Assembly (NCBI GenBank): GCA_900548185.1
Contig: URJJ01000004.1
Span: 2,130-66,129 of the forward strand
Reading direction: 5' to 3'
DNA from: an uncultured Opitutales bacterium
GTDB lineage: Bacteria; Verrucomicrobiota; Verrucomicrobiia; Opitutales; Intestinicryptomonadaceae
DNA: 64,000 nucleotides
Each line of letters opens with the position of its first letter. Positions within the stretch are counted from its first letter, which is position 1. The notes beneath the pieces are model-generated. The model saw nothing but the letters and a program-made list of their open reading frames with translations. It had not been told where the DNA came from and did no database searches. The position numbers and the translations under genes are program-made. Positions 1-64,000 of this stretch are shown here, piece after piece.

Positions 1-430
1 CGGCAAGTGCGTGCCGTGCAGGATGGGCACCCAGCATGCGCTCGCCATCCTTGAGCGCATCACTTCGGGCGAGGGCGAGCCGGAGGACATCGAGCGCCTC
101 GAAAAAATCTGCATGACGATGAAGCAGTCGTCGCTTTGCGGCCTGGGCCAGACGGCGCCCAACCCGATTCTTTCAACCCTGAGGTACTTCAAGGACGAAT
201 ATCTGGCCCACATAAACGAGAAGAGGTGCCCGGCGCACGTCTGCCCGGGGCTCGTCCGCTTTTCCATCGACCCGGAGAAGTGCGCGGGATGCACAATGTG
301 CTCGCGCGTGTGCCCGACCGGGGCCGCCCACGGCGAGAGGAAAAGCCCTCATTTAATAGACGCCGAAAAGTGCATATCGTGCTCGGCCTGCTACCAGGCA
401 TGCCGTTTCGGCGCGGTCATGCGAAGCTAA
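1..430 (+). CDS. C-terminal part (5'-truncated by window edge) of NuoF/HydB-like NADH-binding flavoprotein subunit ending in two 4Fe-4S ferredoxin motifs
   Basis: Translation shows the SLCGLGQTAPNPI motif typical of the NuoF 51-kDa family C-terminus. Two CxxCxxCxxxCP clusters follow (CAGCTMCSRVCP, CISCSACYQAC). The ORF is open to the window edge. Confidence 0.7.
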   Translation, partial: GKCVPCRMGTQHALAILERITSGEGEPEDIERLEKICMTMKQSSLCGLGQTAPNPILSTLRYFKDEYLAHINEKRCPAHVCPGLVRFSIDPEKCAGCTMCSRVCPTGAAHGERKSPHLIDAEKCISCSACYQACRFGAVMRS

Positions 431-454
431 CAACAGGCATTATTTCACACTACT

Positions 455-2881
455 ATGAGCAAGATTTATCTCACTATTGACGGGGTTAAGGTCGAGGCCG
501 AACAGGGCATGACCGTGCTTCAGGCCGCCAGAAATGCGGGCCTCTACATCCCGTCGCTGTGCGCCCACAAGGATTTGAGCCCGTACGGGGCATGCAGGCT
601 GTGCGTCGTCGAAATCGACAAGGTTCGCGGAACTCCGACCTCCTGCACGACTCCCGCCGCCGACGGCATGGTGGTCCGCACCGACACCGAACAGCTCAGG
701 ACCCAGCGCAGGCGCACCCTTGAGCTGATGATGAGCGGCCACCCCGCCGCATGCATGAGCTGCGACTCGCGCGAGGAGTGCGAAGTCGTCAAGCCCGAGT
801 CCTCCAAAAGCGGCGTGTCAACCCGCTGCGGCGCGTGCTCCAACCGCCCGGACTGCTCCCTGAGGAAGGTTACGCTCGGCAATTTCACGCGCGAAATGGG
901 CCTTCAGACCATTTACAGCCCCGAAAAAATCGAGCGCGGCGACCCGTTCATCGACCGCGACCACAACCTCTGCGTGCTCTGCGGAATCTGCTTCAGGGTG
1001 TGCGAAAAGGTCCATGAAGGCAGGGGCGCAATCGCCATAATAAACCGAGGCAAGAACGCCAAGGTGGCTTCTGCGTTCGACAAGAGCTGGAGCGTTGAGG
1101 AGTGCACATTCTGCGGGGCGTGCGTCGACGAATGCCCGACCGGATGCCTGACCGACAGGTGGTCGCGCTGGTACGGCAAGGAGGACAGGGTTTCCGAAGG
1201 CGTGTGCCGCCTCTGCCCTGAAAACTGCCGCATAAAAATAAAGACCAAGAACGGCAGGCTGATAGGGGTTGAAAAGGTCTCCCTGAACCCTGCGGATTCC
1301 CTCTGCGCCCTCGGCCGCTTCGGCTACGCGCAGATAGTGAACACCCCCGGGCGCCTCTCCCGCCCGTACGTGCGCCTGAACGGCGAGATGGTCCCCTCCG
1401 ACATCGAGGAGGTCTCCCGGCGCCTGCTTGAAATATTCAGGGGCGCCACCGGGCGCATGCTCATCGCAATCCCCGAAAACTTCTACTACGAGACGCGCCG
1501 CAACTGCCGCGCGCTGGCAAAGAAATTCGGGGCCGACTTCGTGGAGCTTGCCTTCGACGCGGAAAAGCTTCCGGAGGAAATAGCCGCGAAGGCGGCTTCC
1601 GGGGCCTACGGGGCCGCCCTCATCGCCGGGAACTACGTCGATGCGGAGCTGGCCGGCAAGCTCGGGCGCCTCGTCTGCTACGATTTCCTGCCATCCGAAG
1701 CCCAGAAGAAGGCGGAAGTCGTCATCGCCTCGACCCTGCTTGCGGAGGCTGAAGGCTCCACCGTGTTCCCGGACGGCACTGTTGTGGAGGAGGGCGCCGC
1801 AGTCAAAAAGCTCGACGGGCGCCTCTCGCTCAACTCGATATTCGCCCGCCTTTCGGAGCTCGCCCAGGTTGACGCGGCTTCGGGGGATTTCAAGGTGTCA
1901 ATGCGCGAATTCGCCTCCCCCAAAAAGCTTGGCAAGGCCGCAATCCCGGCCCGCTTCTACGGCCGCCTGACGGCGGACCTTGTCCCCGACCTCCAGGCTC
2001 TCGGCCTGCCGTTTACTCCGTCGGCCCCGCAGGACTCCAATTTCGTCCAGGGATTTGAGATTGTGGAAAAGAAGATGCTGGCGCCCAATTTCCACTCCAT
2101 AAAGATAAAGGCCCCCGAAATGGCGAAGTACGCCAAGCCGGGCCAGTTCGCCATCCTCATGGCCAACGTGAAAAGCGAGAGGTCCCCGTTTACAATCGCC
2201 GACTGGAATGCGGACGAGGGCTGGGTGCAGTTTGTCATAGAGGAGGTCGGCCGCTCCAGCGCCGAACTCGGCAGGCTCAAGACCGGGGACTTCATCGCAA
2301 ACGCAAGCGGCCCGCTCGGGACCCCGTTTGACTTTGAAAAGTTCAAGCCCGGCTCAAGCGCCCTGCTTCTCGGCGGGTGCTACGGAATTGCCGCCATCTA
2401 CCCGATTGCCCGCGAGCTGAAGAGGCGCGGCGTGAGGGTGTGCGCGGCGATAGAGGCTTCGACTGCGTTTCTAATCTACTTTGAGCGCGAGCTCCGCGCG
2501 GTCTGCGACGAGCTCGTGGTCATGACCCGCGACGGCACCAGGGGCCGCAAGGGCGGATGCTCCGACGTTTACGCCGAACGCGGGGCCGAGTTCGACGCGG
2601 CGGTGAGCGTCGGGTGCGTGTTCATGATGAAGCAGTGCTCTCGCTCTGCGGAAAAGACGGGAATTTCGCTCTGCGCGCTGAACCCCATCATGGTTGACGG
2701 CACGGGCATGTGCGGCGCCTGCCGTGTGAGCGTCGGGGGCGAGACGAAGTTCGCGTGCGTCGACGGCCCGTTCTTCGACCTCGGCAACGTGGATTTCGAC
2801 GAGCTGGCAAAGAGGCGCACCGCCTACGCCCTGCTTGAAATAGAGGCCATGCCGCGCCATTCGGGCGGATGCCGCAAATAA
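455..2881 (+). CDS. Fusion protein: NuoG/HydA-like N-terminal Fe-S module (2Fe-2S plus 4Fe-4S clusters and a truncated molybdopterin-oxidoreductase-like region) joined to a C-terminal PyrK/NfnA-like FAD/NAD(P)-binding domain with a 2Fe-2S cluster
   Basis: The N-terminus IDGVKVEAEQGMTVLQAARNAGLYIPSLCAHKDLSPYGACRLCVVEI is a NuoG-type 2Fe-2S ferredoxin. CVLCGICFRVCE and CTFCGACVDECP are 4Fe-4S motifs. The C-terminal ~280 aa (FAILMANVKSERSPFTIADW...CGACRVSVGGETKFACVDGPFF) resemble the dihydroorotate dehydrogenase electron-transfer subunit / sulfide dehydrogenase / NfnA. Confidence 0.75.
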   Translation: MSKIYLTIDGVKVEAEQGMTVLQAARNAGLYIPSLCAHKDLSPYGACRLCVVEIDKVRGTPTSCTTPAADGMVVRTDTEQLRTQRRRTLELMMSGHPAACMSCDSREECEVVKPESSKSGVSTRCGACSNRPDCSLRKVTLGNFTREMGLQTIYSPEKIERGDPFIDRDHNLCVLCGICFRVCEKVHEGRGAIAIINRGKNAKVASAFDKSWSVEECTFCGACVDECPTGCLTDRWSRWYGKEDRVSEGVCRLCPENCRIKIKTKNGRLIGVEKVSLNPADSLCALGRFGYAQIVNTPGRLSRPYVRLNGEMVPSDIEEVSRRLLEIFRGATGRMLIAIPENFYYETRRNCRALAKKFGADFVELAFDAEKLPEEIAAKAASGAYGAALIAGNYVDAELAGKLGRLVCYDFLPSEAQKKAEVVIASTLLAEAEGSTVFPDGTVVEEGAAVKKLDGRLSLNSIFARLSELAQVDAASGDFKVSMREFASPKKLGKAAIPARFYGRLTADLVPDLQALGLPFTPSAPQDSNFVQGFEIVEKKMLAPNFHSIKIKAPEMAKYAKPGQFAILMANVKSERSPFTIADWNADEGWVQFVIEEVGRSSAELGRLKTGDFIANASGPLGTPFDFEKFKPGSSALLLGGCYGIAAIYPIARELKRRGVRVCAAIEASTAFLIYFERELRAVCDELVVMTRDGTRGRKGGCSDVYAERGAEFDAAVSVGCVFMMKQCSRSAEKTGISLCALNPIMVDGTGMCGACRVSVGGETKFACVDGPFFDLGNVDFDELAKRRTAYALLEIEAMPRHSGGCRK

Positions 2882-2899
2882 TTTAGCGAGGTTTTTGCA

Positions 2900-4351
2900 A
2901 TGTCAGAAAGTACTCCGAAAAAACTCAAAGCCTCCGGCCTTCCGCGCCATCCGATGCCGGAGCAGAACCCCAAGAAGCGCGCGGCGAATTTCGAGGAAGT
3001 CCCCTACGGCTACTCGCTGGAAGTTGCAATGGAGGAGGCCACAAGGTGCCTGCGCTGCCCGAAGCCGCGCTGCGTGAAGGCCTGCCCGGTCAACATCAAC
3101 ATCCCGAATTTCATAGATTCGATAGCCCGCGGCGAAATAGCGGAAGCCGCCTCGAAACTCAAGAAGCAGAGCGCCCTTTCCGCCGTGTGCGGAAGGGTGT
3201 GCCCGCAGGAGATGCAGTGCGAGGGCTCGTGCATCCTTGGCATAAAGTCGAAGCCAGTCGCAATCGGCGCCCTTGAGCGTTTCGCGGCCGACTACGTGCG
3301 CCAGAACAACCTTGAGGAGCCGCCTGTCAAGGCGCCCCCCACGGGGAAGAAGGCGGCCGTCATCGGCTGCGGGCCGGCGGGGATTACCGCGGCGCTGGAG
3401 CTGGCTCTCGCGGGCCACGAGGTGGACGTATTCGAGGGCCTGCACTTCCCGGGCGGGGTGCTCATGTATGGCATCCCCCAGTTCAGGCTTCCGAAGGAGA
3501 TAGTCCTGCACGAGGTGAACAACTTGAAAAGCCTCGGGGTCAACATACACTTGAACCACCTCGTTGGCAAGATGCAGACGGTGGACGAGCTTCTCGCCTC
3601 CGGATACGACGCGGTCTTCATCGGTTCCGGCGCCGGCCTTCCGAACTTCATGGGCATTCCCGGTGAAAACAGCGTGGGCGTGTTCTCGGCGAACGAATTT
3701 CTTACTCGCTTCAACCTGATGAAGGCGTACGACTTCCCGAATTTCGGCACGACGCCCATCCGCGCAAAGCACATAGTTACGGTCGGCGGCGGCAACGTCG
3801 CCATGGACTCCGCGCGCACCGCGCTGAGGGCCGGCGCCAAATCGACGCTGGTCTACCGCAGGGCGCGCGAACAGATGCCGGCGCGTTCCGAGGAGGTCCA
3901 CCACGCGGAGCAGGAAGGCGTGAATTTCGAGCTTCTCACAGCCCCCAAGCGCGTCATCGCGGACGAAAACTCGCGCGTGGTAGGCCTTGAATGCGTGCGC
4001 ATGCAGCTCACCGAGCCCGACGAATCCGGAAGGCGCGGCGTAGTTGAAATTCCGGGCAGCGAATTTGTGCTGGAATGCGACGCCGTTGTGGCCGCCATCG
4101 GCAACCGACCGAACCCGCTCATCCCCATGACCTGCAAGAACCTGAAAACCACCCGCAAGGGGACGCTCGAGGTGAATCCGGACACGCTCCAGACTTCCAT
4201 GCCTGGGGTCTTTGCGGGCGGCGACGTCGTAAGCGGGGCGGCGACTGTCATAAGCGCCATGGGCCAGGCCAAGAAGGCTGCGGCGTCAATGAACAGGTAT
4301 CTGCGCGGGGAAACTCTCGATGAGCCGGCGTCGGATTCTGATAAGCAATGA
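2900..4351 (+). CDS. Glutamate synthase small-subunit-like NAD(P)H oxidoreductase (GltD/NfnB/SudA family)
   Basis: Two N-terminal Cys clusters are present (CLRCPKPRCVKACPV...CGRVCPQEMQCEGSC). A Rossmann motif AAVIGCGPAGITAA and FAD/NADPH-binding regions typical of GltD/NfnB follow. Confidence 0.85.
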   Translation: MSESTPKKLKASGLPRHPMPEQNPKKRAANFEEVPYGYSLEVAMEEATRCLRCPKPRCVKACPVNINIPNFIDSIARGEIAEAASKLKKQSALSAVCGRVCPQEMQCEGSCILGIKSKPVAIGALERFAADYVRQNNLEEPPVKAPPTGKKAAVIGCGPAGITAALELALAGHEVDVFEGLHFPGGVLMYGIPQFRLPKEIVLHEVNNLKSLGVNIHLNHLVGKMQTVDELLASGYDAVFIGSGAGLPNFMGIPGENSVGVFSANEFLTRFNLMKAYDFPNFGTTPIRAKHIVTVGGGNVAMDSARTALRAGAKSTLVYRRAREQMPARSEEVHHAEQEGVNFELLTAPKRVIADENSRVVGLECVRMQLTEPDESGRRGVVEIPGSEFVLECDAVVAAIGNRPNPLIPMTCKNLKTTRKGTLEVNPDTLQTSMPGVFAGGDVVSGAATVISAMGQAKKAAASMNRYLRGETLDEPASDSDKQ

Positions 4352-5093
4352 CGACGGGATAGGGTCCCCGTTCGCGGCGCGCTTTCTCGGCGCCTTCGCG
4401 GATGCGGGATTCGACGCCCTTGCGGTGTTTCCCGCGTCCGAGCAGAGCTGGATAGGGCGGGCGTACAGCCGCCACCGCAGGCTCAGCCTGGCGGACGCCG
4501 GCGCCATTTCGGGCGTCCGGGTTATGACGGTTGACGGAACGCCGTCGGACTGCGTGAATATCGCGCTCGGCCACCTCTTTGAAGGCGGCCTTCCCGACGC
4601 CGTGGTTTCCGGCATAAACATAGGCCAGAACATAGGGCTTCCGCTTTTGTGGAGTTCGGGGACGTTTGCGGCGGCCGCCGAAGGGGCCGGCTGGGGGCTG
4701 CCGTCCTTTGCGTTTTCCCTCCAGCTTGCGTCGGAGTATTACGAAATCTGCCGCATCCGCCATGCGCCCCCTCCGCCCGCCCTCGATGCGGTTTTGGGGG
4801 CGGCGTGCGCTCATGCGGCCTCATTTGTGCTGGAACGGCTGGATGCCGGGGAAGGCCGGGAGGGTAGCGTGCACAATGTAAACTACCCGCTCGACTATTG
4901 CGCATCGACCGAATTTTCCGCCTGCGAGCCCGCATCCGTCGGCATGAGGCCGCTTTACAGGAGGTCTCCTGACGGCGGTTTTGAATTCAAGTACTCCATA
5001 GGGGAGGGCGTTTCGCGTTCGGGGCTGCGCACAGACATGCAGTGCCTCGCCGAATCTGCGGCCTGTTTTTCGATTGTGAAAGTGGTGCCGTGA
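4320..5093 (+). CDS. surE: 5'/3'-nucleotidase SurE
   Basis: The N-terminus RILISNDDGIGSP and the VSGINIGQN motif are characteristic of SurE. The gene overlaps the end of the preceding gene by 32 nt. Confidence 0.85.
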   Translation: MSRRRILISNDDGIGSPFAARFLGAFADAGFDALAVFPASEQSWIGRAYSRHRRLSLADAGAISGVRVMTVDGTPSDCVNIALGHLFEGGLPDAVVSGINIGQNIGLPLLWSSGTFAAAAEGAGWGLPSFAFSLQLASEYYEICRIRHAPPPPALDAVLGAACAHAASFVLERLDAGEGREGSVHNVNYPLDYCASTEFSACEPASVGMRPLYRRSPDGGFEFKYSIGEGVSRSGLRTDMQCLAESAACFSIVKVVP

Positions 5094-5099
5094 GCCCCT

Positions 5100-5846
5100 T
5101 TGACGCATGAAATGGCGCGCGCCGTCCGCATCGCAGGCAAAATTCTCGACGCAGTGTTTCCGCGCCACTGCATCACCTGCGGCGCGCCGAATCCGCCTGG
5201 AAAGTTCAGGTACCTCTGCGGGGAGTGCGCGTCCGGCCCGTTCGCGCACCAGGCGGCCCGGTGCAGGCGGTGCGCGGAAATCGTCGGCGGGAGCGTCGAT
5301 GTTTCCGGATGCGCCAAGTGCGACGGGGCGGATTTCTTTTTCAGCGCAGCGAAGGTCGCATGCGAGTATGCGTCTTCGGGCCGCGACCTCGTCCTTGAGC
5401 TGAAGTATCGCGGGGGCCTGCATGTGGCGCGGGACATGGCGGCGATTTGTTCGGCGTCTGCCGGATTTGCGGAATATTTCCGGGGCGCCGTGCTCGTCCC
5501 CGTCCCGCTTCACCGCTCCAGGCTGCGCTCGAGGGGCTACAACCAAAGCGAGGTGCTCTGCCGGGAAATCGCGCGCGCAAATCCCGGCCTAGGAATCGAG
5601 GTTTCGAGGATTCTTGAGCGCAGAAAGGCGACCGGCACGCAGACTGCGCTGACGCGCGATGAAAGGGCGGCCAACGTCAGGGGCGCCTTCTCGCTCTCGG
5701 CAAGATGTTCGGCTTCAAGGGACGCTCATCTCATCGTGGTGGACGACGTAATGACAAGCGGGGCGACCTTGAACGAGTGCGCGAAGGTTCTCAGGCGGGC
5801 CGGATTTTCCAGTGTGCGCGTCTTTGCGTTTGCAAGGAGGTCGTAG
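5100..5846 (+). CDS. comF: ComF-family protein (phosphoribosyltransferase domain)
   Basis: An N-terminal Cys-rich zinc-finger-like region (CITCG...CGEC...CRRC) is followed by the C-terminal PRTase motif LIVVDDVMTSGATL. Confidence 0.8.
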   Translation: MTHEMARAVRIAGKILDAVFPRHCITCGAPNPPGKFRYLCGECASGPFAHQAARCRRCAEIVGGSVDVSGCAKCDGADFFFSAAKVACEYASSGRDLVLELKYRGGLHVARDMAAICSASAGFAEYFRGAVLVPVPLHRSRLRSRGYNQSEVLCREIARANPGLGIEVSRILERRKATGTQTALTRDERAANVRGAFSLSARCSASRDAHLIVVDDVMTSGATLNECAKVLRRAGFSSVRVFAFARRS

Positions 5847-5916
5847 CGGTTGCGCCTGCGGGGGGCTTTGGGATTTTTTCGTTGAAAACCGGGCGCGCGG
5901 CGGATTTAGTTTGGGA

Positions 5917-6312
5917 ATGAAGAAAATCTGTTCAGCCTTTGCCGTTTTGTGCTCGCTTTACCTTTGCGGATGCTCATCCATGTTCGACTCCTCAAAGAGG
6001 CATATGCTCCGCCTCGAAGATTCGTCCGCAGAGTGCAGGGTGGGGGATTTTGTCATCGTGAGCCTCGATTCAAACCCGACTACGGGGTACGATTGGACTC
6101 CCGTATCCTATGACGAATCCGTGCTTAAAATCGACGGGCGCAGGTTCATTCCGGCCCGCAGGGGCCTCGTGGGTTCCGGGGGGACGACTGAAATTTCGTT
6201 CTTGGCAGTCGGCGAAGGGAATTCAAAGATAAAGCTCGGCTATGCCCGCCCGTGGGAATCTAAGCCTGCGATAAAGGAAGCCAATTACGACGTAAAAGTC
6301 GTATCCGAATAG
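5917..6312 (+). CDS. Chagasin-family (MEROPS I42) cysteine-peptidase inhibitor, exported lipoprotein
   Basis: An internal ATG at 5917 gives MKKICSAFAVLCSLYLCGCSS, a signal peptide with a lipobox. The body contains NPTTGYDW and GSGGT motifs typical of chagasin/ICP. Confidence 0.7.
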   Translation: MKKICSAFAVLCSLYLCGCSSMFDSSKRHMLRLEDSSAECRVGDFVIVSLDSNPTTGYDWTPVSYDESVLKIDGRRFIPARRGLVGSGGTTEISFLAVGEGNSKIKLGYARPWESKPAIKEANYDVKVVSE

Positions 6313-6639
6313 TTTTGCAGGGCCTGCTGATTTGGCCGGAAAATGGCCGCGCAAAATAAGGGCGTTTTATGAACCCGAATTTGCGCGGCTTTTTTTGCTT
6401 CTTTTTTCGCGCTTCAATGCCGGGCGAAGATGAGGGGCGTAAAAGCAATTTTAGAAGTCGGATTCAGGAAGCTTCACCGCAGGCTTGCGGTTTTTTTAGC
6501 GGGATGCGGAGTGGGGGCATATGTTCTGCGGAGGGGCGGAAGCCCGCCTATTTGAGTGGGTATGTCATGCGATTTTTTATAATGCCTGGAATGGTGCCTG
6601 ATATGAGAGCGGCCGCAACCGCGAGCGCCTCGTGGCATT

Positions 6640-6980
6640 GCAAACCTCGCCACGGTAGAGTTTGCAACGCACCCGGACTATCCCTTCCGTCCCTAGGCAG
6701 ACGGTGTCCGCGCCGCGCGAAAAATATGACGCTCAAACTTCTTTTCAAAGCCCTTGCAAGTCCGTTGCAGAGGCTCTTTTTTTAATCCGGCGTGCGCGAT
6801 TGCGGGCTGGGCGCAAAACTCGAAGCTGGATGAAAAACATTTACAAATCTTACTTCATTTGAGGGTGTCGGCGCAAAAAGTTTCCGGAGTCAAATCCTGC
6901 TGCCAAATTTGCCCCAACGTCTTTAATTTCCCATTGTCCCCCGGCATTTCCAGTTTCAAATCCAATCTTTCAAACATCAT
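6640..6980 (+). repeat. Copy 1 of an AT-rich ~340 bp dispersed intergenic repeat (second copy at 37633-37975, same orientation); possible ncRNA or MITE
   Basis: Direct alignment by eye with 37633-37975 gives about 80% identity with small indels. The element begins with the hairpin ttgcaaacctcgccacggtagagtttgcaa. It is AT-rich relative to the flanking sequence. Confidence 0.6.
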
Positions 6981-7182
6981 TGGATTTGAAGCGCTCAGGC
7001 TGTCCGCGCGAATCGGGAGCTTCCGCCCTCTTAAAGCCATGTATGGCCGCCGCACTTTGCGGATGGGGTGGGATAACGCGGCCGCCTGCCTTTTGCGCGC
7101 GCCGGCATGTTTTTTCAAAGGCAAATTTTGGCGGCGCGCTTGTAAAACCAAAGCTGCGCCTTGCTCTGCCGCCGCATCGCGG

Positions 7183-7212
7183 CAAAAAAATGGGGGCGGA
7201 AAATTCCGCCCC
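7183..7212 (-). terminator. Rho-independent terminator downstream of ferritin gene (minus strand)
   Basis: On the minus strand the hairpin ggggcggaa-tt-ttccgcccc is followed by TTTTTTT. It lies about 70 nt after the ferritin stop. Confidence 0.55.
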
Positions 7213-7279
7213 GCAAGTTTTCGGAGTATGGCGTTATGCCGCAGCGTTCCCCGATACGCTTTGGAATGCTGCCCGTAGG

Positions 7280-7777
7280 CTATTCGCCGCGCTTTCCGGC
7301 CCAGTTGTTGACGCCGAAAATCAGATTCTTGTCGTCTCCGGCGTATTCCAAACCGCGCACGAAGGCGAGGGCCGTATGCTCTTCCTCCGCCTGCTCCTTC
7401 AAAAACCACGACATGAAATCGGCCGTGACCCAGTCCTTTTCGTCGTTTGCAAGTTCGTAGATTTTGGTTATCTGGGAGGTTACGAGCTGCTCGTGGGCGT
7501 AGGCTGCCTTGAAGGCTTCAAGAGGGCTTTCAAAAGAGTCTTTGGCGGGCTTTTTCACGGCGTCGGTGGCAAAGGGCGCGTCACGCTCCGAAATGAAGTC
7601 GTAAATTTTCATTGCGTGCTCCATCTCTTCCTTGGCCTGGAGGCGCATCCACTTTGAAAATCCCTGGTAGGGGGAACGCTTGAAAAACGCGCTCATCGCA
7701 AAATATATGTGCGAGGCGTAGAGTTCGTTGTAGAACTGTTCGTTTAGAAGTTTGAGGACGTTTGATGGTATTGTCAT
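7280..7777 (-). CDS. ftn: Non-heme ferritin
   Basis: 165 aa. Ferritin-like di-iron ligands and the overall fold signature are present (EEMEHAMKIYDFI, AYAHEQLVTSQ). The match to bacterial Ftn is strong. Confidence 0.9.
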   Translation of the reverse strand: MTIPSNVLKLLNEQFYNELYASHIYFAMSAFFKRSPYQGFSKWMRLQAKEEMEHAMKIYDFISERDAPFATDAVKKPAKDSFESPLEAFKAAYAHEQLVTSQITKIYELANDEKDWVTADFMSWFLKEQAEEEHTALAFVRGLEYAGDDKNLIFGVNNWAGKRGE

Positions 7778-7795
7778 GTCGTTTTTTTGAGGGTT

Positions 7796-7814
7796 AATAA
7801 TGATAATGGTTATT
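7796..7814. promoter_or_regulatory. Fur-box-like palindrome in ferritin promoter
   Basis: aataatgataatggttatt matches about 15 of 19 positions of the Fur consensus GATAATGATAATCATTATC. It lies 20-40 bp upstream of the ferritin start codon (7777, minus strand) in an AT-rich promoter region. Confidence 0.5.
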
Positions 7815-8067
7815 GCAAGTTTTCAGGAAAAATTCAAATGTTTTTTGCCGTGAAAATGCCGCGTTTCGTGTGGAACGGTCGTGATAGCGCATGCGGCGCG
7901 GGCGTGAAACCTATAAGGATTTTCGGCGTTTGCATGGGATTTCTGAAGCGGCGCGCCATTTTTTTAACGGTTCTTTTCTTCGGATACCGGAGCAAATGCA
8001 GGGTGCGGGCTGACGGATTTTGGTGCAAGTGTCCGGAGCTATGGAAGATAGGTTGGCTTTTAAAATT

Positions 8068-8111
8068 TTGAAAAAAATGCTTGCATTTGCCGCCCCAATG
8101 AGCATGATAAA
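8068..8111 (+). promoter_or_regulatory. Putative sigma70-type promoter with upstream A-tract for tRNA-Arg
   Basis: The sequence TTGAAAAAAATGCTTGCAT contains a -35 TTGCAT, then a 17-nt spacer and ATGATA as the -10. It lies about 20 nt upstream of the tRNA. The same A-tract/-35 motif recurs at 8521. Confidence 0.35.
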
Positions 8112-8131
8112 AAGCTTTATTAAATGGCATT

Positions 8132-8208
8132 GCGCCCGTAGCTCAATTGGATAGAGCATCTGACTACGGATCAGAAGGTTACAGGTTCGACTCCTGTTGG
8201 GCGCGCCA
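8132..8208 (+). tRNA. tRNA-Arg (anticodon ACG)
   Basis: Manual cloverleaf. Acceptor GCGCCCG/TGGGCGC; D-arm GCTC-AATTGGATA-GAGC; anticodon stem TCTGA/TCAGA with loop CTACGGA (anticodon ACG); T-arm ACAGG-TTCGACT-CCTGT; encoded CCA. Confidence 0.9.
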
Positions 8209-8520
8209 TTTTTTTATTTTCTTAGCCCCGGATTTCGGGGCTTTTTTTGCGTCGTTTTCAAGCTCGGGGAGGGACGCGGCGGCGCAGGCGTCGGATGCGG
8301 CTTTGGCGCGTCCCGGCCGGAGCGGCATCTCGCGCGGCTTTGTCTGTGTGCATCCTGCCGAAATCCTGGCCTTCTTACGGAATGCGCGTTGGGGCTTGGC
8401 GGTCTTTAAGAGGCGTTTTATTCTTCTGCGCGGCGCCGCCGCCCGGCATGTGCGTTTGCGGATTTTCGCACTTGCGGGTTTTGGCACAGGCTTTTCGGGT
8501 ATTTTATGCAATACAAATAA

Positions 8521-8562
8521 TTGAAAAAAATGCTTGCGTCCCGGAATCGGCGTGGCAATATT
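8521..8562 (+). promoter_or_regulatory. Putative promoter for rpsR sharing the TTGAAAAAAATGCTTGC motif
   Basis: TTGAAAAAAATGCTTGCGT contains a -35 TTGCGT, then a 17-nt spacer and -10 AATATT. It lies 33 nt before the rpsR start. The 17-mer is identical to the one upstream of tRNA-Arg. Confidence 0.35.
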
Positions 8563-8594
8563 TCAATCTTTAAATTTAAAAACTGCAATTTAAC

Positions 8595-8777
8595 ATGTCA
8601 GAAGAACAGAAAAAGTCCGCTTTGAATCTTACGTTTTCCGATAAGGAAAGCCTCGAACGCTTCACCACCGAGACCGGCAAGATACTTCCCCGCAAGTTCA
8701 CGGGCCTCAGCGCCAAGGAACAGCGCCACGTGAAGAAGACCATCAAGCAGAGCCGCAATATGCTGCTGATGAAGTAG
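8595..8777 (+). CDS. rpsR: 30S ribosomal protein bS18 (short form)
   Basis: ETGKILPRKFTGLSAKEQRHVKKTIKQSRNM matches the conserved S18 core (GKIxPxRxTG...KxQRxLxxAIKxxR). Confidence 0.8.
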   Translation: MSEEQKKSALNLTFSDKESLERFTTETGKILPRKFTGLSAKEQRHVKKTIKQSRNMLLMK

Positions 8778-8846
8778 GGCTTTTGGGAATACCGTTTTTT
8801 ACCTTTCAGGCGGCTTCGGTCGCCTTTTGTTTTTTAGGGCAAGGCT

Positions 8847-9809
8847 GTGATTTACAAGGTCGGGACATGCTCGCCGTCGGATCCGGCGCTCAGGCTCGCC
8901 GTAGAAATAATACTCGGCGGGGGCATCGTCGCCGTGCCCACAGAAACCGTTTACGGCCTTGCCGCCAACGCCCTTGACGAAGCCGCGGTGCGGAAGGTGT
9001 TTCTCGCCAAGGGGCGCCCTTTCATAGATCCGCTCATCGCCCACGTCCCGGACTTTTCCGCGCTGGAAAAAATAGCGGTTCCAAACGGGAGCGCGCGGAG
9101 GCTCGCGGAGGCGTTCTGCCCGGGGCCGATAACATTCGTGCTTGAAAAGCGCGCGTGCGTGCCCGACGTGGTGAGCGCGGGCCGTCCCACAGTGGCTGTC
9201 CGCATCCCCTCCCACCCTGTAATGAGGGCTTTTATGGAAATGGCAGGCGTTCCGATTTCCGCCCCCAGCGCAAACCCGTTCGGGTATGTCAGCCCCACCC
9301 GCGCCGAGCATGTGGAGGCCCAGCTCGGCTCGAAGGTCGGCGCGGTGCTCGACGGCGGCCCGTGCGAATGCGGGGTGGAGTCCACCATAGTGATGCTTTC
9401 GGACGAGTCAAACCCGATGCTCCTGCGTCCGGGGCCGGTGCCGCGGAGCGAAATCGAACGAGTTCTCGGGCGCAGGCTGGCCGACCCGAAGGATAATAAT
9501 CCGGCCCATCCCCAGGCTCCGGGCATGTTGAAAACCCATTACAGCCCGCTGGCTTCGGTAGAGCTGTTTGACAAGCCCCGCAACTTCGGCGGCGGCTGCG
9601 CCGTAATTTACGCTTCTCGCCCGGCTTCTCCCGGTCCCGACGAATTCTGGCTCAGCGAATCCGGCGACGATGCGGAGGCGGCGCGCAACCTCTTTTCCCT
9701 GATGCGCGCCCTCGACGGAAAGTATTCTAAAATATTCTGTCAGCGTCTGGCTTCGGGAGCTTTGGCGGAAGCGGTAAACGACCGCCTCTCTCGCGCCGCA
9801 GCAAAGTAA
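8847..9809 (+). CDS. tsaC: L-threonylcarbamoyladenylate synthase (Sua5/YrdC family with C-terminal Sua5 domain)
   Basis: The YrdC motif VAVPTETVYGLAANA is present. A length of 320 aa is consistent with the Sua5-type two-domain form. Confidence 0.85.
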   Translation: MIYKVGTCSPSDPALRLAVEIILGGGIVAVPTETVYGLAANALDEAAVRKVFLAKGRPFIDPLIAHVPDFSALEKIAVPNGSARRLAEAFCPGPITFVLEKRACVPDVVSAGRPTVAVRIPSHPVMRAFMEMAGVPISAPSANPFGYVSPTRAEHVEAQLGSKVGAVLDGGPCECGVESTIVMLSDESNPMLLRPGPVPRSEIERVLGRRLADPKDNNPAHPQAPGMLKTHYSPLASVELFDKPRNFGGGCAVIYASRPASPGPDEFWLSESGDDAEAARNLFSLMRALDGKYSKIFCQRLASGALAEAVNDRLSRAAAK

Positions 9810-9810
9810 A

Positions 9811-9932
9811 CGTTCCGTTTAATCTAAGATGCTAACGCATCTTGGTACGGTGTGCGCCGCCGGGTCCGGGCGGCTATGGATTTATCTTACGCATTGCCTG
9901 GCGGCAATCGCTGGGTGGGTACAATCAGGAGT
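9811..9932 (+). repeat. Unit A of tandem structured intergenic repeat (candidate sRNA)
   Basis: Contains the perfect hairpin aagatgc-taac-gcatctt and a GC-rich segment gccgccgggtccgggcggc. It ends ...ggcaatcgctgggtgggtacaatcaggagt and is followed by agtcttttttt. About 90% identical to 10045-10140. Confidence 0.55.
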
Positions 9933-9989
9933 AAATTAGATAGTCTTTTTTTATAAGTAAGCGTTCCGCAAGCGTACCGTTTAACCTAA

Positions 9990-10140
9990 GATGCTAGCGC
10001 ACCAACGTACCGTTGGATCTAAGATGCTTGCGCATCTTGAAACGGTGTGCACCGCCCGGGTCCGGGCGGCTGTGGGTTTATCTTACGCATTGCCTGGCGG
10101 CAATCGCTGGGTGGGGGCAATCGGGAGTGTATGTTGGGGT
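9990..10140 (+). repeat. Unit B of tandem structured intergenic repeat (candidate sRNA) with duplicated leader hairpin
   Basis: It carries two copies of the ctaagatgcNNNNgcatctt hairpin motif followed by the same ~95 nt core as unit A. It is followed by agtctcttttttgt. Confidence 0.55.
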
Positions 10141-10430
10141 GGTCTAATTTGGAGTGAATTTGAAAGTCTCTTTTTTGTAAAAGGGCGTTTTATTTTTTCC
10201 AAAGCTTTGCGATGCGGTGTTGTGGCTATGCAGCTTCTCTTTCTGCGGGAATTTTAGTTGGCGGCGGAGTTGGGGGCGCATTTTTTCGCGGGACTTATGG
10301 GATGTTCGCAGAAAGTTGGCTTCCGACTGATTATTTTATTGCGCGGCGGCATCAGTCCTATTTCATGCTCTCTTGTATGGTATGCCGCTGATTTTCGGAG
10401 GCGTCTTTTCAATTTGAATACGGGAAAAAT

Positions 10431-11072
10431 ATGAAGTTTGCAGGAACGCTTTTGTGCGCGCTTTCGGGTGCGGCCATTTCATGCGCCGCTTTTGCGGCAG
10501 ATACGGTTGAGCTTTTCAACGGGAAGAATCTGGACGGCTGGACGCTCTTTGCCGACGGCGCCTCCGGCGGGGATGTGTTTTCCGCCAAAGACGGGATAAT
10601 ACGCGTCAAGGGGAAGCCGTTCGGGTACATGTTTACAAACGGCAAATATTCGGACTTCAGGCTCCATGTTGAATGGATGTATCCTGCCCAAAAGAGCAAC
10701 AGCGGCATATTCCTCTTTGTCCAGAATCCCCCCGCAATATGGCCGAACGCTGTCGAGTGCCAGCTCTGCGCCGACAGGGCGGGGGATTTTGTGCTTCTCG
10801 GCGGTTCAGACTTGGCCGAATACAAGGCTCCCGAAGGCGGCGCGCGCCCAGCGTTTCCGGTGGTTTCAAAGAGGGGGCCTTCAAACGAAAATCCCGTGGG
10901 CGAATGGAACAGCGCCGACATCATATGTAAAGACGGCTCTATCGAGGTCTTTATAAACGGGACTCTTCAAAACCGCGCCACTGGCTCCATGCATAAGAGC
11001 GGGCACATCGGCCTGCAAAGCGAGGGCGGGGAAATTCTCTTTAGAAACGTGCGCCTCACCCCGCTTGAATGA
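10431..11072 (+). CDS. Secreted DUF1080 (3-keto-disaccharide hydrolase / LamG-like jelly-roll) domain protein
   Basis: An N-terminal signal peptide is present. Motifs typical of DUF1080 are WTLFADG...FSAKDGIIRVKG, GHIGLQSEGGEILFRNVRL. Confidence 0.85.
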   Translation: MKFAGTLLCALSGAAISCAAFAADTVELFNGKNLDGWTLFADGASGGDVFSAKDGIIRVKGKPFGYMFTNGKYSDFRLHVEWMYPAQKSNSGIFLFVQNPPAIWPNAVECQLCADRAGDFVLLGGSDLAEYKAPEGGARPAFPVVSKRGPSNENPVGEWNSADIICKDGSIEVFINGTLQNRATGSMHKSGHIGLQSEGGEILFRNVRLTPLE

Positions 11073-11193
11073 TTGCGGCGCCCCGGGTGTCTCCGGGCGG
11101 CTCGCGCTTGTTTTGCGTTTGCGGATTTCCCCCCGTCTAGCCCGGCGCATGGGATTGCGCTTGCGGGCGCGGAAGTTCAGGCGGCTGGAAATA

Positions 11194-12132
11194 TCAAAAG
11201 ATTTTCCGGCGCGCGTGGCAGTAGGGCGCCTTGCCGTTTCTTTCATAGAAACGCTGGTGGCGTGCTTCGGCAGGGTGGAATTTCGCATCCGGAAGCACTT
11301 TTGTCGCCACGCTGAAGCCTCGGCTTTTGAGGCCGGCTATGATTTCCTCCGCGTCTTTCCTCTGTTCTGGGCTTCCTGCGAAAACCGCCGAGAGGTACTG
11401 CGGCCCTATGTCCGGCCCCTGCCCGTCGGTCTGGGTGAAGTCGTGAATCTCAAAAAAGGCCCTGAGGATGTCGGGGTATGAGGTTTTCGACTTGTCGAAT
11501 ATTATTTCAACCGCCTCCAGATGGCCGGTGTTTCCGGCGCAGACGCTGGCATAGGATGGGTTTTCCGTCCGTCCCCCGGCATATCCCGAGACGCAGGACA
11601 CCACTCCGGAGATTTTCCGCATAAGCTCCTCCACACCCCAAAAGCATCCGCCTGCGACTACCGCGCGCCCTAGGCTTTCTTCGGGGATGAATTTCATTGA
11701 GAGCGAATTTACACAGTGGCGCGTGTTTTTTGGGGTCATGCGCTCGCCTTCAAAAACGTGCCCCAGATGGGCGCCGCAGCGCGCGCAGGCGATTTCGGTG
11801 CGCACTCCGTCGGCGTCCGGAATCCGCGCGACGGCCCCCGGAACGGCGTCGTCGAAGGCGGGCCAGCCGCATCCGGAATCGAACTTGTCGGAGGACTTGT
11901 ACAGGGCGGAGCCGCATGACTTGCATGCGTAAATCCCGCTCCCAAAAAATTTGTCGTACTTGCCGCTGAACGGGGATTCGGTGGCTTTCCCAAACATTAC
12001 CGCCTTCTCTTGCGGCGTGAGGTTTTGCTCCATTGAAAAATCCCTTCCGTGCGCCGCGGCCGCGAAAACGGCCGATGCCGCAAGCGCCCGCGCCAGTTTT
12101 GCCGCGTGCATGCGTCTGCGCAAAATTCCCAT
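11194..12132 (-). CDS. msrBA: Bifunctional methionine sulfoxide reductase MsrB-MsrA fusion with signal peptide
   Basis: The N-terminal half has MsrB zinc/catalytic motifs (CKSCGSALY, CGWPAF, RCGAHLGHVF). The C-terminal half has the MsrA motif GGCFWG. There is an N-terminal hydrophobic signal sequence. Confidence 0.9.
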   Translation of the reverse strand: MGILRRRMHAAKLARALAASAVFAAAAHGRDFSMEQNLTPQEKAVMFGKATESPFSGKYDKFFGSGIYACKSCGSALYKSSDKFDSGCGWPAFDDAVPGAVARIPDADGVRTEIACARCGAHLGHVFEGERMTPKNTRHCVNSLSMKFIPEESLGRAVVAGGCFWGVEELMRKISGVVSCVSGYAGGRTENPSYASVCAGNTGHLEAVEIIFDKSKTSYPDILRAFFEIHDFTQTDGQGPDIGPQYLSAVFAGSPEQRKDAEEIIAGLKSRGFSVATKVLPDAKFHPAEARHQRFYERNGKAPYCHARRKIF

Positions 12133-12162
12133 TCCGGGGGAATCGTAATTTTTTTGCGCCGG

Positions 12163-12990
12163 TTAAAGGGGGGCGTTAGGCGGGCGCCATCCCGAGGCGG
12201 CCAGCCTGCGCATTATTTTCATCATTATCGCCAGCGTGAGGAAGGGGTATATTATGATTCCAAGCTGAGACACTCCGAAGAACGTGAATTCGAGCGCAAA
12301 CATCATCGCAGCCGGGGTCGAGGCTATCAGCGCAATTTTGAAAGCCCCGAAGAGTCCCAGCCCCGGAAGGAGGGTGGCCCCCATTATGCGGGCCGAAAAC
12401 AGGGCAATCAGCACCAGCAGCGCGTCGAAGAAAAACGACACCCCGAAGCATATCGCAGGCAGCATTGTGTAGGCGGCCGCCATTATCTCCCGCTCTATGA
12501 AGCTGCGGGCCGATTCCGGATTTATCTTTATTGGAGCATCCGCTGCCCCGGATTCGGGCAGGCCCCGGTAGGCCATATATCTGGATGCGAGGTCCCGGTA
12601 GAATACGTACTGCTCGGCATCGCCCATTATTATGGCGAGCCTGTCCTTTTCCATTGCAAACATCAGGCCGCGCGTCTGTGCGGGCTCCAAAAAGGACGGC
12701 GTCATGGCCATGAAGTTTTCGCCGTCTTTGAACTTTATGAATACGGGTTTATCCGACTTCATCTTCAGCGTTCCGCCGGATATTTCGGCGTCCGGTATCT
12801 GCGACGCCACATAGTCCTTCTGGGAGGCTGCGAATGAGAGGAAGGCGGGCAGCATGAAGGCGGACGACAGGGCTGTCGAAATGGCGCAGAGAAATAGGAA
12901 ATAAATCGCGGCCTTCCACCGCCAGCCCTCTATGGCCGCCGCATAGTCTTCCGCGCTGTAAAGCGATTTCCAAAGCAGCCTGAACATCAT
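12163..12990 (-). CDS. Polytopic membrane protein of unknown function (DUF1189-like)
   Basis: 275 aa with multiple hydrophobic segments. It is translationally coupled to the downstream RluA-family gene (overlap of stop and start). The family assignment is tentative. Confidence 0.55.
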   Translation of the reverse strand: MMFRLLWKSLYSAEDYAAAIEGWRWKAAIYFLFLCAISTALSSAFMLPAFLSFAASQKDYVASQIPDAEISGGTLKMKSDKPVFIKFKDGENFMAMTPSFLEPAQTRGLMFAMEKDRLAIIMGDAEQYVFYRDLASRYMAYRGLPESGAADAPIKINPESARSFIEREIMAAAYTMLPAICFGVSFFFDALLVLIALFSARIMGATLLPGLGLFGAFKIALIASTPAAMMFALEFTFFGVSQLGIIIYPFLTLAIMMKIMRRLAASGWRPPNAPL

Positions 12991-13793
12991 ATCCCCCTGA
13001 GTTTTGCGGTTGCACGCCCGTCGAATGACAGGGCTTTTTCAAACGATTCCGGAAGCGGGGCTTCCGCGCTGAAGGAGATTTTTTCGCCGCCAATTTCAAA
13101 TTCGACCGAGGTCGAAAAGCAGTGCAGGAACATTCTGGGGATGGAAAATACGGAGCGGAAACGCCTGTTCAACTGGAAGTCGCCGTAGGTCGCGTCGCCG
13201 AGTATTGGCAGGCCGTGTTTTGCGCACTGTATCCTGAGCTGGTGGGTCCGGCCCGTGAGGGGTTCGAGCCTTACGAGCGAAAGCCCCATGCCGTTTTGGT
13301 CCGTCCTTTCAACTTCAAAGTGGGAGCGCGACTTGTACCCGCCGGATTCGGCTGCGCGGCCGCGCACAAAGGCCCCGGTTTTGCGTATTTCGATTAGGTC
13401 CGACCAGTCTCCGCTCTTTACGAAAGACCTCCCGCCGCAGACGGCGTAATACACCTTCTTTGCCGACTTCTCCCTGAAGGCGGCCCTTGCGGCTTCGGCC
13501 ACGCGCCCGTCGGCAGAGGCTAGCATCACGCCCGAGGTCGGGGAGTCCAGCCTGTTTATGAGATGCAGGCGCATCTTTTCCCCGCTTGCAGTATCCTCCC
13601 AGGAGTAGTATTCCCCGCTGAAATTGTACTTTGCGCGCACGATTGACGGGGATTCGTTGCGCTCCCTCTTTGGGTTTGGGTGGGACATTATGCCGGAGCC
13701 CTTGTTTATGGCGATAATCCCGCAGTCCATATAGGCCAGCGGTTCGGCCTTTTTGGCAAAGGGCGTCCTTGCTATGAATTCTTCTATGTTCAT
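12987..13793 (-). CDS. RluA-family pseudouridine synthase
   Basis: The catalytic motif HRLDSPTSG (a variant of HRLDxxTSG) and GRTHQLRIQ are present. Confidence 0.85.
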   Translation of the reverse strand: MNIEEFIARTPFAKKAEPLAYMDCGIIAINKGSGIMSHPNPKRERNESPSIVRAKYNFSGEYYSWEDTASGEKMRLHLINRLDSPTSGVMLASADGRVAEAARAAFREKSAKKVYYAVCGGRSFVKSGDWSDLIEIRKTGAFVRGRAAESGGYKSRSHFEVERTDQNGMGLSLVRLEPLTGRTHQLRIQCAKHGLPILGDATYGDFQLNRRFRSVFSIPRMFLHCFSTSVEFEIGGEKISFSAEAPLPESFEKALSFDGRATAKLRGI

Positions 13794-14884
13794 CGGTAGT
13801 AAAAAGTGAAAGTGACGCTCTGGTTTTGTCCGCCGAATGCGGAAACCATTTCCTCCGTCCAGTCGCCGTAGGGGGCTGTCGTGAGTATGGCCTGCTCGCA
13901 GAGGCTTCGGCCTGTCTGTGTGGAGGTGGAAAATGGGACGCGCATCGAGGTTATGTTCCCGGTTCTATCCAGGAAAAACTCGACGACGACCTGTGTGTTC
14001 GTGGCGTTTGTGAGGTCGTAGTTGCTTCCCAGGAGGTGCCACTGGCGGGCTATGGCCTCGACCATGCGCTGCTGGTAGGCCCCGAACTGGCTGAAGCGCG
14101 AGTTCACCGCCACGAGGCCCAGGGCGTTTGCGTCGGTGTTGCTTGCGGCGAGCGGGCCGGGCGGGGTGCGCATGGAAAGCCTGGGGCGGGGCTTTGGCTT
14201 TGGAAGGCTTTCCGCAGCCTGGCCGGGTTCGGGTTCGGGATTTTCGGAGGGGGATGGCTCGTCATGCCCGGCTTCGGGGAGGGCGGACGGGATGTCGGCG
14301 CGCGGAGTTTCCCCGTCCTGGGACGGCTCCCGGCTCTCTGGGGAGCGCGCCGCCGGGCCTTCGCCGCCGCTTTGCGCTCCGCCTGCGCCTGCAGGTTCCG
14401 GGGCGTGCGCGGAGGGGTTTTCGAGCGGGCGCTCTAGTGTTTCAAATACGCGCTCTTCGGCGCCCCGGTGCGGCTCCTCCATCAGATTTCCGGAAACTAT
14501 CTTTTTTGATTCCTCCATTTCCCCGTCGACTCTCGGCATGTCGGAATCCGAATCGGCGACGGGGTTTTCCTGGGCCGCGCGCTGGTCCTGGAAGGATTCG
14601 AAGCGGGCGTCGGGCGGCGGGGGGAGCATGTTGGCGTCGGGGTTTGCCTCGACGTATTCGGGCGGCAGGGGCTTTTCGGTTTCGGGCGGAATCATTTCAA
14701 GCTCCAGCTCCTCGACGCGCTCGTCCTGATACTGCGCGCGCAGTGAAAACTCGCGGGGCAGGGCCGCCATGAGGGCCGCATGTATGGCGGCTGTGGCAAG
14801 CAGGGCGGCGGACACGGCGCGCCAGTCGGTTCCGGGGCCATCCCAGAGCCGGCGCGGCCTTTCCGCTTTTTTGTCGCCCCGCAT
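13790..14884 (-). CDS. TonB/TolA-like envelope protein with N-terminal membrane anchor and long Pro/Glu-rich linker
   Basis: An N-terminal TM segment is followed by roughly 150 aa rich in P/E/A, then an approximately 90 aa C-terminal globular domain. This is the TonB topology. The sequence match to the TonB C-terminal domain is weak. Confidence 0.4.
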   Translation of the reverse strand: MRGDKKAERPRRLWDGPGTDWRAVSAALLATAAIHAALMAALPREFSLRAQYQDERVEELELEMIPPETEKPLPPEYVEANPDANMLPPPPDARFESFQDQRAAQENPVADSDSDMPRVDGEMEESKKIVSGNLMEEPHRGAEERVFETLERPLENPSAHAPEPAGAGGAQSGGEGPAARSPESREPSQDGETPRADIPSALPEAGHDEPSPSENPEPEPGQAAESLPKPKPRPRLSMRTPPGPLAASNTDANALGLVAVNSRFSQFGAYQQRMVEAIARQWHLLGSNYDLTNATNTQVVVEFFLDRTGNITSMRVPFSTSTQTGRSLCEQAILTTAPYGDWTEEMVSAFGGQNQSVTFTFYYR

Positions 14885-14887
14885 GGT

Positions 14888-15487
14888 TTATTCGCCGGAG
14901 ATTGTGCCGCCTTTGGGGACGCTGTCGAGTTCCTTTTTGAGGAGCCCGACGGGCAGGCCCATCACGTTGTCGAAGGGGCCGTCTATTTTTTCTATGATGC
15001 TGCCACCGCATTCCTGGACTGCATAGGCGCCGGCCTTGTCGAGGACGTGGACTTTTGAAATGTAGTCCCTTATTTCCGCGTCGGAGAGGTTTTTGAATGT
15101 CACGCGGCTTTCGCAGCACGAACTGCGCTCGGCTCCCGGATTGGATACGAGGGCCATCGCGGTAAACACGCTGTGCGTCCTGCCGCGCAGGCGCGAGAGC
15201 ATGGAGAACGCCTCGCCGGCATCGCGCGGCTTGCCGTAGACTGCGCCGTCCAGCACGACTATCGTGTCCGCCCCCAGAACGAGCCTGCCGGGGAACTCTC
15301 CCGCGACCGCGCGCGCCTTCAAAAGGGCGTTGCGCACGGCGATTTCGCGCGTGTCGCCCGGAGATTCCTGAACCTCCTCCTCCACGGAGGCGGGATGCAC
15401 CTCGAAGTCCAGGCCCGCGCGCTCCATCAGCTCGCGGCGGCGCGGGGACGCGGATGCCAGAATTATTTTGTTGCCAAAGGTTGCCAT
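14888..15487 (-). CDS. maf: Maf-like nucleoside triphosphate pyrophosphatase
   Basis: IILASASPRRRELM and GADTIVVLDG motifs are present. Confidence 0.9.
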   Translation of the reverse strand: MATFGNKIILASASPRRRELMERAGLDFEVHPASVEEEVQESPGDTREIAVRNALLKARAVAGEFPGRLVLGADTIVVLDGAVYGKPRDAGEAFSMLSRLRGRTHSVFTAMALVSNPGAERSSCCESRVTFKNLSDAEIRDYISKVHVLDKAGAYAVQECGGSIIEKIDGPFDNVMGLPVGLLKKELDSVPKGGTISGE

Positions 15488-15516
15488 TGACTGAAAATGC
15501 CCCTTAAAGGCCTAAG

Positions 15517-16296
15517 ATGAAAAAAGTTTTGGATATTCGGGATTTGTCGTTTGTTGTAGCGGACAAGCAGATTTTAAAAGGCGTCTGCTGGCAAGTTCAA
15601 AAAGGCGAAAGATGGGCCCTGCTCGGCGCAAACGGCGCGGGGAAAACGTCGCTTCTCTCCACGATTTGCGGGTATAACACGCCCTCCTGCGGAACCATGT
15701 CGGTGGACGGCAAGACCTATTCGGAATACGACTGGCAGAAGGTGCGCGAGCGCATCGCCATCGTAAGCTCTCAGCTAAACCGCCAGATAGGCCCCACGGA
15801 GACTGTGCTCGAAACCGTCGTAAGCGGCGCGTACGCCATGCTGAACTTCTGGGGGGACGCCTCGGCCGAAGTGTGCAGGCGCGCCCTCAGGAAGATGTCT
15901 GAGCTCGAAATAGGGCACCTTGCCCCGTCGCTTTGGGGGAGAATATCCCAGGGCGAGCGCCAGAAGGTTCTGATAGCGCGCGCGCTGATGGTACGCCCGG
16001 CTGTGATATTTCTCGACGAGCCGTGCACCGGCCTTGACCCGGTTGCGCGCGACAGGTTCGTGGCGTTTATGGACTCGGTGTCATCTTCGGGGAAAATCCC
16101 GGCCGTTGTGCTTGCCACGCACCACGTCGAGGAGATTCCGCCGTCCTTTACGCACGCCATCGTCCTAAAGGGCGGGACTGTCTTAAAAAGCGGGGAAATC
16201 GGGAGCGTGGTCGCTTCGGATACGCTGTCTGAAGCCTACGGGGCCAAGTGCCGCGTGTCGCGGCGCGGCGGGAGGTTTTCGCTAAGGGTCTGCTGA
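15517..16296 (+). CDS. ABC transporter ATP-binding protein
   Basis: Walker A GANGAGKTS; ABC signature LSQGERQ; Walker B IFLDEP. Confidence 0.85.
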   Translation: MKKVLDIRDLSFVVADKQILKGVCWQVQKGERWALLGANGAGKTSLLSTICGYNTPSCGTMSVDGKTYSEYDWQKVRERIAIVSSQLNRQIGPTETVLETVVSGAYAMLNFWGDASAEVCRRALRKMSELEIGHLAPSLWGRISQGERQKVLIARALMVRPAVIFLDEPCTGLDPVARDRFVAFMDSVSSSGKIPAVVLATHHVEEIPPSFTHAIVLKGGTVLKSGEIGSVVASDTLSEAYGAKCRVSRRGGRFSLRVC

Positions 16297-16305
16297 CAGG
16301 CCCGC

Positions 16306-16336
16306 AAAAAAAAAGCGCCTCGGGGCGCTTTTTTTT
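16306..16336. terminator. Bidirectional intrinsic terminator between convergent genes
   Basis: aaaaaaaaa-gcgcctcggggcgc-tttttttt is a GC hairpin flanked by an A-run and a T-run. It lies between the ABC ATPase (plus strand) and the YmdB-like gene (minus strand). Confidence 0.7.
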
Positions 16337-16347
16337 GAATCTGGAGT

Positions 16348-17262
16348 TCAGCCCCCGGGGGTGGCTGCCGCCTTTTCAGCAGGGCTTGCTCCCGAGGCTC
16401 CGGGCACGCCTTCCGGAGGGTTTTTCTCCGCGCCCTCTTCGCTGCCCGCAGCCTGGGGCAGGGACTCCCCGAACTTCGGGAATATGAAGGACTCTATTGA
16501 TACCGGCCTCTTTGAGGATTCGTCGAATTCAACAATGGCCCCGCACATGCGGACGTCGTTTTCAGCCACGGCAAAGGCGCGCGGACGCCCGTCCAGAAAA
16601 CGCTTAAGCACCGCGTTTTTGTCGCGCCCGAGGCAGCCGTCCCACGGGCCCGTCATGCCGAGGTCCGATATGTATGCCGTGCCTCCGGGGAGGATTCTCG
16701 CGTCGGCTGTTGGGACGTGGGTGTGGGTGCCGAACACGACGGCGGCGCGCCCGTCGAGGAAGTTGCCCATGGAAATCTTTTCCGAAGTGGTTTCCGCATG
16801 GAAGTCCAGTATGACAGCGTCGCACATTTCAGATAGCTCCACGAGGGCCTTTTCGGCGGCCCTGAACGGGCAGTCGCCCCTTATCTTCATGAGCGTCTGC
16901 CCGATGAGCGAGAATATGCCGAACCTTATCCCGCACTTTTCCACCACCACATAGTCCCTCCCCGGATTCCCGGGGGGCAGGTTGGATGGCTTGCACAGGT
17001 TGGGTATTTCGGGGATTTCCTTTTCAAAGCAGCGCTGGTCCCAGATGTGGTCGCCGAGCGTTATGGCGTCCACGCCTGCGCGCGACACGGCGTCTGCCAT
17101 GTTGCGTGTTATGCCGTTGCCGCCGGCGGCGTTTTCGCCGTTTGCGACCACCAGCGATATTCCGCGCTCCTCCTTTATCTGCGGCAGGAAGTCGGCCAGT
17201 ATCTGCCGGCCGGGCTTCCCTACGATGTCGCCTATGCAGAGGATTTTCATCCTACTTTGCAA
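16348..17262 (-). CDS. ymdB: YmdB-like metallophosphoesterase (TIGR00282 family)
   Basis: MKILCIGDIVGKPGR and GNGIT motifs are present. HTHVPTAD belongs to the calcineurin-like phosphoesterase fold. Confidence 0.85.
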   Translation of the reverse strand: MQSRMKILCIGDIVGKPGRQILADFLPQIKEERGISLVVANGENAAGGNGITRNMADAVSRAGVDAITLGDHIWDQRCFEKEIPEIPNLCKPSNLPPGNPGRDYVVVEKCGIRFGIFSLIGQTLMKIRGDCPFRAAEKALVELSEMCDAVILDFHAETTSEKISMGNFLDGRAAVVFGTHTHVPTADARILPGGTAYISDLGMTGPWDGCLGRDKNAVLKRFLDGRPRAFAVAENDVRMCGAIVEFDESSKRPVSIESFIFPKFGESLPQAAGSEEGAEKNPPEGVPGASGASPAEKAAATPGG

Positions 17263-17920
17263 AGCCGAGCCGCGCGGCCAGCGCCTCCATCTCGGAGCGT
17301 ATTTTCGCCAGGGGGATGGAGCCCTTGATTTCCGTCAGAATGCCGCGCCCTTCGTAGAGCTCTACGAGCGGGTAGGTGACTTCGTGGAACACCCTGAGGC
17401 GGTTTCGTATGGTTTCGGGCTTGTCGTCGTCGCGCGTGACGAGGGTTCCGCCGCATTTGTCGCACACGCCCTTTTCGCGCGGCGGATTGTGGACTGCGTG
17501 GTAGGGGGCTTGGCATCCGGAGCATATCATGCGTCCGGAGAGGCGGGCGACTATTTCGTCGTCGGGTACGTTCAAATATATGACGGCGTTGACGGCCCTG
17601 CCGCTTTCGGCGAGCATTTTGTCGAGTATTTCAGCCTGCGCCACGGTGCGCGGGAAGCCGTCCAAAACAAACCCCTTTTGGGCGTCGGGCTCGGATATCC
17701 TGGCCTTGAGCATCTCGGCGGTGACGTGGTCGGGGACGAGTTCGCCCCTGTCTATGTAGCCCTTGGCGGTCTTGCCGATTTCGGTCATCTCCCTGAGGTT
17801 CTTGCGAAAGAGGTCGCCGGTGGCGATCTGGGGAATTCCGAGTATTTCACAGAGGTCGCCGGCGTTGGTTCCTTTGCCGCTGCCGGGCGCGCCCAGAAGA
17901 ATTATGTATGGATTTTCCAT
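17252..17920 (-). CDS. adk: Adenylate kinase (long form with zinc-binding LID)
   Basis: P-loop GAPGSGKGT; GFVLDGFPRT; LID CxxC...CxxC (CSGC, CDKC). Confidence 0.95.
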   Translation of the reverse strand: MENPYIILLGAPGSGKGTNAGDLCEILGIPQIATGDLFRKNLREMTEIGKTAKGYIDRGELVPDHVTAEMLKARISEPDAQKGFVLDGFPRTVAQAEILDKMLAESGRAVNAVIYLNVPDDEIVARLSGRMICSGCQAPYHAVHNPPREKGVCDKCGGTLVTRDDDKPETIRNRLRVFHEVTYPLVELYEGRGILTEIKGSIPLAKIRSEMEALAARLGFAK

Positions 17921-17965
17921 TGGGATTTGTCAGAGAATCCGATTTAGTTTGAAAATCGGGCGCTT

Positions 17966-20182
17966 TTGCGCAAGCATTTTCTGGAGGATTTAGACATGGA
18001 CGGATTTGACGAAAACGGGGCGCCGGTGTGCGGCGTGTGGATTTCCCCAGACGGGCGCGCGCTTTTGAGCGTCCGCGCAAACGGCGGCGGGCGCGCCGAA
18101 ATTTCGCGGACATACAGGCCGTTTGTGTGGGCGTCGGCCGCGGCCGAACCGCTCGGGGGCTATTCCTCGTGCGAGCCGCTTTCGGGGCCGGAGGGCCTGC
18201 CGCTCGACAGGATTTTCCAGTTTGAAAATCCCGGGGACTACGGCGCTTTTCTCAAGTCCCGGCCGAGGGGCCTGCCGCTTGAGAAAGTGGCCTGCCTTGA
18301 AAACCAGTTTTTGATGGAGACGCGCGGGCGCATGTTTTCAGGCATGGCCTTTTCCGAAATCGCCCGCATGCAGCTTGACATAGAAACCTCCTCCGAGGGG
18401 GGATTCCCCGATCCGGCCAGGTCGGGGGACAGGGTTATAGCGGTTGGAATAGGCTTTCGCGGGGAAATCGAGATTTTGGAAATATCCGGGCTTTCCGACG
18501 CCGCCGAGGCCGAGCTGCTGGGCCGCCTGTCGGACAGGATACGGGCCCTCGACCCGGACACGATAGAGGGCCACAACATCTTCCGCTTCGACCTGGACTT
18601 CATACGCAGGCGCTCGAAGCGCCTCGGGGTCCCCATGGACTGGGGGCGATTCGGGGCGCCGTGCTCTTTCCGCTCAAGCCGCATAAAGATAGCCGAGCGC
18701 ATATTCGACTATCCCCGCTGCGACATCCCCGGCCGCACCGTGGTCGACACCCTGCTTCTCCTCCAGCTCTACGACATTTCGGCGCGCGAGCTCGACTCCT
18801 ATTCGCTGAAATCCGCCGCAATCCACTTCGGCTTCAGCCGCGAGGACGAGCGCACCTACATAGAGGGCTCGAAAATCCAGGACGCCTTCGCCTCCGACCG
18901 CGAGGCCTTCCGCCGCTACCTTTCAGACGACGTGCGCGAAACCCGCGAGCTGGCCTCAAGGCTCCTGCCGGCCTACGTCGCCCAGGTCCAGAACTTCCCG
19001 CTCACCCTCCAGGAATGCATGCTCAGGGGGACCGGCATGAAGGTCGAATACGTGTTTCTTGAGGAGTACCTCCACGCGCGCGCGAAGCTTCCCGAAGTCC
19101 CGCAGGCGGGCAACCTCGTCTCCGGCGGATTTTCCGAAAGCTTCAAAAGCGGGGTTTTTAAAAACGTCCTCCACTACGACGTTGCCTCCCTTTACCCAAG
19201 CCTCATGCTGGCAATCGGCAGGTGCCCGCAAAACGACTATCTGAAGGTGTTTTTGAGCGTGCTTTCCCGCCTGCGCTCGTACCGCCTTGAGTATAAAAAG
19301 CTCGCGCGCGAGGCTCGGGACCCCGGAGAGCGCAGCGAATATAACGCCCGGCAGGCCAGCTTCAAGATTCTCATAAATTCATTCTACGGATACCTGGGCC
19401 TCTCCACCGCGCGTTTCGGCGACGCGGCCCTGGCCGACGAAATAACGACGGCAGGCCGGGAGATTCTCGCGGGGCTCATATCGGATTTCACAAGCGAGGG
19501 ATGCGAGGTCCTTGAGGCCGACACGGACGGAATCTACGTTTCATGCGGAGAGTTTTTCGGGCATCCGGAAAAGCTGCTTCCCAGAGTGTCGTCGCGCCTC
19601 CCGAAGGGCGTGGAGCTGGAATTTGACGGGGCGTACCGCTCGATGTTCTGCTACAAGGCAAAGAACTACGCCCTCCTTGGCGAGGACGGCGTGCTCCTCA
19701 AAGGCTCGGCGCTCAGGAGCCGCTCGATGGAGGGCTTCCTGCGCAGGCTCACAAACGAATTCATAAATATCGAGCTTGGGGTTTCAGAGGCGGACATTTC
19801 CGAACTCATGGCCGGCCTGCGCGGAAAAATATCGGGGGGCGGCATGGACGTGTCGGAGCTTGCCAAAAGCGAGCATCTGGGGATGTCGGTCGAAGCCTAC
19901 CGGAAATCGGTTGCCGCTTCAGGCAAGGGGCGCCGGGCCGCGCTCGAGGCCGCGTCGAAGCTTTCGCCGCCTCCGAGGGTGGGCGACAGGGTGTCGTACT
20001 TTATTTCAAACGCCGAATTTGCAAAGGGGCCCGACTGGAAGCGCGCGTGGCCCGTTGAGATGTACGATTCTGAAAAGCTCCCCTACGACCCCGCCTACTA
20101 CCTGAAAAAAGTGGACGACTGGGCTGAAAAATTCGCCGAATTTCTACCGCGCGCCGAGCCTCTCCAGGGGGAGCTGTTTTAG
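17966..20182 (+). CDS. polB: Family B DNA polymerase (DNA polymerase II-like) with 3'-5' exonuclease domain
   Basis: Exo I DIETS; Exo II NIFRFDLDF; motif A DVASLYPS; motif B KILINSFYG; motif C EADTDGIYV. Confidence 0.9.
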   Translation: MRKHFLEDLDMDGFDENGAPVCGVWISPDGRALLSVRANGGGRAEISRTYRPFVWASAAAEPLGGYSSCEPLSGPEGLPLDRIFQFENPGDYGAFLKSRPRGLPLEKVACLENQFLMETRGRMFSGMAFSEIARMQLDIETSSEGGFPDPARSGDRVIAVGIGFRGEIEILEISGLSDAAEAELLGRLSDRIRALDPDTIEGHNIFRFDLDFIRRRSKRLGVPMDWGRFGAPCSFRSSRIKIAERIFDYPRCDIPGRTVVDTLLLLQLYDISARELDSYSLKSAAIHFGFSREDERTYIEGSKIQDAFASDREAFRRYLSDDVRETRELASRLLPAYVAQVQNFPLTLQECMLRGTGMKVEYVFLEEYLHARAKLPEVPQAGNLVSGGFSESFKSGVFKNVLHYDVASLYPSLMLAIGRCPQNDYLKVFLSVLSRLRSYRLEYKKLAREARDPGERSEYNARQASFKILINSFYGYLGLSTARFGDAALADEITTAGREILAGLISDFTSEGCEVLEADTDGIYVSCGEFFGHPEKLLPRVSSRLPKGVELEFDGAYRSMFCYKAKNYALLGEDGVLLKGSALRSRSMEGFLRRLTNEFINIELGVSEADISELMAGLRGKISGGGMDVSELAKSEHLGMSVEAYRKSVAASGKGRRAALEAASKLSPPPRVGDRVSYFISNAEFAKGPDWKRAWPVEMYDSEKLPYDPAYYLKKVDDWAEKFAEFLPRAEPLQGELF

Positions 20183-20434
20183 CGAAGCAAATGGCGCGTC
20201 TTCTGCCGGGTTTCCGTCGGATGCCCCGCGCCGGTAGCGCGGGAGCCGTTGCCCGCCTTCTGTTTGGTGCAAATTAAATTGCAAAAGACCCGCCGAGGCT
20301 GCCGGGGGAGGGCGGCCTTGTAATTTTTCCCGAATCCAGCCTCGCGGCGGTTGTGTTTGGGAGAGCCTTTTGCGGCGGCCAAAGTGGCGGGCTTTTTTAA
20401 TGCCGGATGCGCGGGGCGCAGGCGCCGTCTGTCA

Positions 20435-21325
20435 TCACTGAGAATCGCCGCTGCGAGGCTCGCCGTCCGGCGTGGCGCAACCGGGGTCTTCCGACGGGGG
20501 ATGGTAGGAGGAGCGCGCAAGCGGCGCGCTCAGGACGCTCCTGAACCCGGCTGAAAGCGCGAACTTGCGTATGCATTCAAATTCCGACGGCTCTGCCCAC
20601 CTCTCAAGCGGGGCGTGGCGCGGCGAAGGGGGGATGTACTGGCCGACCGTGAGCATCGACGCCCCCGCAGCGCGGATGTCGAGTATGCATTCCCGCACTT
20701 CGTCCACGGTTTCCCCGAGCCCCAGCATTATACCGCTTTTGGTTTCGATTCCGGCGAGGGCCGCCCGGGAGAGCACCGAGAGGGAGGTGTCGTAGTCGGC
20801 GGCGCCGCGCACGGGCTTCTGGAGCCTGCGGACGGTTTCGAGGTTGTGGTTGAATACGTCCGGGCGCGATGCGGCCACGGTGTCGATGTCGCGGATGCGG
20901 CCCCTGAAATCCGGCACGAGTATTTCGATTTTCGCCCCGGGCAGGCGTCTGCGCAGTTCGAGGACGGTTTGAGCCCAATGGCCGGCCCCACCGTCGGGGA
21001 GGTCGTCGCGGGTGACAGAAGTGAGCGTCACATATTTTAGCCCCAGCATGGCGGCCGCCTCGGCCGTTCGCGCGGGCTCCCCGGGGTCCGGGGCGCACGG
21101 CCTGCCGTGGGGGACGGCGCAGAAGCGGCAGGCCCGCGTGCAGTTTTCACCAAGTATCATGAAGGCCGCCGATTTTCTGGCCCAGCAGTCGCCGAGGTTG
21201 GGGCACTTGGCCGAGCGGCACACCGTCGGCACCCCGAGGGATTCCGTTGCCGCCCGGGTGCGCGAAAATTCGTTTCCCGAGGAGAGGTTCACCTTGAGCC
21301 ACGGGGGCTTTCTTCTCGTTTCCAT
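20435..21325 (-). CDS. lipA: Lipoyl synthase
   Basis: An N-terminal auxiliary cluster (CPNLGDC) and the radical-SAM motif CTRACRFC are present. The start was chosen at the internal METRRKPPWLKV; the longer ORF would overlap the hemN 3' end. Confidence 0.9.
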   Translation of the reverse strand: METRRKPPWLKVNLSSGNEFSRTRAATESLGVPTVCRSAKCPNLGDCWARKSAAFMILGENCTRACRFCAVPHGRPCAPDPGEPARTAEAAAMLGLKYVTLTSVTRDDLPDGGAGHWAQTVLELRRRLPGAKIEILVPDFRGRIRDIDTVAASRPDVFNHNLETVRRLQKPVRGAADYDTSLSVLSRAALAGIETKSGIMLGLGETVDEVRECILDIRAAGASMLTVGQYIPPSPRHAPLERWAEPSEFECIRKFALSAGFRSVLSAPLARSSYHPPSEDPGCATPDGEPRSGDSQ

Positions 21326-21329
21326 CGCA

Positions 21330-22682
21330 CTAGAGGGTCTTTGAATATTTCCCCTTTTCCGCGCCGAGCCTGCCGTCGAAGGGCATTGCGATGTTGCGCA
21401 AAAAGAGCCTTCCCAGGTCGGTGACGCGCAGGCCGGAGCCGGAGATTTCCACAAGGCCGTCGCCCTCCATTCCGGCGAGCGAGGCGAGGGCTTTGGCGAA
21501 CTTTTCACCAAACGGCATCCCGAGCTTCGTCTCGTACTTTTTGAAGTCCAGGCGCAGGTTGCACATTATGTCCATTATGACCCCCCTGCGCAGCTCGTCC
21601 TCTTCTGAAAGCTCTATGCCCCTTTCTATCGGCAGGATTCCGGCATGCACCGATGCTTCGTAGGCGGAGTAGTCCTTTAAGTTCTGGCGGTAGGTGGAGC
21701 GCGTCTGGGATATGGAGGTAAGCCCTATTGCGAAGGTTTCCAGGCCGGCGCGCGTGCTGTATCCCTGGAAGTTCCGCTGGAGGGTTCCGTTTTTTCTCGC
21801 GAGTATCAGCTCGTCCCCGGGGAGGGCGAAGTGGTCCAGGCCGATATACTCGAACCCCGCCCCCGCGAAGGCCGACATGGCGTCGGTGAAAAGCCCAACC
21901 TTTTCGGCGCCGGAGGCCATAGGATACTTTTCAAGCGCCCTTTGCGCCGATTTCATCCACGGGACGTGGGCGTAGTTGAAGAGGGCTATCCTGTCGGGCG
22001 AAAGCGCCAGGGCGTCTGAGAGGGTCTTTTGGAAGTTGTCCCGCGTCTGAAGCGGAAGCCCGTACATGAGGTCGGCGTTTATTCTGGAAATGCCCGAGGA
22101 GCGCAGCCATTCCACCGCGCGCAGGTTCGCCTCCTGCGGCTGGATGCGGCCCACGGCCTTCTGGACTTCCGCGTTTGTGTCCTGGACTCCTATGGATGCG
22201 CGGTTTGCGCCGATTTCCGCAAAGGCTTCCACCTTGTCCAGCGCAAGGGTGCGCGGGTCTAGCTCGACGGAAAATTCGCAGGGCTTTTCGATGTCGAAGC
22301 TGCCCGATATTATCGCGCCAAGGCGCCGGATTTGGGCGGGCGAAAGGAAGTTCGGCGTGCCTCCCCCGAAGTGTATCTGGCCGAGGGGGCACCTTTCAAG
22401 CCCCGCCTTTTTCCAGAGGGCGAGCTCCGCCTCCAGAAGCGACAGGTATTCGTCGGCCTTTTCCTGCCGCGTGCACACGCTTGAGGAGCAGCCGCAAAAG
22501 AGGCATACCGTGCGGCAGAACGGGATGTGGATGTAAAGCGAGCGCGGGTTGCGGCTTTCCACTGCGCGCGCGGCGAGCAGGGCCTTGTCCGCCTGGGGCG
22601 AGAAGTGCGGGGCGGTGGGGTAGGAGGTGTAGCGCGGCCCGGGGGTCTCGTACTTCATTATGAGGTCTGGAAGCCCGCTCAT
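21330..22682 (-). CDS. hemN: Oxygen-independent coproporphyrinogen III oxidase (radical SAM)
   Basis: YIHIPFCRTVCLFCGC radical-SAM motif and typical HemN N-terminus. The start overlaps the hemE stop by 4 nt. Confidence 0.9.
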   Translation of the reverse strand: MSGLPDLIMKYETPGPRYTSYPTAPHFSPQADKALLAARAVESRNPRSLYIHIPFCRTVCLFCGCSSSVCTRQEKADEYLSLLEAELALWKKAGLERCPLGQIHFGGGTPNFLSPAQIRRLGAIISGSFDIEKPCEFSVELDPRTLALDKVEAFAEIGANRASIGVQDTNAEVQKAVGRIQPQEANLRAVEWLRSSGISRINADLMYGLPLQTRDNFQKTLSDALALSPDRIALFNYAHVPWMKSAQRALEKYPMASGAEKVGLFTDAMSAFAGAGFEYIGLDHFALPGDELILARKNGTLQRNFQGYSTRAGLETFAIGLTSISQTRSTYRQNLKDYSAYEASVHAGILPIERGIELSEEDELRRGVIMDIMCNLRLDFKKYETKLGMPFGEKFAKALASLAGMEGDGLVEISGSGLRVTDLGRLFLRNIAMPFDGRLGAEKGKYSKTL

Positions 22683-23710
22683 CTTGCGGCCTCCTTTGCG
22701 GCCCGCACGAACGCCTCGACGTTTTCGATTTTTGCGTCGGGGCGTATGCCGTGGCCAAGGTTCAGTATGTGGCGGCCGAACGGGGACATCGAATCCAGTA
22801 TGGCGCGGGTCTTTGCAAACACCTCGCCCGGCTCTGATTCGGAAAGCTCGGCAGGGTCGAGGTTGCCCTGGAGGCAGGGCTTCGAGGGGGCTGAGCGCGC
22901 GATATTTGCCATGTCTGACTTCGCGTCCACTCCGTACGCGCCGGCGCCCGTTTGCTCAATCTCTTCAAAGCGCCCCGCCATTCCGTTTGCAAAGAGTATG
23001 GAGGGAACCTTTCCCCCCAGGCGCGAGAGCACTTCGGCAACATACCCGCCGGAGAGCTCGCCATAGCGCCCTGCGGGGGCAAGATGCGCCTGGGAGTCGA
23101 AAATCTGCACGGCGTCTGCGCCGCATTCGGCCTGCATTGAAAGGTATTCCGCTGTCGCCACTGTTAGCCTTTCCATGAGGGCGCGGAACACATCGGGGGC
23201 GTTTTTTATCATCGACTGGAATTTTGGAAAGTCCGGGGACGACCCGCCCTCCACCATGTACGAGGCAAGCGTAAACGGGGAGGCTGCAAAGCCGATTACG
23301 GCCTTTTGGGGAAGCTCGCCCCTCAGCATCGAAAGCGCCCTTGCCGCATAGGCCGCCCTTTCGCGAATGGATTCGGCAGGCGGCATGCTCTCCACGTCCT
23401 CCATCGTGCGCACCGTGCGCTCAAGGCCGATGCCGCCGGCGTCGCGGAAGTGGTACGGGAACCCGAGGGCTTCGGCTGCCACCAGTATGTCCGAAAAGAG
23501 AATCGCGCAGTCGAAGTCGAAGCGCCTTATGGGCTGGAGGGCGGCCTCCAGCGAAAGCTCGGGGGTCTTTACTATTTCAATGAAGCTTCTCGATGATTTC
23601 AGCTCCCTGTATTCCGGCAGGTAGCGCCCCGCCTGCCTCATTATCCAAAACGGCGCCCTCGGCGCGTTTTCCCCGCATAGCGCGGCGCGGAAAAGTTCCC
23701 TGGAATTCAT
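22679..23710 (-). CDS. hemE: Uroporphyrinogen decarboxylase
   Basis: The PFWIMRQAGRYLPEY motif is diagnostic of HemE. Confidence 0.9.
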   Translation of the reverse strand: MNSRELFRAALCGENAPRAPFWIMRQAGRYLPEYRELKSSRSFIEIVKTPELSLEAALQPIRRFDFDCAILFSDILVAAEALGFPYHFRDAGGIGLERTVRTMEDVESMPPAESIRERAAYAARALSMLRGELPQKAVIGFAASPFTLASYMVEGGSSPDFPKFQSMIKNAPDVFRALMERLTVATAEYLSMQAECGADAVQIFDSQAHLAPAGRYGELSGGYVAEVLSRLGGKVPSILFANGMAGRFEEIEQTGAGAYGVDAKSDMANIARSAPSKPCLQGNLDPAELSESEPGEVFAKTRAILDSMSPFGRHILNLGHGIRPDAKIENVEAFVRAAKEAAR

Positions 23711-25254
23711 TGCAGTCCCCTTCTTTTTAGTATGTTTTTAAGCTCGCGAAATCCCCCGAAACGCATTGCCCAGAGCGCGGCGGCGTAAACCGCGACCCCG
23801 CCCGGGATGAGGGCGGCGCAGGAGGCGAGGGCGGCCGCCCTGCCGTCCAGAAAAAGCCGGATGCCGTGCCTTCCCGCGAGAACCGCCGCAGCCATTACCG
23901 CGGCGGCGGCGGCAATTTTTGCAGTTTCCCGCGCCGCGTTTCCGGCGGAGCGCCTCCTTGAAAATGCGAAGTTCAGGGCGGCGGCCTGAAATATGCCGCT
24001 TGCGACGTTTGCCGCGACAAGCCCCCTCGCCTCGAACGGCCCCATGAGCGCCAGGGCGAGCGCGAGGTTCACGGCAAATGCCGCGGCCGACACCATCATG
24101 GGCGTGCGCGTGTCCTTGAGCGAATGGAATCCGCGCGCCGAGAATGTCGCAAGCGAGTAAAACGGGATTCCCGCCGCGCTTATCGCAAGCACGGGCGCGC
24201 ATTTTTCCACATCCGCCGTGCCGAACCGCCCCCACTCAAAAAGCGTTTGCAGTATGTCCGGGGACAGGGCGGCAAGCCCGGCTGCGGCCGGCACGGTTAT
24301 GAACATGAGCGACACCAGCGCCCTCGCATACTCCCTTGAATACTCTCCGCTCTTTTCCGCCTCCGAAATCATGGCAAGCTTCGGAAAATACACCGTGACT
24401 ATCGCGAAAGTGAACATCCCGAGCGGAAGCTCCACGAGCCTGCTTGACACGTATATGGCGCTCACTGCGACGTCGTTTACCCAGAGTGCCAGGGCGTTTG
24501 AGGCGAACATGTTTGCCTGTATTATCCCGGCGCCGACGAGGGCGGGCGCGAATATTGAAAAGAATTCCGAAACTTCCGGGGAGCCCGAGAAGTCCGGCTT
24601 GAAGCGCCACCCCTTTGACCTTAGCTCCATTGCGGGGATTGCAAGCTGGGCCGCCCCGCCGGCCAGCACGCCCGCGCACATGGCCGCCGCCACCCCCTCG
24701 GGCGGCGCCCCCATCGCGGCCCCCGCAAGCAGGATTGACGATATTATCGCGATGTTCAGCCACACCGCAGTAAGGGCCGGGAGGGCGAAATACCCCATGA
24801 CATTGAGCGAGGCGCATATGACGGCCGCAAGGCATATCATCAGCATGTACGGCATCATGACGGCCGCGTATGCGGAGCAGAGGGCGTATTTTTCGACCCC
24901 TCCCAGAAGCGCGTGCGCCGCAACCGCAGCCCCCGCCGCCACAATGACAATCGCAAGCAGGGCCGCCGCGCTGCGCGTCAGAATGCGGTTCAGAAATTCA
25001 AACGCCTTTTCCTTCCCGCCGCTTTTCAGGGTCTGCGAGAAAACCGGGATGAATGCCGACGACATCGCCCCCTCGCCCATGAGCCTCCGGAAAAGGTTGG
25101 GGACCATGAAGGCGAAAATGAAGGCCGCGCTCACCGCGTTTACGCCGAGGTAGGCCATCGTGAGCATGTCGCGCGCCAGGCCGAGCACGCGGGAGCCGAG
25201 GGTTCCCGTCGAAACTTTCAGGATGTTTTTGAGGCTCTGTGGCAGATGCGGCAT
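23707..25254 (-). CDS. murJ: Lipid II flippase MurJ (MviN family)
   Basis: About 14 TM segments. The N-terminus SRVLGLARDM...AFIPVF is typical of MurJ. Start chosen at the internal Met (MPHLPQSL). Confidence 0.85.
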   Translation of the reverse strand: MPHLPQSLKNILKVSTGTLGSRVLGLARDMLTMAYLGVNAVSAAFIFAFMVPNLFRRLMGEGAMSSAFIPVFSQTLKSGGKEKAFEFLNRILTRSAAALLAIVIVAAGAAVAAHALLGGVEKYALCSAYAAVMMPYMLMICLAAVICASLNVMGYFALPALTAVWLNIAIISSILLAGAAMGAPPEGVAAAMCAGVLAGGAAQLAIPAMELRSKGWRFKPDFSGSPEVSEFFSIFAPALVGAGIIQANMFASNALALWVNDVAVSAIYVSSRLVELPLGMFTFAIVTVYFPKLAMISEAEKSGEYSREYARALVSLMFITVPAAAGLAALSPDILQTLFEWGRFGTADVEKCAPVLAISAAGIPFYSLATFSARGFHSLKDTRTPMMVSAAAFAVNLALALALMGPFEARGLVAANVASGIFQAAALNFAFSRRRSAGNAARETAKIAAAAAVMAAAVLAGRHGIRLFLDGRAAALASCAALIPGGVAVYAAALWAMRFGGFRELKNILKRRGLQ

Positions 25255-25277
25255 TGCGTATCCTGCGGGCGCCGGCG

Positions 25278-26366
25278 TCAGCGGACCACCCAGTCGTACG
25301 GGTAGTCGGAAAGCTTGCGGCAGCCGGAGGCCCCCACCAGAACGTTGTCCTCTATGCGGCATCCGCCGAGGCCGGGGTAGTACAGCCCTGGCTCAACCGT
25401 CACCACCTGCCCCGCGCGCAAAATGTTCCTTGCCGTTCCCAGCCTCGGGCTTTCGTGGACTTCGAGGCCGAGGCCGTGGCCCGTCGAGTGGAAGAATCCC
25501 CGCCACTCCCCGCCTTCCCGGGAGGTCTTGTAGCCGCGCGATTCAAACACACCGGCGGCGCGGGCGTGCACCCTGTCGGCGCGGGCGCCCGCCTTCACGA
25601 GCTTCATGGCCTCGTCCTGGGCGAGCTTCACGGTTTCGACCAGCCTGGACTGCGCGTCGCTGGGCGCGCCCTTCAGAAACGTTCGGGTCATGTCGCCGTA
25701 ATATCCTGAGGACTTCATGCGCGGGAAGATGTCGAACACCATGAGGGAGCCCGCCCGGATTTTCCCGAAGCCCTCGCAGTGGGGGTCGCATGCCTGGTCG
25801 CCCGCGGCGGCTATCGTGTGCTTTGACTCGGCCCCCATGCGCAGGCATGCCGCCTCTATTTCAAACTTGAGCGCCTCCGATGTGAGGTGCCTGCCGCGCC
25901 ACTTGATAAACCTTCCGCTCACGGAGCTTTCCGAGAGGATTTCCCTCACGCGCGCGAATGCCGAGGATGCGGCGGCGTTCGCCTTGGATATTTCCCCCGC
26001 CTCCCATTCGGACTTTATTTCCCTCTGCGGAAAGAACGGGCCCCGGCGCACGGATATGCCGAGCCCCCCGGATGCCAGGCGGACGTACATGCCGGCGGGA
26101 AAGTCTTCGGGGACTTCTACGCGCCTTATGCCGAGGGCCGAAAACGCCGCCGCCAGGTCGTCGCAGGGGTCGGGCGAGGCCGATTCAAAAATTTCGTCGA
26201 ACGCTGACTCCCTCCTTGCGCGCCCAATTTCAAGGCGCGAAAAAATGGCGCATTTCCTGCCCTTTGAGGTGAAGGCGAAAACGGGGTCCGGAATGTTCAT
26301 TTTCGCGAAATAAAGCATGTCCGGGGACGCTTCGGTGGATGCATATATCAGCTTTTCCGCTTTCAT
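25278..26366 (-). CDS. M24-family Xaa-Pro aminopeptidase/dipeptidase
   Basis: The C-terminal pita-bread domain carries metal ligands (HSTGHGLGLEVHE, EPGLY, IEDNV). Confidence 0.8.
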   Translation of the reverse strand: MKAEKLIYASTEASPDMLYFAKMNIPDPVFAFTSKGRKCAIFSRLEIGRARRESAFDEIFESASPDPCDDLAAAFSALGIRRVEVPEDFPAGMYVRLASGGLGISVRRGPFFPQREIKSEWEAGEISKANAAASSAFARVREILSESSVSGRFIKWRGRHLTSEALKFEIEAACLRMGAESKHTIAAAGDQACDPHCEGFGKIRAGSLMVFDIFPRMKSSGYYGDMTRTFLKGAPSDAQSRLVETVKLAQDEAMKLVKAGARADRVHARAAGVFESRGYKTSREGGEWRGFFHSTGHGLGLEVHESPRLGTARNILRAGQVVTVEPGLYYPGLGGCRIEDNVLVGASGCRKLSDYPYDWVVR

Positions 26367-26410
26367 AAAATAGTTGCGCCGGATACAAACATATATAAAC
26401 CTCTTTTGCC

Positions 26411-26887
26411 ATGAAAATTTTCAGCTTTTTGGGCGCATTGGCGGCCGCGCTTCTCGCGGGATGCGGGCCTTCCGCCTCGGGGCCTGCGCCGTTTTCGGAA
26501 ACCTTCGGAATGAGGTTCGCCTCTGTCCCGTTTTCGGCGAGGATTGCGCTGGAGCCCTCCGAGCGCGCGCGGGGGCTCATGGGCGCCGCGTCCCTCCCGG
26601 AAAACGAGGGCATGATTTTTGTAAATGAAATCCCGTGCCAGGCGTCGTTTTGGATGAAGAACGTCCCGATACCGCTGGACATCGCGTTCGTTGACCCGGA
26701 GGGGAGGATTCTCCAGGTCCGCCGGATGTTTCCGCACGACGAAACGCCCGTCGAAAGCTCCTCCCAGAACGTGCTTTACTGCGTGGAAATGAACGCCGGA
26801 TGGTTCGAGAAAAACGGCCTCAAAAGCGGCGACAGGCTCGACATGGACCTCTTTCTGAAAGCCCTTGGGGCGAGGAGGGGGGAATGA
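26411..26887 (+). CDS. DUF192 domain lipoprotein
   Basis: Signal peptide with lipobox (LLAGCG). DUF192 core: MRFASVP...IPLDIAFVDPEGRIL. Confidence 0.75.
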   Translation: MKIFSFLGALAAALLAGCGPSASGPAPFSETFGMRFASVPFSARIALEPSERARGLMGAASLPENEGMIFVNEIPCQASFWMKNVPIPLDIAFVDPEGRILQVRRMFPHDETPVESSSQNVLYCVEMNAGWFEKNGLKSGDRLDMDLFLKALGARRGE

Positions 26888-27171
26888 GCGGGCGGGGATT
26901 TGCCGCGTCGAGGTTTTCTGCGAAAAAGGGGATAGTGCTCGCTGTCTCCTTCCTGGCGGCGGTGCTTGCGTGGGCGGGCGCTTACGCATATTTCTCCTCG
27001 CAGATGACCCCGTCCCAGAAAAACGCGCCCATCGATGTCAAAAACGGCTCCGGGCTGACGCGCGCAAAGGCTTACATAGATTCGACCTCCGCCGCCGGAA
27101 TCGCGTTTTGCGCGACTTCCGCCGCCCTCCTCTTGGCCGGGCGGGCTGGGAGGGGGAAGGCCGGGAAATGA
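26884..27171 (+). CDS. Small membrane protein (95 aa), hypothetical
   Basis: The ATG overlaps the DUF192 stop as ATGA, and its own stop overlaps the mnmE start as ATGA. Two hydrophobic segments. No recognisable family. Confidence 0.4.
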   Translation: MSGRGFAASRFSAKKGIVLAVSFLAAVLAWAGAYAYFSSQMTPSQKNAPIDVKNGSGLTRAKAYIDSTSAAGIAFCATSAALLLAGRAGRGKAGK

Positions 27172-28526
27172 ACCCGGATTCGGATACGATAGCGGCGCTT
27201 TCGACCCCTCCGGGCGAGTCGGCAATAGCCGTGGTCCGGGCGAGCGGCCCCCTGTGCTCGGAAATCGCGCGCGGCGCGTTCCGTCTGGGCGCGGACCCCA
27301 GGCCCAGGTTCTCGGCGCGCGGGACGTACCGCAGCCTTTCGGGGGCGGTTTTGGACGAGGCGATGTTCGTGTTTTTCAGGGGCCCCTCCTCCTATACGGG
27401 CGAGGACATGCTCGAGGTTGGGTGCCACGGCAACCCGTTCATCGTCCAGCGCGTGCTCGAGGACATGTTCGCCAGGGGCGCGAGGGCGGCAAGCCACGGG
27501 GAATTTACGCGCAGGGCCTTTGAAAACGGGAAGCTCGACCTTTCGCAGGCGGAGGCCGTCATGCTGATGGTAGCCGCCCGCAGCGAAAAGTCGCTGGAGG
27601 CCGCCCGCAGGCAGCTCGGCGGCGAGCTTTCAAAAAGGATAAATTCGATGTGCGACGCCCTGGTGCTCGCCCTCGCCCACATCGAGGCCCACATAGACTT
27701 TTCCGAGGAGGACCTGCCGCCGGAATCCTACGATGAGCCGGTCAGGCTGCTTGAAGTGGTTGTCCGCGACGCAGCGAGGCTCGCCGAGTCGAGCCGCTAC
27801 GGGGCCGTGCTGCGCGACGGCCTCAACGTGTCCATAATAGGGGAGCCCAATGTTGGCAAATCGTCGCTTATGAACCGGCTTCTCGGGCGCGAAAGGGCAA
27901 TTGTTAGCCCCTCCGCCGGGACGACCCGCGACTTCATAGTGGAGCGCGCCTCAATAGGCGGATGCTGCGTAAACCTGGCCGACACCGCCGGGCTTAGGGA
28001 ATCTCCGGACGAGATAGAGCGCGAGGGCGTCCGCAGGGCTGTCGAAATGGCCCGCGAGGCCGACTTGAAGCTCTTTGTGGTGGATTCTTCGTCGCCTTCG
28101 GACGGGGCCGCAGTTCTGGCCCTGCCCGGCATAGACCCCGCCGACACGATAATCGTATTAAACAAGTGCGACCTCCCGCGCGCGCTCCCGGCCGGCGCGT
28201 TTTCGGGGTTTGAAACCGCGGAGGTTTCCTGCCTTGAGGATACGGGCGTCGGGCGCCTACGCGGGCTCATTTCGGACTTCATTTCAAATAGGGCGATAAC
28301 CTCGTCCTTCGACGACGTGCTTGTGAGCGCGCGCCACTCGTCCCTGGTTTCGGAGGCGCTCGCATCCGCGCGCTCCGCGCTTGAAATGATAGGGAGGGGG
28401 GCTCCGGCGGAACTCGTGTCAAGCGACGTGCGCGCCGCGCTCGAATCCCTCGGGGAAATCGTCGGGCGGGGGGACCGCGAGGAGGTTCTCGACAGAATAT
28501 TCTCGACATTCTGCATCGGGAAATGA
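27168..28526 (+). CDS. mnmE: tRNA modification GTPase MnmE (TrmE)
   Basis: G-domain motifs GEPNVGKSS, DTAG and NKCD are present, together with the C-terminal CIGK. Start at the internal Met MNPDSDTIAALST. Confidence 0.9.
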   Translation: MNPDSDTIAALSTPPGESAIAVVRASGPLCSEIARGAFRLGADPRPRFSARGTYRSLSGAVLDEAMFVFFRGPSSYTGEDMLEVGCHGNPFIVQRVLEDMFARGARAASHGEFTRRAFENGKLDLSQAEAVMLMVAARSEKSLEAARRQLGGELSKRINSMCDALVLALAHIEAHIDFSEEDLPPESYDEPVRLLEVVVRDAARLAESSRYGAVLRDGLNVSIIGEPNVGKSSLMNRLLGRERAIVSPSAGTTRDFIVERASIGGCCVNLADTAGLRESPDEIEREGVRRAVEMAREADLKLFVVDSSSPSDGAAVLALPGIDPADTIIVLNKCDLPRALPAGAFSGFETAEVSCLEDTGVGRLRGLISDFISNRAITSSFDDVLVSARHSSLVSEALASARSALEMIGRGAPAELVSSDVRAALESLGEIVGRGDREEVLDRIFSTFCIGK

Positions 28527-28559
28527 GATTTTCGGAAGATATTCTTCCCGCAGGACGCC

Positions 28560-29396
28560 ATGTGGTATTACTTTTCAGACAATAAGAGGGTCGGCCCTGT
28601 CGCCGACGCGGCAATGATGGTGCTGTATTCCAGAGGCGCGCTCTCGAAAGACTCCCCGGTTTTGCGCCGAGGCACGAAAAAATGGCAGAAATTCGGCGAC
28701 ACAAAGCTCTTCAAAAAGATGAACGAGAAGTCCGCCGACAGGATAGACGCCCTGAAGTCAAAGACCATGCTTTTCAGGGCCTTTCTCGTGTCGTTTTGCG
28801 CGCTTTTAGTTGGGACAATCCTAATCGAATACAAGCGTGCTGGGTATTTCGAGTCCGTTCTGGACAGGGGCGGCGCGGAGTCCGCCTTTCTGGAGTGCGT
28901 GGGCAGGGAATACTGGATGACGTCGATGGCGTTTTCGGCGGTTTTATTCGTGATGTTTCTGTTTGTCGCCAGATTTGCGGGCGGATGGATAATCGAGGTC
29001 GTTTCAAATACGAGGTCCCTCGACAAGGGATGCCGCCTCTCGCCGGTTTTTACCGCGTTTTCATTCCTGATACCCGTGGTGAACCTCTACTCGCCGTTCG
29101 TTGCGCTCGGGAGCGTATATAGGACTTCCAAGCGCATTTCGGGCAGGCATTTCACGGCGGTTGACGCAAACCTGTTGTTTCTGTGGTGGTTTTTCTCCAT
29201 ATTTGCCGCTGTCATGTTCATCCTTGAGAAAACCATGTTCGGCAGTTTCGGCAACATAGAGGCGGCGAAGGGGATAATAATGTTCGAGGCTTTGGCGGGG
29301 GCGTCTGTGATGGCGGCTGGCGTGTTCTGGATAATAGTTGTGTCAAAAATCTGCTTCTACCAGGCGAAGGCCATGCGCCGGGCGAACCTGCTCTGA
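28560..29396 (+). CDS. Membrane protein with N-terminal DUF4339/GYF-like domain
   Basis: N-terminus WYYFSDNKRVGPV...RGTKKWQKF resembles DUF4339. It is followed by about five hydrophobic helices. Confidence 0.55.
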   Translation: MWYYFSDNKRVGPVADAAMMVLYSRGALSKDSPVLRRGTKKWQKFGDTKLFKKMNEKSADRIDALKSKTMLFRAFLVSFCALLVGTILIEYKRAGYFESVLDRGGAESAFLECVGREYWMTSMAFSAVLFVMFLFVARFAGGWIIEVVSNTRSLDKGCRLSPVFTAFSFLIPVVNLYSPFVALGSVYRTSKRISGRHFTAVDANLLFLWWFFSIFAAVMFILEKTMFGSFGNIEAAKGIIMFEALAGASVMAAGVFWIIVVSKICFYQAKAMRRANLL

Positions 29397-29424
29397 GTCC
29401 CCCGCCGGGCGCGCGTTTTCGGCG

Positions 29425-30408
29425 TCATTTCGCCTTCTGGCGCTTTGCGCGCAGCTTTGAAAAATCCAAGTCCGCGTAAACGGGCGCGTGGTCGCTCGCC
29501 CCGCGAATTATGCCGGGGGAGCGGGACGGGCCGGAGGCTTCCAGAATCTCCGGGGTCGCCATAAAAAAGTCGAACCGGTGGCCCGAGCCGCCCTTCTTCC
29601 AAAAGTACGTTGTTGGCTCCCCGGCGCAGGGCATTACTTTCAGCCCCGCCGATTCAAGCTCAAGCACTGCGGCGTCCCCGGGCTCGTCGTTGAAATCCCC
29701 TCCTATCACCGCCTGCGCGCCATCTCCCGCCGCGCGGCGTGCAAACTTTGCGATTTCTCGGCATTCGAGAACCCTGAATTTTGAAAATTCCGGGTCGCGC
29801 TTCCTTGCGCCGAACCTGCTTTTGAGGTGAAGCGCGCCGAACACCCATTCAGTTCCCAGCGTATTGAACCTCGCCGCGAGCAGCCCGCGCGGGGAGCGGG
29901 CCTTCTGCCCGAAATATTCAAACGCCCCCGTGCCGGCCCTTTCGACGCGCTCGAACGGGATTTTGGATAGTATGGCGCACTGGGGATATTCCGGCGAGTC
30001 GTCCGACACCGCCTTGTACGGGTAGTCCAGCCCGGCTTCCCCAAGCATTTCCGCAAATTCGAGTAGGGCGGGGCGGCCTCCGATTTCGCTAAGTCCCAGA
30101 ACGTCGGGGTTTATCCCGGAGAGAACCCTTATGATTTCAGCCTTCTCGCTTTCCGGCTTCGGGCCCTTTGTCCTGACGCCGTCCTTGAACCTGTATGTGT
30201 CGAGGTACGACTTCACGTTCCATACGCAGACCCTTACCGCCCCGGAAGCGCCTTGCGCCGCCCGTGCCGGTGCGGGCGTTTCAGCCTCCGGCTCCGGGCT
30301 GCGGATTCCCGGGAAAGCCCCCAGCACGAGGGCGCACAAAAAAAACGCCACGGCCCACATGAGGGCCAGGGCGGAATTTTTCACGATCCTTCGCGCGCCG
30401 GGCTTCAC
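29425..30408 (-). CDS. Secreted endonuclease/exonuclease/phosphatase (EEP) family protein
   Basis: Signal peptide. EEP motifs VCVWNV and GDFN are present, together with the C-terminal SDHAPV. Confidence 0.8.
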   Translation of the reverse strand: MKPGARRIVKNSALALMWAVAFFLCALVLGAFPGIRSPEPEAETPAPARAAQGASGAVRVCVWNVKSYLDTYRFKDGVRTKGPKPESEKAEIIRVLSGINPDVLGLSEIGGRPALLEFAEMLGEAGLDYPYKAVSDDSPEYPQCAILSKIPFERVERAGTGAFEYFGQKARSPRGLLAARFNTLGTEWVFGALHLKSRFGARKRDPEFSKFRVLECREIAKFARRAAGDGAQAVIGGDFNDEPGDAAVLELESAGLKVMPCAGEPTTYFWKKGGSGHRFDFFMATPEILEASGPSRSPGIIRGASDHAPVYADLDFSKLRAKRQKAK

Positions 30409-31022
30409 GGCTGGAACGGGGATTTCTCCCTCCTGCCTGTGGCGATTTTTTCCACGTATTTTGCGAGGAGGTCGAATTCCAGGTTGACCTTTGAGCCGGC
30501 CTTTGCCTGCGAGAGGTTTGTGACTTCAAGCGTGTGCGGTATCAGCCAGACTGCGAGGGAGTCGGGATGGGCTTCGGCTATGGTGAGGGAAATCCCGTCG
30601 ATTGCTATCGACCCCTTGTAGACGCAGTAGGGGGAAAACTCCTGGGGGACTGCCGCGCGCAGGTAGAAGTTCTTTCCGCGCCTCTCAAATTCGAGGATTT
30701 CGGAGCGCGCGTCTATATGCCCCGACACAAAGTGGCCGCCGAGCCGGGCGCCTGCCTGGAGCGGGCGTTCGAGGTTGACCTTCGCCCCCTCCGGCATCCC
30801 CTCGAAATTCGTGAGGCGCAGCGTTTCCTCCAGAAGCTCGAAGGAGAGCGAGCCCTCGCCCTTTTCGACTACCGTCAGGCAGCACCCGTTGCATGCCAGC
30901 GAGTCGCCTATGGAAAGGGACGACGCCATGTCTGCGGGGACCGCAAGCTTCAGCCTCCACGCTTTTTCCCTGTTTTCAAGCGACAGCACAGTCCCGGTAG
31001 ATTCCACTATTCCTGTAAACAT
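30405..31022 (-). CDS. ribE: Riboflavin synthase alpha chain
   Basis: MFTGIVE N-terminus and duplicated lumazine-binding repeats (GDSLACNGCCLTV / GSIAIDGISLTI). Start at the internal Met. Confidence 0.85.
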   Translation of the reverse strand: MFTGIVESTGTVLSLENREKAWRLKLAVPADMASSLSIGDSLACNGCCLTVVEKGEGSLSFELLEETLRLTNFEGMPEGAKVNLERPLQAGARLGGHFVSGHIDARSEILEFERRGKNFYLRAAVPQEFSPYCVYKGSIAIDGISLTIAEAHPDSLAVWLIPHTLEVTNLSQAKAGSKVNLEFDLLAKYVEKIATGRREKSPFQP

Positions 31023-31116
31023 GCATTTGAATCTACGCCCGCCCGCCCCGCTTTCAACAATATTTTGCGCGTTTAAATGTCTTGAAAAAGGCGGCGGGGG
31101 CGCCTTTATTCGGCTT

Positions 31117-31470
31117 ATGAAAAATTCCAAGGCGTCCCGCCGCGCGTTCTCGATTCTTGAACCCGTAATAATTATAGCGATACTCGGCCTCGCGGCGGCG
31201 CTTCTTGTGCCGTCGGCCCTCTACATCCGCACTTCCGCGCGGACGAAGGCCATCGAGACGCAGCTTTTGGACTTTGCGCGCAAGGCAAAGGGGCACATGG
31301 AGACAACCGGCCTGCGAAGGGCGTCGTACGGGTCGCTCGTCTCAGACGGCGGCATGAAGCCCCTGGTTTCATTCATGGGTGAAAGCTACGACGGCATCGA
31401 AATAGACTCCGGCGGCGGAACGCTCAAGGTGGAAATTCCCGGAGGCTCCGTGGTCTCTGTCGAGTATTGA
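31117..31470 (+). CDS. Prepilin-type N-terminal domain protein (pseudopilin-like), 117 aa
   Basis: The N-terminus KASRRAFSILEPVIIIAILGLAAALLVP resembles a type IV pilin / T2SS pseudopilin leader plus hydrophobic helix. The canonical G-F and E5 positions are degenerate. Confidence 0.45.
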   Translation: MKNSKASRRAFSILEPVIIIAILGLAAALLVPSALYIRTSARTKAIETQLLDFARKAKGHMETTGLRRASYGSLVSDGGMKPLVSFMGESYDGIEIDSGGGTLKVEIPGGSVVSVEY

Positions 31471-31543
31471 GCGGCGTTTTCCGGGGCGGGGTTCCCCGCG
31501 CGTCCGGCGTGCGGTTTTTGCGTTTCAGGCCGGCGCGCATAGC

Positions 31544-31580
31544 AAAGCCCCCGGGATTTTTTTTCCGGGGGCTTTTCCGC
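31544..31580. terminator. Bidirectional intrinsic terminator
   Basis: agcccccggga-ttttttt-tcccgggggct followed by tttcc. It lies between the convergent pilin-like gene (plus strand) and argA (minus strand). Confidence 0.65.
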
Positions 31581-31616
31581 TTTTATGCCGGCGCGGCGCG
31601 GGATGCGAGGCGCGGG

Positions 31617-32927
31617 CTACTTTGAAATGTCGAGCCTGAAAACTTTTGAATTGCGCTTTGAAGCCTCGTACTTTTCGCGCCTTTTCCGGGGCAGGGCGGA
31701 CGGCGGGACTTCCGCAAATCCGCATACGTCCTTGAAAAACGGCGCGCTTTTTGTGGAGAGGGCAAACAGCGCCGCAAACCCCTCCTCCCGCGCCTTCTTC
31801 ACCACGTATTCGACCATCGTGGTGCCGACGTTGTGCCCCTGGTAGAACGGCTGGACGTGCAGCGACGCAAGCTCGGCCGCGCCCTCTCCGATGTCAAGCA
31901 GGCTGACGAAGGCAATGATGCTCCCGTCCATCTCGTACACGTAGTAGGTGGAAATCTTTTCGGCAATCTCTTCGGGGGAGCGCTGGACGAGGTTCTGCTC
32001 GCGGGTTGAGTTGAGCGACAGGTTGTAGATTGTCTTTGCGTCCGAATCCTCGGCGCGGCGGATTTTCTGGTATTCGTCCGCGTATATCATCGAGCCGGAG
32101 CCGACCTTTTCAAAGACTTCCGTAAGGAGCGCCGCAAACTCGCGCCCGTCCAGAATGTGGGCGCGCGGCGTGCGCCCGCTTGAAAGCGCCTTCACAGCAT
32201 ATTTCACCTTGTCGAAAACGCGCGAATCTATCGCGTCCCTGCGCTTTTCAACGGCCTCCTGAACCTCGTCGAGGGGGATGGATACGGCCCTCTCGTCCCC
32301 CACGGCGAGCCCCTTTGTAACAGTCATATATATGAGCTTTGAGGCTCCGAGGGCGCAGGCGGTGTCGGCCGCAAGCATGTCGGAGTTTAGCCTGAACGCG
32401 CGGCCCTTCCTGTCGACTGCGATGGGCGATATTACGGGTATTATGCCGAGGGCGAGAAGCTGGGAGAGGGTGTCGGAATCAATTTTTTCGATGCGCCCGG
32501 CGTTTTGATAGTCCACGCCGGATATTATGCCGACTTCCGTGGCGCGTATCGCGTTTGTGGAGGCGCAACGCATGTCGAGGACTGCGAACGCCTCCTGGAT
32601 TTTCTGGAGCACTCCGGCGGAGGCTTCCCGCGCCAGGGCGAGCGTCGGGCCGTCCACGGGCCGGTTCCCGTAGGCGTCCGAAATTTCGACGCCCGAGGAC
32701 CGGGCAAGCTCCTTTATCTGCTTGCCTATCCCGTGGACTATGACGACGCTTATGCCGAGGCTGCGCAGCACCGCGATGTCGGTCGCCAGATTTGAGAAGT
32801 TTTCGCAGTCGATGACGCTGCCGTCTATCGACACCACGAATGTCTGGCCGCGGTAAAGCGGAACGTACTCGAGTATCGACCTCAAGTCCGCGGCCTTCAT
32901 CTTGCGGCTTTCGCGCCCGTCGGGCAT
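31617..32927 (-). CDS. argA: Amino-acid N-acetyltransferase (N-acetylglutamate synthase; AAK + GNAT domains)
   Basis: The N-terminal amino-acid kinase fold (FVVSIDGSV...VVIVHGIG) is followed by a C-terminal GNAT acetyl-CoA motif (QGHNVGTTMVEY...). Confidence 0.8.
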   Translation of the reverse strand: MPDGRESRKMKAADLRSILEYVPLYRGQTFVVSIDGSVIDCENFSNLATDIAVLRSLGISVVIVHGIGKQIKELARSSGVEISDAYGNRPVDGPTLALAREASAGVLQKIQEAFAVLDMRCASTNAIRATEVGIISGVDYQNAGRIEKIDSDTLSQLLALGIIPVISPIAVDRKGRAFRLNSDMLAADTACALGASKLIYMTVTKGLAVGDERAVSIPLDEVQEAVEKRRDAIDSRVFDKVKYAVKALSSGRTPRAHILDGREFAALLTEVFEKVGSGSMIYADEYQKIRRAEDSDAKTIYNLSLNSTREQNLVQRSPEEIAEKISTYYVYEMDGSIIAFVSLLDIGEGAAELASLHVQPFYQGHNVGTTMVEYVVKKAREEGFAALFALSTKSAPFFKDVCGFAEVPPSALPRKRREKYEASKRNSKVFRLDISK

Positions 32928-32940
32928 GGCGTTTCCCGGC

Positions 32941-33498
32941 CTATGCGCGGCTGACGTACGAACCGTCTTCCGTGCGGATTTTGAGGGTGTCGCCCGTCTT
33001 TATGAAAAGGGGCACCCTTACGACCACGCCGTTTTCGAGGGTGACCGGCTTTGTCGGGGCCGAGGAGGTGTCGCCCCTCAGCCCTTCGCTGGCCTCGGCG
33101 ACCTTGATTGTGATGCTGGAGGGAAGGTCGAGCGATACGGGCTCGTCGTTTACGAATAAAATAGTGTATTCATGGCCTTCCACGAGCCACTTTTTGTCGT
33201 CGCCCAGCAGGTTTTCCTGGATGGCGTAGTCCTCGAAGGTCTCGGGGTGTATGAAGTGGTATATGTCGCCGTCGACATAGGAGAATTCGAGGCTCTTGTT
33301 CGTCGTGTGGCAGAATTCGACGGAGTCCGTGGAGCGGAACTTGACGGTCGTCGAGGAGCCGTTTACGAGGTTTCTTAGCACGGTCTGCACGAAGCCCGCG
33401 CCCCGGCCCTGGGTGCTGTGGAGCATGCTCAGGCACACGTGCGGGGCGTTGTTGTACATTATGACGTTGTTTTTTCTGATGTCTGTGGGATTTGCCAT
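32941..33498 (-). CDS. efp: Elongation factor P
   Basis: 185 aa. KPGKG-region equivalent and strong overall EF-P similarity (NNVIMYNNAPHV...). Confidence 0.9.
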   Translation of the reverse strand: MANPTDIRKNNVIMYNNAPHVCLSMLHSTQGRGAGFVQTVLRNLVNGSSTTVKFRSTDSVEFCHTTNKSLEFSYVDGDIYHFIHPETFEDYAIQENLLGDDKKWLVEGHEYTILFVNDEPVSLDLPSSITIKVAEASEGLRGDTSSAPTKPVTLENGVVVRVPLFIKTGDTLKIRTEDGSYVSRA

Positions 33499-33552
33499 GT
33501 TGTAATCGCGTTTTGTGATTGAAAATTCCGTCCGCAGGGCGGGAGGGCCGGT

Positions 33553-34620
33553 TCAGACCCAGTCGGCGCCGCCCCTCCAGTAAAGGGATTTTGCAAGCTC
33601 CTTGGGGAAGAAGGGGCCGTTGAAAATGAAAGACGAATATATCTGCACCAGCGCGGCGCCGGCGTCGAGCATTCTGGCGGCGCACTCGCAGTCGTGTATG
33701 CCGCCGACGCCTATCACGGGGATTTTTCCGCCGGACTGAAGGTACACATAGTTCACTATTTCGAGGCTTTTTTCAAAGAGCGGCTTCCCGCTCAGCCCGC
33801 CCTTCTTTTCCATGAAGTCCATGTTTTCCGGGCGCGTGACGGTAGTGTTTGTTGCCACGATGCCGTCGAAGCCTAGTCCGGAGACTATTTCTAAAATGGC
33901 GTCGATTTCGCGGAACGAGAGGTCCGGGGCTATTTTCAAAAGAAGCGGAACCCTTCCCGCGCCGAACTTGGAGGCCCTCTCGGCGTCGGCGTCCTTCACT
34001 GCCTTCAGGAGTTCTGGGAGGTACTGCGCCCCCTGGAGCTTGCGCAGTTCCGGCGTGTTCGGGCTGCTTACGTTTATGACGAAGAAGTCGGCGTAGGGGG
34101 CCAGGGCGTTGTAGGAGAATATGTAGTCTTCGGCGGCCTCCTCAAGCGGGGTCACCTTGGACTTTCCTATGTTGATGCCTATCGGTATCTTTTTGGATTT
34201 TTTGTCGTAGTGCCGGGCTATGCGCGCGGCCACGGCTTCGGCGCCGTCGTTTGGAAAGCCGAAGGAATTTACCAGCGCCTCCTCTGCCGGGTATCTGAAT
34301 ACGCGCGGCTTCGGGTTGCCGGACTGCTTGTGCTTTGAAATGGTTCCTATTTCGAGGTGGCCGAAGCCGAATGCGGCCGCCGCGCGCCATGCGTAGGCGT
34401 CCTTGTCGAAGCCTGCCGCCAGCCCCACCTTGTTGGGGAAGGATATGCCGAAGACTTCGGTGGGCTTTTCGTCCCTCACGAGGTTCATTTTTTCCATGGC
34501 GGCGCGCAGCGGGGCGAAGGCCCCCACAAACTGCATGGCCTTCACCGCCAGATTGTGGACATTTTCGGGATCCTGCTTGAAAAATATCGGTCGTATAATC
34601 TTTTCGTAGATAGCGTCCAT
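33553..34620 (-). CDS. pyrD: Dihydroorotate dehydrogenase (quinone), class 2
   Basis: N-terminal membrane-association extension. Motifs GFGHLEIGT, NSFGFPNDG and INVSSPNTPELR are present. Confidence 0.9.
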   Translation of the reverse strand: MDAIYEKIIRPIFFKQDPENVHNLAVKAMQFVGAFAPLRAAMEKMNLVRDEKPTEVFGISFPNKVGLAAGFDKDAYAWRAAAAFGFGHLEIGTISKHKQSGNPKPRVFRYPAEEALVNSFGFPNDGAEAVAARIARHYDKKSKKIPIGINIGKSKVTPLEEAAEDYIFSYNALAPYADFFVINVSSPNTPELRKLQGAQYLPELLKAVKDADAERASKFGAGRVPLLLKIAPDLSFREIDAILEIVSGLGFDGIVATNTTVTRPENMDFMEKKGGLSGKPLFEKSLEIVNYVYLQSGGKIPVIGVGGIHDCECAARMLDAGAALVQIYSSFIFNGPFFPKELAKSLYWRGGADWV

Positions 34621-34832
34621 CTCGATTTTTTGTAAAACGGATTACATTTATGGGGCAAGGGCGGCTTCCTTTCAACTTTAATCTGACGTATTTTTGCCGC
34701 AGGCGCCGCGCCGCGAATAATTTTTTTGGCGCCAGATTTTTCTTCCAATGCGCCCTTGCGTGGTGTACCTTGTCCTGCCAAAAAACTGGGGGACTCCCCC
34801 CGGAAAACAGCGGATTCCAAGCAAGGCAGAAA

Positions 34833-35645
34833 ATGGCGAACATACATCCGACAGCCGTCGTTGAAGGCGGCGCAGAAATATCAGAAAGCGCCAGCGTCGG
34901 CGCGTACGCGGTCATAGACTCCGGGGTCAGGGTCGGGGCGGGCGCGGTAATCGAGCCGCACGCGCGGCTGTGCTCCGGCGCGGTGATTGGCGAAAACTGC
35001 CGCATCTGCGGCTTTTGCACGATAGCCGGCCTCCCGCAGGACCTGCATTTCGACCCGTCGGTGCAAAGCTTCGCCGTAATCGGCGCGCGCACCGTTGTCC
35101 GCGAGGGCTCGACCGTCCACCGCGCGACCGCTTCCGGCGGGGCAACGAGGATTGGCGAAGACTGCTATATAATGGCAAACGCCCACATCGGCCACGACGT
35201 TTCCATCGGCAGCCGCGTAATTTACGCCCCGTTTGCCGCAGCCGGCGGATTCGCGGAAGTCGGGGACGACACGTTCGTAAGCGGCGGGGTGATGATTCAC
35301 CAGAAGGTGCGCGTCGGCCGCGGCGTGATGATGAGCGGAAATTCCGCCGTCAGCAAGGACGTCCCCCCCTACGTCAACGCCTTCGGCCGCAATGGAATGG
35401 CAGGCTTCAACCTTGTGGGCCTCGTCCGCCGCAAGACGCCGCGCGAATCCATCCGCAACCTGAAGGAGCTGTACTCCTTCGTATATTCTTCCGGCTCGCC
35501 GCGCAAGAGGGCGCTGGAGGCCGCGGCCGCCGGTATGGCGCACACTCCGGAAGGGGAGGCGTTTCTGGACTTTTTCGTTTCGGCCCCGGAGGGGAGGCAC
35601 TTTTTGTGCCCGCCAAAGAAGCCCGCAAAAGAGGACGGAATGTGA
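34833..35645 (+). CDS. lpxA: Acyl-ACP--UDP-N-acetylglucosamine O-acyltransferase
   Basis: N-terminus MANIHPTAVVEGGAEI and left-handed beta-helix hexapeptide repeats throughout. About 270 aa. Confidence 0.9.
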   Translation: MANIHPTAVVEGGAEISESASVGAYAVIDSGVRVGAGAVIEPHARLCSGAVIGENCRICGFCTIAGLPQDLHFDPSVQSFAVIGARTVVREGSTVHRATASGGATRIGEDCYIMANAHIGHDVSIGSRVIYAPFAAAGGFAEVGDDTFVSGGVMIHQKVRVGRGVMMSGNSAVSKDVPPYVNAFGRNGMAGFNLVGLVRRKTPRESIRNLKELYSFVYSSGSPRKRALEAAAAGMAHTPEGEAFLDFFVSAPEGRHFLCPPKKPAKEDGM

Positions 35646-36547
35646 AAAAGATTGCCTTGACAGTCGGCGACCCTTGCGGCGTGGGGCCGGAAATCATACG
35701 CTCGTGGATTGCAGAAAATCCGGCCGCCGCGCGTGCAGCGGAGGTTTTGGGGCACGCCGAATTTCTCGAAACGCTCCCCGGATTTGTGTCCGTGCGGGAG
35801 ATTCCGGCCGCCGGGCGGTTTGAGCCGGGAAGGCCCTCCGCCGGGGGGGCGGCGCTCGCGCTGGGAGCCTTGGAGGCCGCAGCCGAAGGGTGCAAGGACG
35901 GGCTGTACTCGGCGGTGGTCACGGGGCCCGTGAGCAAGATATGGATGGCGGAAGTCATGCCGGATTTTGTAGGGCAGACGGAATTTTTCCAGTCGCGCTG
36001 GGGCGGGGAGCCTGTGATGTGCTTTGCGGGGGCGCGCATGATTGTCGCCCTCGCGACATGGCATATCGCGCTGCGGGACGTCCCCGGCGCCCTGACGCGC
36101 GAAAAGATAGCCCGCGCCGTGGAATGCGCCGCTGAGCTTGCGTCGAAAATGCGCGGCGCGCCCGAGCCTAAAATCGCCGTCTGCGGTCTGAACCCGCACG
36201 CGGGGGAGGGCGGAATCCTGGGGCGCGAGGAGATTGACCTCATAGACCCGCTGCTTTGCGAGATGTCGCAGGCGTTCCCCGGGCTTTCCCGGGCCCTCCC
36301 TCCCGACACGGTTTTCAACAGGCTTTTAAAGGGGGAGTTTGACGCGGCCGTTGCGATGTACCACGACCAGGGGCTCGGCCCGCTAAAAAGCGTAGAATTC
36401 GACAGGGCTGTCAACATTTCCATGGGGCTTCCCTTCGTGCGCACGTCGCCCGACCACGGCACGGCCTTTGGAATCGCGGGCTCCGGCAAGGCGTCCCACG
36501 AAAGCTTCGGCGCGGCGGTGGAGGCGGCCCGCATCCTTGCCGGGTGA
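35642..36547 (+). CDS. pdxA: 4-hydroxythreonine-4-phosphate dehydrogenase family (PdxA)
   Basis: A GTG start overlaps the lpxA stop (GTGA). Motifs IALTVGDPCGVGPEI, AVVTGPVSK and MYHDQGL match the PdxA/PdxA2 family. Confidence 0.8.
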   Translation: MKKIALTVGDPCGVGPEIIRSWIAENPAAARAAEVLGHAEFLETLPGFVSVREIPAAGRFEPGRPSAGGAALALGALEAAAEGCKDGLYSAVVTGPVSKIWMAEVMPDFVGQTEFFQSRWGGEPVMCFAGARMIVALATWHIALRDVPGALTREKIARAVECAAELASKMRGAPEPKIAVCGLNPHAGEGGILGREEIDLIDPLLCEMSQAFPGLSRALPPDTVFNRLLKGEFDAAVAMYHDQGLGPLKSVEFDRAVNISMGLPFVRTSPDHGTAFGIAGSGKASHESFGAAVEAARILAG

Positions 36548-36940
36548 CGCGCCCGAATCCGGCGGGGCATGGCTTTCCCATATAGAGGCCCCGGCTGGAT
36601 TGCTCATCTTTTTCCGGGCTGCGTACGGGAGCGTTTCCGATTCCGCCGCCCCCGACCGCATTGCGGCTTCCCGCATAGAGGCGCTTCGGGGCTGCGCAGT
36701 CGATTTTACTTTTCATGCGTGCGCGCGGCTGGGATGTGCTTTGCGCATGGAAAGATGCAAGTTGCGGATTTTCGGCGCGGCGTTTTGCATTCCAGATGCC
36801 GCAGGGCTATCGGTGCGGAAGTGCGCGGGATTTCATTTGCCCCGGCCTTTATCGGAATGCGCGCCCGGGTGCGCGGCAGGATGCCTCAAAAGTTTCCGCG
36901 CCCAGCTCTGCATGAATCCCGCGCCATTTGCCGGGAGCAT

Positions 36941-36977
36941 AAAAAATCCGTCCAAATCTGGAATCTGGACGGATTTT
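36941..36977 (-). terminator. Intrinsic terminator following tRNA-Cys (minus strand)
   Basis: On the minus strand aaaatccgtcca-gattccagatt-tggacggatttttt lies about 20 nt after the tRNA 3' end. Confidence 0.7.
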
Positions 36978-36996
36978 CACAAACAATAAAAAAAGA

Positions 36997-37067
36997 GGCG
37001 TGGGTCGGAATTGAACCGACGCATAAGGCTTTTGCAGAGCCTCGCCTTACCACTTGGCTACCACGCC
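36997..37067 (-). tRNA. tRNA-Cys (anticodon GCA)
   Basis: The reverse complement folds as a cloverleaf. Acceptor GGCGTGG/CCACGCC; D-arm GCC-AAGTGGTAA-GGC; anticodon stem AGGCT/AGCCT with loop CTGCAAA; T-arm GTCGG-TTCAATT-CCGAC. CCA is not encoded. Confidence 0.85.
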
Positions 37068-37632
37068 GTAAATTAAAGTTTCATACAAAATCGGAAAAAA
37101 ATCCTCCGGGCAAGAAAAATTTTTAGGAATGTGAAAATTTTTTTGCACGCCTCGCCGGACTGTTAGCGGAAGGCGGATTTGCCTGGCGCATGCGCTTTTT
37201 GTACGCCATTTGCGCGGTTTTTAAGAAATGGCGCAGCTTCGGGCCTCGAAAACCGCTTGCGCCAATGCTCCAGTACCCAAAACTTTTTCCAAATCCCGTT
37301 TCCCAAACCCAAACTTCACGGCACACATCTTGGCATCCAAAAAAGGCTCTGGCATGGATGTGGGGGATTTGGGTTTTTAAGGAATTTATTTATGTAAAGA
37401 AGGCTGTTTTGCGCCTTCCTGACAAACAAACTGTATTGCCCGGTTTTTAATTCCTTTGGCGGCATTCCAATATGGTCTCCCCAAAAAAATCTCCGTTCGG
37501 GGGGGGGGAAATTTGATTTTGGAAAGATGAAACAGGATTTGGAAAAAGGCTTTATATTTGGGTATATCTGCTCCGTCGAAAACCGCCTCTTATATAGAGG
37601 GGAGAATAATCTGCGAATGCCCCACAGACACC

Positions 37633-37975
37633 GCAAACCTCGCTGCGGTAGAATTTGCAACGCACCCGGACAATCCCCCTTCCGCCCCTGCGCAGATGCT
37701 ATCCGCGCCGTGTAAAAAGGATGACACTGCAACTTCTTTTCAAAATTCCTGCAAGTCCGTTCCAGCGGCTCTTTTTTTTAACCCGGTGCGCGATTGCGAG
37801 TTGGGCGCAAAACTCGAAGCTGGATGAAAAACCTTCAGAAATCTTACTTCATTTTAGGAGGACAGCGCAAAAAGCTTCCAAACTCAAACCCTGTTGCCAA
37901 GTTTGCCCCAAACGCTTGAATTTCCCATTATTTCCCGGCATTGCCAGTTTCAAAATCCCATATTTTTAACATCAT
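37633..37975 (+). repeat. Copy 2 of AT-rich ~340 bp dispersed repeat (see 6640-6980)
   Basis: About 80% identity to copy 1 over its full length. It contains an intact 104-aa ORF (37655-37969) that is frameshifted in copy 1. Confidence 0.6.
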
Positions 37976-38192
37976 CGCCCCTCGTCTCTCCCGCGCCCCT
38001 GCGATTTTATCGCCGAAGCTTTGCATGGGGGAGGGGAGTCCGCCGCAGGTTGCGGAGGCGGCTTCCTCGCATGAGGAATTTGCGCGGGGCGGCTCTGAAT
38101 GAGAGGCTTTCCGCCGTCTTTTGCGCCGCCGGGGGCGCCCGGGAAGCGGATACGGATTCCGCCTGGAGGACGCTGTACCGCGAAAGGCGGGG

Positions 38193-41100
38193 CTATTCTG
38201 AAGGCCCGGCGAAGGGGAGCTCCTGGGTGTCGTTCGTCTCGGGGTTGAAGCGCATGGAAATCAGGCGCGTCACGCCGCGCTCCTGCATGGTGACCCCGTA
38301 TATCGTATCGGCGGCTGAAACCGTTTTTTTGCTGTGGGAAATCACGAGAAACTGCGAGTAGCGCGTGAATTCCTTCAGGATGTCGGTGTACCGGCCTATG
38401 TTGGCGTCGTCGAGCGGGGCGTCCAGCTCGTCCAGCACGCAGAACGGGCTGGGCTTTACCATGTATATTGCAAACAAAAGCGAAACCGCCGTCATTGTGC
38501 GCTGGCCACCGGAAAGCAGGGAGAGGCTTTTCAGCACGGTTCCCGGGGGGCGCGCAACAATTTCTATGCCGCTGTCCAGGACGTCCTCGCTTTCAACGAG
38601 CCTGAGGTCTGCCGCGCCGCCGCCGAAAATCTTTTTGAAGGTGAACTCGAAGTTTTTTCTTATCTGCTCGAAAGTTTCGGCGAAGAGCTGCTGGCTTGTG
38701 GCGTTTATCTCGTCGATGGCCGAGACCAGCTCGTTTTTGGACTTCCAAAGGTCGTCGCTTTGCTCCTTCAGGAAGTCATACCGCTCCTTGAGCTCTGCAT
38801 ACTCCTCTATCGCCACGAGGTTGACCGCGCCCATCGAGGAAATCCTGTCGCGCAAATCCTTCACCTCTGCCTCTATCGCGCCGAAGTCGGCGGAGTCCAT
38901 TGCGTCGAAATCCGCCTGGGTCGGCTCGCCCCTGTCGCGCTTGGGGCGCGCCTTGAGGTCTCCGTCTTCGAGGTCGTCTATTTTGAGCTTTATCTCGAAC
39001 TCCTCGTCCGCCTGCCATAGCTCGCGCTTCCAGTCTGTCACGGCGATGTTTGTCTCGTAGTCGGAGAGCATGCGCTCGACAATGAAGCCGATTCTGGACT
39101 TTATAGTCGCGAGCCTGACCTCGATTTCCCCCTTGGAGGCCGCCAGCGCTGCGAGCCTGGAACGGTCGGAATTCATCGACTCCTCGAATTCGGCGACGCG
39201 GGCCTCGCTCTCGCCGAGTTCCGCGCGTTTTCGCTCGATTTCGGCCGCCGCCTGCGCGAGTTCCGCCGCTATTTTTTCGGCCTTTGCGCCTTCGGACAGG
39301 GACTCGGATTCGAGCGACTTCATCTGCTCTGCTATTGCCGCGCGCTCCTGCTCCCTGCGCGCCATGAGCTCGCGCGTTTCGCGCTGCTGCTCGCGCAGGG
39401 CGGTGAGGCCGCGCTCCAGGTTTTCCAGGCGGGACTTCTTTTCGGCGAGGTCGAGCCTGGCCCCGGAGAGGGCGGAAAATTTCTGCTCCTTCACAGTTCT
39501 GAGTTCCGCGATGCCCCTTTCTGTCTCCGCGATTTTTTCGCGGGCGGCCGATATTGCAGTTTCTGCGGCGGCCATTTCGGCGTTTGCGGAGTTGAGCCTG
39601 TCCTGCGCTTCAAAGCGCGAATTTTCCATCTCCGCCAAAATGCCCTGCTGGCGGGCGATGTCGCGCGTTTTTGCCTCGACGGAGGCTTCGAGGGCCTTCC
39701 CCTGCGCCTCGACGGAGGCCATTTCGCGGCGGATTTCGCCGGCCGCCGACTTCGCGGTCTCGGCGGAAGCCTCGGCGGCGTCCAGCTCGGACTGTATGGC
39801 CATCGCTCGCTCGTTGAGGGCGGTCAGGGCGTCGTTGTCGGAGGCTATCTCTTCGCGGAGGCGCTTGATTTCGCGATTGCGGAGGATGAAGCTTGATTCG
39901 GTGTCGCGCCTGGAGGCGTTTGAAATGTAAACTATGCCGCGGCTGTCCATGACGTTGCCGTCGCGGGAGACGGCCATGGCGAATTTGAAGCCGGGATTTT
40001 GAGAGGCGTGGCGGCCGAATTCGCAGATGTCCTCGCAGAAGTAGCATCCGGCGACAAGGTTTTTCACAAGCCGCGCAAGGGTTTCGTCCCCGGCCCTGTC
40101 GGGGCGCACGAAGTCGGAAGCCCTGAACACGCCGTCCGGAAGCGAGGCGGGGTCGTCAAAACTCCCGGGCGAAGGGATTTGGATGCAGGCCTTGCCGAGG
40201 CCCTTTTCGCGTATGGCGGATATTATGGGGCCGAGCTTGCCGGGGTCGGGGAGGGCAACTGCGTCCAGACCTGCGCCCATCATTGTTTCAAAGGCCGAAG
40301 TCCAGCCCTCGTCAACCTCGACGTTCTGGCTCACAACCCTGGCGTCGGAGGGGGATATTATGTCGGAAATCCGGCCCTGCATTATGGCCTTTACCCCGTC
40401 CGAAAAACCCTCCATGCGGGTTTGAAAGTCGTTTAGCAGGCTCAGGCGCGCCGCCTTTCCGGCGAGCTCCCTGTCCTTTGTCTGGATTTCGGCCTGGCAG
40501 TCCCTGTACCGCGAGCGGGCCTCGTCGGTCTTTGAGGCCGACATCCTTATCTCCTCTTCGGCTGCGGCCAGCCTCTCTGCGGCCGATTCCGCCGCGGCTG
40601 AAATTTCGGAGAGCCGGCGCTCCAGAAGCTGCATCTCCTCCCTCATCTGGAACACCGCGTCCGAAGCCGCCGCATGGCGCACCTGGTAGGACTTCAAGTC
40701 CACCTCGAGGGTGGTGCATTTGGACCTGAGCCTGGTTATGCCGCCCTCGTTTACGAGCATGTCCTGCCTTAGGCGCTCGAGGGCGGCCTCCGCCTCCCTG
40801 AGCCCGTTTTCGGCTTCCGCAAGTTCCGCATTCTGGACTGCGAAGGTCTCGTCGGAGCCGGTGACGAGGTCGAGCTGCATCTGCAAGACTTCTCCGTCCC
40901 CGCGCGCCCGGCCCTCGAGCGCTTCCGCCTGGGCCGAGAGGGATTCAAGCTCGCCTGATATTTGCGCAATACGGGTTTCAAGGTCCCTCCTGCGCAGCAG
41001 CGAAAATTCCGAGGCGTGCTCCGCCTGCTCCTTTTGGGAGCGCAGCTCTGCGGCTGCGGCGCGCATCTGTTCAAGCCTCGCGGTCGTGTCGGAGCGCCTG

Positions 41101-41921
41101 GCGCGCAGGGCGGCGAGCTCCTCCTCCCGCTCTGAAAGCGAGCGCGAAAACTCCCCGTGCTCGCGCGCAATCTCCGCGAGCTTCGACTCGTCCCCGGCTG
41201 CGGCGAGGCTTTGGGAGGCGTATGAGCGGGCGTTTATTGCCAGGTCCAGATGCCGCAGCCTGTGGCTCAGCCGCTTGTAGCGCAACGCCTTTGAGGCCTG
41301 GCGTTTCAGCGTGCCTATCTGGCGCCCGATTTCCTCTATGCGGTCGGTGACGCGCGCCAGATTCTGGTCGACAAGGGCGAGTTTTCCGAGCGCCTCGCGC
41401 CGCTGGGTCTTGTATTTTGTAATGCCCGCCGCCTCTTCAAATATCGCGCGACGCTCGCCCGGGTTTGAGGAGAGTATCTGGTCTATCTGCCCTTGCACCA
41501 TGAACGAGTAGGAGACCCGGCCTATGCCGGTATCCATAAAGAGCCTCTGGATGTCCTTAAGCCTTGCGGACTTGCCGTTTATGGAATAGTCGCTTCCCCC
41601 GTCGCGCGACACCCTGCGGGAAATTTCGACCTCGTTAAAGTTTGTCCCAAGCTCCTTTTCGCAGTCGCTGAAAATCAGCGAAACGTCGCAGAGCTGCAGC
41701 GGCTTGCGCCTGTCCGTGCCCTGAAATATGACGTCCTGCATCTTTCCGCCGCGCAGAGCCTTCGCGCTCTGCTCGCCCAGCACCCAGCGGATGGCGTCCA
41801 CGATGTTGCTTTTGCCGCAGCCGTTCGGGCCCACGATGCAGGTAATGCCGCGCGGGAGCGTCATCGTGGTTTTGTCTGCAAAGCTTTTGAAGCCGTTTAT
41901 GACTACTTGCCTTAGGAACAT
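38193..41921 (-). CDS. smc: Chromosome partition protein SMC
   Basis: N-terminal Walker A (GPNGCGKSN), long coiled coils and a hinge are present. The C-terminus has the LSGGQ motif (LSGGQRTMTAVSLLFAI) and Walker B (FCVLDELDAPLD). Start at the internal Met MFLRQVVINGFKS. Confidence 0.9.
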   Translation of the reverse strand: MFLRQVVINGFKSFADKTTMTLPRGITCIVGPNGCGKSNIVDAIRWVLGEQSAKALRGGKMQDVIFQGTDRRKPLQLCDVSLIFSDCEKELGTNFNEVEISRRVSRDGGSDYSINGKSARLKDIQRLFMDTGIGRVSYSFMVQGQIDQILSSNPGERRAIFEEAAGITKYKTQRREALGKLALVDQNLARVTDRIEEIGRQIGTLKRQASKALRYKRLSHRLRHLDLAINARSYASQSLAAAGDESKLAEIAREHGEFSRSLSEREEELAALRARRSDTTARLEQMRAAAAELRSQKEQAEHASEFSLLRRRDLETRIAQISGELESLSAQAEALEGRARGDGEVLQMQLDLVTGSDETFAVQNAELAEAENGLREAEAALERLRQDMLVNEGGITRLRSKCTTLEVDLKSYQVRHAAASDAVFQMREEMQLLERRLSEISAAAESAAERLAAAEEEIRMSASKTDEARSRYRDCQAEIQTKDRELAGKAARLSLLNDFQTRMEGFSDGVKAIMQGRISDIISPSDARVVSQNVEVDEGWTSAFETMMGAGLDAVALPDPGKLGPIISAIREKGLGKACIQIPSPGSFDDPASLPDGVFRASDFVRPDRAGDETLARLVKNLVAGCYFCEDICEFGRHASQNPGFKFAMAVSRDGNVMDSRGIVYISNASRRDTESSFILRNREIKRLREEIASDNDALTALNERAMAIQSELDAAEASAETAKSAAGEIRREMASVEAQGKALEASVEAKTRDIARQQGILAEMENSRFEAQDRLNSANAEMAAAETAISAAREKIAETERGIAELRTVKEQKFSALSGARLDLAEKKSRLENLERGLTALREQQRETRELMARREQERAAIAEQMKSLESESLSEGAKAEKIAAELAQAAAEIERKRAELGESEARVAEFEESMNSDRSRLAALAASKGEIEVRLATIKSRIGFIVERMLSDYETNIAVTDWKRELWQADEEFEIKLKIDDLEDGDLKARPKRDRGEPTQADFDAMDSADFGAIEAEVKDLRDRISSMGAVNLVAIEEYAELKERYDFLKEQSDDLWKSKNELVSAIDEINATSQQLFAETFEQIRKNFEFTFKKIFGGGAADLRLVESEDVLDSGIEIVARPPGTVLKSLSLLSGGQRTMTAVSLLFAIYMVKPSPFCVLDELDAPLDDANIGRYTDILKEFTRYSQFLVISHSKKTVSAADTIYGVTMQERGVTRLISMRFNPETNDTQELPFAGPSE

Positions 41922-42044
41922 CTGCGTTTTTTTGCGGGCGTTTTTTCTTAAATGGAAGCGGGGGCGCGGCATCCGCGACGGGCGGGGCCCGGAGGCCCGA
42001 ACGCGCGCGCGGGAACCGCGCCCCCGGAAATCCGGCCGGGCCGG

Positions 42045-43439
42045 CTACCGGCAGTCCACCACTTTTCCGGCGACGGCTGCCGCCGCCACCATCACGGGGC
42101 TCATCAGCATGGTGCGTCCCGTGGGGCTGCCCTGCCTGCCCTTGAAGTTGCGGTTTGAGGTGGAGGCGCAAAGCTCGTCGCCCCTGAGCTTGTCGGGGTT
42201 CATTGCAAGGCACATCGAGCATCCGGCGTGGCGCCACTCGAATCCGGCTTCGCGGAACACCCTGTCGAGGCCCTTTGATTCGGCGATTTTTTCCACAACC
42301 TGTGAGCCTGGGACGGCCAGCGCGCGCACTCCCGGGGCGACTTTTTTGCCCTTTAGAAACGCCGCCGCCTCTTCGAGGTCGGAGAGCCTGCCGTTTGTGC
42401 AGGAGCCTATGAAGGCGACGTTTATCGGCGTTCCCGCTATGGGGGCGCCCGCCTTGAACTTCATGTAGGCCAGCGCGTCCACCGCGTCCTTCTTCTGGGT
42501 TTCGTCGGCGATGTCGTCGGGGTTGGGGATGTTTTCGCCTATGAAGACCGCCTGGGACGGGTTGACGCCCCAGGTCACCGTGGGCTCAATTTCGGAGCCG
42601 TCGAATTCGACGGTGTCGTCGTATTTCGCATCGGCGTCCGAGGCGAAGCTTTTCCAGTATTCGACCGCCTTGTCCCATTCGGAGGCAGACGGCGCGTAGG
42701 GGCGGCCCTTCAGGTAGTCGAACGTGGTCTTGTCGGGGTTGATGTAGCCGACGCGCGCACCGCCTTCGATTGCCATGTTGCAGACCGTCATGCGGCCCTC
42801 CATTGACATGTCGTCAAAAACCTTCCCGCCGAATTCGTAGGCGTAGCCGAGGCCGCCGTTAACGCCGAGGCGGCGTATTATGTGGAGTGCGACGTCCTTG
42901 GGGTAGACGCCCCTGGAGAGCGAGCCGTTTACGTTTATGCGGCGCACCTTGAGCTTTTTGAAGGCGAGCGTCTGCGTGGCCAGGACGTTTCGCACCTGGC
43001 TGGTGCCTATGCCGAAAGCCACGGCGCCGAAGGCCCCGTGCGTCGCCGTGTGGGAGTCCCCGCAGGCGACTGTCATACCGGGGTGTATCACGCCCTGTTC
43101 GGGATGGACGATGTGTATCACGCCCTGCTTGCCGCCGGGGACGTCGAAGAAGGTTATGCCGTTTTCCGCGCAGTTTTTGCGCAGCTCAAGGAGCATTTCG
43201 TACCCGCGCGGGTCGGCGTAAGGCTCGGAGATGTCGTCGGTGGGGATTATGTGGTCCACCGTTGCGAACGTGCGCTGCGGGTACTTCACCTTGAGGCCCA
43301 GCGTGCGCATCATGCCGAACGCCTGCGGGCTCGTCACCTCGTGGAGGAGGTGGGTGCCCACAAACAACTGCGTCGAGCCGTCCGGCAGTTCGCGCACGGC
43401 GTGGCGCTCCCAGACTTTTTCAAAGAGTGTCTTTCCCAT
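42045..43439 (-). CDS. leuC: 3-isopropylmalate dehydratase large subunit (aconitase family)
   Basis: Aconitase-family Fe-S ligands and LeuC-type motifs are present ([35 protein letters not shown]). No leuD is adjacent. Confidence 0.8.
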
Positions 43440-43443
43440 GGCC

Positions 43444-44184
43444 TTATCCGAGCAGGGAGTCGTCGATGTCGTAGTTGCAATAGACGTTCTGGACGTCCTC
43501 CAGCTCGTCGAGCGTGTCTTCCAAGCGGATTATCTTCTGCGCGGTTTCGGCGTCCGTGACGGGGACGAGGGTGTTGGGAACCCAGGCGAGGTTGGAGTCG
43601 TCGGGGGCGATTCCGGCCTTTTCGAGCGCGGCGGCCACTGCGTCGTAAGAGGAGACGGGGCAGAGCACTTCAAAATGGTCTTCGTTGTTTACGATGTCCT
43701 CCGCGCCGGCGTCGAGCACGACTTCCATGAGGGAGTCCTCCGAAGCCTTTTCGGCGCTTATTATGAACTGGCCCTTCTTTGTGAAGGTGAACATCAGCGC
43801 GCCGGGGGTGGCGAGGTTGCCGCCGAGCTTTGTGAAGGTGGAGCGCACCGCAGCAACGGAGCGGTTCTTGTTGTCGGTCGTAACTTCAACGACTATCCCG
43901 ACGCCGCCGGGCCCGTAGCCTTCGTATAGGATTTCCTCGTAAGACACTCCCGGGAGCTCCCCGGTGCCCTTCTTTATCGCCTTTTCAACGTTGTCGGCCG
44001 GCATGTTGGCAGCCTTGGCTTTGGCTATGAGGGTTCTGAGGCGGGCGTTGGTTTCCGGATCGCCGCCGCCGGCCTTCGCCGCGAGGGTCAAATCCTTGCT
44101 GATGGCGCTGAATATTTTGCCGCGCTTTGCGTCAATTGCGGCCTTGTGCCTTTTGGTTGTCGCCCATTTGCTGTGTCCTGACAT
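43444..44184 (-). CDS. yebC: YebC/PmpR-family transcriptional regulator
   Basis: [25 protein letters not shown] is the hallmark N-terminus of the family. Confidence 0.9.
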
Positions 44185-44262
44185 TGATTATCCTTTTTCT
44201 TTTGTTGGCTTTTTAAGCTAAATGTTGGGTTTGAAATTTTGCGCTTTTGGCGCGATTTGCAA

Positions 44263-46176
44263 TTATTTTCTTTTCGGAGGGGTGGAGCGGCCGCCGGGAT
44301 TCTTCTTGCGGGTGTCGTGCATCGTGCCCCTGAGGATGTCCGATTTCTGCGCCTCGCGCAGCTTCGCCTGCTCCTGCATGGCCTCGGACAGGCGCTGCAT
44401 GAACCCCGGCTTCGAGGTGTCGCGCTTTTTTATGACGAATTTTTCGCGCGACCTGTTTATTATGACCGCCTGTATGACGCCTATTAGGCTCTGGACCGTC
44501 CAGTACAGCACGAGGCCCGAGGGGAACGTGTAGAAGAAAAGCAGCATTATAAACGGCATGAGCTTGAATATCATCTTCTGGCTCTTGTCGGTGCTGGGCA
44601 TCGGGGTTATGTGCATCTGCACATAGGTAACCGCGGCGTTTATTATGGGAAACGGGTGGAAGGGGAAGCCGAAGACGGTCTCCATGCCGGGAATGTAGTC
44701 CGGCAGGGAGAGGTCCTGTATCCAGAGGAAGTGGGCGAAGCGTATTTCGCTTGAGGTCTGGAGCATGTAGTAGAGGCCGAGGAATATCGGGAGCTGGATG
44801 AGGAGCGGGAAGCATCCGGCGAGCGGGTTTATGCCGTATTCGCCGTAAAGCTTCATCGTCTCCTGGCCGATTCTCTGCTGGTCGCCCTCGTACTTCTTGC
44901 GGATTTCAGCGAGGGGCTCCTGGAGCTTTGACATCTTCAGCGAGGAGCGTATCTGTACGGCCGTGAGCGGCCATAGGCAGAGCCTCACGAATATCGTGAG
45001 AATTATGATGGACCATCCCCAGCTCCAGGAGGGCGAGAGGTATTCCACCGCGGAATTTATTATGGTGAGCAGCACCAGAAGGGGCTTGCTTATGAAGCCC
45101 ATCCAGCCGAAGTTCATGACAAGCTCCTGGTCCCCGCCGAGCTTTACGAGATTTGAAAGCTCCTTGGGGCCGACGTAGTACGAGCCTGAAATCTCAGCGG
45201 ACTCCCCGGGTTTCAGAGCGGGGGCGTCGAAGCCCATGAACCCCGCTATGCCGTTTTGCATGTACTTGTTTTCGGCGTCGGGGTCTATTAGTATTGGCTC
45301 GACGAAGCCGCCCGAACCCTTGAGGCCGTCCGGCGTAAAGACTGCGGAGAAGAACTGGTTTTTAACCGCCCCCCAGGCCACGTCCGGCGTGTCGAGGCTT
45401 ACGAATGGCTTTGCCTTGGAGGCCCCTATCCCGAGGAAGCCGCTGGAGTCCACGAAGGCTGTCGAGGTTTCAAATCTCGCCTTGTCCCCGTTGTAGAGGC
45501 CGAATGCGAGGTTCGTGCCGTAAACGTCGCCTGCGTTGGGGACCGCCATGCCGAGGCACAGGTACATCCTCCTTGCGTCCATAGTCTCCCCGGAGAGGTT
45601 TTCGACCCGCGTTGCCGTGTTTATCACGTAGGGGATGAACTTCTTGGAGGAGGGCGCCTCAAGCGAGTACGCGCGGGTTATCCTGATTTTTCCGGGGACT
45701 AGATATTCGTAAACTGCGAGGTTTTCGCCTGTCTTTGCAAGCCTGAAGGACTTCTCAAAGGTTACCGGCGCGCCGCCGGGAGCCGTGTCGAAGGCCAGGC
45801 CCATGCCGAGCGCCTTGCGGCCGTCGTTAAATATGTACGGGGAGTCGCTCGACTGGGACTCCTTGAAGCGCAGCAGCTCCACGTCCCTTATCGCGCCGCC
45901 CTTGTTGGTGAGGACCACCTTGACGTAGTCGTTTTGGAGGCTCGCATACTCTTCGGGGGCAGCGTCTGAATTTTTAGACTTGAGGGCCGCGTCTTCGGCC
46001 TGCGAGGGGGCCGCGTTTAAGCCCGGGGCCGCGTTTAAGCCCGGGGCCGCGGTTTCGACCTTTTGCGCGTACGTCTGGGAGTCCTGCAACTGCTGCTGCT
46101 GGCGGCCGCTTGTCACCATTATGTAGATGGCGGCCGCGATGAACAGGAGGCCTATGGCTGTATTTTTTATGTCCAT
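44263..46176 (-). CDS. yidC: Membrane protein insertase YidC
   Basis: N-terminal TM and a large periplasmic domain. The conserved C-terminal five-TM core has GWSIIILTIFVRLCLWPL and NPLAGCFPLLIQLPIF. Confidence 0.9.
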   Translation of the reverse strand: MDIKNTAIGLLFIAAAIYIMVTSGRQQQQLQDSQTYAQKVETAAPGLNAAPGLNAAPSQAEDAALKSKNSDAAPEEYASLQNDYVKVVLTNKGGAIRDVELLRFKESQSSDSPYIFNDGRKALGMGLAFDTAPGGAPVTFEKSFRLAKTGENLAVYEYLVPGKIRITRAYSLEAPSSKKFIPYVINTATRVENLSGETMDARRMYLCLGMAVPNAGDVYGTNLAFGLYNGDKARFETSTAFVDSSGFLGIGASKAKPFVSLDTPDVAWGAVKNQFFSAVFTPDGLKGSGGFVEPILIDPDAENKYMQNGIAGFMGFDAPALKPGESAEISGSYYVGPKELSNLVKLGGDQELVMNFGWMGFISKPLLVLLTIINSAVEYLSPSWSWGWSIIILTIFVRLCLWPLTAVQIRSSLKMSKLQEPLAEIRKKYEGDQQRIGQETMKLYGEYGINPLAGCFPLLIQLPIFLGLYYMLQTSSEIRFAHFLWIQDLSLPDYIPGMETVFGFPFHPFPIINAAVTYVQMHITPMPSTDKSQKMIFKLMPFIMLLFFYTFPSGLVLYWTVQSLIGVIQAVIINRSREKFVIKKRDTSKPGFMQRLSEAMQEQAKLREAQKSDILRGTMHDTRKKNPGGRSTPPKRK

Positions 46177-46205
46177 TGCGTAACTGTGAAAAATAAAAGA
46201 TAAAA

Positions 46206-46529
46206 CTAATGGAGACGGGACGGCCCCCCGTCAACTTTTTTTGGGGGCTCGGGGTTTGATGAAAATAGCCCCGACCATGTGAAGCGCTCCGGCACATAGT
46301 CGAACCCGCCTTTGCAAAACGGGTTGCAGCGCAGTATCCGGCACGCGCCCATGATGCAGCCCCTGGCTGCGCCGAAGCGCAGAACCGCCTCAAGGGCGTA
46401 CTGCGAGCACGTGGGGTGGAAGCGGCATCCGCTGCCGGGGATGAGGTGGATTGCGGGGGATATTGCGGCCTTGTAAAACCTTATAAGAAGCGCGCAGGCC
46501 CTCGCTGGAATTGTCGGGCGCCCGCTCAT
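46206..46529 (-). CDS. yidD: Membrane protein insertion efficiency factor YidD
   Basis: [10 protein letters not shown]...[14 protein letters not shown] matches the YidD motif. Confidence 0.85.
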
Positions 46530-46864
46530 TTTTCCGAATTTCGGCGCAGCGCGTCCTCAAACCTCGCGCGCAGCTTTGCGTATTCAAACTTCCAAAACCC
46601 CCTGCGGACGTACACGAGCACGTCGCACGGGCCCTCCAGGCCGGAGTTCCTGAAAATTTCGCGGAAGAGCCGCTTGGCGCGGTGGCGGACTACGGAATTG
46701 CCTATCCGGCGGCTCGCGACAACCCCGAGCCGCGGCTGCGTGCGCGGCTCCCGGGGAGGGGCCATATACAAAATAAAGGCGGAACAGTCCGCCTTCACTC
46801 CATTTTTTCTTATAAAGTCGAAATCCCTCTGCAAGCGCACTCTATTTTCGATAGAAAAGCGCAT
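46526..46864 (-). CDS. rnpA: Ribonuclease P protein component
   Basis: A basic 112-aa protein with the RNR-like motif ([12 protein letters not shown]). It sits between rpmH and yidD. Confidence 0.85.
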
Positions 46865-46876
46865 CGGAAAGCTGGA

Positions 46877-47014
46877 TTACTTCGTGACCAGACGCTTGCG
46901 GCCCTTCTGGCGGCGCGCCGCGATTACGCTTCTGCCGCCGCGCGTGCTCATGCGTGCGCGGAATCCGCAGCGGCGTGCTCTCTTGAGTTTGGATGGGTTG
47001 TATGTAGGTTGCAT
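46877..47014 (-). CDS. rpmH: 50S ribosomal protein bL34
   Basis: Manual minus-strand translation gives [45 protein letters not shown]. It is absent from the ORF track because of its length. Confidence 0.85.
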
Positions 47015-47294
47015 TGTTTCTAGTCTCCGTTACAAATAAATTAAAACGTCCTAAGGAAACGGCGGCGGGCTTCCGTGTCAAATGTTTTTTGCAAAAAATA
47101 TCCCGTTTTTGCGGGCTTGCGGGCTGTGTGCCGCGATTTTCCCCTCCCCGTGCAGGGCGGCGTAATTTTTGCCGTCCGCCGGCGTTTTTTGCGTGCGGGA
47201 CTTTTTTAGATGGACGGCGCGCGCGAAAAATTTTCCGCTTGCGCCAAAATGCTTGCTCCGGGCGCGCCTAAAGGGCATCTTAACATGCAAAAAT

Positions 47295-48197
47295 ATGAAG
47301 ACCCTTTTCATCGACCTGGGCTCCAATTCCATAAAGTCGCTTCTCGCGGATTTTGAATCCGGCCGCCTGCGCCCGCTTGCGGACTCCACTCTGCCCAACC
47401 GCATTTCTTCCGGCGGGGCGCTCGCCGCAGACGCCGCCGAAACAATCGTCCGCTCCGTCTCGGAGCTTATGGAGCGCGCCCGCGCGGAGGCCGGGAGCTT
47501 CGACACCGTCTGCTTCGGAACCTCAGCCCTCCGCGACTCCCCGAACGCCCCCGAGGTGCTCGCCCGCGCGGAGGCCATGGGCGTGAAAATCCGCGTCCTG
47601 AGCGGCGCCGAGGAGGCGGAGCTTTCCTTTGCGGGGGCTGCGGGTGACCCGTCCCTGGGCCTCGGCCCCGGCGAGAGCGTCGTTTACGGCGACATAGGCG
47701 GCGGGAGCATGGAGTTCGTGTGCCGCCAGGGGGCTGAAATCTTTTCCATGAAAAGCCTTCCGCTCGGGGCCGTTCGCCTCGCCAAAATGTTTTCCTCCGG
47801 CGGGGTGTGGGATGCGCCTGCCCTGCGTGCGCATTGCAGGGGCCTTCTCGCAGAAGTCCCGGTTCCGGAGGGCCCGTTTAAGATGGCGGTTTCCGGCGGG
47901 GCCGTCACGGCTGCAAGGCACATTCTTGGGGGAGGGGTCATGGCGGAATCCCCGGACGTGGGCGCCGGCGGCCTGGAGTTTGCGCTGGAGGTTTCGCTGG
48001 GGCTTTCCCCCGAGGGGCTTTCTGAAAAATACGGGATTCCGGAGAACCGGGCCGACATACTGCCCGCCGCGTTCGCGTGCCTTTTGGAGGTCCTTGCGCG
48101 CTTCGGCAGGCCGTCTTTCAGGCATTCCCAGCGCTCGCTCAGGTACGGCGCGGCGGAAATGTATTTTAAAAACATGCTCTCCCTTGAAAAAATCTGA
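47295..48197 (+). CDS. ppx: Ppx/GppA-family phosphatase (exopolyphosphatase / guanosine pentaphosphate phosphohydrolase)
   Basis: N-terminal ASKHA motifs (LFIDLGSNSIK, DIGGGS). Confidence 0.8.
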   Translation: MKTLFIDLGSNSIKSLLADFESGRLRPLADSTLPNRISSGGALAADAAETIVRSVSELMERARAEAGSFDTVCFGTSALRDSPNAPEVLARAEAMGVKIRVLSGAEEAELSFAGAAGDPSLGLGPGESVVYGDIGGGSMEFVCRQGAEIFSMKSLPLGAVRLAKMFSSGGVWDAPALRAHCRGLLAEVPVPEGPFKMAVSGGAVTAARHILGGGVMAESPDVGAGGLEFALEVSLGLSPEGLSEKYGIPENRADILPAAFACLLEVLARFGRPSFRHSQRSLRYGAAEMYFKNMLSLEKI

Positions 48198-48322
48198 ATT
48201 TTTTTGGCCCCGCGCGTGTCATATACGCATTGGATTGCGGGCGTATGCCAAAGGCTCCGCGCCTCAGGGAGGGCGCCAATAATTGGTTGCAATCTCGCGA
48301 TGCAGGCCATATTACTTCGGTT

Positions 48323-49444
48323 ATGAATAAAATAAAGCTCGTTATGGCGTTTTTTGCCGCGTTTGCGGCCGCGCTCGCGCTTTCCGGGGCGGAGCCGCCG
48401 AAGGTCGCGCTCGTCGTGAAAAACGCGAAGGGTTCAATGGCGGCTCCGATGATGCCCGCTTTCGGGGAGTCCGTAGCCGCGGGCCTCAATGCGCGCGGAT
48501 ATTCCGTCATAATGAAGGACGCGCTCACGGAATCCCTGTCGTCGTACGAGTCCGGCGCCGCCGGCCCGCAGGCGGGAAAGCCGGGCGAGGGGGCCTCGTT
48601 GGGGGACATCAAGCGCGCGGCCTCGGCAGTTTCTGTCGCGAAGATGGTTGGGGCCGACTGGCTTCTCGTAGTTTCTGTGAACTCTCTGGACCGCTCGACC
48701 CGCGAGTTTTCCGATTTCGGCACGAAGACGCTCATTGCAAAAACCTCCCTCGGGGTTTCCTACAGCCTGTATTCCGCCTCCTCCGCCTCCGGGGTTGACG
48801 GTGGCAGCGTTTCGGTGTCGTCTTCCACGCGCCAGTCTCCGAATCTCAAGGTGTCTGACGCCGACACTGTAAGCGAGCTTTTTTCAGACGCCGCCTCCCG
48901 GGTGGCTTCGCAGGTTTTCCTGCCAGAAAAGATGCGCGAGCCCGCCGCTTTGGAAAGCGTAGAGGTCGAGTTTGTATGCTCTGTCGAGGGGATGTTCGTG
49001 CCCGAGATAAAAAGGGATGCCGATGGGGCGTACACGGTGGGCTCCTCCACATTCCCCGTCGCCGCTTCCGGCGTGCTTGTCGAAATAGACGGAGTGGCCG
49101 CCGGGTCTGCGGGCTCCAAGCTCTCGGTCGCGCGGGGGCTGCACCAGGCGAGGCTTTCCGGGGCCGGGCTTGAGCCGGTTTCGATGGTGGTAAACGCCGG
49201 CCCGAAAGGCGGGGTGTTCGGCGTTTCGATGCGCATGACGGAGTCCGCCCGCGAGAGGTGGCTGAAGGACGCCGCCTTCTTCCAGTCGCTCAAGGCCGGG
49301 GCGGTTCTCACCGACGCCCAGGCCAAGGTGCTCGAGGGGCTCTCGGAAGCCTACGGCAGCTCCGGCTACCGCGTGGACTACCGCACGGACACGTCGGAGC
49401 CTCTCAACGTGACAAACCAGAGCCTTTTCGGCTTCCCTCGCTGA
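48323..49444 (+). CDS. Secreted CsgG/HfaB-like family protein (paralog 1)
   Basis: Signal peptide. A CsgG-like N-terminal pattern (KVALVVKNAKG...GYSVIMKDAL...GADWLLVVSVNSL) is present. The C-terminal half is not recognisable. Confidence 0.45.
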   Translation: MNKIKLVMAFFAAFAAALALSGAEPPKVALVVKNAKGSMAAPMMPAFGESVAAGLNARGYSVIMKDALTESLSSYESGAAGPQAGKPGEGASLGDIKRAASAVSVAKMVGADWLLVVSVNSLDRSTREFSDFGTKTLIAKTSLGVSYSLYSASSASGVDGGSVSVSSSTRQSPNLKVSDADTVSELFSDAASRVASQVFLPEKMREPAALESVEVEFVCSVEGMFVPEIKRDADGAYTVGSSTFPVAASGVLVEIDGVAAGSAGSKLSVARGLHQARLSGAGLEPVSMVVNAGPKGGVFGVSMRMTESARERWLKDAAFFQSLKAGAVLTDAQAKVLEGLSEAYGSSGYRVDYRTDTSEPLNVTNQSLFGFPR

Positions 49445-49473
49445 GGGCGAACTTTTAAAGAAAGGACAGCTTT

Positions 49474-50424
49474 ATGAAAACCTCATTTTTCAGGGCCGCA
49501 GCCGCGTTTTCGCTCCTGGCGCTATCCGCGCCTTTTGCGTGCGCCGCCTCCGAATCCTCTGGCAGGGCGACTGTCGCCATATACGACACGGCGGCGACAC
49601 CGGCGCTTTTGAAGGCGGCCACAGCCGCCGGAACGTCCGAAACCCTCGCCCGCATAATCGAGTCAATGGACGCCAATTTCGCCTCCGCTTTCAACGACAC
49701 CGGGCGCTTCTCGGTGCTTGCCCGCTCCGACTGGAAGGCCGTCCTCCGCGAGCAGGATTTCGGCGCCTCCGGAAATGTCGGCTCCGGAGCCGCGAAAATA
49801 GGGGCGGCCCTCGGTGCAAAATACGTGCTTGAAACCACCGTGGACGACTTCCAGGACTATGTGGAAAAGGCCGACTTCAAGCTCGTCGGAAAATCTGCGG
49901 AAAAGCGCATACTGCGCCTTGGTTGCATCGCAAAGCTCTACGACGCATCGACCGGCGCCATGGAAAACGCAGTGAACGTGACCCTCGACGAAGCCGACAT
50001 TTCCGAAATCCTCAGCTATTCCGAGCGCAGCGGAAGCCCCTCCGAGGCCCTTCCCGCGCGCCTCGCCCGCGCCATAGCTTCTGGCGTGGCCCGGAAAATG
50101 GCAGAGGACGCCTTCCCCGCGCGCGTGCTTTCAGTGCGCATGAACCAGGTGTCGATAAACCGGGGCGAGGCTTCGGGCATAAGGGTGGGGGAAGTTTACG
50201 ACGTCTATGCCATAGGCGACGTGCTGAAGGATCCGGATACCGGCGAAATCCTCGGCCGGGACGAGTTCCTGATAGGGCAGGTGCAGGTCGCCTCCGTAAT
50301 GCCAAAGTTCTCTAAGGCCTTCATCGTCCGCGACGCGGGCATCGAGGTGGGGGCGGTAGTGCGCAGGCAGGCTCCCGCCCGCAATGCCGGGGAAGATTCT
50401 GCGCTTCCGGCGAATTCTGATTAG
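49474..50424 (+). CDS. CsgG/HfaB-family lipoprotein (paralog 2)
   Basis: Signal/lipobox. CsgG core pattern VAIYDTAAT...GRFSVLARSDWKAVLREQDF...GAKYVLETTVDDF. Confidence 0.55.
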   Translation: MKTSFFRAAAAFSLLALSAPFACAASESSGRATVAIYDTAATPALLKAATAAGTSETLARIIESMDANFASAFNDTGRFSVLARSDWKAVLREQDFGASGNVGSGAAKIGAALGAKYVLETTVDDFQDYVEKADFKLVGKSAEKRILRLGCIAKLYDASTGAMENAVNVTLDEADISEILSYSERSGSPSEALPARLARAIASGVARKMAEDAFPARVLSVRMNQVSINRGEASGIRVGEVYDVYAIGDVLKDPDTGEILGRDEFLIGQVQVASVMPKFSKAFIVRDAGIEVGAVVRRQAPARNAGEDSALPANSD

Positions 50425-50440
50425 GCGGATGCTCCCATTC

Positions 50441-51919
50441 ATGGCAAAGACGCTCCCGGGCGCCGCGCTTTCGGCTGCGGCGTGCGCCCTGCTTTGCTCG
50501 TGCGCCACGCACGAGACAGAGAGCAGGAAAATGAGGGAGTCCTTCTACGCCGGAAACTATGCGGCAGCCGCGTCCGAGGCGTCGTCTATAGCCTCCTCCA
50601 AGTCGGGGTCGGGCGACGAGCTCGTGTGGCGTCTCGAATCCGGCGCGGCCTCTAGGTGGGCCGGGGACGCCGAGGGGAGCGCCCGGGAGTTTTCGAGGGC
50701 CTTCAGCCTCGTTGAGGGCTTCGACGCCTCCCCGGAAGTCAGCATATCCGACGAGGCCGGGGCGCTCATGACAAACCAGAGCTACCTCCCGTACAGGGCC
50801 TACTCCTACGACCGCATAATGATGGGGTGCTACCAGGCCCTGAACTGCATGTCCATGGGGGACATGGAGGGGGCTTCGGTCGCGCTTAAGCGGGTGGAAA
50901 ATTTCCAGGCCGACGCGGAGCGCAGGAACGCCGACAGGATTGAAAAGTCCCTCAAAAACGCATCGTCTTATTCCGGCAGGACGGTGGAGGGCGCCGACGG
51001 GAATGAGGCCTCCCTGTACGACGCCTCGCGCGCCTACGGGGACGTGTCTTTCGCATCATCGCTCAGGTCCGTTTACGGGGCGGGGGCGGCGGACGTTCCG
51101 AAGTCCCGCAGCCAGCTTGCCGAGTCGCTCAGGGGTATATACGTAAACCCCTTCGCCTACTGGCTTGACGGGCTCTTTTACATGGCGAACGCCTCGGACC
51201 TCTCTGAGGCTTCGCGGGCGGCCGACGACTTCAGGCTGGCGCTTGAAATGCAGCCTTCAAACCCTTACCTTGCCGAGGATCTCCGGGCCGCCGAAAACTT
51301 CGCCTCGACGGGCCGCATGGCCCCCGTCACCTACGTCATTTTTGAGACTGGATGCGCCCCCATACGCAGCCAGACGCGCATAGACATCCCCATGTTCGCA
51401 GCCACAAAGGACGTGCCTTACGTCGGCGTCAGCTTTCCGGTGCTCGCATACTCGCAGGCTTACGAGCCGCGCCTCAGCGTCCTTTCGTCGGGCGTGTTTT
51501 ACGTCCCCCAGCCGCTCGCCGACATGGACGCGATAATAACGCGGGAATTCAACTCCGACCTGCCCGTCGTTGTGGCAAAGACCCTCCTCTCGGCGGGGAC
51601 GAAGGCCGCGATTCAGTTCGGCATCCAGGAGGCGGCGAGGCAGGCCGACAATTCCGCCCTTCTGATTGCCGCGATGATTTCAGGCTCCGTATACCAGGCC
51701 GCGATGAACGACGCCGACCTGCGCACGTGGACGACCCTCCCCAAGGCGGTCTCCTACTCGCGCTTTCCGACTCCGGCCAACCGGAAGATACTTGTGGACT
51801 CCAATATCGAGGTCGAGCTTGACGACGCCCTCATAAACGTCGTCTGCGTGCGCCGGACTTTCCCCGGAACCCCGCTTTCGGTGCTGAAGTTTTCAATGAG
51901 AAAGGAAGAAAAAAAATGA
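50441..51919 (+). CDS. Large envelope lipoprotein of unknown function (492 aa)
   Basis: Lipobox LLCSCA. No recognisable catalytic motifs. Lies between the CsgG-like and YcfL/LpoB-like genes. Confidence 0.5.
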   Translation: MAKTLPGAALSAAACALLCSCATHETESRKMRESFYAGNYAAAASEASSIASSKSGSGDELVWRLESGAASRWAGDAEGSAREFSRAFSLVEGFDASPEVSISDEAGALMTNQSYLPYRAYSYDRIMMGCYQALNCMSMGDMEGASVALKRVENFQADAERRNADRIEKSLKNASSYSGRTVEGADGNEASLYDASRAYGDVSFASSLRSVYGAGAADVPKSRSQLAESLRGIYVNPFAYWLDGLFYMANASDLSEASRAADDFRLALEMQPSNPYLAEDLRAAENFASTGRMAPVTYVIFETGCAPIRSQTRIDIPMFAATKDVPYVGVSFPVLAYSQAYEPRLSVLSSGVFYVPQPLADMDAIITREFNSDLPVVVAKTLLSAGTKAAIQFGIQEAARQADNSALLIAAMISGSVYQAAMNDADLRTWTTLPKAVSYSRFPTPANRKILVDSNIEVELDDALINVVCVRRTFPGTPLSVLKFSMRKEEKK

Positions 51920-52329
51920 AAAGAGCGATTCTTTGCGCGGTGTGCGCGGCGGCCCTTGCCGGCTGCTCCACGGTGAATATGTCGGAACCGGCAAATCCCG
52001 AGGGCGTGAAAAAGATGGTTTCGGACAGGCGCGTGATAACGGACGGCGGCCTCGACGAAATTGTCTATATTGCCGGCATAAACGAGGCGCGCGCGCCCTC
52101 CGGCAACATCCGCATCCAGGCCGAGCTCGTAAACCGGACGACCGCTTACAGGCAGTTCAACTACCGCTTTGAGTGGCTCGACGAAAACGGCATGATGATT
52201 TCCTCCCCCGCGCCGGTGTGGGTTTCCTCTTTCATAGAGGGCGGGGAAAGCAAGTTCATCGCGGCGACCGCGCCGAGCGCGCGCGCGAAAGACTTCCGCC
52301 TGAAGCTCCTCGGCGACGTGCGCGACTGA
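51916..52329 (+). CDS. YcfL-like (DUF1425) small lipoprotein
   Basis: Lipobox LAGCS. About 135 aa. Beta-rich sequence similar to the E. coli YcfL family that neighbours lpoB. Confidence 0.6.
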   Translation: MKRAILCAVCAAALAGCSTVNMSEPANPEGVKKMVSDRRVITDGGLDEIVYIAGINEARAPSGNIRIQAELVNRTTAYRQFNYRFEWLDENGMMISSPAPVWVSSFIEGGESKFIAATAPSARAKDFRLKLLGDVRD

Positions 52330-52365
52330 CGCCTTGCGCCCTAAACAACGTAAACGGTTTTTTAT

Positions 52366-52929
52366 ATGAAAATACAACGCTATATCCCAATGGCCCTCTG
52401 CGCCGCGCTGCTTGCCGGATGCGAAACGGGCAACGCAAAATACACCGAATCGGGCGGCCCCCGCTCGCTCATTTCGACCGACAAGATAAACATCGCCGAC
52501 TGGAACAAGGCGGCCGACGCCCTCGTCGATTCGCTCATCTCTTCCGGGGCCTTTGAAAATTTCAAGTCAAAGCCGGTGATTATACAGGTCAGCCGCATTG
52601 TAAACCGCACCTCACAGAGGGTTGACACCGACCTTCTTACAAAGCGCATAACAATAGCCCTCAATAACTCCAAGCTTGCCATCGCAAAGACGGACGACCC
52701 CCTCTCAAAGGAGCTTGCCGAGTACCAGAATTTCGCGGGCGGCAAGGGCGGTGTGCCCGCAGCTTCGGCGGCGCTTTCGGGCAAGATAATTGAGGACCGC
52801 GAAAAGGTCGGGGGCAAGACTGAGGTCACCTACGTATTCCAGCTTTCCCTGAACGCGGGCGGCCTCGCCATATGGGAGGACCAGCGCCAGATTACAAAGC
52901 AGTCCGAAAAGACGTTTCTGGGGCTTTAG
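52366..52929 (+). CDS. lpoB: LpoB-like (COG3417) outer-membrane lipoprotein, putative penicillin-binding protein activator
   Basis: Lipobox LAGCE. Pattern WNKAADALVDSL...VNRTSQRVD...GKTEVTYVFQLSLNAGG...IWEDQRQI aligns with the E. coli LpoB core. Confidence 0.65.
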   Translation: MKIQRYIPMALCAALLAGCETGNAKYTESGGPRSLISTDKINIADWNKAADALVDSLISSGAFENFKSKPVIIQVSRIVNRTSQRVDTDLLTKRITIALNNSKLAIAKTDDPLSKELAEYQNFAGGKGGVPAASAALSGKIIEDREKVGGKTEVTYVFQLSLNAGGLAIWEDQRQITKQSEKTFLGL

Positions 52930-52964
52930 GCTCTCCTTGGCTTTCGTCCCCGGGGAAATCCCGC

Positions 52965-52996
52965 AGGCGCGCGCTTCAATGCGCGCGTTTTTTTTG
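52965..52996 (+). terminator. Intrinsic terminator after lpoB-like gene
   Basis: ggcgcgcgc-ttcaat-gcgcgcg followed by TTTTTTTT. Confidence 0.7.
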
Positions 52997-53405
52997 CGCC
53001 GCTTGGGGATGGCAGGTTCGTCCGGCGCTGCGGGGGGGAAGGATGAATCTCTCAGGCAAAAAGGCGCTCCGCATTCCCTGCGCCTGCCCGCATTTCGCCC
53101 CGTTTGTAAAACGGACGCATTAGCCGCTTTCTTTATAGCCGCCTGCCCCGTGCCGGGCCTGTCGGATGCGCAAGGGGGCGCCGCAGCCTTTTTTAAACTT
53201 AAAAACGTTTGATTTTTTGCCTCAAGCGGCGCATAATATTTTTCGATGAAAGAAAGTGGGGCGCAGGCCGTTTTGCGGGCGGGTTCCGGATTTCTTTGTC
53301 CCGCCCTGTGCCTGCATTCCCGCTTGCGCCCCTTCCGCTCCGGTTTCCCGGCGCCACGGGGGCGCGCCCGGTCTCAACACCAAACTCCAAAGAAGGGCAA
53401 ATGTC

Positions 53406-54827
53406 ATGAAATATCTAAAAAGGGCGGCCGCAGTTGCATGCGGGGCGGCTTTGTGCGTCCAGGCCACAGCCGAACAGCAGGAATTTTTCATAGAGAACAT
53501 CTATGACGAAACGGGCGAAATGCCGAGGATGCGGGCGGGCGAATATTACGACTGCCTGGAATGCGGGGCGGAAAACATTTCCGGAATGACTTTTGAGCAG
53601 TGGTTTCAGGGGCCCCACGCAACTGCGAACTGGTTCGGCGCAAGGTCTTATTTGGAGGATAACGGCATCGTCCCCGTATTCACCTACCTTGGCAACTTTG
53701 CGGCAAACCCTTCCGGAGGCGCCGCCCGGGGGGCCACTGTGACGAGCTCCGTACAGTTCGGCGCGGGTTTCGACCTGTACAAGATGACAAAGATTGAGGC
53801 CCTGAAAAACTGGTCTCTTGTGAACACCTGGGTTTGGCGCTTCGGCACTTCGCTCACGCAAAAGTATGTGGATAACGCCTTCAGCGTCCAGCAGAATTTC
53901 GGGAGCCAGACTCTCAACATGCAGTCGCTCTTCCTGTCATATTCGACCCCGCTCGGCGAGGACGGCGGGTCGTTTATGATGAAGTTCGGGCGGATGGCCG
54001 CCGGGGACAATTTCATGACGAAGCCGATTTACTGGCTCTACATGTCAAACGCCATGGACGGCAACCCTATCGGGGTTTTCAAACAGACCAAATTTTCCGC
54101 CTATCCCGGGAGCACTTGGGGCGCCATGTTTGAAGTTTCAGCACCGCAGGGCTACTATTTCAAGGCGGGCGTCTACCAGATAAACTCCGACCAACAGGAC
54201 TCGCGGCACGGCCTTGATTTTTCTATGAAAAACGCGCTCGGAGTGAACGTGAACGCCGAGGCCGGATGGAACATAAACCACGATACGAGCGGGCGCTCTC
54301 CCGGCAACATATCCGTCGGCATTGTCGCAGACTGGTACCGCGCCCCGCACCTCGACGACCCCTCGAAATACTCCCACTTCAACCAGACCCTCTACGCCCA
54401 GGCCGACTACATGGTGCTCAATCTCGGCTTTCCCGACCGCAGCCGCCCGTCCGTCATAAGGCGTTCAAACTCGAGCGAATCCTACCGCGACCTGCGCGGA
54501 ATTGTGCTCTGGGGCGTCGTGCAGTACGATCCTTCCGAGAACCTCGCCGAAATGCCGCTTTTCTTAAACGGCGGCGCGCTCTTCAATGCGCCGTTTCCGT
54601 CCCGCCCCGACGATGTTCTGTGCTTCGGCGTGGCGTACGGGAAATATTCCGGAAGCCTCGCCCAGCCGAGGAAAAATTCATATGAACTCGTCTTTGAGCT
54701 GAACTACAAGGTGCAGGTGAACCGATTTTTCTTCGCCCAGCCTGACATCCAGTATGTCGTAAACACCAAGGGCGGGGAGCATCCCGACGCGCTGGTTCTC
54801 GGCATGCAGTTTGGCATGGGCTTTTGA
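53406..54827 (+). CDS. OprB-family carbohydrate-selective porin
   Basis: Signal peptide. The typical OprB C-terminus (QPDIQYVVNTKGGEHPDALVLGMQFGMGF) ends in a terminal Phe. Confidence 0.8.
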   Translation: MKYLKRAAAVACGAALCVQATAEQQEFFIENIYDETGEMPRMRAGEYYDCLECGAENISGMTFEQWFQGPHATANWFGARSYLEDNGIVPVFTYLGNFAANPSGGAARGATVTSSVQFGAGFDLYKMTKIEALKNWSLVNTWVWRFGTSLTQKYVDNAFSVQQNFGSQTLNMQSLFLSYSTPLGEDGGSFMMKFGRMAAGDNFMTKPIYWLYMSNAMDGNPIGVFKQTKFSAYPGSTWGAMFEVSAPQGYYFKAGVYQINSDQQDSRHGLDFSMKNALGVNVNAEAGWNINHDTSGRSPGNISVGIVADWYRAPHLDDPSKYSHFNQTLYAQADYMVLNLGFPDRSRPSVIRRSNSSESYRDLRGIVLWGVVQYDPSENLAEMPLFLNGGALFNAPFPSRPDDVLCFGVAYGKYSGSLAQPRKNSYELVFELNYKVQVNRFFFAQPDIQYVVNTKGGEHPDALVLGMQFGMGF

Positions 54828-55651
54828 GGCGTTTGGCGGCGGATGCTCCGCTTTGAATGCGGGCGTCCGCGCTTGAGAAACGCGCCTCCGGAAAGCCTCG
54901 GAATGCGAGGTTTCGCATTGGGGAGCGGCTCTTCCTGTTGCGTTTTGTGCGCGCGTTTTTTATTTGCGAAACGCTCTCATGGGTTGGATGGATGCCTTGC
55001 AGCCCTGCCATTGCGTATTTACCGATTCCCCCCATCATTTTTTATGGAGAGGGCAACCTATGCCGGTTTCTGAATTTCCAATATTGCAAAGCGGCTTTAA
55101 TGCCGCATGCAGTGCGCCCTACGCGCTCTCGGGGCTTGCCTGCCCAGGATTGGCTGCCGGATTCGCGCTTACGCAGGCGGGGCCCTTTTGCCGGGCTGCC
55201 CCTTCTGCAATTTAGGTTTGAGAGCCCCGAAATTCCATAGCGCGAAACGTTTGTTTAAGGGGCGGCGCATGTTTCATGGATTTTTGCGGTATGCGCATCG
55301 GAATTTTAAAAGGGCTGCTTTTCCCCGTACACACATTCCGGCGCATCCTCTCCAAAATGGCCGTTTTTTCATTTGCGCCGGGGGCAGTCAATGCATCCGC
55401 ATTTTCACGATTTCGCGGCGTCCGCAGGATTTTTGGAAGGGGGGGAGTTGCGCCCGCGCGTTTTGCAGTATCGGGGCGGAAGCCGCGCCCATACGGGCGT
55501 GTGGTTTTGCACGCATCGGGCGGTTTTTGAATGATGGTGGGCGGAAGTTGGAGAAAGCGGCTTTTTGCGCCGCAGCAAAAAGGCGCGGGATATTTTTATG
55601 AAAATGGCTTGAATGCGGCGGGACTATGGTTTTACTTGTTTTTAATGAGAT

Positions 55652-55840
55652 TTGCAGATGAAAACTGTAAAAATAACCATATTACTTAATGCTGAAGCGC
55701 TGGGCGTTTTTAAAAGGCTTGCGGCCAAGGCGGGCATGCCGACTGAGGAATTCGTTTCCTGCATGTTGGCCTTGCATTTTGAAATATGCGCGGCCCTGTG
55801 GCGAATGGAAAAGTCCGGCTTTAAGCTTTCGAGGAATTGA
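55652..55840 (+). CDS. Small ribbon-helix-helix (CopG/antitoxin-like) protein, 62 aa
   Basis: MKTVKITILLNAEALGVFKRLAAKAGMPTEEFVSCMLALHF fits the RHH beta-strand plus two-helix pattern. It lies in an AT-rich patch of a 1.3 kb intergenic region. No partner toxin ORF is present. Confidence 0.35.
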   Translation: MQMKTVKITILLNAEALGVFKRLAAKAGMPTEEFVSCMLALHFEICAALWRMEKSGFKLSRN

Positions 55841-56102
55841 GGCGCTCTTTGCGCGGGGTAGACATGCGGGATGTTCCTCCGCGCGTGCGGCAAAATCGGG
55901 GCCCCGCGCGGCGGGAGGCGGCGGTTTTTCTGATTTTCATGCGCCCTTTTGCGGCGCTTCCGCCGAATCCGTGCGCGTGCGGGTATAAGGGCGGGCATCC
56001 GGCCGCATGCTGCGGCAATCCCTGCGGGGCTGGAGTCTCGGCGCCGCATGCGTCTCCGGAGGCGGTTTTTTACGGAGGCCGCCTCCGGGCTTGCTGGAGC
56101 GC

Positions 56103-58541
56103 CTACTTTGAAAGCAGGCGCAGAAAGTAAAGGCCCGGCGTCGGCGTGCCTTTGTCGGCGTCAAACCTCACAATGAGCGTCTTTGAGGAGCCCAGAAGGG
56201 CGTCGGGCACGGGAATTTCCATGTCGAAAAATCCTTGGGCCTGGGCGGGCGGTTCGAGGATGAAATCCTTGAGCTTTTTTCCGTTTACGGATATTGTGCA
56301 TTTTCTTCCCCTGTCACCTGCGAAGAAGCGGCACATGATGCTTAGCCCCTTCTTGCCCCGGGGGTCCAGCTCGTAGCTGAACCATCCGCCCGTCCAGGCG
56401 TCCACATAGCGTTCGCCTGCGAATTCGCCCGACCCGCATGGGCCCTTGCGCTCATGGCCGGCGTCGCTCTGCTGCTCCCCGGTTGAGACGAAGTCAAGCG
56501 TGCGCTTTTCAAGGGCCTGCTTTTCGCGCTCGATTTCGCGCATCTTCTCCCTGTCGGCGGCCCATTTTTTTGCGGACGGCTGGTAGAAATATATCATGTA
56601 GCGCGCCTCGTGGATTGTGAAGAAGGGCTGGAGGACGAGCCCGGCGTATTTTTTGTCGGCGTAAAATTCCGGCGCGATTTTGAAGCGCAGGCTTCCGGTG
56701 TCTGCGGGCCTCGCAGATTTCAGGATTTTTTCGCGGTCTCCTATGAGTATGGGGGCTTCGGTGAGGTCTAGCTGCCTCCCTAGCGACGGGGCGTGGTCCA
56801 TGCGCCCCTCTTCCGCGAATTGGCCCTTGAGGTCTTCGGTTCCGACTATGGCGCCGAGCGCGACGGGCCCGAAGGCGAAGGCTACGTAGTCTTCGTTTGT
56901 GGGGCAGGGCAGGAGCCTCATCGACATAGGCAGGAATATCTCGATTCTGTCGCCCTTCTTCCAGTCCCTGCGCAGCCTCGCGTATCCGTCGGGGCCGGCC
57001 TTTTCCGCAGCCGGGGCGCCGTTTATTTTTAGCCTGAAGCCGTCTTCGCACCATTGGGGGCGCCTTATGGCCATTTCAAAGCTTCCGGGGCTGTCGATGG
57101 TTATGAGCGACTTTTGCGAGTAGGGGAACTCCGTCGCCTGCGTCAGGGCGAACCTGCCGTTTTTCAGGCGGCTTGGAATGAAGAGGTTGACATACAGCGT
57201 GCCGCCGTCGTGCGTGTAGGCGAAATGGGCGTACTTTGAATGGTTTTCCATGCCGGTGCCAACGCAGCACCACATGGCCTTGTTGACCTGCGAATACATC
57301 CTGTAATGGCGCGGGCGCACGCTGGTGAAATAGACGTATCCGCCGGTATTGGGGTTTTGGGTGGAGAGGATGTGGTTTATCATGGCCTTCTCGTAGAAGT
57401 CGGCGTACTTCGAGAGGTGGCTTTTGGAAAACAGCCCTTCGGAGAGCTTCAGCATGTTGTAGGTGTTGCAGCTTTCCGGGCCGTTCGGATTCTCGATGTA
57501 GCGCATGCCCTGGCCGGCGTGGAGGAAATGCTCGTCCACGGAATTGCCGCCGAAGGAGAGGGTCCTGTTTCGGGCCACGTCCTCCCAGAAGTTTTCTGCG
57601 GCCGTCCGGTATTTTTCCATGAGCGCGGCGTCTCCGGGCAGGGCGTCAACGTCGGCGATGCGGGCGAAGCCGACGTATTTGGGAACCTGCGTATTCGCGT
57701 GCATTCCGCTCAAAAATTCCGCATTCGGAGACTGCATGCCGTCTATCATGACGCGGTGCGAAAACCGCTTGGCCGCGTCCAGGTATTTTTTGTCGCCGAA
57801 CATCAGGTATGCGTCCGCATAGACCTCGTTCATGCCGCCGTGCTCCATGTTTAAGAGCCCCTGGAGCTGCGCGTCGTCTAGGTTTGAAACGAGGCCTATC
57901 CCCCAGTCGCACAGCTTGCGGAAGCACTCCCGGGCCTTTTGGTTCCCCGCATAGGCGTATGCGTCGCGGAAGCCTGCAAATATTTTGTGCATGACGTATA
58001 GCGGAACCGCCGCCGAAAATTTCCCCTCGACATTCCACGAAGGCACCCCCGAATATATCTGCGTCCAAAGCTCATTGCAGGGTATCCCGCCGACGTATCC
58101 GCGCAGGCCGTTTTCGTCCCCGTCAAACGCGCTCTGGGCCTCTGCCATTTTGTCGACCATGTAGTCGAGGCGCTTCAGGAGCTTTTCCCTGGTTTCTTCA
58201 TCCCGGGAGGCCGAGTATGCCATGGCGAGGGCGGAGAGGTAGTGGCCGCCTATGTGGCCGTCCAGCCTGAAGCCGTCGGAGCCCCAGTTGGGAAAATTCG
58301 GATGCAGCTTTTCCCATTCTTCAAATCCGGCCTGGCGCATGAAGGGTGTGAGCAGCCTGTCCGCGTCGTATTGGAGAAGGACTTCGCAGTTTAGCTCCAT
58401 TGCCCTCTTTAGCGGGCCCTCCAGAAGCTCGACTTCCGAGAGGTCGAAGTGCTGCGGGTAGAGCATGCTCTGGGCGTTGAGCGAGGCGGCCGCGGCGGCG
58501 GCCGAGAATGCGGCGGCGAGGATTTTCGCGATGTTTTTCAT
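56103..58541 (-). CDS. Glycoside hydrolase family 127 (DUF1680; beta-L-arabinofuranosidase-like)
   Basis: Signal peptide. About 810 aa with the six-hairpin architecture and Cys-rich motifs typical of GH127 (HypBA1-like), e.g. WCCVGTG. Confidence 0.8.
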   Translation of the reverse strand: MKNIAKILAAAFSAAAAAASLNAQSMLYPQHFDLSEVELLEGPLKRAMELNCEVLLQYDADRLLTPFMRQAGFEEWEKLHPNFPNWGSDGFRLDGHIGGHYLSALAMAYSASRDEETREKLLKRLDYMVDKMAEAQSAFDGDENGLRGYVGGIPCNELWTQIYSGVPSWNVEGKFSAAVPLYVMHKIFAGFRDAYAYAGNQKARECFRKLCDWGIGLVSNLDDAQLQGLLNMEHGGMNEVYADAYLMFGDKKYLDAAKRFSHRVMIDGMQSPNAEFLSGMHANTQVPKYVGFARIADVDALPGDAALMEKYRTAAENFWEDVARNRTLSFGGNSVDEHFLHAGQGMRYIENPNGPESCNTYNMLKLSEGLFSKSHLSKYADFYEKAMINHILSTQNPNTGGYVYFTSVRPRHYRMYSQVNKAMWCCVGTGMENHSKYAHFAYTHDGGTLYVNLFIPSRLKNGRFALTQATEFPYSQKSLITIDSPGSFEMAIRRPQWCEDGFRLKINGAPAAEKAGPDGYARLRRDWKKGDRIEIFLPMSMRLLPCPTNEDYVAFAFGPVALGAIVGTEDLKGQFAEEGRMDHAPSLGRQLDLTEAPILIGDREKILKSARPADTGSLRFKIAPEFYADKKYAGLVLQPFFTIHEARYMIYFYQPSAKKWAADREKMREIEREKQALEKRTLDFVSTGEQQSDAGHERKGPCGSGEFAGERYVDAWTGGWFSYELDPRGKKGLSIMCRFFAGDRGRKCTISVNGKKLKDFILEPPAQAQGFFDMEIPVPDALLGSSKTLIVRFDADKGTPTPGLYFLRLLSK

Positions 58542-58699
58542 GGTCGTTTGCGGTTGGCCGTCGTCGGACGGTTTTTTGTTCAAACGGCTTTGTTGACGAA
58601 AATTCCGCAAAGGTCAAAACCTCCCGGATTTGACAGTAAAATGCGGCGCCTCCGGGGTGCTGCACGGGGACGTTTCCGGAGGGCGCGGACGGATGGGGG

Positions 58700-59677
58700 C
58701 TAGTCGAAGTGCCTCTTTGCGAATTCGATTTTTTCAGCGGGGGTGGGGTTTGCCCCCTCCGGCAGGGACTCGATGAGCTTCAGGCGCGAGAGGAGCCCCT
58801 GCCCGTTTGCTATCTGGATTGCAAGCCCCGGCCTGGCGTTCAGCTCAAGTATGAGCGGCCCGAGGTTTTTGTCGGTTGCGATGTCGGCGCCGAAGTACCC
58901 GAGGGGCGTCATTTCGGCGCACCTTGCCGCAAGCGCAAGATGGCCGTCCCAGTGGGGCACCCTCAGCTCGGAGAACGGGGCTCCGGTGTCGGGATGGCGG
59001 GTCACTTCCCGGTTGTGCTGGGCCGCAAAAAGCGGCCGCCCGTCCCGGATTGAAAGCCCGACGCCTATCGCGCCCTGGTGGAGGTTCGCCCTGCCGTCGG
59101 ATTTCCGCGTGGCGAGCCTTATCATGGACATCACAGGATAGCCCTTGAAAACTATCACGCGCACGTCCGGGACGCCCTGGAAGCTGAATCTCGCGTAAAC
59201 GTCGGAGAAATTTATGCACCTTTCAAACAGGGCGTAGTCGGGCTGGCCGCCGAGGCTGTAAAGGCCGCTCAGGATGTTTGAAATATGCTCGTAGATGAAT
59301 GAGAAGTCGCAGGAGGAGCCGTTCGGCTTGTAAAATGTTTCCCCCTCCTTGCGCGTGATTACCAGTATTCCCCTGCCGCCGCTGCCGTGGCCCGGCTTTA
59401 TGACGAAATCCGGGACGGGGTCTATGAGCGAGCGGAAATCCTTCACCTCGTACTGGCGGCTTATTGAGCCGATGAGCTCGGCCGTGCGCACGCCGTACTT
59501 TATGGCGAGGGTCTTGGTGCGCAGCTTGTCGTCGACGTCGGGGTAGTCGCTCCTTTTGTTGTAGGGCATGATGTAGGCGTGGTTTCGCCTGTTCATGCCG
59601 AGGACGCCCGCCGAGGCAAGCTCCCCCGGGGTCGCCAGTTCCGGCAGGGAAAAAGGGAGTCTCAGGGGAAGTCTCAT
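58700..59677 (-). CDS. RimK-like ATP-grasp 'alpha-L-glutamate ligase-related' protein
   Basis: ATP-grasp motifs (FVIKPGHGSGGRGI, LILELNARPGLA). The start ATG overlaps the stop of the upstream 7TM gene (ATGA). Confidence 0.8.
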   Translation of the reverse strand: MRLPLRLPFSLPELATPGELASAGVLGMNRRNHAYIMPYNKRSDYPDVDDKLRTKTLAIKYGVRTAELIGSISRQYEVKDFRSLIDPVPDFVIKPGHGSGGRGILVITRKEGETFYKPNGSSCDFSFIYEHISNILSGLYSLGGQPDYALFERCINFSDVYARFSFQGVPDVRVIVFKGYPVMSMIRLATRKSDGRANLHQGAIGVGLSIRDGRPLFAAQHNREVTRHPDTGAPFSELRVPHWDGHLALAARCAEMTPLGYFGADIATDKNLGPLILELNARPGLAIQIANGQGLLSRLKLIESLPEGANPTPAEKIEFAKRHFD

Positions 59678-61209
59678 TTTTTCGCAAGGGGGCTGAATCG
59701 GACGAGTTCCGTGAGGCGGTAGCCCGTGTAGGTTCCAAGCAGCAGCACCACCGCGAGTATCGCAAGGTTCAGCTCCGAGAACGTATAGAGCAGGTACTGA
59801 AGGTAGGCGTTGCAAAGGAGCGCGTAGCATACCACCGCCGTGACAAGGCTCGCCGCGAGCTGTTTTAGGGCGTTGGCTGCCCCGTCCTCCTCCCACGTGG
59901 TCGAGGCCCTCTCGATTGTCCATGCGATGATGATGAGCGGGAAGAACGTGACTCCCATGAAATCCGGAAGCTTGAGCATGTTGGCCCCGATGGTTATCGC
60001 CTGCATGAGCAGTATCACAACCACCACCACGGCCGATATGCGGGGAACCATCAGCAGGTTCAGCCGCGTGAGCCAGGCCCTTATCCCCAGGCCCGCCGCA
60101 AGTATGATGACAAAGCTCGCAAGCCCCGGGACGAGCTTCATTTCAAGAAACGACATGGCGATTAATACCGGCATGAAAGTCCCCATCGTCTGTATGCCGA
60201 CCACGTTGCGCGCAAGCACTATGAGAAGTATGGCAAGCGGCAGCAGGGCGAGCCTTTTGAACATGTTCTGCTCCGAAGGCGGGAGCGAAAACATTGAAAA
60301 GCCGGAAAACTCCGCATCGCCTATGGCGGCGGCGCGTATCAGGTTCAGCTTTGCGGCCCCCGCAGGTATCTTCGTCACGGAAAATTTTATGGACGAGTTC
60401 GACGCCTGCGAAACCTCAAAAAGCGGGGAGCCGCCGCGCTGCAGCACCGCGAAATCCGCCGGCATGCCCTCGGTTCCGGTATTGGAGGCGAATGCGTGCC
60501 ACGAGCCCCCGTAGTAGGCGTCCAGCATGTTTGAAACCTGCTGTTGGCGGCCTTTCTGGTCGAGATAGACTCCCCTTATCAGGCGGGCCGGAATGCCGCG
60601 CCTTGCGAGGACCGAGACCGCCGCCTCAAGCGTAGCCGAAGCCCCTGCATGGGGGGAGAACGCCCGCTTTTCGTTAGGCGTCATTGCGCCGAGGGCCTTC
60701 AGGATTTCGGGAATCAGCTTTTCGGGCGGCGCGTCGCCCTTTGGGTCCAGCCTGTCAAGGAGCGTGGAGCACGCCTTTTTTACGTCGTCTGAGGCGTTTG
60801 GCAGGGAGCCGTCCGGAGGGGGCGGGATTTCCTCGCCCTTCACCCCTGCGGGGATTATGCTGAAGCGGTACGAGACCGTCCGCCTGGCGCCCGAGCCGTC
60901 TGCGGGGGAGGAGAAGCCCGCGACGAGCCTTCCGCCGCTTTTTTCCGTCTTGAAGCGGTCCCCGCCCGCAGGGTCTGGGATGAAGTAGGAGCCGGAGGAG
61001 AATTCCGGCAGGGATATGGTTATGTGCGCGTCTTTCCCCTTCTCGGGGTCGAAGGACACGGAGGCGTCAGCCTGGTAGTAGAAGGAGGTGTCCCCGCTTA
61101 AGCTGAAGCCGAAATACCTGACTTTCACGAAAGTCATGGCGGCCGCGACCGCCAGGAGGATTCCGACTAGCCAATACAATGTGCGCCTGTGCTGGCGGTG
61201 GTCCGACAT
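59674..61209 (-). CDS. 7TM-fused inactive transglutaminase-like membrane protein
   Basis: An N-terminal TM is followed by an extracytoplasmic domain of roughly 300 aa and then 7 predicted C-terminal TM helices. This architecture matches the family that co-occurs with RimK-like ligases. Confidence 0.7.
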   Translation of the reverse strand: MSDHRQHRRTLYWLVGILLAVAAAMTFVKVRYFGFSLSGDTSFYYQADASVSFDPEKGKDAHITISLPEFSSGSYFIPDPAGGDRFKTEKSGGRLVAGFSSPADGSGARRTVSYRFSIIPAGVKGEEIPPPPDGSLPNASDDVKKACSTLLDRLDPKGDAPPEKLIPEILKALGAMTPNEKRAFSPHAGASATLEAAVSVLARRGIPARLIRGVYLDQKGRQQQVSNMLDAYYGGSWHAFASNTGTEGMPADFAVLQRGGSPLFEVSQASNSSIKFSVTKIPAGAAKLNLIRAAAIGDAEFSGFSMFSLPPSEQNMFKRLALLPLAILLIVLARNVVGIQTMGTFMPVLIAMSFLEMKLVPGLASFVIILAAGLGIRAWLTRLNLLMVPRISAVVVVVILLMQAITIGANMLKLPDFMGVTFFPLIIIAWTIERASTTWEEDGAANALKQLAASLVTAVVCYALLCNAYLQYLLYTFSELNLAILAVVLLLGTYTGYRLTELVRFSPLAKK

Positions 61210-61219
61210 GGTTTTGGGC

Positions 61220-61807
61220 TTATAGTATGTTGTGGCGCGACGGGTCGACCATTGCCGTCCCGCTTATGACGTTGCGGCCTATGAGCACGGGGTATTCAAA
61301 CCCGCCGCGGTCGGTGAGGGTGAACTCCCTGTCCATTGTCATGTGGCCCATCCTGAAAGTGAGTATTACCGAATAGCGCATCTGGTCGGGCGCGCCGTGG
61401 CGCTTTATGGGCACGGTGCGCTCAACCGGAAGCTCGTAGTTTTTCACCTGCCCGTCCGCCCTGGAGCGTATTTCAAACGAGACCCACTTCTTGCCGTCGC
61501 GCTCGAAATTCCTGATGTTTTTTGCGTCGATTGAGCTGGTCGTGGCCCCCGTGTCGATTCTCGCCTCAAACGGCGCCGAAAATCCCGGCAGGTAAACCGC
61601 CTCGGTTTCGCCTATGACGCCAAGGGGGTAGTCGGAGCGCGGCGCCGCGGGCGCCGCCGCCCCGTCCGGGGAGGCTCCACTGGCCGGGTCCGGGCAGCAT
61701 CCGAAGGCGCACAGCGCAAACGCCGGCAGAATGAGCGGCGTAATGCTGCGGGCGGCCTTTTTCAAAGTTTCAGCGCGCGCGTTGTTTGCGGAATTGCTGT
61801 TTGTCAT
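61220..61807 (-). CDS. Retropepsin-like aspartic peptidase ('ATP-dependent zinc protease' / RimB-like family)
   Basis: Signal peptide. IDTGATTSSI contains the D-T-G-A aspartic protease motif. Length (195 aa) and position are typical of the RimK-associated protease. Confidence 0.7.
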   Translation of the reverse strand: MTNSNSANNARAETLKKAARSITPLILPAFALCAFGCCPDPASGASPDGAAAPAAPRSDYPLGVIGETEAVYLPGFSAPFEARIDTGATTSSIDAKNIRNFERDGKKWVSFEIRSRADGQVKNYELPVERTVPIKRHGAPDQMRYSVILTFRMGHMTMDREFTLTDRGGFEYPVLIGRNVISGTAMVDPSRHNIL

Positions 61808-61883
61808 ATGGATATTTTATAAATATTGCCGGGCCCCGGCGCAGGGCTGCGTCCCCCTGGCCGAAGAGCGCCGCGCCTCCGGC

Positions 61884-62585
61884 TCAGCGCCGCTGGGAGA
61901 GGAGCACGCGCAGTATGTAAAAGTAAAGCATAACTACCGACGAAAAGAGGCCGAGGGCGGCCGCGACATACTGGTCTCCGCGGTAGTTTTTGAATATGGC
62001 GTTTGTCTCGTAGAGAATCGACGCGCTCGCGAGGGCTATCATCGCCGCAGAAAACCACAGGCCGAGGTCGAAGCCGAAAATCACGGCGCAGACGATTATT
62101 CCCAAAGAAACCGGAAATCCGATTGCCAGAACCGAGCGCAGGAAGGAGAAGTCGCTGCCCGTGAATATCACCGTGCAGGTTAGCCCCACCGTCATTGCGC
62201 CTGTGAGGACGGCCGCCTGGATTATTGTGTCGGGCGCTATCTGGTTTGCGAGTATGAGAAGCGGCATCATTACGACCGCCATCGCCCCGACGTACAGCGC
62301 GAGGCCCGCATACTGGACGCCCAGCGACTTTGGGCTCTGCGACATCGACGAGGCGAGCCACGACACGCCTACAAGGGCCAGCATCACAATGAGCCAGTTG
62401 CGCCCCTGCGTCATCGCCGCCGCAAGCTCCAGGGCCGGGGGCCACGAGAGCAGGAAGGCTTCCAGCCCGGCGAATGCGGCGACCGCCAGGGCCAGGTTCA
62501 GATATGTCTTTTTGACAAACGAGGCCCGCTCTTCGGAATTGCGGAGCGCCGTCTGGCTTTGATAGTAGCTTGCTGTTTCGTTCAT
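61884..62585 (-). CDS. Bax inhibitor-1/YccA-family membrane protein
   Basis: 233 aa with seven hydrophobic helices. The N-terminus ERASFVKKTYLNLALAV is typical of the BI-1/UPF0005 family. Confidence 0.85.
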   Translation of the reverse strand: MNETASYYQSQTALRNSEERASFVKKTYLNLALAVAAFAGLEAFLLSWPPALELAAAMTQGRNWLIVMLALVGVSWLASSMSQSPKSLGVQYAGLALYVGAMAVVMMPLLILANQIAPDTIIQAAVLTGAMTVGLTCTVIFTGSDFSFLRSVLAIGFPVSLGIIVCAVIFGFDLGLWFSAAMIALASASILYETNAIFKNYRGDQYVAAALGLFSSVVMLYFYILRVLLSQRR

Positions 62586-62832
62586 CTTTCAGGTATCGTA
62601 AATGCGCGGCTTTTATTGAGGGGCGCGCGCTCCATGCTGCGCGGCGGCGGCATTTTCTGTTTTGACTTAAAAAGGCCCGCGGCGTTCAAAAAAATTTGCG
62701 GCGTCTGGCGCTTTTGGAGTGTCGGGGAGGAAAGATTTTACGGCTTTTTAAAAAAGGCAATCCAAATCTGCGCCGCGCAGGGCGGGGCGGGCGGAAATTC
62801 TGCTTTGACATGCCCCGCCTGCGGGATTCAAT

Positions 62833-63861
62833 ATGCGGGTTCTTTTTCTACCTATGGAAGCCGGATGCAGACGGGGCGAGCGCGACGACGGGGCGGTGAA
62901 GCAGAGGGTCCAGCTTTGGATTGTCTGCGGTTCGGTCGCGCTTCTTGCGGCTAAGTTTGCCGCGTTTTTTCTGACGAATTCAGTGGCGGTGCTGACGGAC
63001 GCAATGGAGAGCATCGTGAACGTGGCGGCGGGCTTTGTCAGCCTGTGGAGCCTGCGCCTCGCCTCGCGCCCGAAGGACGGCGACCACCCGTTCGGCCACG
63101 GGAAAATCGAGCTCATATCGGCGTCGCTGGAGGGGCTTATGATAATTGCGGCGGGGGCCGTCATAATTTTTGAGGGTGGCCGCAGGCTTTTTGAGCCGTC
63201 CCCCGTGGGGAGCCTGGACGTCGGCATAGCCGTGGTTGCGGCGGCGGGGGCGGCGAACTTTCTGATGGGCTCCGTCAGCATACGCATGGGACGGAAGTTC
63301 GATTCCGTCGCCCTTGTGGCCGGCGGGAGGCACCTGCATTCCGACACCTACTCGACCGTCGGCCTCGTCGCGGGCCTGCTTGTCCTCTACTTCACGGGAA
63401 TCGCCTGGATTGACAGCCTGCTTGCCCTCCTTTTCGGCGGGCTAATACTTGCAACCGGCGTTTCCATACTCCGCAAAACCGTCGCAAACCTCACCGACGA
63501 GGCCGACGGCGAGGCGCTCGGGAAAATTTTGGACGTCATAAATTCGGCAAGGCGGGACGACTGGATAGACGTCCACAACATGAAAGTCATAAAGTACGGC
63601 AGTTGGCACTACATCGACTGCGACCTGACCCTCCCGCGCTTTTACAATATAAAACGGGGCCACGACTCCTACGAGCTTCTGAAGGGGGCTCTCACTTCCG
63701 GATTTTCTGAAAAGATACTGTTTTCAATACACTTCGACCCGTGCAAGCCCAAGCACTGCCGGTACTGTCCCGTCGCAGGGTGCCCGACGCGCTCGGAGGC
63801 GTTTGAAAAGCCGCTTGCGCTTACCATGGACTGCATGACCCACGTCGAAAAGCACGACTGA
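62833..63861 (+). CDS. Cation diffusion facilitator (CDF) family metal efflux transporter
   Basis: Six TM segments. HPFGHGK is the signature between TM2 and TM3. A C-terminal cytoplasmic domain with His/Cys-rich tail (CKPKHCRYCPVAGC) is present. Confidence 0.85.
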   Translation: MRVLFLPMEAGCRRGERDDGAVKQRVQLWIVCGSVALLAAKFAAFFLTNSVAVLTDAMESIVNVAAGFVSLWSLRLASRPKDGDHPFGHGKIELISASLEGLMIIAAGAVIIFEGGRRLFEPSPVGSLDVGIAVVAAAGAANFLMGSVSIRMGRKFDSVALVAGGRHLHSDTYSTVGLVAGLLVLYFTGIAWIDSLLALLFGGLILATGVSILRKTVANLTDEADGEALGKILDVINSARRDDWIDVHNMKVIKYGSWHYIDCDLTLPRFYNIKRGHDSYELLKGALTSGFSEKILFSIHFDPCKPKHCRYCPVAGCPTRSEAFEKPLALTMDCMTHVEKHD

Positions 63862-64000
63862 CCGGGGCGCCCCCCTCCGGCCTGCCCGTCATGGGTTTTG
63901 CGGATTTTTTTGGCGTCCGCAGCCGGGAAGTTGAAATTGCTGCGAATTCGCGGCGCCGCTATGGGAAATGCCTTGACTGCGGATTCCGCCCGGGGTAGGT

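What the first reader, a model, noticed from the sequence alone, without database searches (positions are those of the whole stretch)
1..4351. Unusual Fe-S flavoprotein operon: NuoF-like subunit, NuoG-like/PyrK-like fusion and GltD/NfnB-like subunit
The middle gene fuses a NuoG/HydA-type N-terminal 2Fe-2S/4Fe-4S module (including a truncated molybdopterin-oxidoreductase-like region) to a PyrK/NfnA-type FAD-binding reductase domain. It is flanked by a NuoF-like NADH-binding subunit that carries extra ferredoxin clusters and by an NfnB/GltD-like NADPH-binding subunit. This set of modules is the parts list of an electron-bifurcating NADH/NADPH/ferredoxin transhydrogenase (Nfn- or Stn-like), but in a fused arrangement that I do not recognise as characterised.
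Basis: partly seen in the sequence, partly recalled or inferred. Interest (0 to 1): 0.55.

Follow-up and report, generated by a model that had tools for sequence, protein, structure and literature searches.

The report
Hybrid Bfu–NfnSL redox enzyme operon
This operon joins the two known, supposedly separate kinds of NADH/NADPH/ferredoxin "Nfn" electron-bifurcating enzyme into one predicted four-subunit complex, an arrangement that is widespread in anaerobes but that I could not find described or tested anywhere.

Summary
Window 2-430 is the C-terminus of a 616-aa NuoF-like protein. 455-2881 is an intact 808-aa fusion of a NuoG/BfuA-like Fe-S module to an NfnA/NfnS-type flavoprotein. 2900-4351 is a genuine NfnB/NfnL. 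On the source contig, the only operon gene upstream of NuoF is a NuoE-like gene; there is no hydrogenase or FDH.

F and E meet the published sequence markers of the bifurcating BfuBC/HydBC core. L keeps the NfnL hallmarks, including the Glu cluster ligand where Stn-type enzymes have Lys. The S domain keeps its FAD and Asp-ligated [2Fe-2S] motifs. Its NAD(H)-binding motifs, however, are replaced throughout the family (G642C, V643Y, G667E, D/E672Y/F, P721C).

The order E-F-GS-L recurs in Opitutales, Desulfonatronum and Desulfobulbus, and in 636-aa and 1080-aa variants. An unfused E-F-G-S-L version is common in sediment metagenomes.

The best reading is a Bfu core wired to a complete NfnSL module, working as an NADH/NADPH/ferredoxin oxidoreductase. 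NAD(H) is probably handled at BfuB rather than at NfnS. The electron path and stoichiometry are not resolved.

Published classifications treat NfnSL and Bfu-type Nfn as separate, so I rate this a new variant of a known kind.

The parts
2..430 (+). C-terminal 142 aa of the F subunit (BfuB/HydB-like, NuoF family; full gene 616 aa, starts upstream of the window = L001 8126-9976). The window part holds the end of the B1 [4Fe-4S] motif, the B2/Zn-site residues H..C....C (nt 206-247) and the C-terminal 2x[4Fe-4S] ferredoxin domain (B3/B4, from nt 281).
   Evidence: Pfam NADH_4Fe-4S plus Fer4. The full-length protein best matches BfuB subunits of proven bifurcating enzymes over residues 25-613: 7t2r_B 754 bits, 9bov_B, 9n5u_B, 8oh5_B, 7q4v_B, against <=415 bits for NuoF/FdsB.
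455..2881 (+). GS subunit, 808 aa: natural fusion of a BfuA/NuoG-like Fe-S module to an NfnS/NfnA-type FAD/[2Fe-2S] domain.
   Evidence: 120 full-length homologues. AF2 pLDDT 86, pTM 0.83. Foldseek: S domain against 5jca_S TM 0.87; N-terminal part against NuoG/HydA-type subunits.
455..706 (+). GS aa 1-84: [2Fe-2S] ferredoxin domain (C36, C47, C50, C64).
   Evidence: Fer2_4 E 1.9e-21. All four Cys invariant in 120 homologues.
740..781 (+). GS aa 96-109: H-x3-C-x2-C-x5-C, the NuoG N5-type His-ligated [4Fe-4S] motif.
   Evidence: PF10588 hit. Invariant.
821..856 (+). GS aa 123-134: extra TRC-x2-C-x5-C motif, a tandem copy of the preceding Cys motif. It has three invariant Cys and no identified fourth ligand, and may bind an additional cluster. 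It lies where StnC/Nfn-BfuA proteins carry their inserted GltD domain.
   Evidence: Invariant in 120/120. Absent from FdsA and NuoG. Present in 129 of 135 closest non-fusion NuoG-like relatives. Insertion-site comparison and PMC7483475.
971..1135 (+). GS aa 173-227: two CxxCxxCxxxC motifs (2x[4Fe-4S], Nqo3-type ferredoxin domain).
   Evidence: Fer4 family hits. All eight Cys invariant.
1205..1306 (+). GS aa 251-284: molybdopterin-oxidoreductase-type [4Fe-4S] motif C251-x2-C254-x3-C258...C284.
   Evidence: PF04879, 22.1 bits, just under the cut-off. All four Cys invariant.
1355..2044 (+). GS aa 301-530: degenerate, truncated molybdopterin-oxidoreductase-like alpha/beta domain plus linker. No conserved cofactor residues; probably a scaffold.
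   Evidence: 30% mean identity with almost no invariant positions. pLDDT >90. PF00384/Fdh-alpha hits in homologues and a length series of 636/810/1080 aa.
2045..2878 (+). GS aa 531-808: NfnS/NfnA-type domain. FAD strand ERSPFT (nt 2177-2194). Asp-ligated [2Fe-2S] motif DGTGMCGACR-x10-C (nt 2696-2758). Remodelled NAD(H)-domain motifs GGCYG (nt 2372-2386), IEAS (nt 2450-2461) and GCVFMM (nt 2612-2629).
   Evidence: 5jca_S E 4.5e-66 and 4ylf_A E 8.6e-58. About 43% identity to both. Motif counts.
2900..4351 (+). L subunit, 483 aa: NfnB/NfnL-type NADPH-binding flavoprotein. 2x[4Fe-4S] motifs RCLRCPKPRCVKACPV (nt 3044-3091) and GRVCPQEMQC...GALER with Glu126 (nt 3191-3280). Arg of GIPQFRLP (nt 3470-3493). 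NADPH-type VYRR (nt 3851-3862).
   Evidence: TIGR01316, 587 bits. 4ylf_B 525 bits and 5jca_L 474 bits, against 275-321 bits for the GltD domains of Stn/Nfn-BfuA. Alignments; motifs.

Best explanation
The window holds the last three genes of a four-gene operon: nuoE-like, nuoF-like, nuoG'-nfnS fusion, nfnL.

**What it is.** The operon encodes a soluble Fe-S flavoprotein complex that joins two electron-bifurcating machineries so far described as separate. One is a BfuBC/HydBC-type core: E carries a [2Fe-2S] cluster; F carries FMN, the NADH site, [4Fe-4S] clusters and the Zn/B2 site. The other is a complete NfnSL module: the S domain carries a-FAD and an Asp-ligated [2Fe-2S]; L carries b-FAD, the NADPH site and two [4Fe-4S] clusters, one Glu-ligated. 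The two are tied together covalently, because the BfuA-like Fe-S 'wire' and NfnS are a single polypeptide. (Shown by sequence, structure prediction and conserved gene order.)

**How it most likely works (inferred).** It interconverts NADPH, NADH and ferredoxin, like Nfn.
- NADP(H) reacts at the b-FAD of L, which keeps all sequence hallmarks of the bifurcating NfnL flavin site.
- The L [4Fe-4S] pair serves ferredoxin.
- The other branch runs b-FAD -> [2Fe-2S] -> a-FAD in the S domain.
- The S domain has lost the canonical NAD(H)-binding motifs, so a-FAD probably does not reduce NAD+. It more likely hands single electrons to the Fe-S chain of the fused BfuA-like part. These electrons then reach the FMN/flavobicluster of F, where NAD(H) reacts and, because F/E are of the bifurcating type, possibly a second ferredoxin as well.

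**Direction.** The physiological direction is most likely NADPH formation from reduced ferredoxin plus NADH.

**Not resolved.** The stoichiometry, and whether both bifurcation sites are active.
For: **Operon**
- E-F-GS-L sit 2-24 nt apart on the source contig, with a promoter-like site (10 of 12 matches) upstream of E.
- The same order recurs in more than 20 Opitutales/Verrucomicrobiota genomes, a Desulfobulbus MAG, Desulfonatronum lacustre and an unrelated metagenome contig. Flanking genes differ between them.
- The 1080-aa and 636-aa variants have the same order.
- The unfused E-F-G-S-L order is found in 41 of 64 informative metagenome loci.

**F/E are Bfu-type**
- The best PDB matches are full-length BfuB and BfuC subunits of biochemically proven bifurcating enzymes.
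- The B2-site residues C457/T/H544/C550/C555 match NiFe-Bfu C438/C476(T)/H525/C531/C536. That His is reported in 1550 of 1558 BfuB sequences and absent from non-bifurcating homologues.
- The GAFMD and GGPSG loops are present.
- The C-terminal 2x[4Fe-4S] domain is present.
- E has the C78/C83/C119/C123 motif.

**L is NfnL-type**
- Both published NfnB Fe-S motifs are present, including Glu where StnC has the strictly conserved Lys170. The N5 Arg and the VYRR motif are present.

**S domain**
- ERxPxT is present in 119/120 and DGTGMCGxCRx10C in 120/120 homologues.
- The NAD-domain positions differ completely from 120 canonical NfnA sequences:
  - 642: G120 -> C120
  - 643: V120 -> Y120
  - 667: G119 -> E120
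  - 672: D/E in 112 -> Y/F/H in 114
  - 721: P120 -> C120
- The same changes occur in 34 of 37 unfused Bfu-linked S proteins.
- Pfu NfnII, which lacks NAD+-dependent activity, also deviates in this domain.

**Structure**
- The AF2 pTM of 0.83 indicates a defined arrangement of the S domain against the BfuA-like part.
Against: - No biochemical data exist for any member, and no multimer model or coordinates could be examined. The a-FAD-to-Fe-S distance, and the cluster to which L's distal [4Fe-4S] is closest, are therefore unknown.
- Loss of NAD(H) binding is inferred from motif replacement only. The glycine-rich loop is altered (GGCYG), not deleted.
- Thermodynamics argue against two fully coupled bifurcations in series in the NADPH-oxidising direction. 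That would give 4 NADPH -> 1 NADH + 6 Fd-, which is uphill at physiological potentials (my calculation, using the E' values in PMC9304861 Table 1). So either the enzyme runs towards NADPH, or BfuBC does not bifurcate here, or the wiring differs.
- The extra Cys motif lies at the site where Stn-type enzymes insert their GltD domain. That hints L's low-potential branch, rather than a-FAD, might feed the BfuA chain.
- The literature search covers open-access papers only.
Confidence: 0.6

Rival explanations
1. **Stn-like wiring with an accessory NfnS.** L docks on the BfuA-like part so that its two [4Fe-4S] clusters feed the extra Cys-motif cluster and the Fe-S chain to BfuBC, as in StnC/Nfn-BfuA. 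BfuBC is then the only bifurcation site. The S domain serves as a structural anchor, or as a second site for a high-potential acceptor.
For: - The extra TRCxxCx5C motif sits exactly where Stn-type BfuA proteins carry the inserted GltD domain.
- F/E carry all Bfu markers.
- In Stn the homologous [4Fe-4S] pair is the route to the BfuA chain.
Against: - L keeps the NfnL-type Glu ligand rather than the Stn-type Lys. It is far closer to bifurcating NfnB/NfnL (474-525 bits) than to Stn-type GltD domains (275-321 bits).
- The S domain keeps its FAD and [2Fe-2S] motifs under strict conservation, which argues for a working redox branch.
- The extra Cys motif also occurs in EFG-only clusters without S or L, so it is not an L-docking adaptation as such.
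Confidence: 0.2
2. **The remodelled S-domain pocket binds a different, unknown high-potential substrate** (as proposed for Pyrococcus NfnII/Xfn). The complex would then be an NADPH/NADH/ferredoxin-linked reductase of that substrate, not a transhydrogenase.
For: - New invariant residues (C642, Y643, E667, C721, F723) line what is the nicotinamide site in canonical NfnA. That is strong purifying selection on a new pocket.
Against: - No candidate substrate-related gene is conserved next to the operon across phyla. Neighbours differ: surE in Opitutales, gatB in Desulfonatronum.
- The covalent link to a BfuA-like Fe-S wire and a NADH-binding BfuB already supplies a partner for the a-FAD branch.
Confidence: 0.12
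3. **Electron-transfer (diaphorase) module of a hydrogenase or formate dehydrogenase** whose catalytic subunit is encoded elsewhere. Alternatively, two unrelated enzymes that merely lie side by side.
For: - NuoEFG-like modules commonly serve hydrogenases and FDHs.
- The closest EFG-only relatives have a full Fdh-like G of about 915 aa, and databases name them formate dehydrogenase alpha.
Against: - No hydrogenase or FDH catalytic gene lies within 7-10 kb in any of about 30 fused loci.
- The Mo-pterin-like domain here is truncated, unconserved and lacks the Molydop_binding domain. In the 636-aa variant it is nearly absent.
- The G-S gene fusion excludes chance adjacency.
Confidence: 0.05

Closest known systems
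[quoted passage not shown]
   Same: - L is 474-525 bits to NfnB/NfnL. It has both Fe-S motifs, the Glu ligand, the N5 Arg and the NADPH site.
- The S domain is about 43% identical to NfnA/NfnS, with a TM-score of 0.87. It has the FAD strand and the Asp-ligated [2Fe-2S] motif.
   Different: - S is fused to a 530-aa BfuA/NuoG-like Fe-S module.
- The operon adds BfuB and BfuC homologues, whereas the literature states that Nfn has no HydBC homologue.
- The canonical NAD(H)-site motifs of NfnA are replaced.
- None of the four published Nfn fusion patterns A-D matches this arrangement.
Stn / NfnABC (Nfn-Bfu, Type 1 Bfu; S. ovata 8OH5, C. saccharolyticus 9BOV, T. sibiricus 9N5U)
   Same: - The same BfuBC-type core (F is 711-744 bits to these BfuB subunits).
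- A BfuA-like Fe-S subunit with a degenerate Fdh/NuoG-like domain.
- A GltD-family NADPH flavoprotein as the third module.
   Different: - In Stn the GltD domain is inserted inside BfuA, has a Lys cluster ligand and is non-bifurcating, and there is no NfnA homologue.
- Here L is a separate NfnL-type protein with the Glu ligand, and a full NfnS domain is present.
Bam-Bfu (BamBCDEFGHI) and ANME-1 HdrA-NfnB fusions
   Same: Both are predicted complexes that combine two different bifurcating modules in one assembly: BfuABC + HdrA, and HdrA + NfnB.
   Different: - The partner modules differ (HdrA, tungsten benzoyl-CoA reductase).
- Neither combines BfuBC with a complete NfnSL.
Pyrococcus furiosus NfnII / Xfn (5VJ7)
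   Same: An NfnSL-type enzyme whose S subunit deviates in the NAD-binding domain and shows no NAD+-dependent activity.
   Different: - It is a stand-alone heterodimer with no Bfu partner.
- Its substitutions differ from those here (GAYTG against GGCYG).
- The S domain here is closer to NfnI S (227 bits) than to NfnII S (156 bits).
Fdh-Bfu / NAD-dependent FDH (FdsABG, 6TG9) and NuoEFG
   Same: The N-terminal 300 aa of GS align best with FdsA and BfuA/NuoG. The closest EFG-only relatives have a full Fdh-like G.
   Different: - The Mo-pterin domain is truncated and unconserved, and the Molydop_binding domain is missing.
- F carries the Bfu-specific C-terminal ferredoxin domain and B2 site that FdsB/NuoF lack.

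Membership tests
Bfu (BfuABC/HydABC) electron-bifurcating family | BfuB: NuoF-like FMN/NADH domain with the B1 [4Fe-4S] cluster plus a C-terminal 2x[4Fe-4S] domain (B3/B4) that non-bifurcating NuoF/FdsB lack | tested here: met
   Complex1_51K, NADH_4Fe-4S and two Fer4 motifs. All Cys conserved in 11 orthologues. Full-length matches to BfuB structures at 706-754 bits, against <=415 bits for NuoF/FdsB.
Bfu (BfuABC/HydABC) electron-bifurcating family | B2 (Zn) site residues Cys/Cys-or-Thr/His/Cys/Cys; the His is present in 1550 of 1558 BfuB sequences and absent from non-bifurcating homologues (PMC9304861) | tested here: met
   C457, T, H544, C550 and C555 align with NiFe-Bfu C438, C476, H525, C531 and C536. 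Conserved in 11 of 11 orthologues.
Bfu (BfuABC/HydABC) electron-bifurcating family | Bfu-specific FMN/NADH-site loops (GAFMD-type residues and the GGPSG loop; PMC12018979) | tested here: met
   GAFMD at residue 223 and GGPSG at residue 416 of F.
Bfu (BfuABC/HydABC) electron-bifurcating family | BfuB N-terminal thioredoxin-like domain with the B5 [2Fe-2S] cluster (or Zn) | tested here: inconclusive
   The domain is present (weak 2Fe-2S_thioredx hit) but has only three conserved Cys (C33, C66, C70). This resembles Csac NfnB, where the site holds Zn.
Bfu (BfuABC/HydABC) electron-bifurcating family | BfuC: NuoE-like subunit with the C1 [2Fe-2S] cluster | tested here: met
   PF01257, 163.5 bits. 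Best PDB matches are NfnC and HydC. C78/C83/C119/C123 present.
Bfu (BfuABC/HydABC) electron-bifurcating family | BfuA: N-terminal [2Fe-2S] plus several [4Fe-4S] clusters linking a third module to BfuBC | tested here: met
   GS aa 1-300.
Bfu (BfuABC/HydABC) electron-bifurcating family | Strictly coupled reduction of NAD+ and ferredoxin by the third substrate | not testable with these tools
   Needs an enzyme assay.
NfnSL / NfnAB | NfnL: Fe-S motifs RCx2Cx4Cx3CPV and GRVCPQExQCx3C...Gx2ER with the Glu ligand; Arg at FAD N5; NADPH site | tested here: met
   Present in 11 of 11 L orthologues.
NfnSL / NfnAB | NfnS: FAD strand ERxPxT and Asp-ligated [2Fe-2S] motif DGTGMCGxCRx10CV | tested here: met
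   119/120 and 120/120.
NfnSL / NfnAB | NfnS: NAD(H)-binding domain with canonical GGGVG, an acidic residue after the LG(A/F)R strand, and GP.IMM | tested here: not met
   All are replaced family-wide: GGCYG, IEAS..Y/F, GC.FMM. Comparison of 120 canonical against 120 fused and 37 unfused sequences.
NfnSL / NfnAB | Self-contained heterodimer (or S-L fusion) with no HydBC-type partner | tested here: not met
   S is fused to a BfuA-like module, and the operon carries BfuB/BfuC homologues.
Stn / NfnABC (Type 1 Nfn-Bfu) | GltD-like NADPH domain inserted within the BfuA polypeptide | tested here: not met
   L is a separate gene. GS has only a 15-residue Cys motif at the insertion site.
Stn / NfnABC (Type 1 Nfn-Bfu) | Lys (StnC K170) as ligand of the FAD-proximal [4Fe-4S], strictly conserved in StnC homologues | tested here: not met
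   Glu126 in LERF.
Stn / NfnABC (Type 1 Nfn-Bfu) | No NfnA/NfnS homologue in the complex | tested here: not met
   A full NfnS domain is present.
Fdh-Bfu / NAD-dependent formate dehydrogenase | Complete molybdopterin and Molydop_binding catalytic domains in the alpha subunit | tested here: not met
   No PF00384 or PF01568 hit in this protein. The middle region is 230 aa at 30% identity. Shorter variants lack it.
Glutamate synthase (GltBD) | GltD-type subunit partnered with a GltB large subunit | tested here: not met
   No GltB-like gene in any locus. L scores higher against NfnB than against GltD structures.

The most novel reading that the evidence does not exclude
The complex contains two active, mechanistically different bifurcation sites in series: the NfnL b-FAD and the BfuBC FMN 'flavobicluster'. 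This would give an Nfn-like enzyme with a non-canonical stoichiometry. An example is about 3 reduced-ferredoxin electrons per NADH electron when making NADPH, i.e. NADH + 6 Fd(red) + 4 NADP+ -> 4 NADPH. Such an enzyme could hold a very reduced NADPH pool, or work with a less reduced ferredoxin pool. In that reading the a-FAD of the remodelled NfnS domain has been turned from a NAD(H) site into a pure one-electron relay to an Fe-S wire.
Probability: 0.2. Interest if true: 0.85.

Novelty: new variant of a known kind. Interest (0 to 1): 0.66.

Why it matters
[quoted passage not shown] This operon family has both in one predicted complex. It is a natural test case for how flavin-only and flavin/Fe-S bifurcation modules can be coupled.
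- **It bears on the origin of Stn-type enzymes.** Stn-type enzymes have a GltD domain inserted in BfuA, and this family carries a Cys motif at that same site.
- **It shows an NAD(H) site apparently being re-purposed.**
- **It affects metabolic reconstruction.** The family occurs in gut Opitutales, alkaliphilic sulfate reducers and many sediment lineages. Current annotation calls its parts 'dihydroorotate dehydrogenase-like', 'glutamate synthase' or 'formate dehydrogenase alpha'. Models of NADPH/ferredoxin balance in these organisms are therefore likely wrong or incomplete.
- **Experiments are feasible.** Cultured hosts exist: Desulfonatronum spp., Intestinicryptomonas porci and Puniceicoccaceae Marseille-Q1082.

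Tried and rejected
- **Frameshift or assembly artefact for the 808-aa ORF: rejected.** The identical ORF is on 8 contigs and has 120 full-length homologues.
- **Hydrogenase/FDH module: rejected.** No catalytic subunit in any locus, and the Mo-pterin domain is degenerate.
- **Filing as Stn/NfnABC: rejected.** Three defining features are not met.
- **Filing as plain NfnAB: rejected.** It has Bfu partners and the NAD-site motifs are lost.
- **The extra Cys motif as a fusion-specific adaptation, perhaps combining with C642/C721 into a new cluster: dropped.** The motif is present in 129 of 135 non-fusion relatives, including EFG-only clusters. Its fourth ligand remains unidentified.
- **Measuring inter-cofactor distances: not possible.** The structure tool returns no coordinates, and a GS+L concatenate exceeds the length limit.
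- **Literature.**
  - Eight full-text searches, plus reading of the Bfu classification, the Nfn review and the Stn, Csac and Tsi structure papers, found no description of the hybrid.
  - The large supplementary table of the Bfu classification paper is not held as text, so I cannot exclude that the clusters are listed there, possibly under 'Fdh-Bfu'.
- **Database names.** A cluster look-up found no database names for the exact protein.
- **RNA scans.** Rfam and tRNA scans of the window gave only two tRNAs.


Full report
**1. What is in the sequence**

- Window 2-430 encodes the last 142 residues of a NuoF-like protein: NADH_4Fe-4S domain plus two ferredoxin-type Cys motifs.
- Window 455-2881 is one uninterrupted 808-codon ORF. 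It carries, in order:
  - a [2Fe-2S] Fer2_4 domain;
  - a NuoG-type H-x3-C-x2-C-x5-C motif;
  - two CxxCxxCxxxC motifs;
  - a molybdopterin-oxidoreductase-type Cys motif;
  - from residue 534 to 803, an NfnA/PyrK-type domain that passes the NCBIfam cut-off (NF004862, 288.8 bits against 220).
- Window 2900-4351 encodes a 483-aa NfnB/GltD-type protein (TIGR01316, 587 bits, cut-off 472).

The genes are 24 and 18 nt apart. A GAGG lies 8 nt upstream of the ATG at 2900. Automated callers used a start 18 codons further in. The longer form is conserved in orthologues and aligns with the N-terminus of T. maritima NfnB.

**2. Upstream, outside the window**

The exact 808-aa protein is on record on 8 contigs from independent assemblies. 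The longest (109 kb) contains the window (window position 1 = L001 position 9547).

The operon there is NuoE-like (152 aa), NuoF-like (616 aa), the fusion, then the NfnB-like gene. A promoter-like site with 10 of 12 matches lies about 65 nt before the NuoE-like start. Further upstream are a methyltransferase gene and divergent helicase/nuclease genes. There is no hydrogenase or formate dehydrogenase.

**3. Conservation of the arrangement**

- The fusion has more than 120 full-length homologues at 45-72% identity.
- In one-genome-per-species data the order E-F-GS-L is kept in every Opitutales/Verrucomicrobiota locus with enough sequence. These include the cultured Intestinicryptomonas porci and Puniceicoccaceae Marseille-Q1082.
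- A Desulfobulbus MAG keeps E-F-GS, but its contig ends about 260 nt after GS, so L could not be checked there.
- It is also kept in Desulfonatronum lacustre, where a HicAB pair has been inserted between F and GS, and in an unrelated 353-kb metagenome contig. Flanking genes differ in each case.
- F and L are the most conserved subunits (72-86% within Opitutales). GS is less so (56-66%).
- An exhaustive search of 1.84 billion representatives shows the full-length fusion is a narrow family: about four clusters at 50% identity.
- That search also turns up length variants. A 1080-aa form has a near-complete NuoG/Fdh-like domain, and a 636-aa form has almost no middle domain. The 1080-aa form sits in a complete E-F-GS-L operon. 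The 636-aa form follows E and F, but its contig ends after GS.

**4. The fusion is one form of a larger family**

- The closest non-fusion relatives of the N-terminal half are NuoG-like proteins of about 780 aa.
- One of the two whose context I looked up shows NuoE - NuoF - NuoG-like - separate NfnA/S gene (272 aa) - NfnB/L. The other shows the NuoG-like gene followed by a separate 272-aa S gene on a short contig.
- I scanned metagenome contigs with an alignment of these NuoG-like proteins and kept 80 loci. Of the 64 informative loci, 41 have an S gene directly after G. Of those, 26 also show L, and in 10 the contig ends.
- E and F lie upstream in 42 of 52 loci with room.
- The 23 loci without S have a longer G (907-946 aa in the four I inspected) followed by unrelated genes.
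- Named hosts of the unfused form are MAGs of Desulfobacterales, Thermoplasmatota, Chloroflexota and Nitrospirota. The proteins are annotated as 'molybdopterin-dependent oxidoreductase' or 'formate dehydrogenase alpha'.

**5. Which families the parts belong to**

*F subunit.*
- Its nine best PDB matches are full-length BfuB/HydB subunits of enzymes shown biochemically to bifurcate: NiFe-HydABCSL, Csac and Tsi NfnABC, StnB and HydB, at 549-754 bits.
- Non-bifurcating NuoF/FdsB score 415 bits or less and lack the C-terminal domain.
- The residues Schut et al. give as diagnostic for the B2 site are all present and conserved (C457, Thr, H544, C550, C555).
- The GAFMD and GGPSG loops named by Xiao et al. 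are also present.
- The N-terminal thioredoxin-like domain has three Cys, as in Csac NfnB, where the site binds Zn.

*E subunit.* It has the NuoE/HydC [2Fe-2S] motif and is closest to NfnC and HydC.

*L subunit.*
- It is far closer to bifurcating NfnB/NfnL (525 and 474 bits) than to the GltD domains of Stn-type enzymes (275-321 bits) or to GltD itself.
- It has both published NfnB Fe-S motifs.
- In 'LERF' it has the Glu ligand of the FAD-proximal cluster, where StnC has its strictly conserved Lys170 ('LKRF').
- The Arg that contacts flavin N5 in NfnL is present, as is VYRR of the NADPH site.

*S domain.* It is about 43% identical to Pfu NfnS and Tma NfnA. Its predicted structure superposes on 5JCA chain S with TM 0.87. 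It carries ERxPxT and DGTGMCGxCRx10C.

**6. The NAD(H) site of the S domain is remodelled**

I compared 120 canonical NfnA sequences (relatives of the T. maritima protein, whose NADH complex was crystallised) with the 120 fused and 37 unfused Bfu-linked S proteins. The FAD and [2Fe-2S] motifs are identical in all three groups. Positions in the NAD-binding domain are fixed for different residues:

| Position (GS numbering) | Canonical NfnA (n=120) | Fused S (n=120) | Unfused Bfu-linked S (n=37) |
|---|---|---|---|
| 642 | G 120 | C 120 | C 34 |
| 643 | V 120 | Y 120 | Y/F 35 |
| 667 | G 119 | E 120 | E/D 34 |
| 672 | D/E 112 | Y/F/H 114 | Y/F 27 |
| 721 | P 120 | C 120 | C 34 |
| 723 | I/V 119 | F 119 | F/Y 33 |

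Pfu NfnI, Coriobacteriia NfnA and the 'pattern C' fusions follow the canonical pattern. Pfu NfnII, reported to lack NAD+-dependent activity, also deviates.

From the roles of these motifs in the FNR superfamily (established knowledge: glycine-rich pyrophosphate loop, acidic residue for the ribose hydroxyls, the 'CGP' position next to the nicotinamide), I infer that NAD(H) no longer binds here in the canonical way. This is an inference from sequence, not a demonstration.

**7. Other anatomy**

- All Fe-S cysteines of GS are invariant.
- Beyond the expected clusters there is a second copy of the CxxCx5C motif (T123-R-C125-x2-C128-x5-C134). It has three invariant Cys and no identified fourth ligand.
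- FdsA, NuoG and HydA lack this motif.
- It lies where StnC and Nfn-BfuA carry their inserted GltD domain, next to the Cys-rich motifs that Kremp et al. attributed to that insertion.
- It is not specific to S/L-linked proteins, because 129 of 135 closest non-fusion relatives have it.
- The middle region (aa 301-530) is 30% conserved with almost no invariant residues. It nevertheless folds confidently as an alpha/beta domain. Given the 636/810/1080-aa series, I read it as a decaying Mo-pterin-domain scaffold.

**8. Mechanism**

*Shown.* The operon encodes a Bfu-type NADH/ferredoxin core and a complete NfnSL-type module. The BfuA-like wire and NfnS are physically coupled by gene fusion in several lineages, and by strict synteny elsewhere.

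*Inferred.*
- The complex balances NADPH, NADH and ferredoxin.
- NADP(H) reacts at L.
- The S branch (b-FAD -> [2Fe-2S] -> a-FAD) most likely continues into the Fe-S chain of the BfuA-like part and on to the FMN of F. NAD(H) then binds at F, replacing the lost site on S.

*Open.*
- Does BfuBC also bifurcate here?
- Full coupling of both sites in the NADPH-oxidising direction would give 4 NADPH -> NADH + 6 Fd-. With the physiological potentials used in the field (-380, -280 and -500 mV), that is uphill.
- Such a double-coupled enzyme would therefore run towards NADPH, with a ferredoxin-rich stoichiometry.
- Alternatively, L's low-potential clusters may feed the BfuA chain as in Stn (rival 1), or the remodelled pocket may bind another acceptor (rival 2).
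- None of these can be separated without a multimer structure or assays.

**9. Comparison with the literature**

- Kumar et al. 2023 state that Stn has no NfnA homologue and Nfn has no HydBC homologue.
- Xiao et al. 2025 call NfnSL and NfnABC unrelated, and note that organisms typically have one or the other.
- The Nfn review lists four gene-fusion patterns, none involving NuoG or NuoEF.
- The Bfu classification lists Rub, Nuo, Nfn, F420, NiFe/Mbh, FeFe, Fdh, Por, Codh, Wor and Bam types, but no NfnSL-linked type.
- Precedents for two bifurcating modules in one complex are Bam-Bfu (BfuABC + HdrA) and the ANME-1 HdrA-NfnB fusions.
- Eight full-text searches found no description of this hybrid.
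- The library lacks many subscription papers and the large supplementary table of the Bfu paper, so prior mention cannot be excluded. Unfused clusters may have been counted there as 'Fdh-Bfu'.

**10. Verdict**

- It is a new variant of a known kind: known modules in an undescribed, conserved and fairly widespread combination, with a family-wide re-engineered NAD(H) site.
- Interest is moderately high for specialists in electron bifurcation and anaerobe bioenergetics.
- The main uncertainty is mechanistic, not whether the feature is real.

Noticed in passing
window 4320-5093 (+): A surE (5'/3'-nucleotidase) gene overlaps the 3' end of the NfnL gene by 32 nt. surE follows L directly in most Opitutales loci but not in Desulfobacterota, so it may be co-transcribed with the redox operon in this lineage.
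   Followed up: partly
window 821-856 (GS aa 123-134); also P0139-P0269: A tandem second copy of the NuoG-type CxxCx5C motif (TRCxxCx5C), with three invariant Cys and no identified fourth ligand. It defines a large clade of NuoG/Fdh-like BfuA proteins (129 of 135 relatives). None of the solved structures I aligned against it (FdsA, NuoG, HydA, NiFe-Bfu A) carries it. It may be an additional Fe-S cluster.
   Followed up: partly
L031 7446-7912 (Desulfonatronum lacustre): A HicB/HicA-type antitoxin/toxin gene pair is inserted between the NuoF-like gene and the fusion gene, inside the otherwise conserved operon.
   Followed up: no
L035 8069-9993: In the locus with the 1080-aa long variant, a second NuoE-like/NuoF-like gene pair follows directly after the NfnL gene.
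   Followed up: no
P0463 (1229 aa, JGI metagenome): A still longer fusion: an Fdh-like alpha subunit with both the Molybdopterin and Molydop_binding domains, plus a DHODB_Fe-S_bind (NfnS-type) domain. A possibly catalytic FDH may be fused to NfnS.
   Followed up: no
L108 9826-10572: In an EFG-only locus (no NfnS/NfnL hit), a 248-aa ORF about 1 kb downstream of G begins like an FNR/PyrK-type flavoprotein (…YKPGQYCTVGRD). This could be another flavoprotein partner for this BfuA clade.
   Followed up: no
window 5500-9000: GC content drops from about 0.63 to 0.51-0.56. The stretch holds a chagasin-like Inhibitor_I42 gene (5911-6312), a 174-aa ORF with no family hit (6754-7278), a ferritin gene on the minus strand (7280-7777) and tRNA-Arg(ACG) at 8132-8208. 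It also has unusually long non-coding gaps.
   Followed up: no
window 5112-5846 (+): A ComF-like protein (double zinc ribbon plus phosphoribosyltransferase domain) is encoded directly after surE. The first terminator-like hairpin on this strand after the operon comes only after the next gene (window ~6476-6491).
   Followed up: no
window 36995-37067 (-): tRNA-Cys(GCA). With tRNA-Arg it is one of only two RNA genes detected in the 64-kb window.
   Followed up: no

Follow-up and report, generated by a model that had tools for sequence, protein, structure and literature searches.

The intergenic region downstream of the threonylcarbamoyl-AMP synthase gene (Sua5) carries two tandem copies of a hairpin-rich repeat. 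We assign it, with a probability of roughly 0.6, to a lineage-restricted, non-coding, modular family of intergenic repeats, whose structured units are carried as passengers in untranslated regions (UTRs). The two copies are unlikely to represent paired sRNA genes that are independent and conserved. The host is an uncultured Opitutales bacterium of the animal gut. The repeat-family assignment follows from the dispersal of the units, their occurrence in both orientations, the ragged arrays, the variation in sub-repeat number, the overlap with gene ends, the polymorphism between strains and the absence from orthologous loci. Below, the window denotes the whole 64-kb stretch of DNA that was analysed.

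Two head-to-tail units begin at the Sua5 stop codon

Sua5/TsaC occupies 8847–9809 on the + strand and was identified by PF01300/PF03481 on the identical gene in L001 and by its database homologues, which come from Opitutales metagenome-assembled genomes (MAGs) and are named threonylcarbamoyl-AMP synthase. Its stop codon lies within the repeat. AAGTAA at 9804–9809, the last sense codon and stop of Sua5, opens unit 1 and recurs at 9955 as the opening of unit 2, and a 14-nt match (AAGTAAACGTTCCG and AAGTAAGCGTTCCG, at 9804 and 9955) marks both unit starts. Unit 1 spans 9804–9954 (151 nt, + strand; defined by nhmmer and a covariance model, 129.9 bits for 9804–9926, and by the unit alignment), and unit 2 follows it directly at 9955–~10180 (+ strand). 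The initial annotation had described two look-alike units; the pair is real, but the true limits are these and not the ones it gave. A repeat search aligned 9809–9864 with 10004–10059 at 84% identity and 9860–9932 with 10056–10128 at 93%, and identity over the 123-nt unit cores is 87%. The conserved core recognised earlier is likewise confirmed as 39 nucleotides (TTTATCTTACGCATTGCCTGGCGGCAATCGCTGGGTGGG) identical in both units, which occur exactly twice in the 64-kb window, at 9881–9919 and 10077–10115, against a chance expectation of 0. The array is in the sense orientation relative to both flanking genes; the downstream one, a DUF1080/3-keto-disaccharide hydrolase-like gene (10431–11072, + strand; PF06439), starts 250 nt beyond the array.

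Unit 1 is a string of hairpins. P0 (TAAACG-TTC-CGTTTA, 9807–9821), delineated by RNAalifold and pair counts, is followed by P1 (ATC-T-AAGATGC-TAAC-GCATCTT-GGT, 9822–9846), whose stem is conserved and whose loop varies among copies. At the heart of P1 lies the perfect palindrome AAGATGC-N4-GCATCTT, found at 9826–9843 in unit 1 and at 10021–10038 in unit 2. Each unit thus holds the 7-bp palindrome as first described; the second copy attributed to unit 2 did not hold up, since 9988–10005 (AAGATGCTAGCGCACCAA), which lies in a truncated 33-nt sub-repeat, contains only the 5′ arm of the P1 palindrome. The GC-rich, stem-like segment noted in each unit corresponds to hairpin P2, at 9856–9874 in unit 1 (GCCGCC-GGGTCCG-GGCGGC) and at 10052–10071 in unit 2. 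P2 of unit 1 is one C short of all other copies, and the C is present in strain L024. The core of unit 1 (9877–9923, + strand) consists of an outer stem, P3, that encloses P4. P3 is rich in G·U pairs and joins 9877–9889 to 9912–9923 on the + strand only, and P4 (GC-ATTGCC-TGGC-GGCAAT-c-GC) fills 9891–9911. The unit closes with a 3′ module (9924–9954, + strand) made of a weak AU-rich hairpin remnant, a T7 tract (9946–9952) and the start of a linker, ATAAGTAA.

Unit 2 repeats this order with additions at both ends. Its extra 5′ module (9955–10003, + strand) comprises the AAGTAAG linker, an 11-nt duplication (GCGTTCCGCAA and GCGTACCG) and the truncated sub-repeat; its core, P0 to P4, runs from 9999 to 10122 on the + strand (132.1 bits with the covariance model); and its 3′ module (10123–10180, + strand) has an insertion or duplication of ~27 nt ahead of a T6 tract (10171–10176). 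The extra truncated sub-repeat and the insertion before the T-tract account for the greater length of unit 2. The T-tracts therefore do occupy equivalent positions in the two units, as had been proposed.

The absence of a plausible coding frame, also noted at the outset, stands. An 88-aa ORF (9991–10257) overlaps unit 2, but the GC hairpins of the two units differ by a 1-nt indel that shifts the reading frame, from which we conclude that the repeat is non-coding. A protein-coding reading was rejected on this indel and because variation tracks stems and loops, not codons. Our search found no gene-caller ORFs in the + strand ATG frame of the unit. An 8-codon mini-ORF (ATG TTG GGG TGG TCT AAT TTG GAG TGA, 10131–10157) lies 4 nt past a GGGAG within the insertion that sets unit 2 apart; strain L024 shares this mini-ORF but other family members do not, and so it is probably due to chance.

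Stems are conserved while loops vary

We derived a consensus fold from an alignment of 15 full units taken from the window and from a second genome, ERZ1026946. Units in the family measure 150–230 nt, and their 5′ module holds a variable number of 10–33-nt sub-repeats (P0 and P1). In the consensus, P0 reads CCAACG-TNC-CGTTGG and P1 reads AUC-U-AAGAUGC-N4-GCAUCUU-GRU; P2 is GCCGCCCG-N4-CGGGCGGC; the G·U-rich outer stem P3 pairs UUUAUCUUA with UGGGUGGG, and inside it sits P4, GC-AUUGCC-N4-GGCAAU-c-GC. The 3′ module is variable, often GACAAUCAA...UUGAUAGUC, and leads into T6–7 and then the linker ATAAGTAAA.

Variation among the units follows this fold. Mean entropy is 0.20 in paired columns versus about 0.5 in unpaired ones (2.5 times less variation), and 70% of paired columns are invariant, versus 40–47% of unpaired columns. 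Pairing is retained in 97% of cells. Four pairs show double changes, a number matched by 23 of 500 shuffles, and the eight cells that carry double changes were reached in none of 500 shuffles. An alignment fitted to the covariance model yields 17 double-change pairs, a count biased towards the model since that alignment takes in weak and reverse-strand matches. In P0, three copies carry a compensatory variant in which CC..GG has become UA..UA (CG to UA and CG to AU, on both sides), and the one-sided changes in P3 (U-G/C-G/U-A) all retain pairing on the + strand.

Most of this architecture persists in a diverged solitary copy (L021 654–779, 67.6 bits) from a species whose Sua5 is 71% identical. 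There, P0, P1, P2 and P4 are kept with different stem sequences, except that the P4 sequence is unchanged; P3 is not kept, and P2 is followed by T6GT4. On the evidence of these sequences, then, hairpin formation is maintained, with conserved stems, variable loops and some compensatory changes. Together with the retention of hairpins in the diverged copy, this suggests that something selects for the hairpins, unlike what a purely neutral repeat would show, and in this respect it counts against the repeat-family reading.

Such a pattern is also what would be seen if each unit were an independent sRNA gene of ~140–190 nt that ends at its T-tract, in multi-copy arrays like those of NsiR1. The invariant P4 (CGCAUUGCC-N3/4-GGCAAUCGC) would then be a putative protein-binding site, or a seed or target-RNA site. 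The conserved stems with their compensatory changes, the pairing of P3 on the + strand through successive changes, and the diverged copy, with its hairpins and its T-tract after P2, all speak for this explanation. Against it, the complementary strand folds nearly as well (consensus energies −45.5 kcal/mol for the + strand vs −42.6 kcal/mol for the − strand, which uses an alternative outer helix). P0, P1, P2 and P4 are near-perfect palindromes with variable centres of 3–4 nt, and their strand symmetry is reflected in the near-equal consensus energy of the reverse strand. The strand is marked by the T-tract and P3 only, and a strand call from the G·U pairs was not decisive, the reverse strand having its alternative outer helix at similar energy.

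The palindromes open a further explanation, at the level of DNA. By analogy with REP/RAYT systems or with PATE elements derived from IS200/IS605, they might act as single-stranded DNA hairpins or as duplex sites for a transposase, a recombinase or a DNA-binding protein, and recognition by such a protein would explain both the spread of the family and the conservation of its stems. The equal folding of both strands agrees with this, as does the preservation in the diverged copy of the P4 sequence itself, beyond its pairing. Since both strands are predicted to fold about equally, folding does not separate an RNA role from a DNA role, and the upkeep of the hairpins fits three candidate causes without favouring any of them: an RNA function on the + strand (within UTRs or as free sRNAs), recognition of DNA hairpins by a mobilising protein, or conversion among intact copies.

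Units are dispersed and arrayed in a sister genome

We scanned metagenome assemblies with a degenerate core pattern and resolved the units by nhmmer and covariance model R1. Five contigs of a single assembly, ERZ1026946, matched the core pattern at a coverage of 34–40x. Some 17 units or fragments of units lie in this sister genome, arrayed in runs of 2–6 at no fewer than five unrelated intergenic sites. The array on L008 has five units and a partial unit and lies in a convergent region; that on L009 has two units and a degenerate partial unit and is antisense to both flanking genes; L010 carries one unit and a partial unit at the contig end, in sense with its flanking genes; L011 carries three units, the last truncated, in a divergent region; and L012 carries three units antisense to both flanking genes. 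The neighbours of these arrays are mutually unrelated (a lipoprotein-like gene, two GH43 genes, DUF167, rpmI-rplT and a Sel1-like gene), and the loci share no orthologous genes with the window locus.

The window itself has a single repeat locus in its 64 kb. This counts against the repeat-family reading and is the one observation in favour of a local accident, namely a one-off tandem duplication of the Sua5–DUF1080 spacer with neither a wider family nor a function. Units at five other loci in another genome refute that explanation, as do the diverged copy, which belongs to a third genome, and the traces that other assemblies contain, and we give it almost no credence. The check for a genome-wide repeat suggested at the outset showed multi-copy dispersal in ERZ1026946.

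Window units are 86.6% identical to those of ERZ1026946, and the latter are 86.5% identical among themselves. Within one array identity reaches 89%, vs 86% between arrays, a slight excess that fits local duplication or conversion. The ends of the arrays are ragged: partial units terminate L008, L009 and L011, each cut at a different internal point. The repeat also intrudes into genes, supplying the last five codons and the stop of the DUF167 gene and, on L012, covering the likely start of the divergent lipoprotein-like gene. Reading frame is not conserved, and the number of sub-repeats varies. Taken together, the many unrelated sites, either orientation, variable sub-repeats and strain polymorphism (below) are those of a dispersed mosaic repeat. 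We propose that unequal recombination between units, or slippage between them, may increase their number locally and that gene conversion may homogenise them.

Further members surfaced as database entries. When several reading frames of the unit were joined into one query, it brought up two ‘proteins’, P0137 (162 aa) and P0138 (194 aa), that are antisense translations of additional arrays. We interpret both as gene-calling artefacts, which place the family in further NCBI and ENA assemblies as well. An exact 30-mer of the core had 0 matches among the GTDB species representatives, and a Sua5-based locus search of the same set returned distant relatives only (at most 56% identity), all of them without the element. 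The core had no match in viral contigs, and blastn found none in phage and plasmid collections. Seven viral matches to the 21-nt P1 palindrome were set aside as chance, as the model aligned over the 21–25-nt palindrome only.

These surveys bear on the explanation at the DNA level. The dispersal of the family in either orientation would follow naturally from mobilisation. However, no mobile-element, transposase or recombinase gene adjoins any array examined, the element ends have no partial matches elsewhere in the ~300 kb searched, and nothing similar occurs in the phage, plasmid or viral collections. The units stand in direct order and lack both terminal inverted repeats and defined termini, and the array ends are cut at different internal points. 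On balance we regard a DNA-level element as quite improbable. The same arrays also present a counterpoint to the repeat-family reading, in that no mobilising enzyme was found for those examined, nor any target-site duplication or fixed ends.

More familiar classes fit less well. A miniature inverted-repeat element (MITE) was rejected because the unit has no terminal inverted repeats (5′ AAGTAAACGTTCCG and 3′ GATAGTCTTTTTTTAT are not inverted copies), has internal palindromes only and varies at its ends. REP/BIME elements were set aside because the units are at least 150 nt long and in direct order, and a CRISPR array or type III toxin–antitoxin RNA array because the units abut without unique spacers and the neighbours are Sua5, DUF1080, GH43, DUF167 and L35.

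The array is a recent arrival at the Sua5 locus

At 97.8% identity, the locus recurs in the NCBI MAG GCA_037229245.1. Comparison of the window with strain L024 (97.8% identity over 8.2 kb) shows that the two-unit architecture is retained. The two diverge by 6.1% in the array, 8.4% in the adjacent unique intergenic DNA and about 2.2% over the whole 8.2 kb, so that divergence of the array between strains is about equal to that of neighbouring non-coding DNA, a point against sRNA genes. Most differences in the array lie in loops or leave pairing intact, whereas three break stems (P0 and P4 in unit 2). Several differences span more than one base and look, from their sequence, like conversion from other copies. 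The strains are polymorphic in other ways too: L040 has a chimeric unit, and in L023 the first 5′ module is a different one.

Beyond the species, no repeat copy was detected downstream of Sua5 in the relatives examined (64–74% Sua5 identity); the next gene, or the contig end, follows 0–166 nt past Sua5. The absence of the repeat from these loci indicates that the array is a recent arrival at the window site. In L017, which has the same gene order, a 102-nt spacer without the element separates Sua5 from DUF1080. A riboswitch or 5′ leader of DUF1080 was rejected on this spacer and on the unrelated neighbours of the other arrays.

The initial annotation had stated that many dispersed copies would point to a REP- or MITE-type element, and that a lack of conservation in related genomes would argue against a functional sRNA. 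Judged by these terms, the dispersal and the missing orthologous copies point towards the former and away from the latter.

The wider interval between Sua5 and DUF1189 (window 9810–12990, compared with L013, L016, L018 and L017) is a hot spot of rearrangement: a convergent DUF1189 gene directly abuts the Sua5 stop in several relatives, in L017 DUF1080 is inserted between them, and in the lineage of the window the interval holds the repeat array, DUF1080 and a fused MsrB-MsrA gene. In L015 (5629–6416, GCA_017526045.1), compared with the near-identical L014, DUF1189 is split into a 127-aa fragment and a 93-aa ORF on the opposite strand, which probably reflects a frameshift or assembly error in GCA_017526045.1.

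Many short-read contigs end inside the array. Many Logan contigs of the species start at the tRNA-Arg gene (ACG anticodon, 8132–8208), 438–445 nt upstream of S18, and run from there to the repeat array, which implies that the tRNA sequence is an assembly-breaking repeat too. Another repeat, unrelated to the first, ~345 nt long and apparently without coding capacity, is present at 6640–6985 and 37633–37975 on the same strand with ~83–86% identity; one copy precedes the ferritin/S18 region, and tRNA-Cys lies ~570 nt away from the other. This repeat contains a hairpin-like GCAGAGGCTC followed by T7–8 and has no Rfam match.

Terminators, promoters and RNA families

The proposal that prompted this work, two tandem sRNA genes each with its own terminator, fared poorly when transcription signals were considered. 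At the gathering score, Rfam 15 identified two tRNAs in the window and nothing in the array; relaxing the threshold to E ≤ 10 for 9700–10500, the covariance-model check called for at the outset, gave no match either, and the L008 array and the L021 copy gave sub-threshold chance matches only. A site scan found no terminator-like site in the window array. The sequence before the T-tract of unit 1 folds at −1.5 kcal/mol (z +1.1, worse than shuffled), and that before the T-tract of unit 2 at −11.5 kcal/mol (z −0.67, no better than shuffles). The sole terminator-like site of the intergenic region, AGTTGGCTTCCGACT followed by GATTATTTTA, is at 10314–10337, outside the repeat and ~100 nt upstream of the DUF1080 start.

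Elsewhere in the family, the picture is mixed. Most internal units in the two genomes compared retain the T-tract at the unit end, and 2 of ~15 units (L008 a and c) have a strong canonical terminator (−17 and −22 kcal/mol, z −3.2 and −4.8), created by an insertion and sited exactly at that T-tract. Both points favour sRNA arrays, as might the arrays antisense to their neighbours (L009 and L012), which would need a promoter of their own to make + strand RNA. However, we found no sigma-70-type promoter site in the window or in five other arrays, neither in any linker nor before the first units (although the sigma-70 consensus may not fit Opitutales), and the sequences upstream of the first units are unrelated, with nothing in common. 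In most units, both window units included, the hairpin at the T-tract is no better than shuffled sequence. Adding the truncated units and ragged array ends, the absence from orthologous loci of the relatives examined and the polymorphism within the species, we consider it unlikely that the units are sRNA genes. A dedicated terminator of upstream genes was rejected because two arrays are antisense to both neighbours.

Under the repeat-family reading, the window array is most likely carried as the 3′ UTR of Sua5, as no terminator precedes the array, which starts at the Sua5 stop. In that position its hairpins could do no more than stabilise the end of the mRNA or limit read-through to DUF1080.

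Discussion

The family is new and belongs to the known class of dispersed intergenic repeats, although a head-to-tail, multi-hairpin unit of 150–230 nt is somewhat unusual. One close likeness is to BOX of Streptococcus pneumoniae, which has the structure boxA-boxB(n)-boxC, and to the enterobacterial ERIC/IRU repeats; both BOX and ERIC usually occur as single elements. Like these, the family is non-coding, about 100–200 nt in scale, hairpin-rich and modular, with a variable number of internal sub-modules; it is dispersed in either orientation, lineage-restricted, sometimes overlaps gene ends and has no known mobilising enzyme. By contrast, it arrays whole units head-to-tail (2–6), shares no sequence similarity with BOX or ERIC and has no terminal inverted repeat.

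The arrangement in direct head-to-tail repeats at multiple intergenic loci is shared with the mycobacterial interspersed repetitive units (MIRU), which measure 40–100 bp and are usually oriented with their operon, and with the staphylococcal STAR elements, which are short GC-rich repeats with spacers. Both also vary between strains in copy number or architecture and abut or overlap neighbouring stop and start codons. Here, however, the unit is 150–230 nt long, is built from four or five hairpins and is found in either orientation. REPs are single palindromes of 20–40 nt with a GTAG head, typically in inverted pairs and associated with RAYT transposases. The family resembles REP/BIME elements as a set of short, GC-rich, multi-copy intergenic palindromes that possibly act on mRNA 3′ ends, and differs from them in lacking both the inverted pairs and the single palindrome with a GTAG head; nor did a RAYT gene turn up beside the arrays examined.

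Among tandem sRNAs, each NsiR1 repeat of Nostoc has a defined promoter as well as a Rho-independent terminator, and the repeats sit at one conserved locus; PrrF1/2, OmrA/B and AbcR1/2 are tandem sRNA pairs. The likeness lies in the head-to-tail arrangement of repeats that are predicted to fold one by one and that have a U-tract at their end. Unlike NsiR1, the family described here has no promoter that we could find and mostly terminators that are not credible, and it occupies many unrelated loci, of which that in the window is not conserved.

A literature search turned up no structured, tandem-arraying repeat family of this description in Verrucomicrobiota, and we know of none; nor, to our knowledge, has a multi-copy sRNA family of ~150 nt such as this been described there. 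The repeat has practical consequences: it breaks short-read assemblies of these gut Opitutales and yields spurious protein predictions such as P0137 and P0138. It also remodels gene ends, as in the stop codon of Sua5 and the C-terminus of the DUF167 protein. Should the units prove to function as RNA, they would constitute an unusual multi-copy sRNA system, in which the expansion and contraction of arrays would tune copy number in gut Opitutales; otherwise, the repeat would be an ordinary selfish or neutral feature of these genomes.

Follow-up and report, generated by a model that had tools for sequence, protein, structure and literature searches.

The three minus-strand genes at positions 61807 to 58700 of the window, the 64,000-nucleotide stretch of contig analysed here, are almost certainly a homologue of the rloABC operon in a gut member of the Opitutales (Verrucomicrobiota). 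This assignment draws together the HMM matches of the products, which lie far outside what chance would give, the similarity of the first to the structures 9g58 and 9g59, the dead transglutaminase fold of the second, the TIGR02291 match and RimK motifs of the third, and a conserved gene order with conserved junctions. The operon was named and partly characterised in Pseudomonas by Lormand et al. (mBio 2025; PMC12239564; preprint PMC11957051), and in P. aeruginosa it comprises PA14_41690/41710/41730 (PMC12239564). Pseudomonas RloA cleaves runs of at least eight glutamates in vitro (PMC11957051), and rloB and rloC have been linked genetically to osmotic tolerance, biofilm, antibiotic resistance and cell shape (PMC12239564). 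The sequence-only reading that we followed up held that no biochemical function had been assigned, which is outdated, since the operon received its name in 2025 and both the poly-Glu cleavage by RloA and the genetics have been published; NCBI now also carries RloA, RloB and RimB models. The cassette finding is correct and largely already known, while the Opitutales MAG host, the predicted lipid-anchored and disulfide-free RloA, and the variable flanks are new here.

On the contig, the genes follow one another in the order A (rloA-like), B (rloB-like) and C (rloC-like). Gene A (61220..61807, minus strand, as for all features given below) encodes 195 aa and ends in TAA, after which a spacer of 10 nt, 'gcccaaaacc' (61210..61219), leads to the start of gene B (59674..61209, 511 aa, stop TGA). 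The stop of the latter overlaps the start of gene C (58700..59677, 325 aa) in an ATGA at 59674..59677. Spacer and overlap were read directly from the sequence, and everything that had been said of the structure, namely three packed minus-strand genes with a 10-nt gap and an ATGA overlap, was confirmed. A 407-aa ORF that opens at 59923 extends gene C upstream in frame, within gene B, and the 325-aa start is also the one used by gene callers on an identical public contig; for gene A, an alternative TTG start at 61765 gives a product of 181 aa and is called in other assemblies. The CAZyme gene and BI-1 gene described as neighbours were found as well, being a GH127 gene (56103..58610) and a Bax1-I/BI-1 family gene (61884..62585). 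A scan of the locus for promoters and terminators gave counts no better than those of shuffled sequence, and showed only a weak hairpin between the BI-1 gene and rloA; the sigma-70 consensus may not apply to Verrucomicrobia. Elsewhere in the 64-kb window, tblastn returned no rimK, rimB or second rloA (nothing at E <1). A weak match upstream of another 511-aa ORF (49759-50253) was rejected as unrelated, since it belongs to a cluster of CsgG-like/LpoB-like lipoproteins. At a distance of 6 kb from the cassette, the window holds an LpoB-like lipoprotein cluster that is not linked to it in relatives.

That the three genes form a conserved unit, as had been proposed, is borne out by 79 of 80 related loci that hold them in A-B-C order, the remaining one ending at a contig edge, and by a Legionella plasmid (plasmid 5) with the same order. 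The junctions are conserved too: the A-B gap is at most 30 nt in most related loci, and 67 of 81 loci have a tight B-C junction, which is the -4 overlap in 21 of them and -1 or 0 to +4 nt in the other 46. Among the PVC loci we found no conserved fourth gene, and the tree mixes phyla. The unconserved flanks of the PVC loci, the plasmid copy and the phylum-mixing tree support the suggestion that the cassette is accessory. Cyclophilin and OprB neighbours are confined to gut alphaproteobacterial loci, which may only reflect common ancestry.

The product of gene A matches PF05618 (HMM search, 4.4e-33), and its best PDB matches are 9g58 and 9g59 (E ~1e-15), presumably the RloA protease crystal structures determined by Lormand et al. 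(PMC12239564, PMC11957051). Its best NCBIfam matches are RloA3, RloA2, RloA and RimB, every one of them below cutoff, RloA3 scoring highest with 86.8 bits against a cutoff of 210. The protein is predicted to start with a signal peptide carrying a lipobox (AFG/C37; residues 1 to ~37), as judged by hydropathy and 68 aligned homologues, followed by a Pro/Ala-rich linker and the protease domain (residues 64-194). The earlier description of a secreted DTGA aspartic peptidase thus stands as to family, motif and export, and is refined as to the signal, which is of the lipoprotein type rather than a plain one. Nearly all of the 68 homologues have the lipobox Cys, and all 68 have the catalytic D85-T-G-A88 motif (codons at 61544..61555). 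In P. aeruginosa RloA, residues K46, R92, R114 and R137 contact poly-Glu and matter both in vitro and in vivo (PMC11957051). Their equivalents here are R83, R130, R144 and R167, of which the last two are each invariant (68/68), while R83 is R or K in 68/68 and R130 in 66/68. Absent from the window RloA, on the other hand, is the disulfide-forming Cys pair that is conserved in the Pseudomonas periplasmic orthologues: the mature domain holds no Cys, no Cys follows the DTGA motif either here or in 59 of 68 clade members, and an Arg stands where C102 of 9g58 aligns.

For gene B, PF14402 matches residues 262-508 (1.7e-83) and the NCBIfam RloB model gives 222 bits against a cutoff of 900, while the ectodomain is too diverged to match PF14400. 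The RloA and RloB models are narrow equivalog or exception models, so that scores below their cutoffs indicate homology without strict orthology to the Pseudomonas proteins; combined with the missing disulfide of RloA, they also suggest that function may have drifted. The large ectodomain and 7TM module that had been described were recovered, with the topology refined to 1 + 7 predicted helices: an N-terminal anchor, a periplasmic ectodomain (60280..61104, ~residues 36-310) and the 7TM module (59677..60279, residues 311-511). As the family profile returned only noise against PDB sequences (E 0.2 or worse), a fold comparison of the predicted structure was needed instead. By this comparison (AF2 model, mean pLDDT 79), the ectodomain has a transglutaminase-like fold, with pseudomurein endoisopeptidases PeiW and PeiP and LapG-type enzymes among its structural neighbours. 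The loss of the Cys-His-Asp triad that had been suspected is also seen, as no such triad is present and no ectodomain column holds Cys at 30% or more across 24 family members; C147, the sole ectodomain Cys of the window protein, and H238 are not conserved. Conservation is concentrated in the 7TM module (62%, vs 28% for the ectodomain), where the invariant polar residues include R334, N335, T344, R377, N384, R390 and E433, and further R434, E441, E479, R498, E501 and R504. The far stronger conservation of this module and its invariant charged residues are what one would expect if it were engaged in transport or catalysis, and not if it served as an anchor alone.

The product of gene C matches PF14397 (2.1e-85) and exceeds the curated cutoff of TIGR02291 ('alpha-L-glutamate ligase-like'), with 400 bits against 314. 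Neither a TM segment nor a signal peptide is predicted for it, and by its sequence it is assigned to the cytoplasm and to the ATP-grasp amidoligases, among which it falls in the alpha-L-glutamate ligase-like family. The motifs VIKPGHGSGGRG, DVRVIVF, RANLHQGA and ELNARPGL align with RimK, and these RimK-type motifs, with the TIGR02291 score, uphold the earlier assignment to the RimK-related ATP-grasp ligases. The similarity is remote: against RimK in the PDB only the ATP-grasp core motifs align, at E-values of 1e-3 to 1e-6, the family profile matches RimK structures 5zct and 4iwx at E ~1.5e-6 and the TTLL7 polyglutamylase at 1.4e-3, and the protein falls below the RimK cutoffs of both TIGR00768 (32.7 bits vs 143.4) and PRK10446 (15.9 vs 331). 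Because of this distance, its amino-acid specificity could differ from that of RimK. Pfam calls the family of gene C 'sugar-transfer associated ATP-grasp', a name suggestive of an acceptor linked to a glycan.

How, then, might the three proteins work together? We favour a pathway that runs from the synthesis of poly-alpha-glutamate by RloC through its export or presentation by RloB to its trimming by RloA, and we consider the chances of this mechanism as a whole to be close to even, or slightly below. In a first step, suggested by family membership and the chemistry of RimK, cytoplasmic RloC would polymerise L-glutamate with ATP into an alpha-linked oligo- or poly-glutamate, either free or on a primer. 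The 7TM module of RloB may subsequently carry the polymer through the inner membrane or keep it at that membrane, with the dead transglutaminase-like ectodomain binding or presenting it in the periplasm. Finally, RloA, as a dimeric retropepsin on a lipid anchor and flexible linker, would cut the poly-Glu short and thereby limit its length or amount; the conserved catalytic and Glu-binding residues point to this activity, which has been shown for the Pseudomonas enzyme. The polymer could then act as a fixed periplasmic polyanion that influences the osmotic balance of the envelope and cell-wall homeostasis, and that would become toxic at low osmolarity when left untrimmed. Such toxicity fits the Pseudomonas genetics, where deletion of rloB or rloC is epistatic to the triple rloA deletion and suppresses the lethality of losing all three RloA proteases (PMC12239564). 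The predicted compartments, with RloC lacking a TM segment or signal peptide and RloA carrying a lipobox signal peptide, count in favour of the mechanism. Counted against it is that a target linked to peptidoglycan would account just as well for the Pseudomonas phenotypes of cell shape and beta-lactam sensitivity (PMC12239564).

The same compartments bear on the reading of the cassette as a protein polyglutamylation cycle, in which RloC would add a poly-Glu tail to a specific envelope or membrane protein and RloA would remove it, making a reversible switch. With the ligase in the cytoplasm and the protease in the periplasm, the tagged protein would need to be exported with its acidic tail; it may possibly be handed over by RloB. 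We regard this cycle as unlikely, even though it has a direct analogy in the action of RimK and RimB on RpsF (PMC11957791, PMC12239564), the ligase and protease here being paralogous to RimK and RimB, and even though RloA cuts poly-Glu both inside proteins and at C-termini in vitro (PMC11957051). The cytoplasmic C-terminal tails of the aligned RloB proteins end in ...AKK, ...VKE or ...VKS and offer no conserved Glu-Glu acceptor, the neighbours of the cassette in the PVC loci include no conserved gene for a candidate substrate, and Lormand et al. found no periplasmic proteins with a genome-encoded poly-Glu stretch in P. aeruginosa (PMC11957051).

The cell-shape defects and cell-wall antibiotic sensitivity of the Pseudomonas mutants (PMC12239564) would also be explained if RloC ligated Glu or another amino acid onto a peptidoglycan precursor, stem peptide or surface glycan. 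Here the dead transglutaminase/NlpC-like domain of RloB might bind a muropeptide, and RloA might remove the modification. The PeiW, PeiP and LapG-type enzymes among the ectodomain neighbours, the 'sugar-transfer associated' label that Pfam gives to the gene C family, and the LpoB-like lipoprotein cluster 6 kb away, though unlinked in relatives, all lean the same way. Yet the channel of RloA, the residues of which are conserved here, suits acidic runs of at least eight Glu and not single-residue changes (PMC11957051), and no mur, glycosyltransferase or flippase gene is conserved by the cassette, so that we hold a modification of the cell wall or a glycan to be quite improbable.

With a domain outside the cell that could bind a ligand, placed ahead of a 7TM module, RloB also resembles bacterial 7TM receptors in its architecture, and it could be a sensor whose dead domain binds a periplasmic ligand and allosterically controls RloC, with nothing being exported. 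RloA might in that case generate or destroy the ligand. The conserved predicted cytoplasmic loop (WTIERASxxWEEDG) and C-terminal tail (GTYTGYRLTELxRF) of RloB could indeed dock RloC. However, deleting either rloB or rloC gives the same suppression (PMC12239564), as would be expected of a linear route of production more than of a sensor and its effector with a periplasmic protease upstream of them. Furthermore, the ectodomain, as the would-be sensor, is the least conserved part of RloB (28%), and invariant charged residues in the membrane core are more typical of transporters or enzymes, which makes the receptor model highly unlikely.

ATP-grasp ligases are also known to make RiPPs, such as microviridins and omega-ester peptides. 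Superficially, a ligase, a protease and a membrane protein would suit the modification, maturation and export of a ribosomal precursor peptide, which was an alternative raised by the sequence-only reading, whose proposal of peptide tagging or a peptide-derived metabolite is still hypothetical. Such a pathway is scarcely credible here, as junctions of 10 nt and -4 nt leave no room for a precursor-peptide gene and the cassette contains no small ORF, comparably tight junctions recur across 81 loci, the flanking genes vary, gene C lies on the RimK-related amino-acid ligase branch and not with the microviridin type, and the protease is specific for poly-Glu (PMC11957051).

Taking the synthesis, export and trimming of poly-alpha-glutamate as the preferred reading, a wider proposal can be made, which we put forward tentatively and consider rather doubtful. 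The cassette would make and export an undescribed envelope polymer, a periplasmic or surface poly-alpha-glutamate of which the length is set by a lipid-anchored retropepsin, and as a self-contained module it would have spread by horizontal transfer among PVC bacteria (Opitutales, Victivallales) and Alphaproteobacteria of the gut, helping them to adapt to osmotic or envelope stress in that habitat, with RloB founding a new class of peptide-polymer exporter.

In Pseudomonas, rloABC controls hypo-osmotic survival, biofilm formation, beta-lactam sensitivity and cell shape, and 96% of RloB matches have been reported to come from Proteobacteria (PMC12239564). The module is intact outside that phylum, in Verrucomicrobiota and Lentisphaerota from human and animal guts, where the conserved parts are the poly-Glu-binding residues of RloA and the polar membrane core of RloB, and where, in the clade of the window, the protease is predicted to be lipid-anchored and lacks the disulfide. 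Such constraints help to pick residues and orthologues for biochemistry. The window itself adds little to the mechanism of rloABC and by itself opens no new question.

Compared with P. aeruginosa rloABC, the cassette has the same three families in the same order and orientation, with similarly tight junctions. Its protease shares the DTGA motif, an export signal and the conserved poly-Glu-binding basic residues, its membrane protein the dead transglutaminase-like ectodomain and 7TM module, and its ligase the cytoplasmic location and TIGR02291 membership. It differs in its host, a gut Opitutales MAG rather than a gammaproteobacterium, in an RloA that has a predicted lipid anchor and a Pro/Ala linker and lacks the disulfide Cys pair, in RloA and RloB scores below the NCBI cutoffs (87 vs 210 and 222 vs 900, respectively), and in an RloB ectodomain too diverged for PF14400.

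RimK and RimB, of the RimABK system, are an ATP-grasp alpha-L-glutamate ligase and a retropepsin-like poly-Glu endopeptidase that act on the ribosomal protein S6, RpsF (PMC11957791, PMC12239564); RimK also makes free poly-alpha-L-glutamate (PMC11957791), and in Pseudomonas rimB and rloA did not interact genetically (PMC11957051). The cassette likewise pairs an ATP-grasp ligase with a retropepsin-like protease, and the ATP-grasp motifs are common to both systems. However, the two Rim proteins both reside in the cytoplasm and lack a partner in the membrane, whereas in the cassette the protease is exported and a 7TM gene lies between the two, and RloC, unlike RimK, fails the TIGR00768 and PRK10446 cutoffs.

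Systems combining an ATP-grasp protein, a 7TM inactive transglutaminase and a protease were reportedly predicted by Iyer, Abhiman, Burroughs and Aravind in 2009 (Mol Biosyst 5:1636), a study that is cited in PMC12096838 and PMC12239564 and is also said to be the source of Pfam PF14397, PF14400 and PF14402. The gene association of the cassette is the same as in those systems, which are known as a prediction only and are the ones that the sequence-only reading had in view, and the derived Pfam models match the products of B and C strongly. More distant parallels are PgsBCA/CapBCA, which synthesise and export poly-gamma-glutamate at the membrane and are accompanied by the depolymerases CapD and PgdS, and the osmoregulated periplasmic glucans, a periplasmic polyanion linked to survival at low osmolarity. 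Both would be analogous to the cassette in providing an anionic envelope polymer, and PgsBCA also in its length-setting hydrolase, the analogy being a functional one only (see also the discussion in PMC11957051). The proteins themselves are unrelated, with a MurD-like PgsB and a gamma-glutamyl transferase CapD on the one side and an ATP-grasp ligase and a retropepsin on the other, and the linkage is gamma in PgsBCA/CapBCA but presumed to be alpha in the cassette.

[quoted passage not shown] Its premise that no function had been assigned is outdated, since the operon was named rloABC and partly characterised in 2025 by Lormand et al. (bioRxiv March 2025, mBio June 2025; PMC11957051, PMC12239564). 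Read from the window sequence, the coordinates given for all three genes are exact: gene A (rloA-like) spans 61807 to 61220 (195 aa, stop TAA), gene B (rloB-like) 61209 to 59674 (511 aa, stop TGA), and gene C (rloC-like) 59677 to 58700 (325 aa), all on the minus strand. Genes A and B are spaced by 10 nt, and the ATGA at 59677..59674 overlaps the TGA stop of gene B with the ATG of gene C. On public contig JAXUIN010000011.1 (assembly GCA_037229245.1), which is identical to the window, gene C is likewise called from the 325-aa start. A 407-aa ORF from 59923 was rejected as gene C, being merely an in-frame upstream extension within gene B. The start of rloA is ambiguous (61763-61807, minus strand), as the ATG at 61807 gives 195 aa and a TTG at 61765 gives 181 aa; the TTG-start product begins MKKAARS and has a signal peptide with a more canonical n-region, and the same protein is called at 181 aa in other assemblies.

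The neighbours are also as claimed, with a GH127-type glycoside hydrolase gene (56103..58610, minus strand) on one side and a Bax1-I/BI-1 family membrane protein gene (61884..62585, minus strand) on the other, past which lies a plus-strand cation-efflux gene. In the 76 bp that separate the BI-1 gene from rloA lies a GC-rich hairpin, GCCGGGGCCCGGC, at 61828-61840 (minus strand), followed by an AT-rich stretch; it may divide the two transcription units, with such sites being no more frequent in the region than expected from shuffled sequence. Further away, a plus-strand cluster of four envelope lipoprotein genes (49474-52929) encodes a CsgG-like protein (316 aa), an unassigned 511-aa protein, a DUF1425 (YcfL-like) protein and an LpoB-like peptidoglycan-synthase activator. 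Like the cassette it is directed to the envelope, without sequence kinship to it.

The product of gene A matches Pfam PF05618 (4.4e-33, residues 64-194), a family whose title is still "putative ATP-dependent zinc protease" and which newer releases call RimB-like. Its top NCBIfam matches are RloA3, RloA2, RloA and RimB, each under its curated cutoff, and it carries the motif D85-T-G-A. Among solved structures, its nearest relatives are 9g58 and 9g59, both at E about 1e-15 and presumably those of RloA reported in the 2025 paper, along with Legionella 2pma, which the same authors named as an RloA-like protein (PMC11957051, PMC12239564). A likely signal peptide at residues 16-37 ends in the lipobox A-F-G-C37 and is followed by about 25 Pro/Ala-rich residues. 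Nearly all of 68 gene A homologues taken from related loci have a Cys-containing lipobox at the same position, and in 59 of the 68, the window protein included, the mature domain has no Cys. The Pseudomonas aeruginosa enzyme cleaves runs of at least eight glutamates in vitro, using K46, R92, R114 and R137 (PMC11957051). Alignment to 9g58 maps the poly-Glu contacts of RloA to R83, R130, R144 and R167 in the window protein; the latter two are invariant in the clade (68/68), and R or K occupies the position of R83 in 68/68 members and that of R130 in 66/68.

Gene B matches PF14402 (7TM_transglut) over residues 262-508 (1.7e-83), and its N-terminal 300 residues reach PF14400 and PF01841 at E = 0.029 and 0.086 only. 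The same layout emerges from hydropathy and from an AlphaFold2 model built on a 24-sequence alignment (mean pLDDT 79): an anchor helix at the N-terminus, then an ectodomain of mixed beta/alpha structure at about residues 36-310, then seven more membrane helices. A Foldseek search (E = 1.8e-6, probability 1.0) is in accord with a transglutaminase-like fold. In 24 family members compared, Cys reaches 30% in none of the ectodomain columns, and neither His nor Asp is conserved there. The domain, which the earlier reading had taken to be inactive, is a catalytically dead transglutaminase-like fold. Mean identity is 62% in the 7TM module, which contains many invariant charged and polar residues, versus 28% in the ectodomain. 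A predicted cytoplasmic loop (residues 430-443) and the tail (residues 492-508) of RloB are conserved as well. The gene C product has no membrane segment; it matches PF14397 (2.1e-85) and passes TIGR02291 ("alpha-L-glutamate ligase-like protein"; 400 bits, cutoff 314). It missed the cutoffs of the RimK-proper models (33 against 143 for TIGR00768). Its aligned blocks contain the ATP-grasp signatures KPGHGSGGRG, DVRVIVF, RANLHQGA and ELNARPGL, and a profile of 18 RloC-family members matched the RimK structures 5zct and 4iwx at about 1.5e-6. The same profile weakly matched (E = 1.4e-3) the eukaryotic tubulin polyglutamylase TTLL7, which would be consistent with glutamate-ligase chemistry, though too weak to serve as evidence.

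The host is a Verrucomicrobiota MAG, as the LeuC encoded in the window (42045..43439) shares 79-86% identity with proteins labelled Opitutales bacterium. When the RloB alignment was used for a pattern scan across 185,579 species genomes, 486 relatives were confirmed, the best 80 of which comprise gut Opitutales (57-62% identity; Coraliomargarita sp. CAG:312 and Ca. Merdousia included), Victivallis and other Lentisphaeria (52-60%) and gut Alphaproteobacteria (36-40%). By tblastn with A and C, 79 of these 80 keep the A-B-C order, and the remaining locus ends at a contig edge; in 67 of 81 loci, genes B and C meet at a distance of -4, -1 or 0 to +4 nt. An exhaustive HMMER scan of 1.84 billion representatives found 1,544 clusters (50% identity) at E <=1e-3 and 385 at <=1e-30, nearly all about 510 aa long, which makes this a family of modest size and uniform architecture. 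In a neighbour-joining RloB tree (no bootstrap), the window is sister to the gut Opitutales clade, and both are nested in Victivallis/Lentisphaeria diversity. The trio, with overlapping genes, also occurs on Legionella adelaidensis plasmid 5 (3537-8758), and no conserved flanking genes were found among the Opitutales and Lentisphaeria (PVC) loci. The variable flanks, the tree and the plasmid copy support an accessory, horizontally mobile module, bearing out the suggestion that the cassette is accessory. The plasmid's protease gene bears the label "RimK/LysX family protein", apparently a mis-annotation, and two convergent C1-family (papain-like) peptidase genes follow rloABC. In 48 loci from gut Alphaproteobacteria (e.g. 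4039-4644 of locus L028), rloC is followed in the same orientation by a gene for a cyclophilin-type peptidyl-prolyl isomerase of about 201 aa, which neither the window nor the PVC loci have. In 36 such loci (131-1402 of locus L029 and 35 others), rloA is preceded by a distantly OprB-like gene of the same orientation, and the window has an OprB-family porin gene at 53256-54827 (plus strand), about 4 kb away from the cassette. The parallel may be due to chance or to a common envelope context.

So what would the three proteins do together? P. aeruginosa secretes three RloA retropepsins that are redundant with one another and together needed for salt-free growth, biofilm, cell-wall antibiotic resistance and normal cell shape, and the triple mutant is suppressed by deletion of rloB or rloC (PMC11957051, PMC12239564). 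[quoted passage not shown] In the best-supported model, cytoplasmic RloC would polymerise alpha-linked glutamate, and RloB would move this product to the outer side of the inner membrane or hold it there, with the dead transglutaminase domain of RloB possibly serving as a platform for peptide binding. A lipid-tethered RloA dimer would then trim the polymer, an activity known for the Pseudomonas enzyme and whose residues are conserved in the window protein. A periplasmic polyanion left untrimmed would account for the hypo-osmotic lethality and also for its suppression by loss of rloB or rloC. Rival explanations are a reversible cycle of protein polyglutamylation, a modification of peptidoglycan or glycan, and a role of RloB as a 7TM receptor controlling RloC. 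A RiPP pathway is disfavoured, because no precursor gene fits within or beside the cassette.

The remaining interest lies in the chemistry of RloB and RloC, which the window alone does not make more testable. RloB has been reported as 96% proteobacterial (PMC11957051, PMC12239564). With this cassette, the known and recently named operon gains a new member from outside the Proteobacteria, one with two clade-specific traits: a predicted lipoprotein RloA without the disulfide, and a strongly diverged RloB ectodomain.
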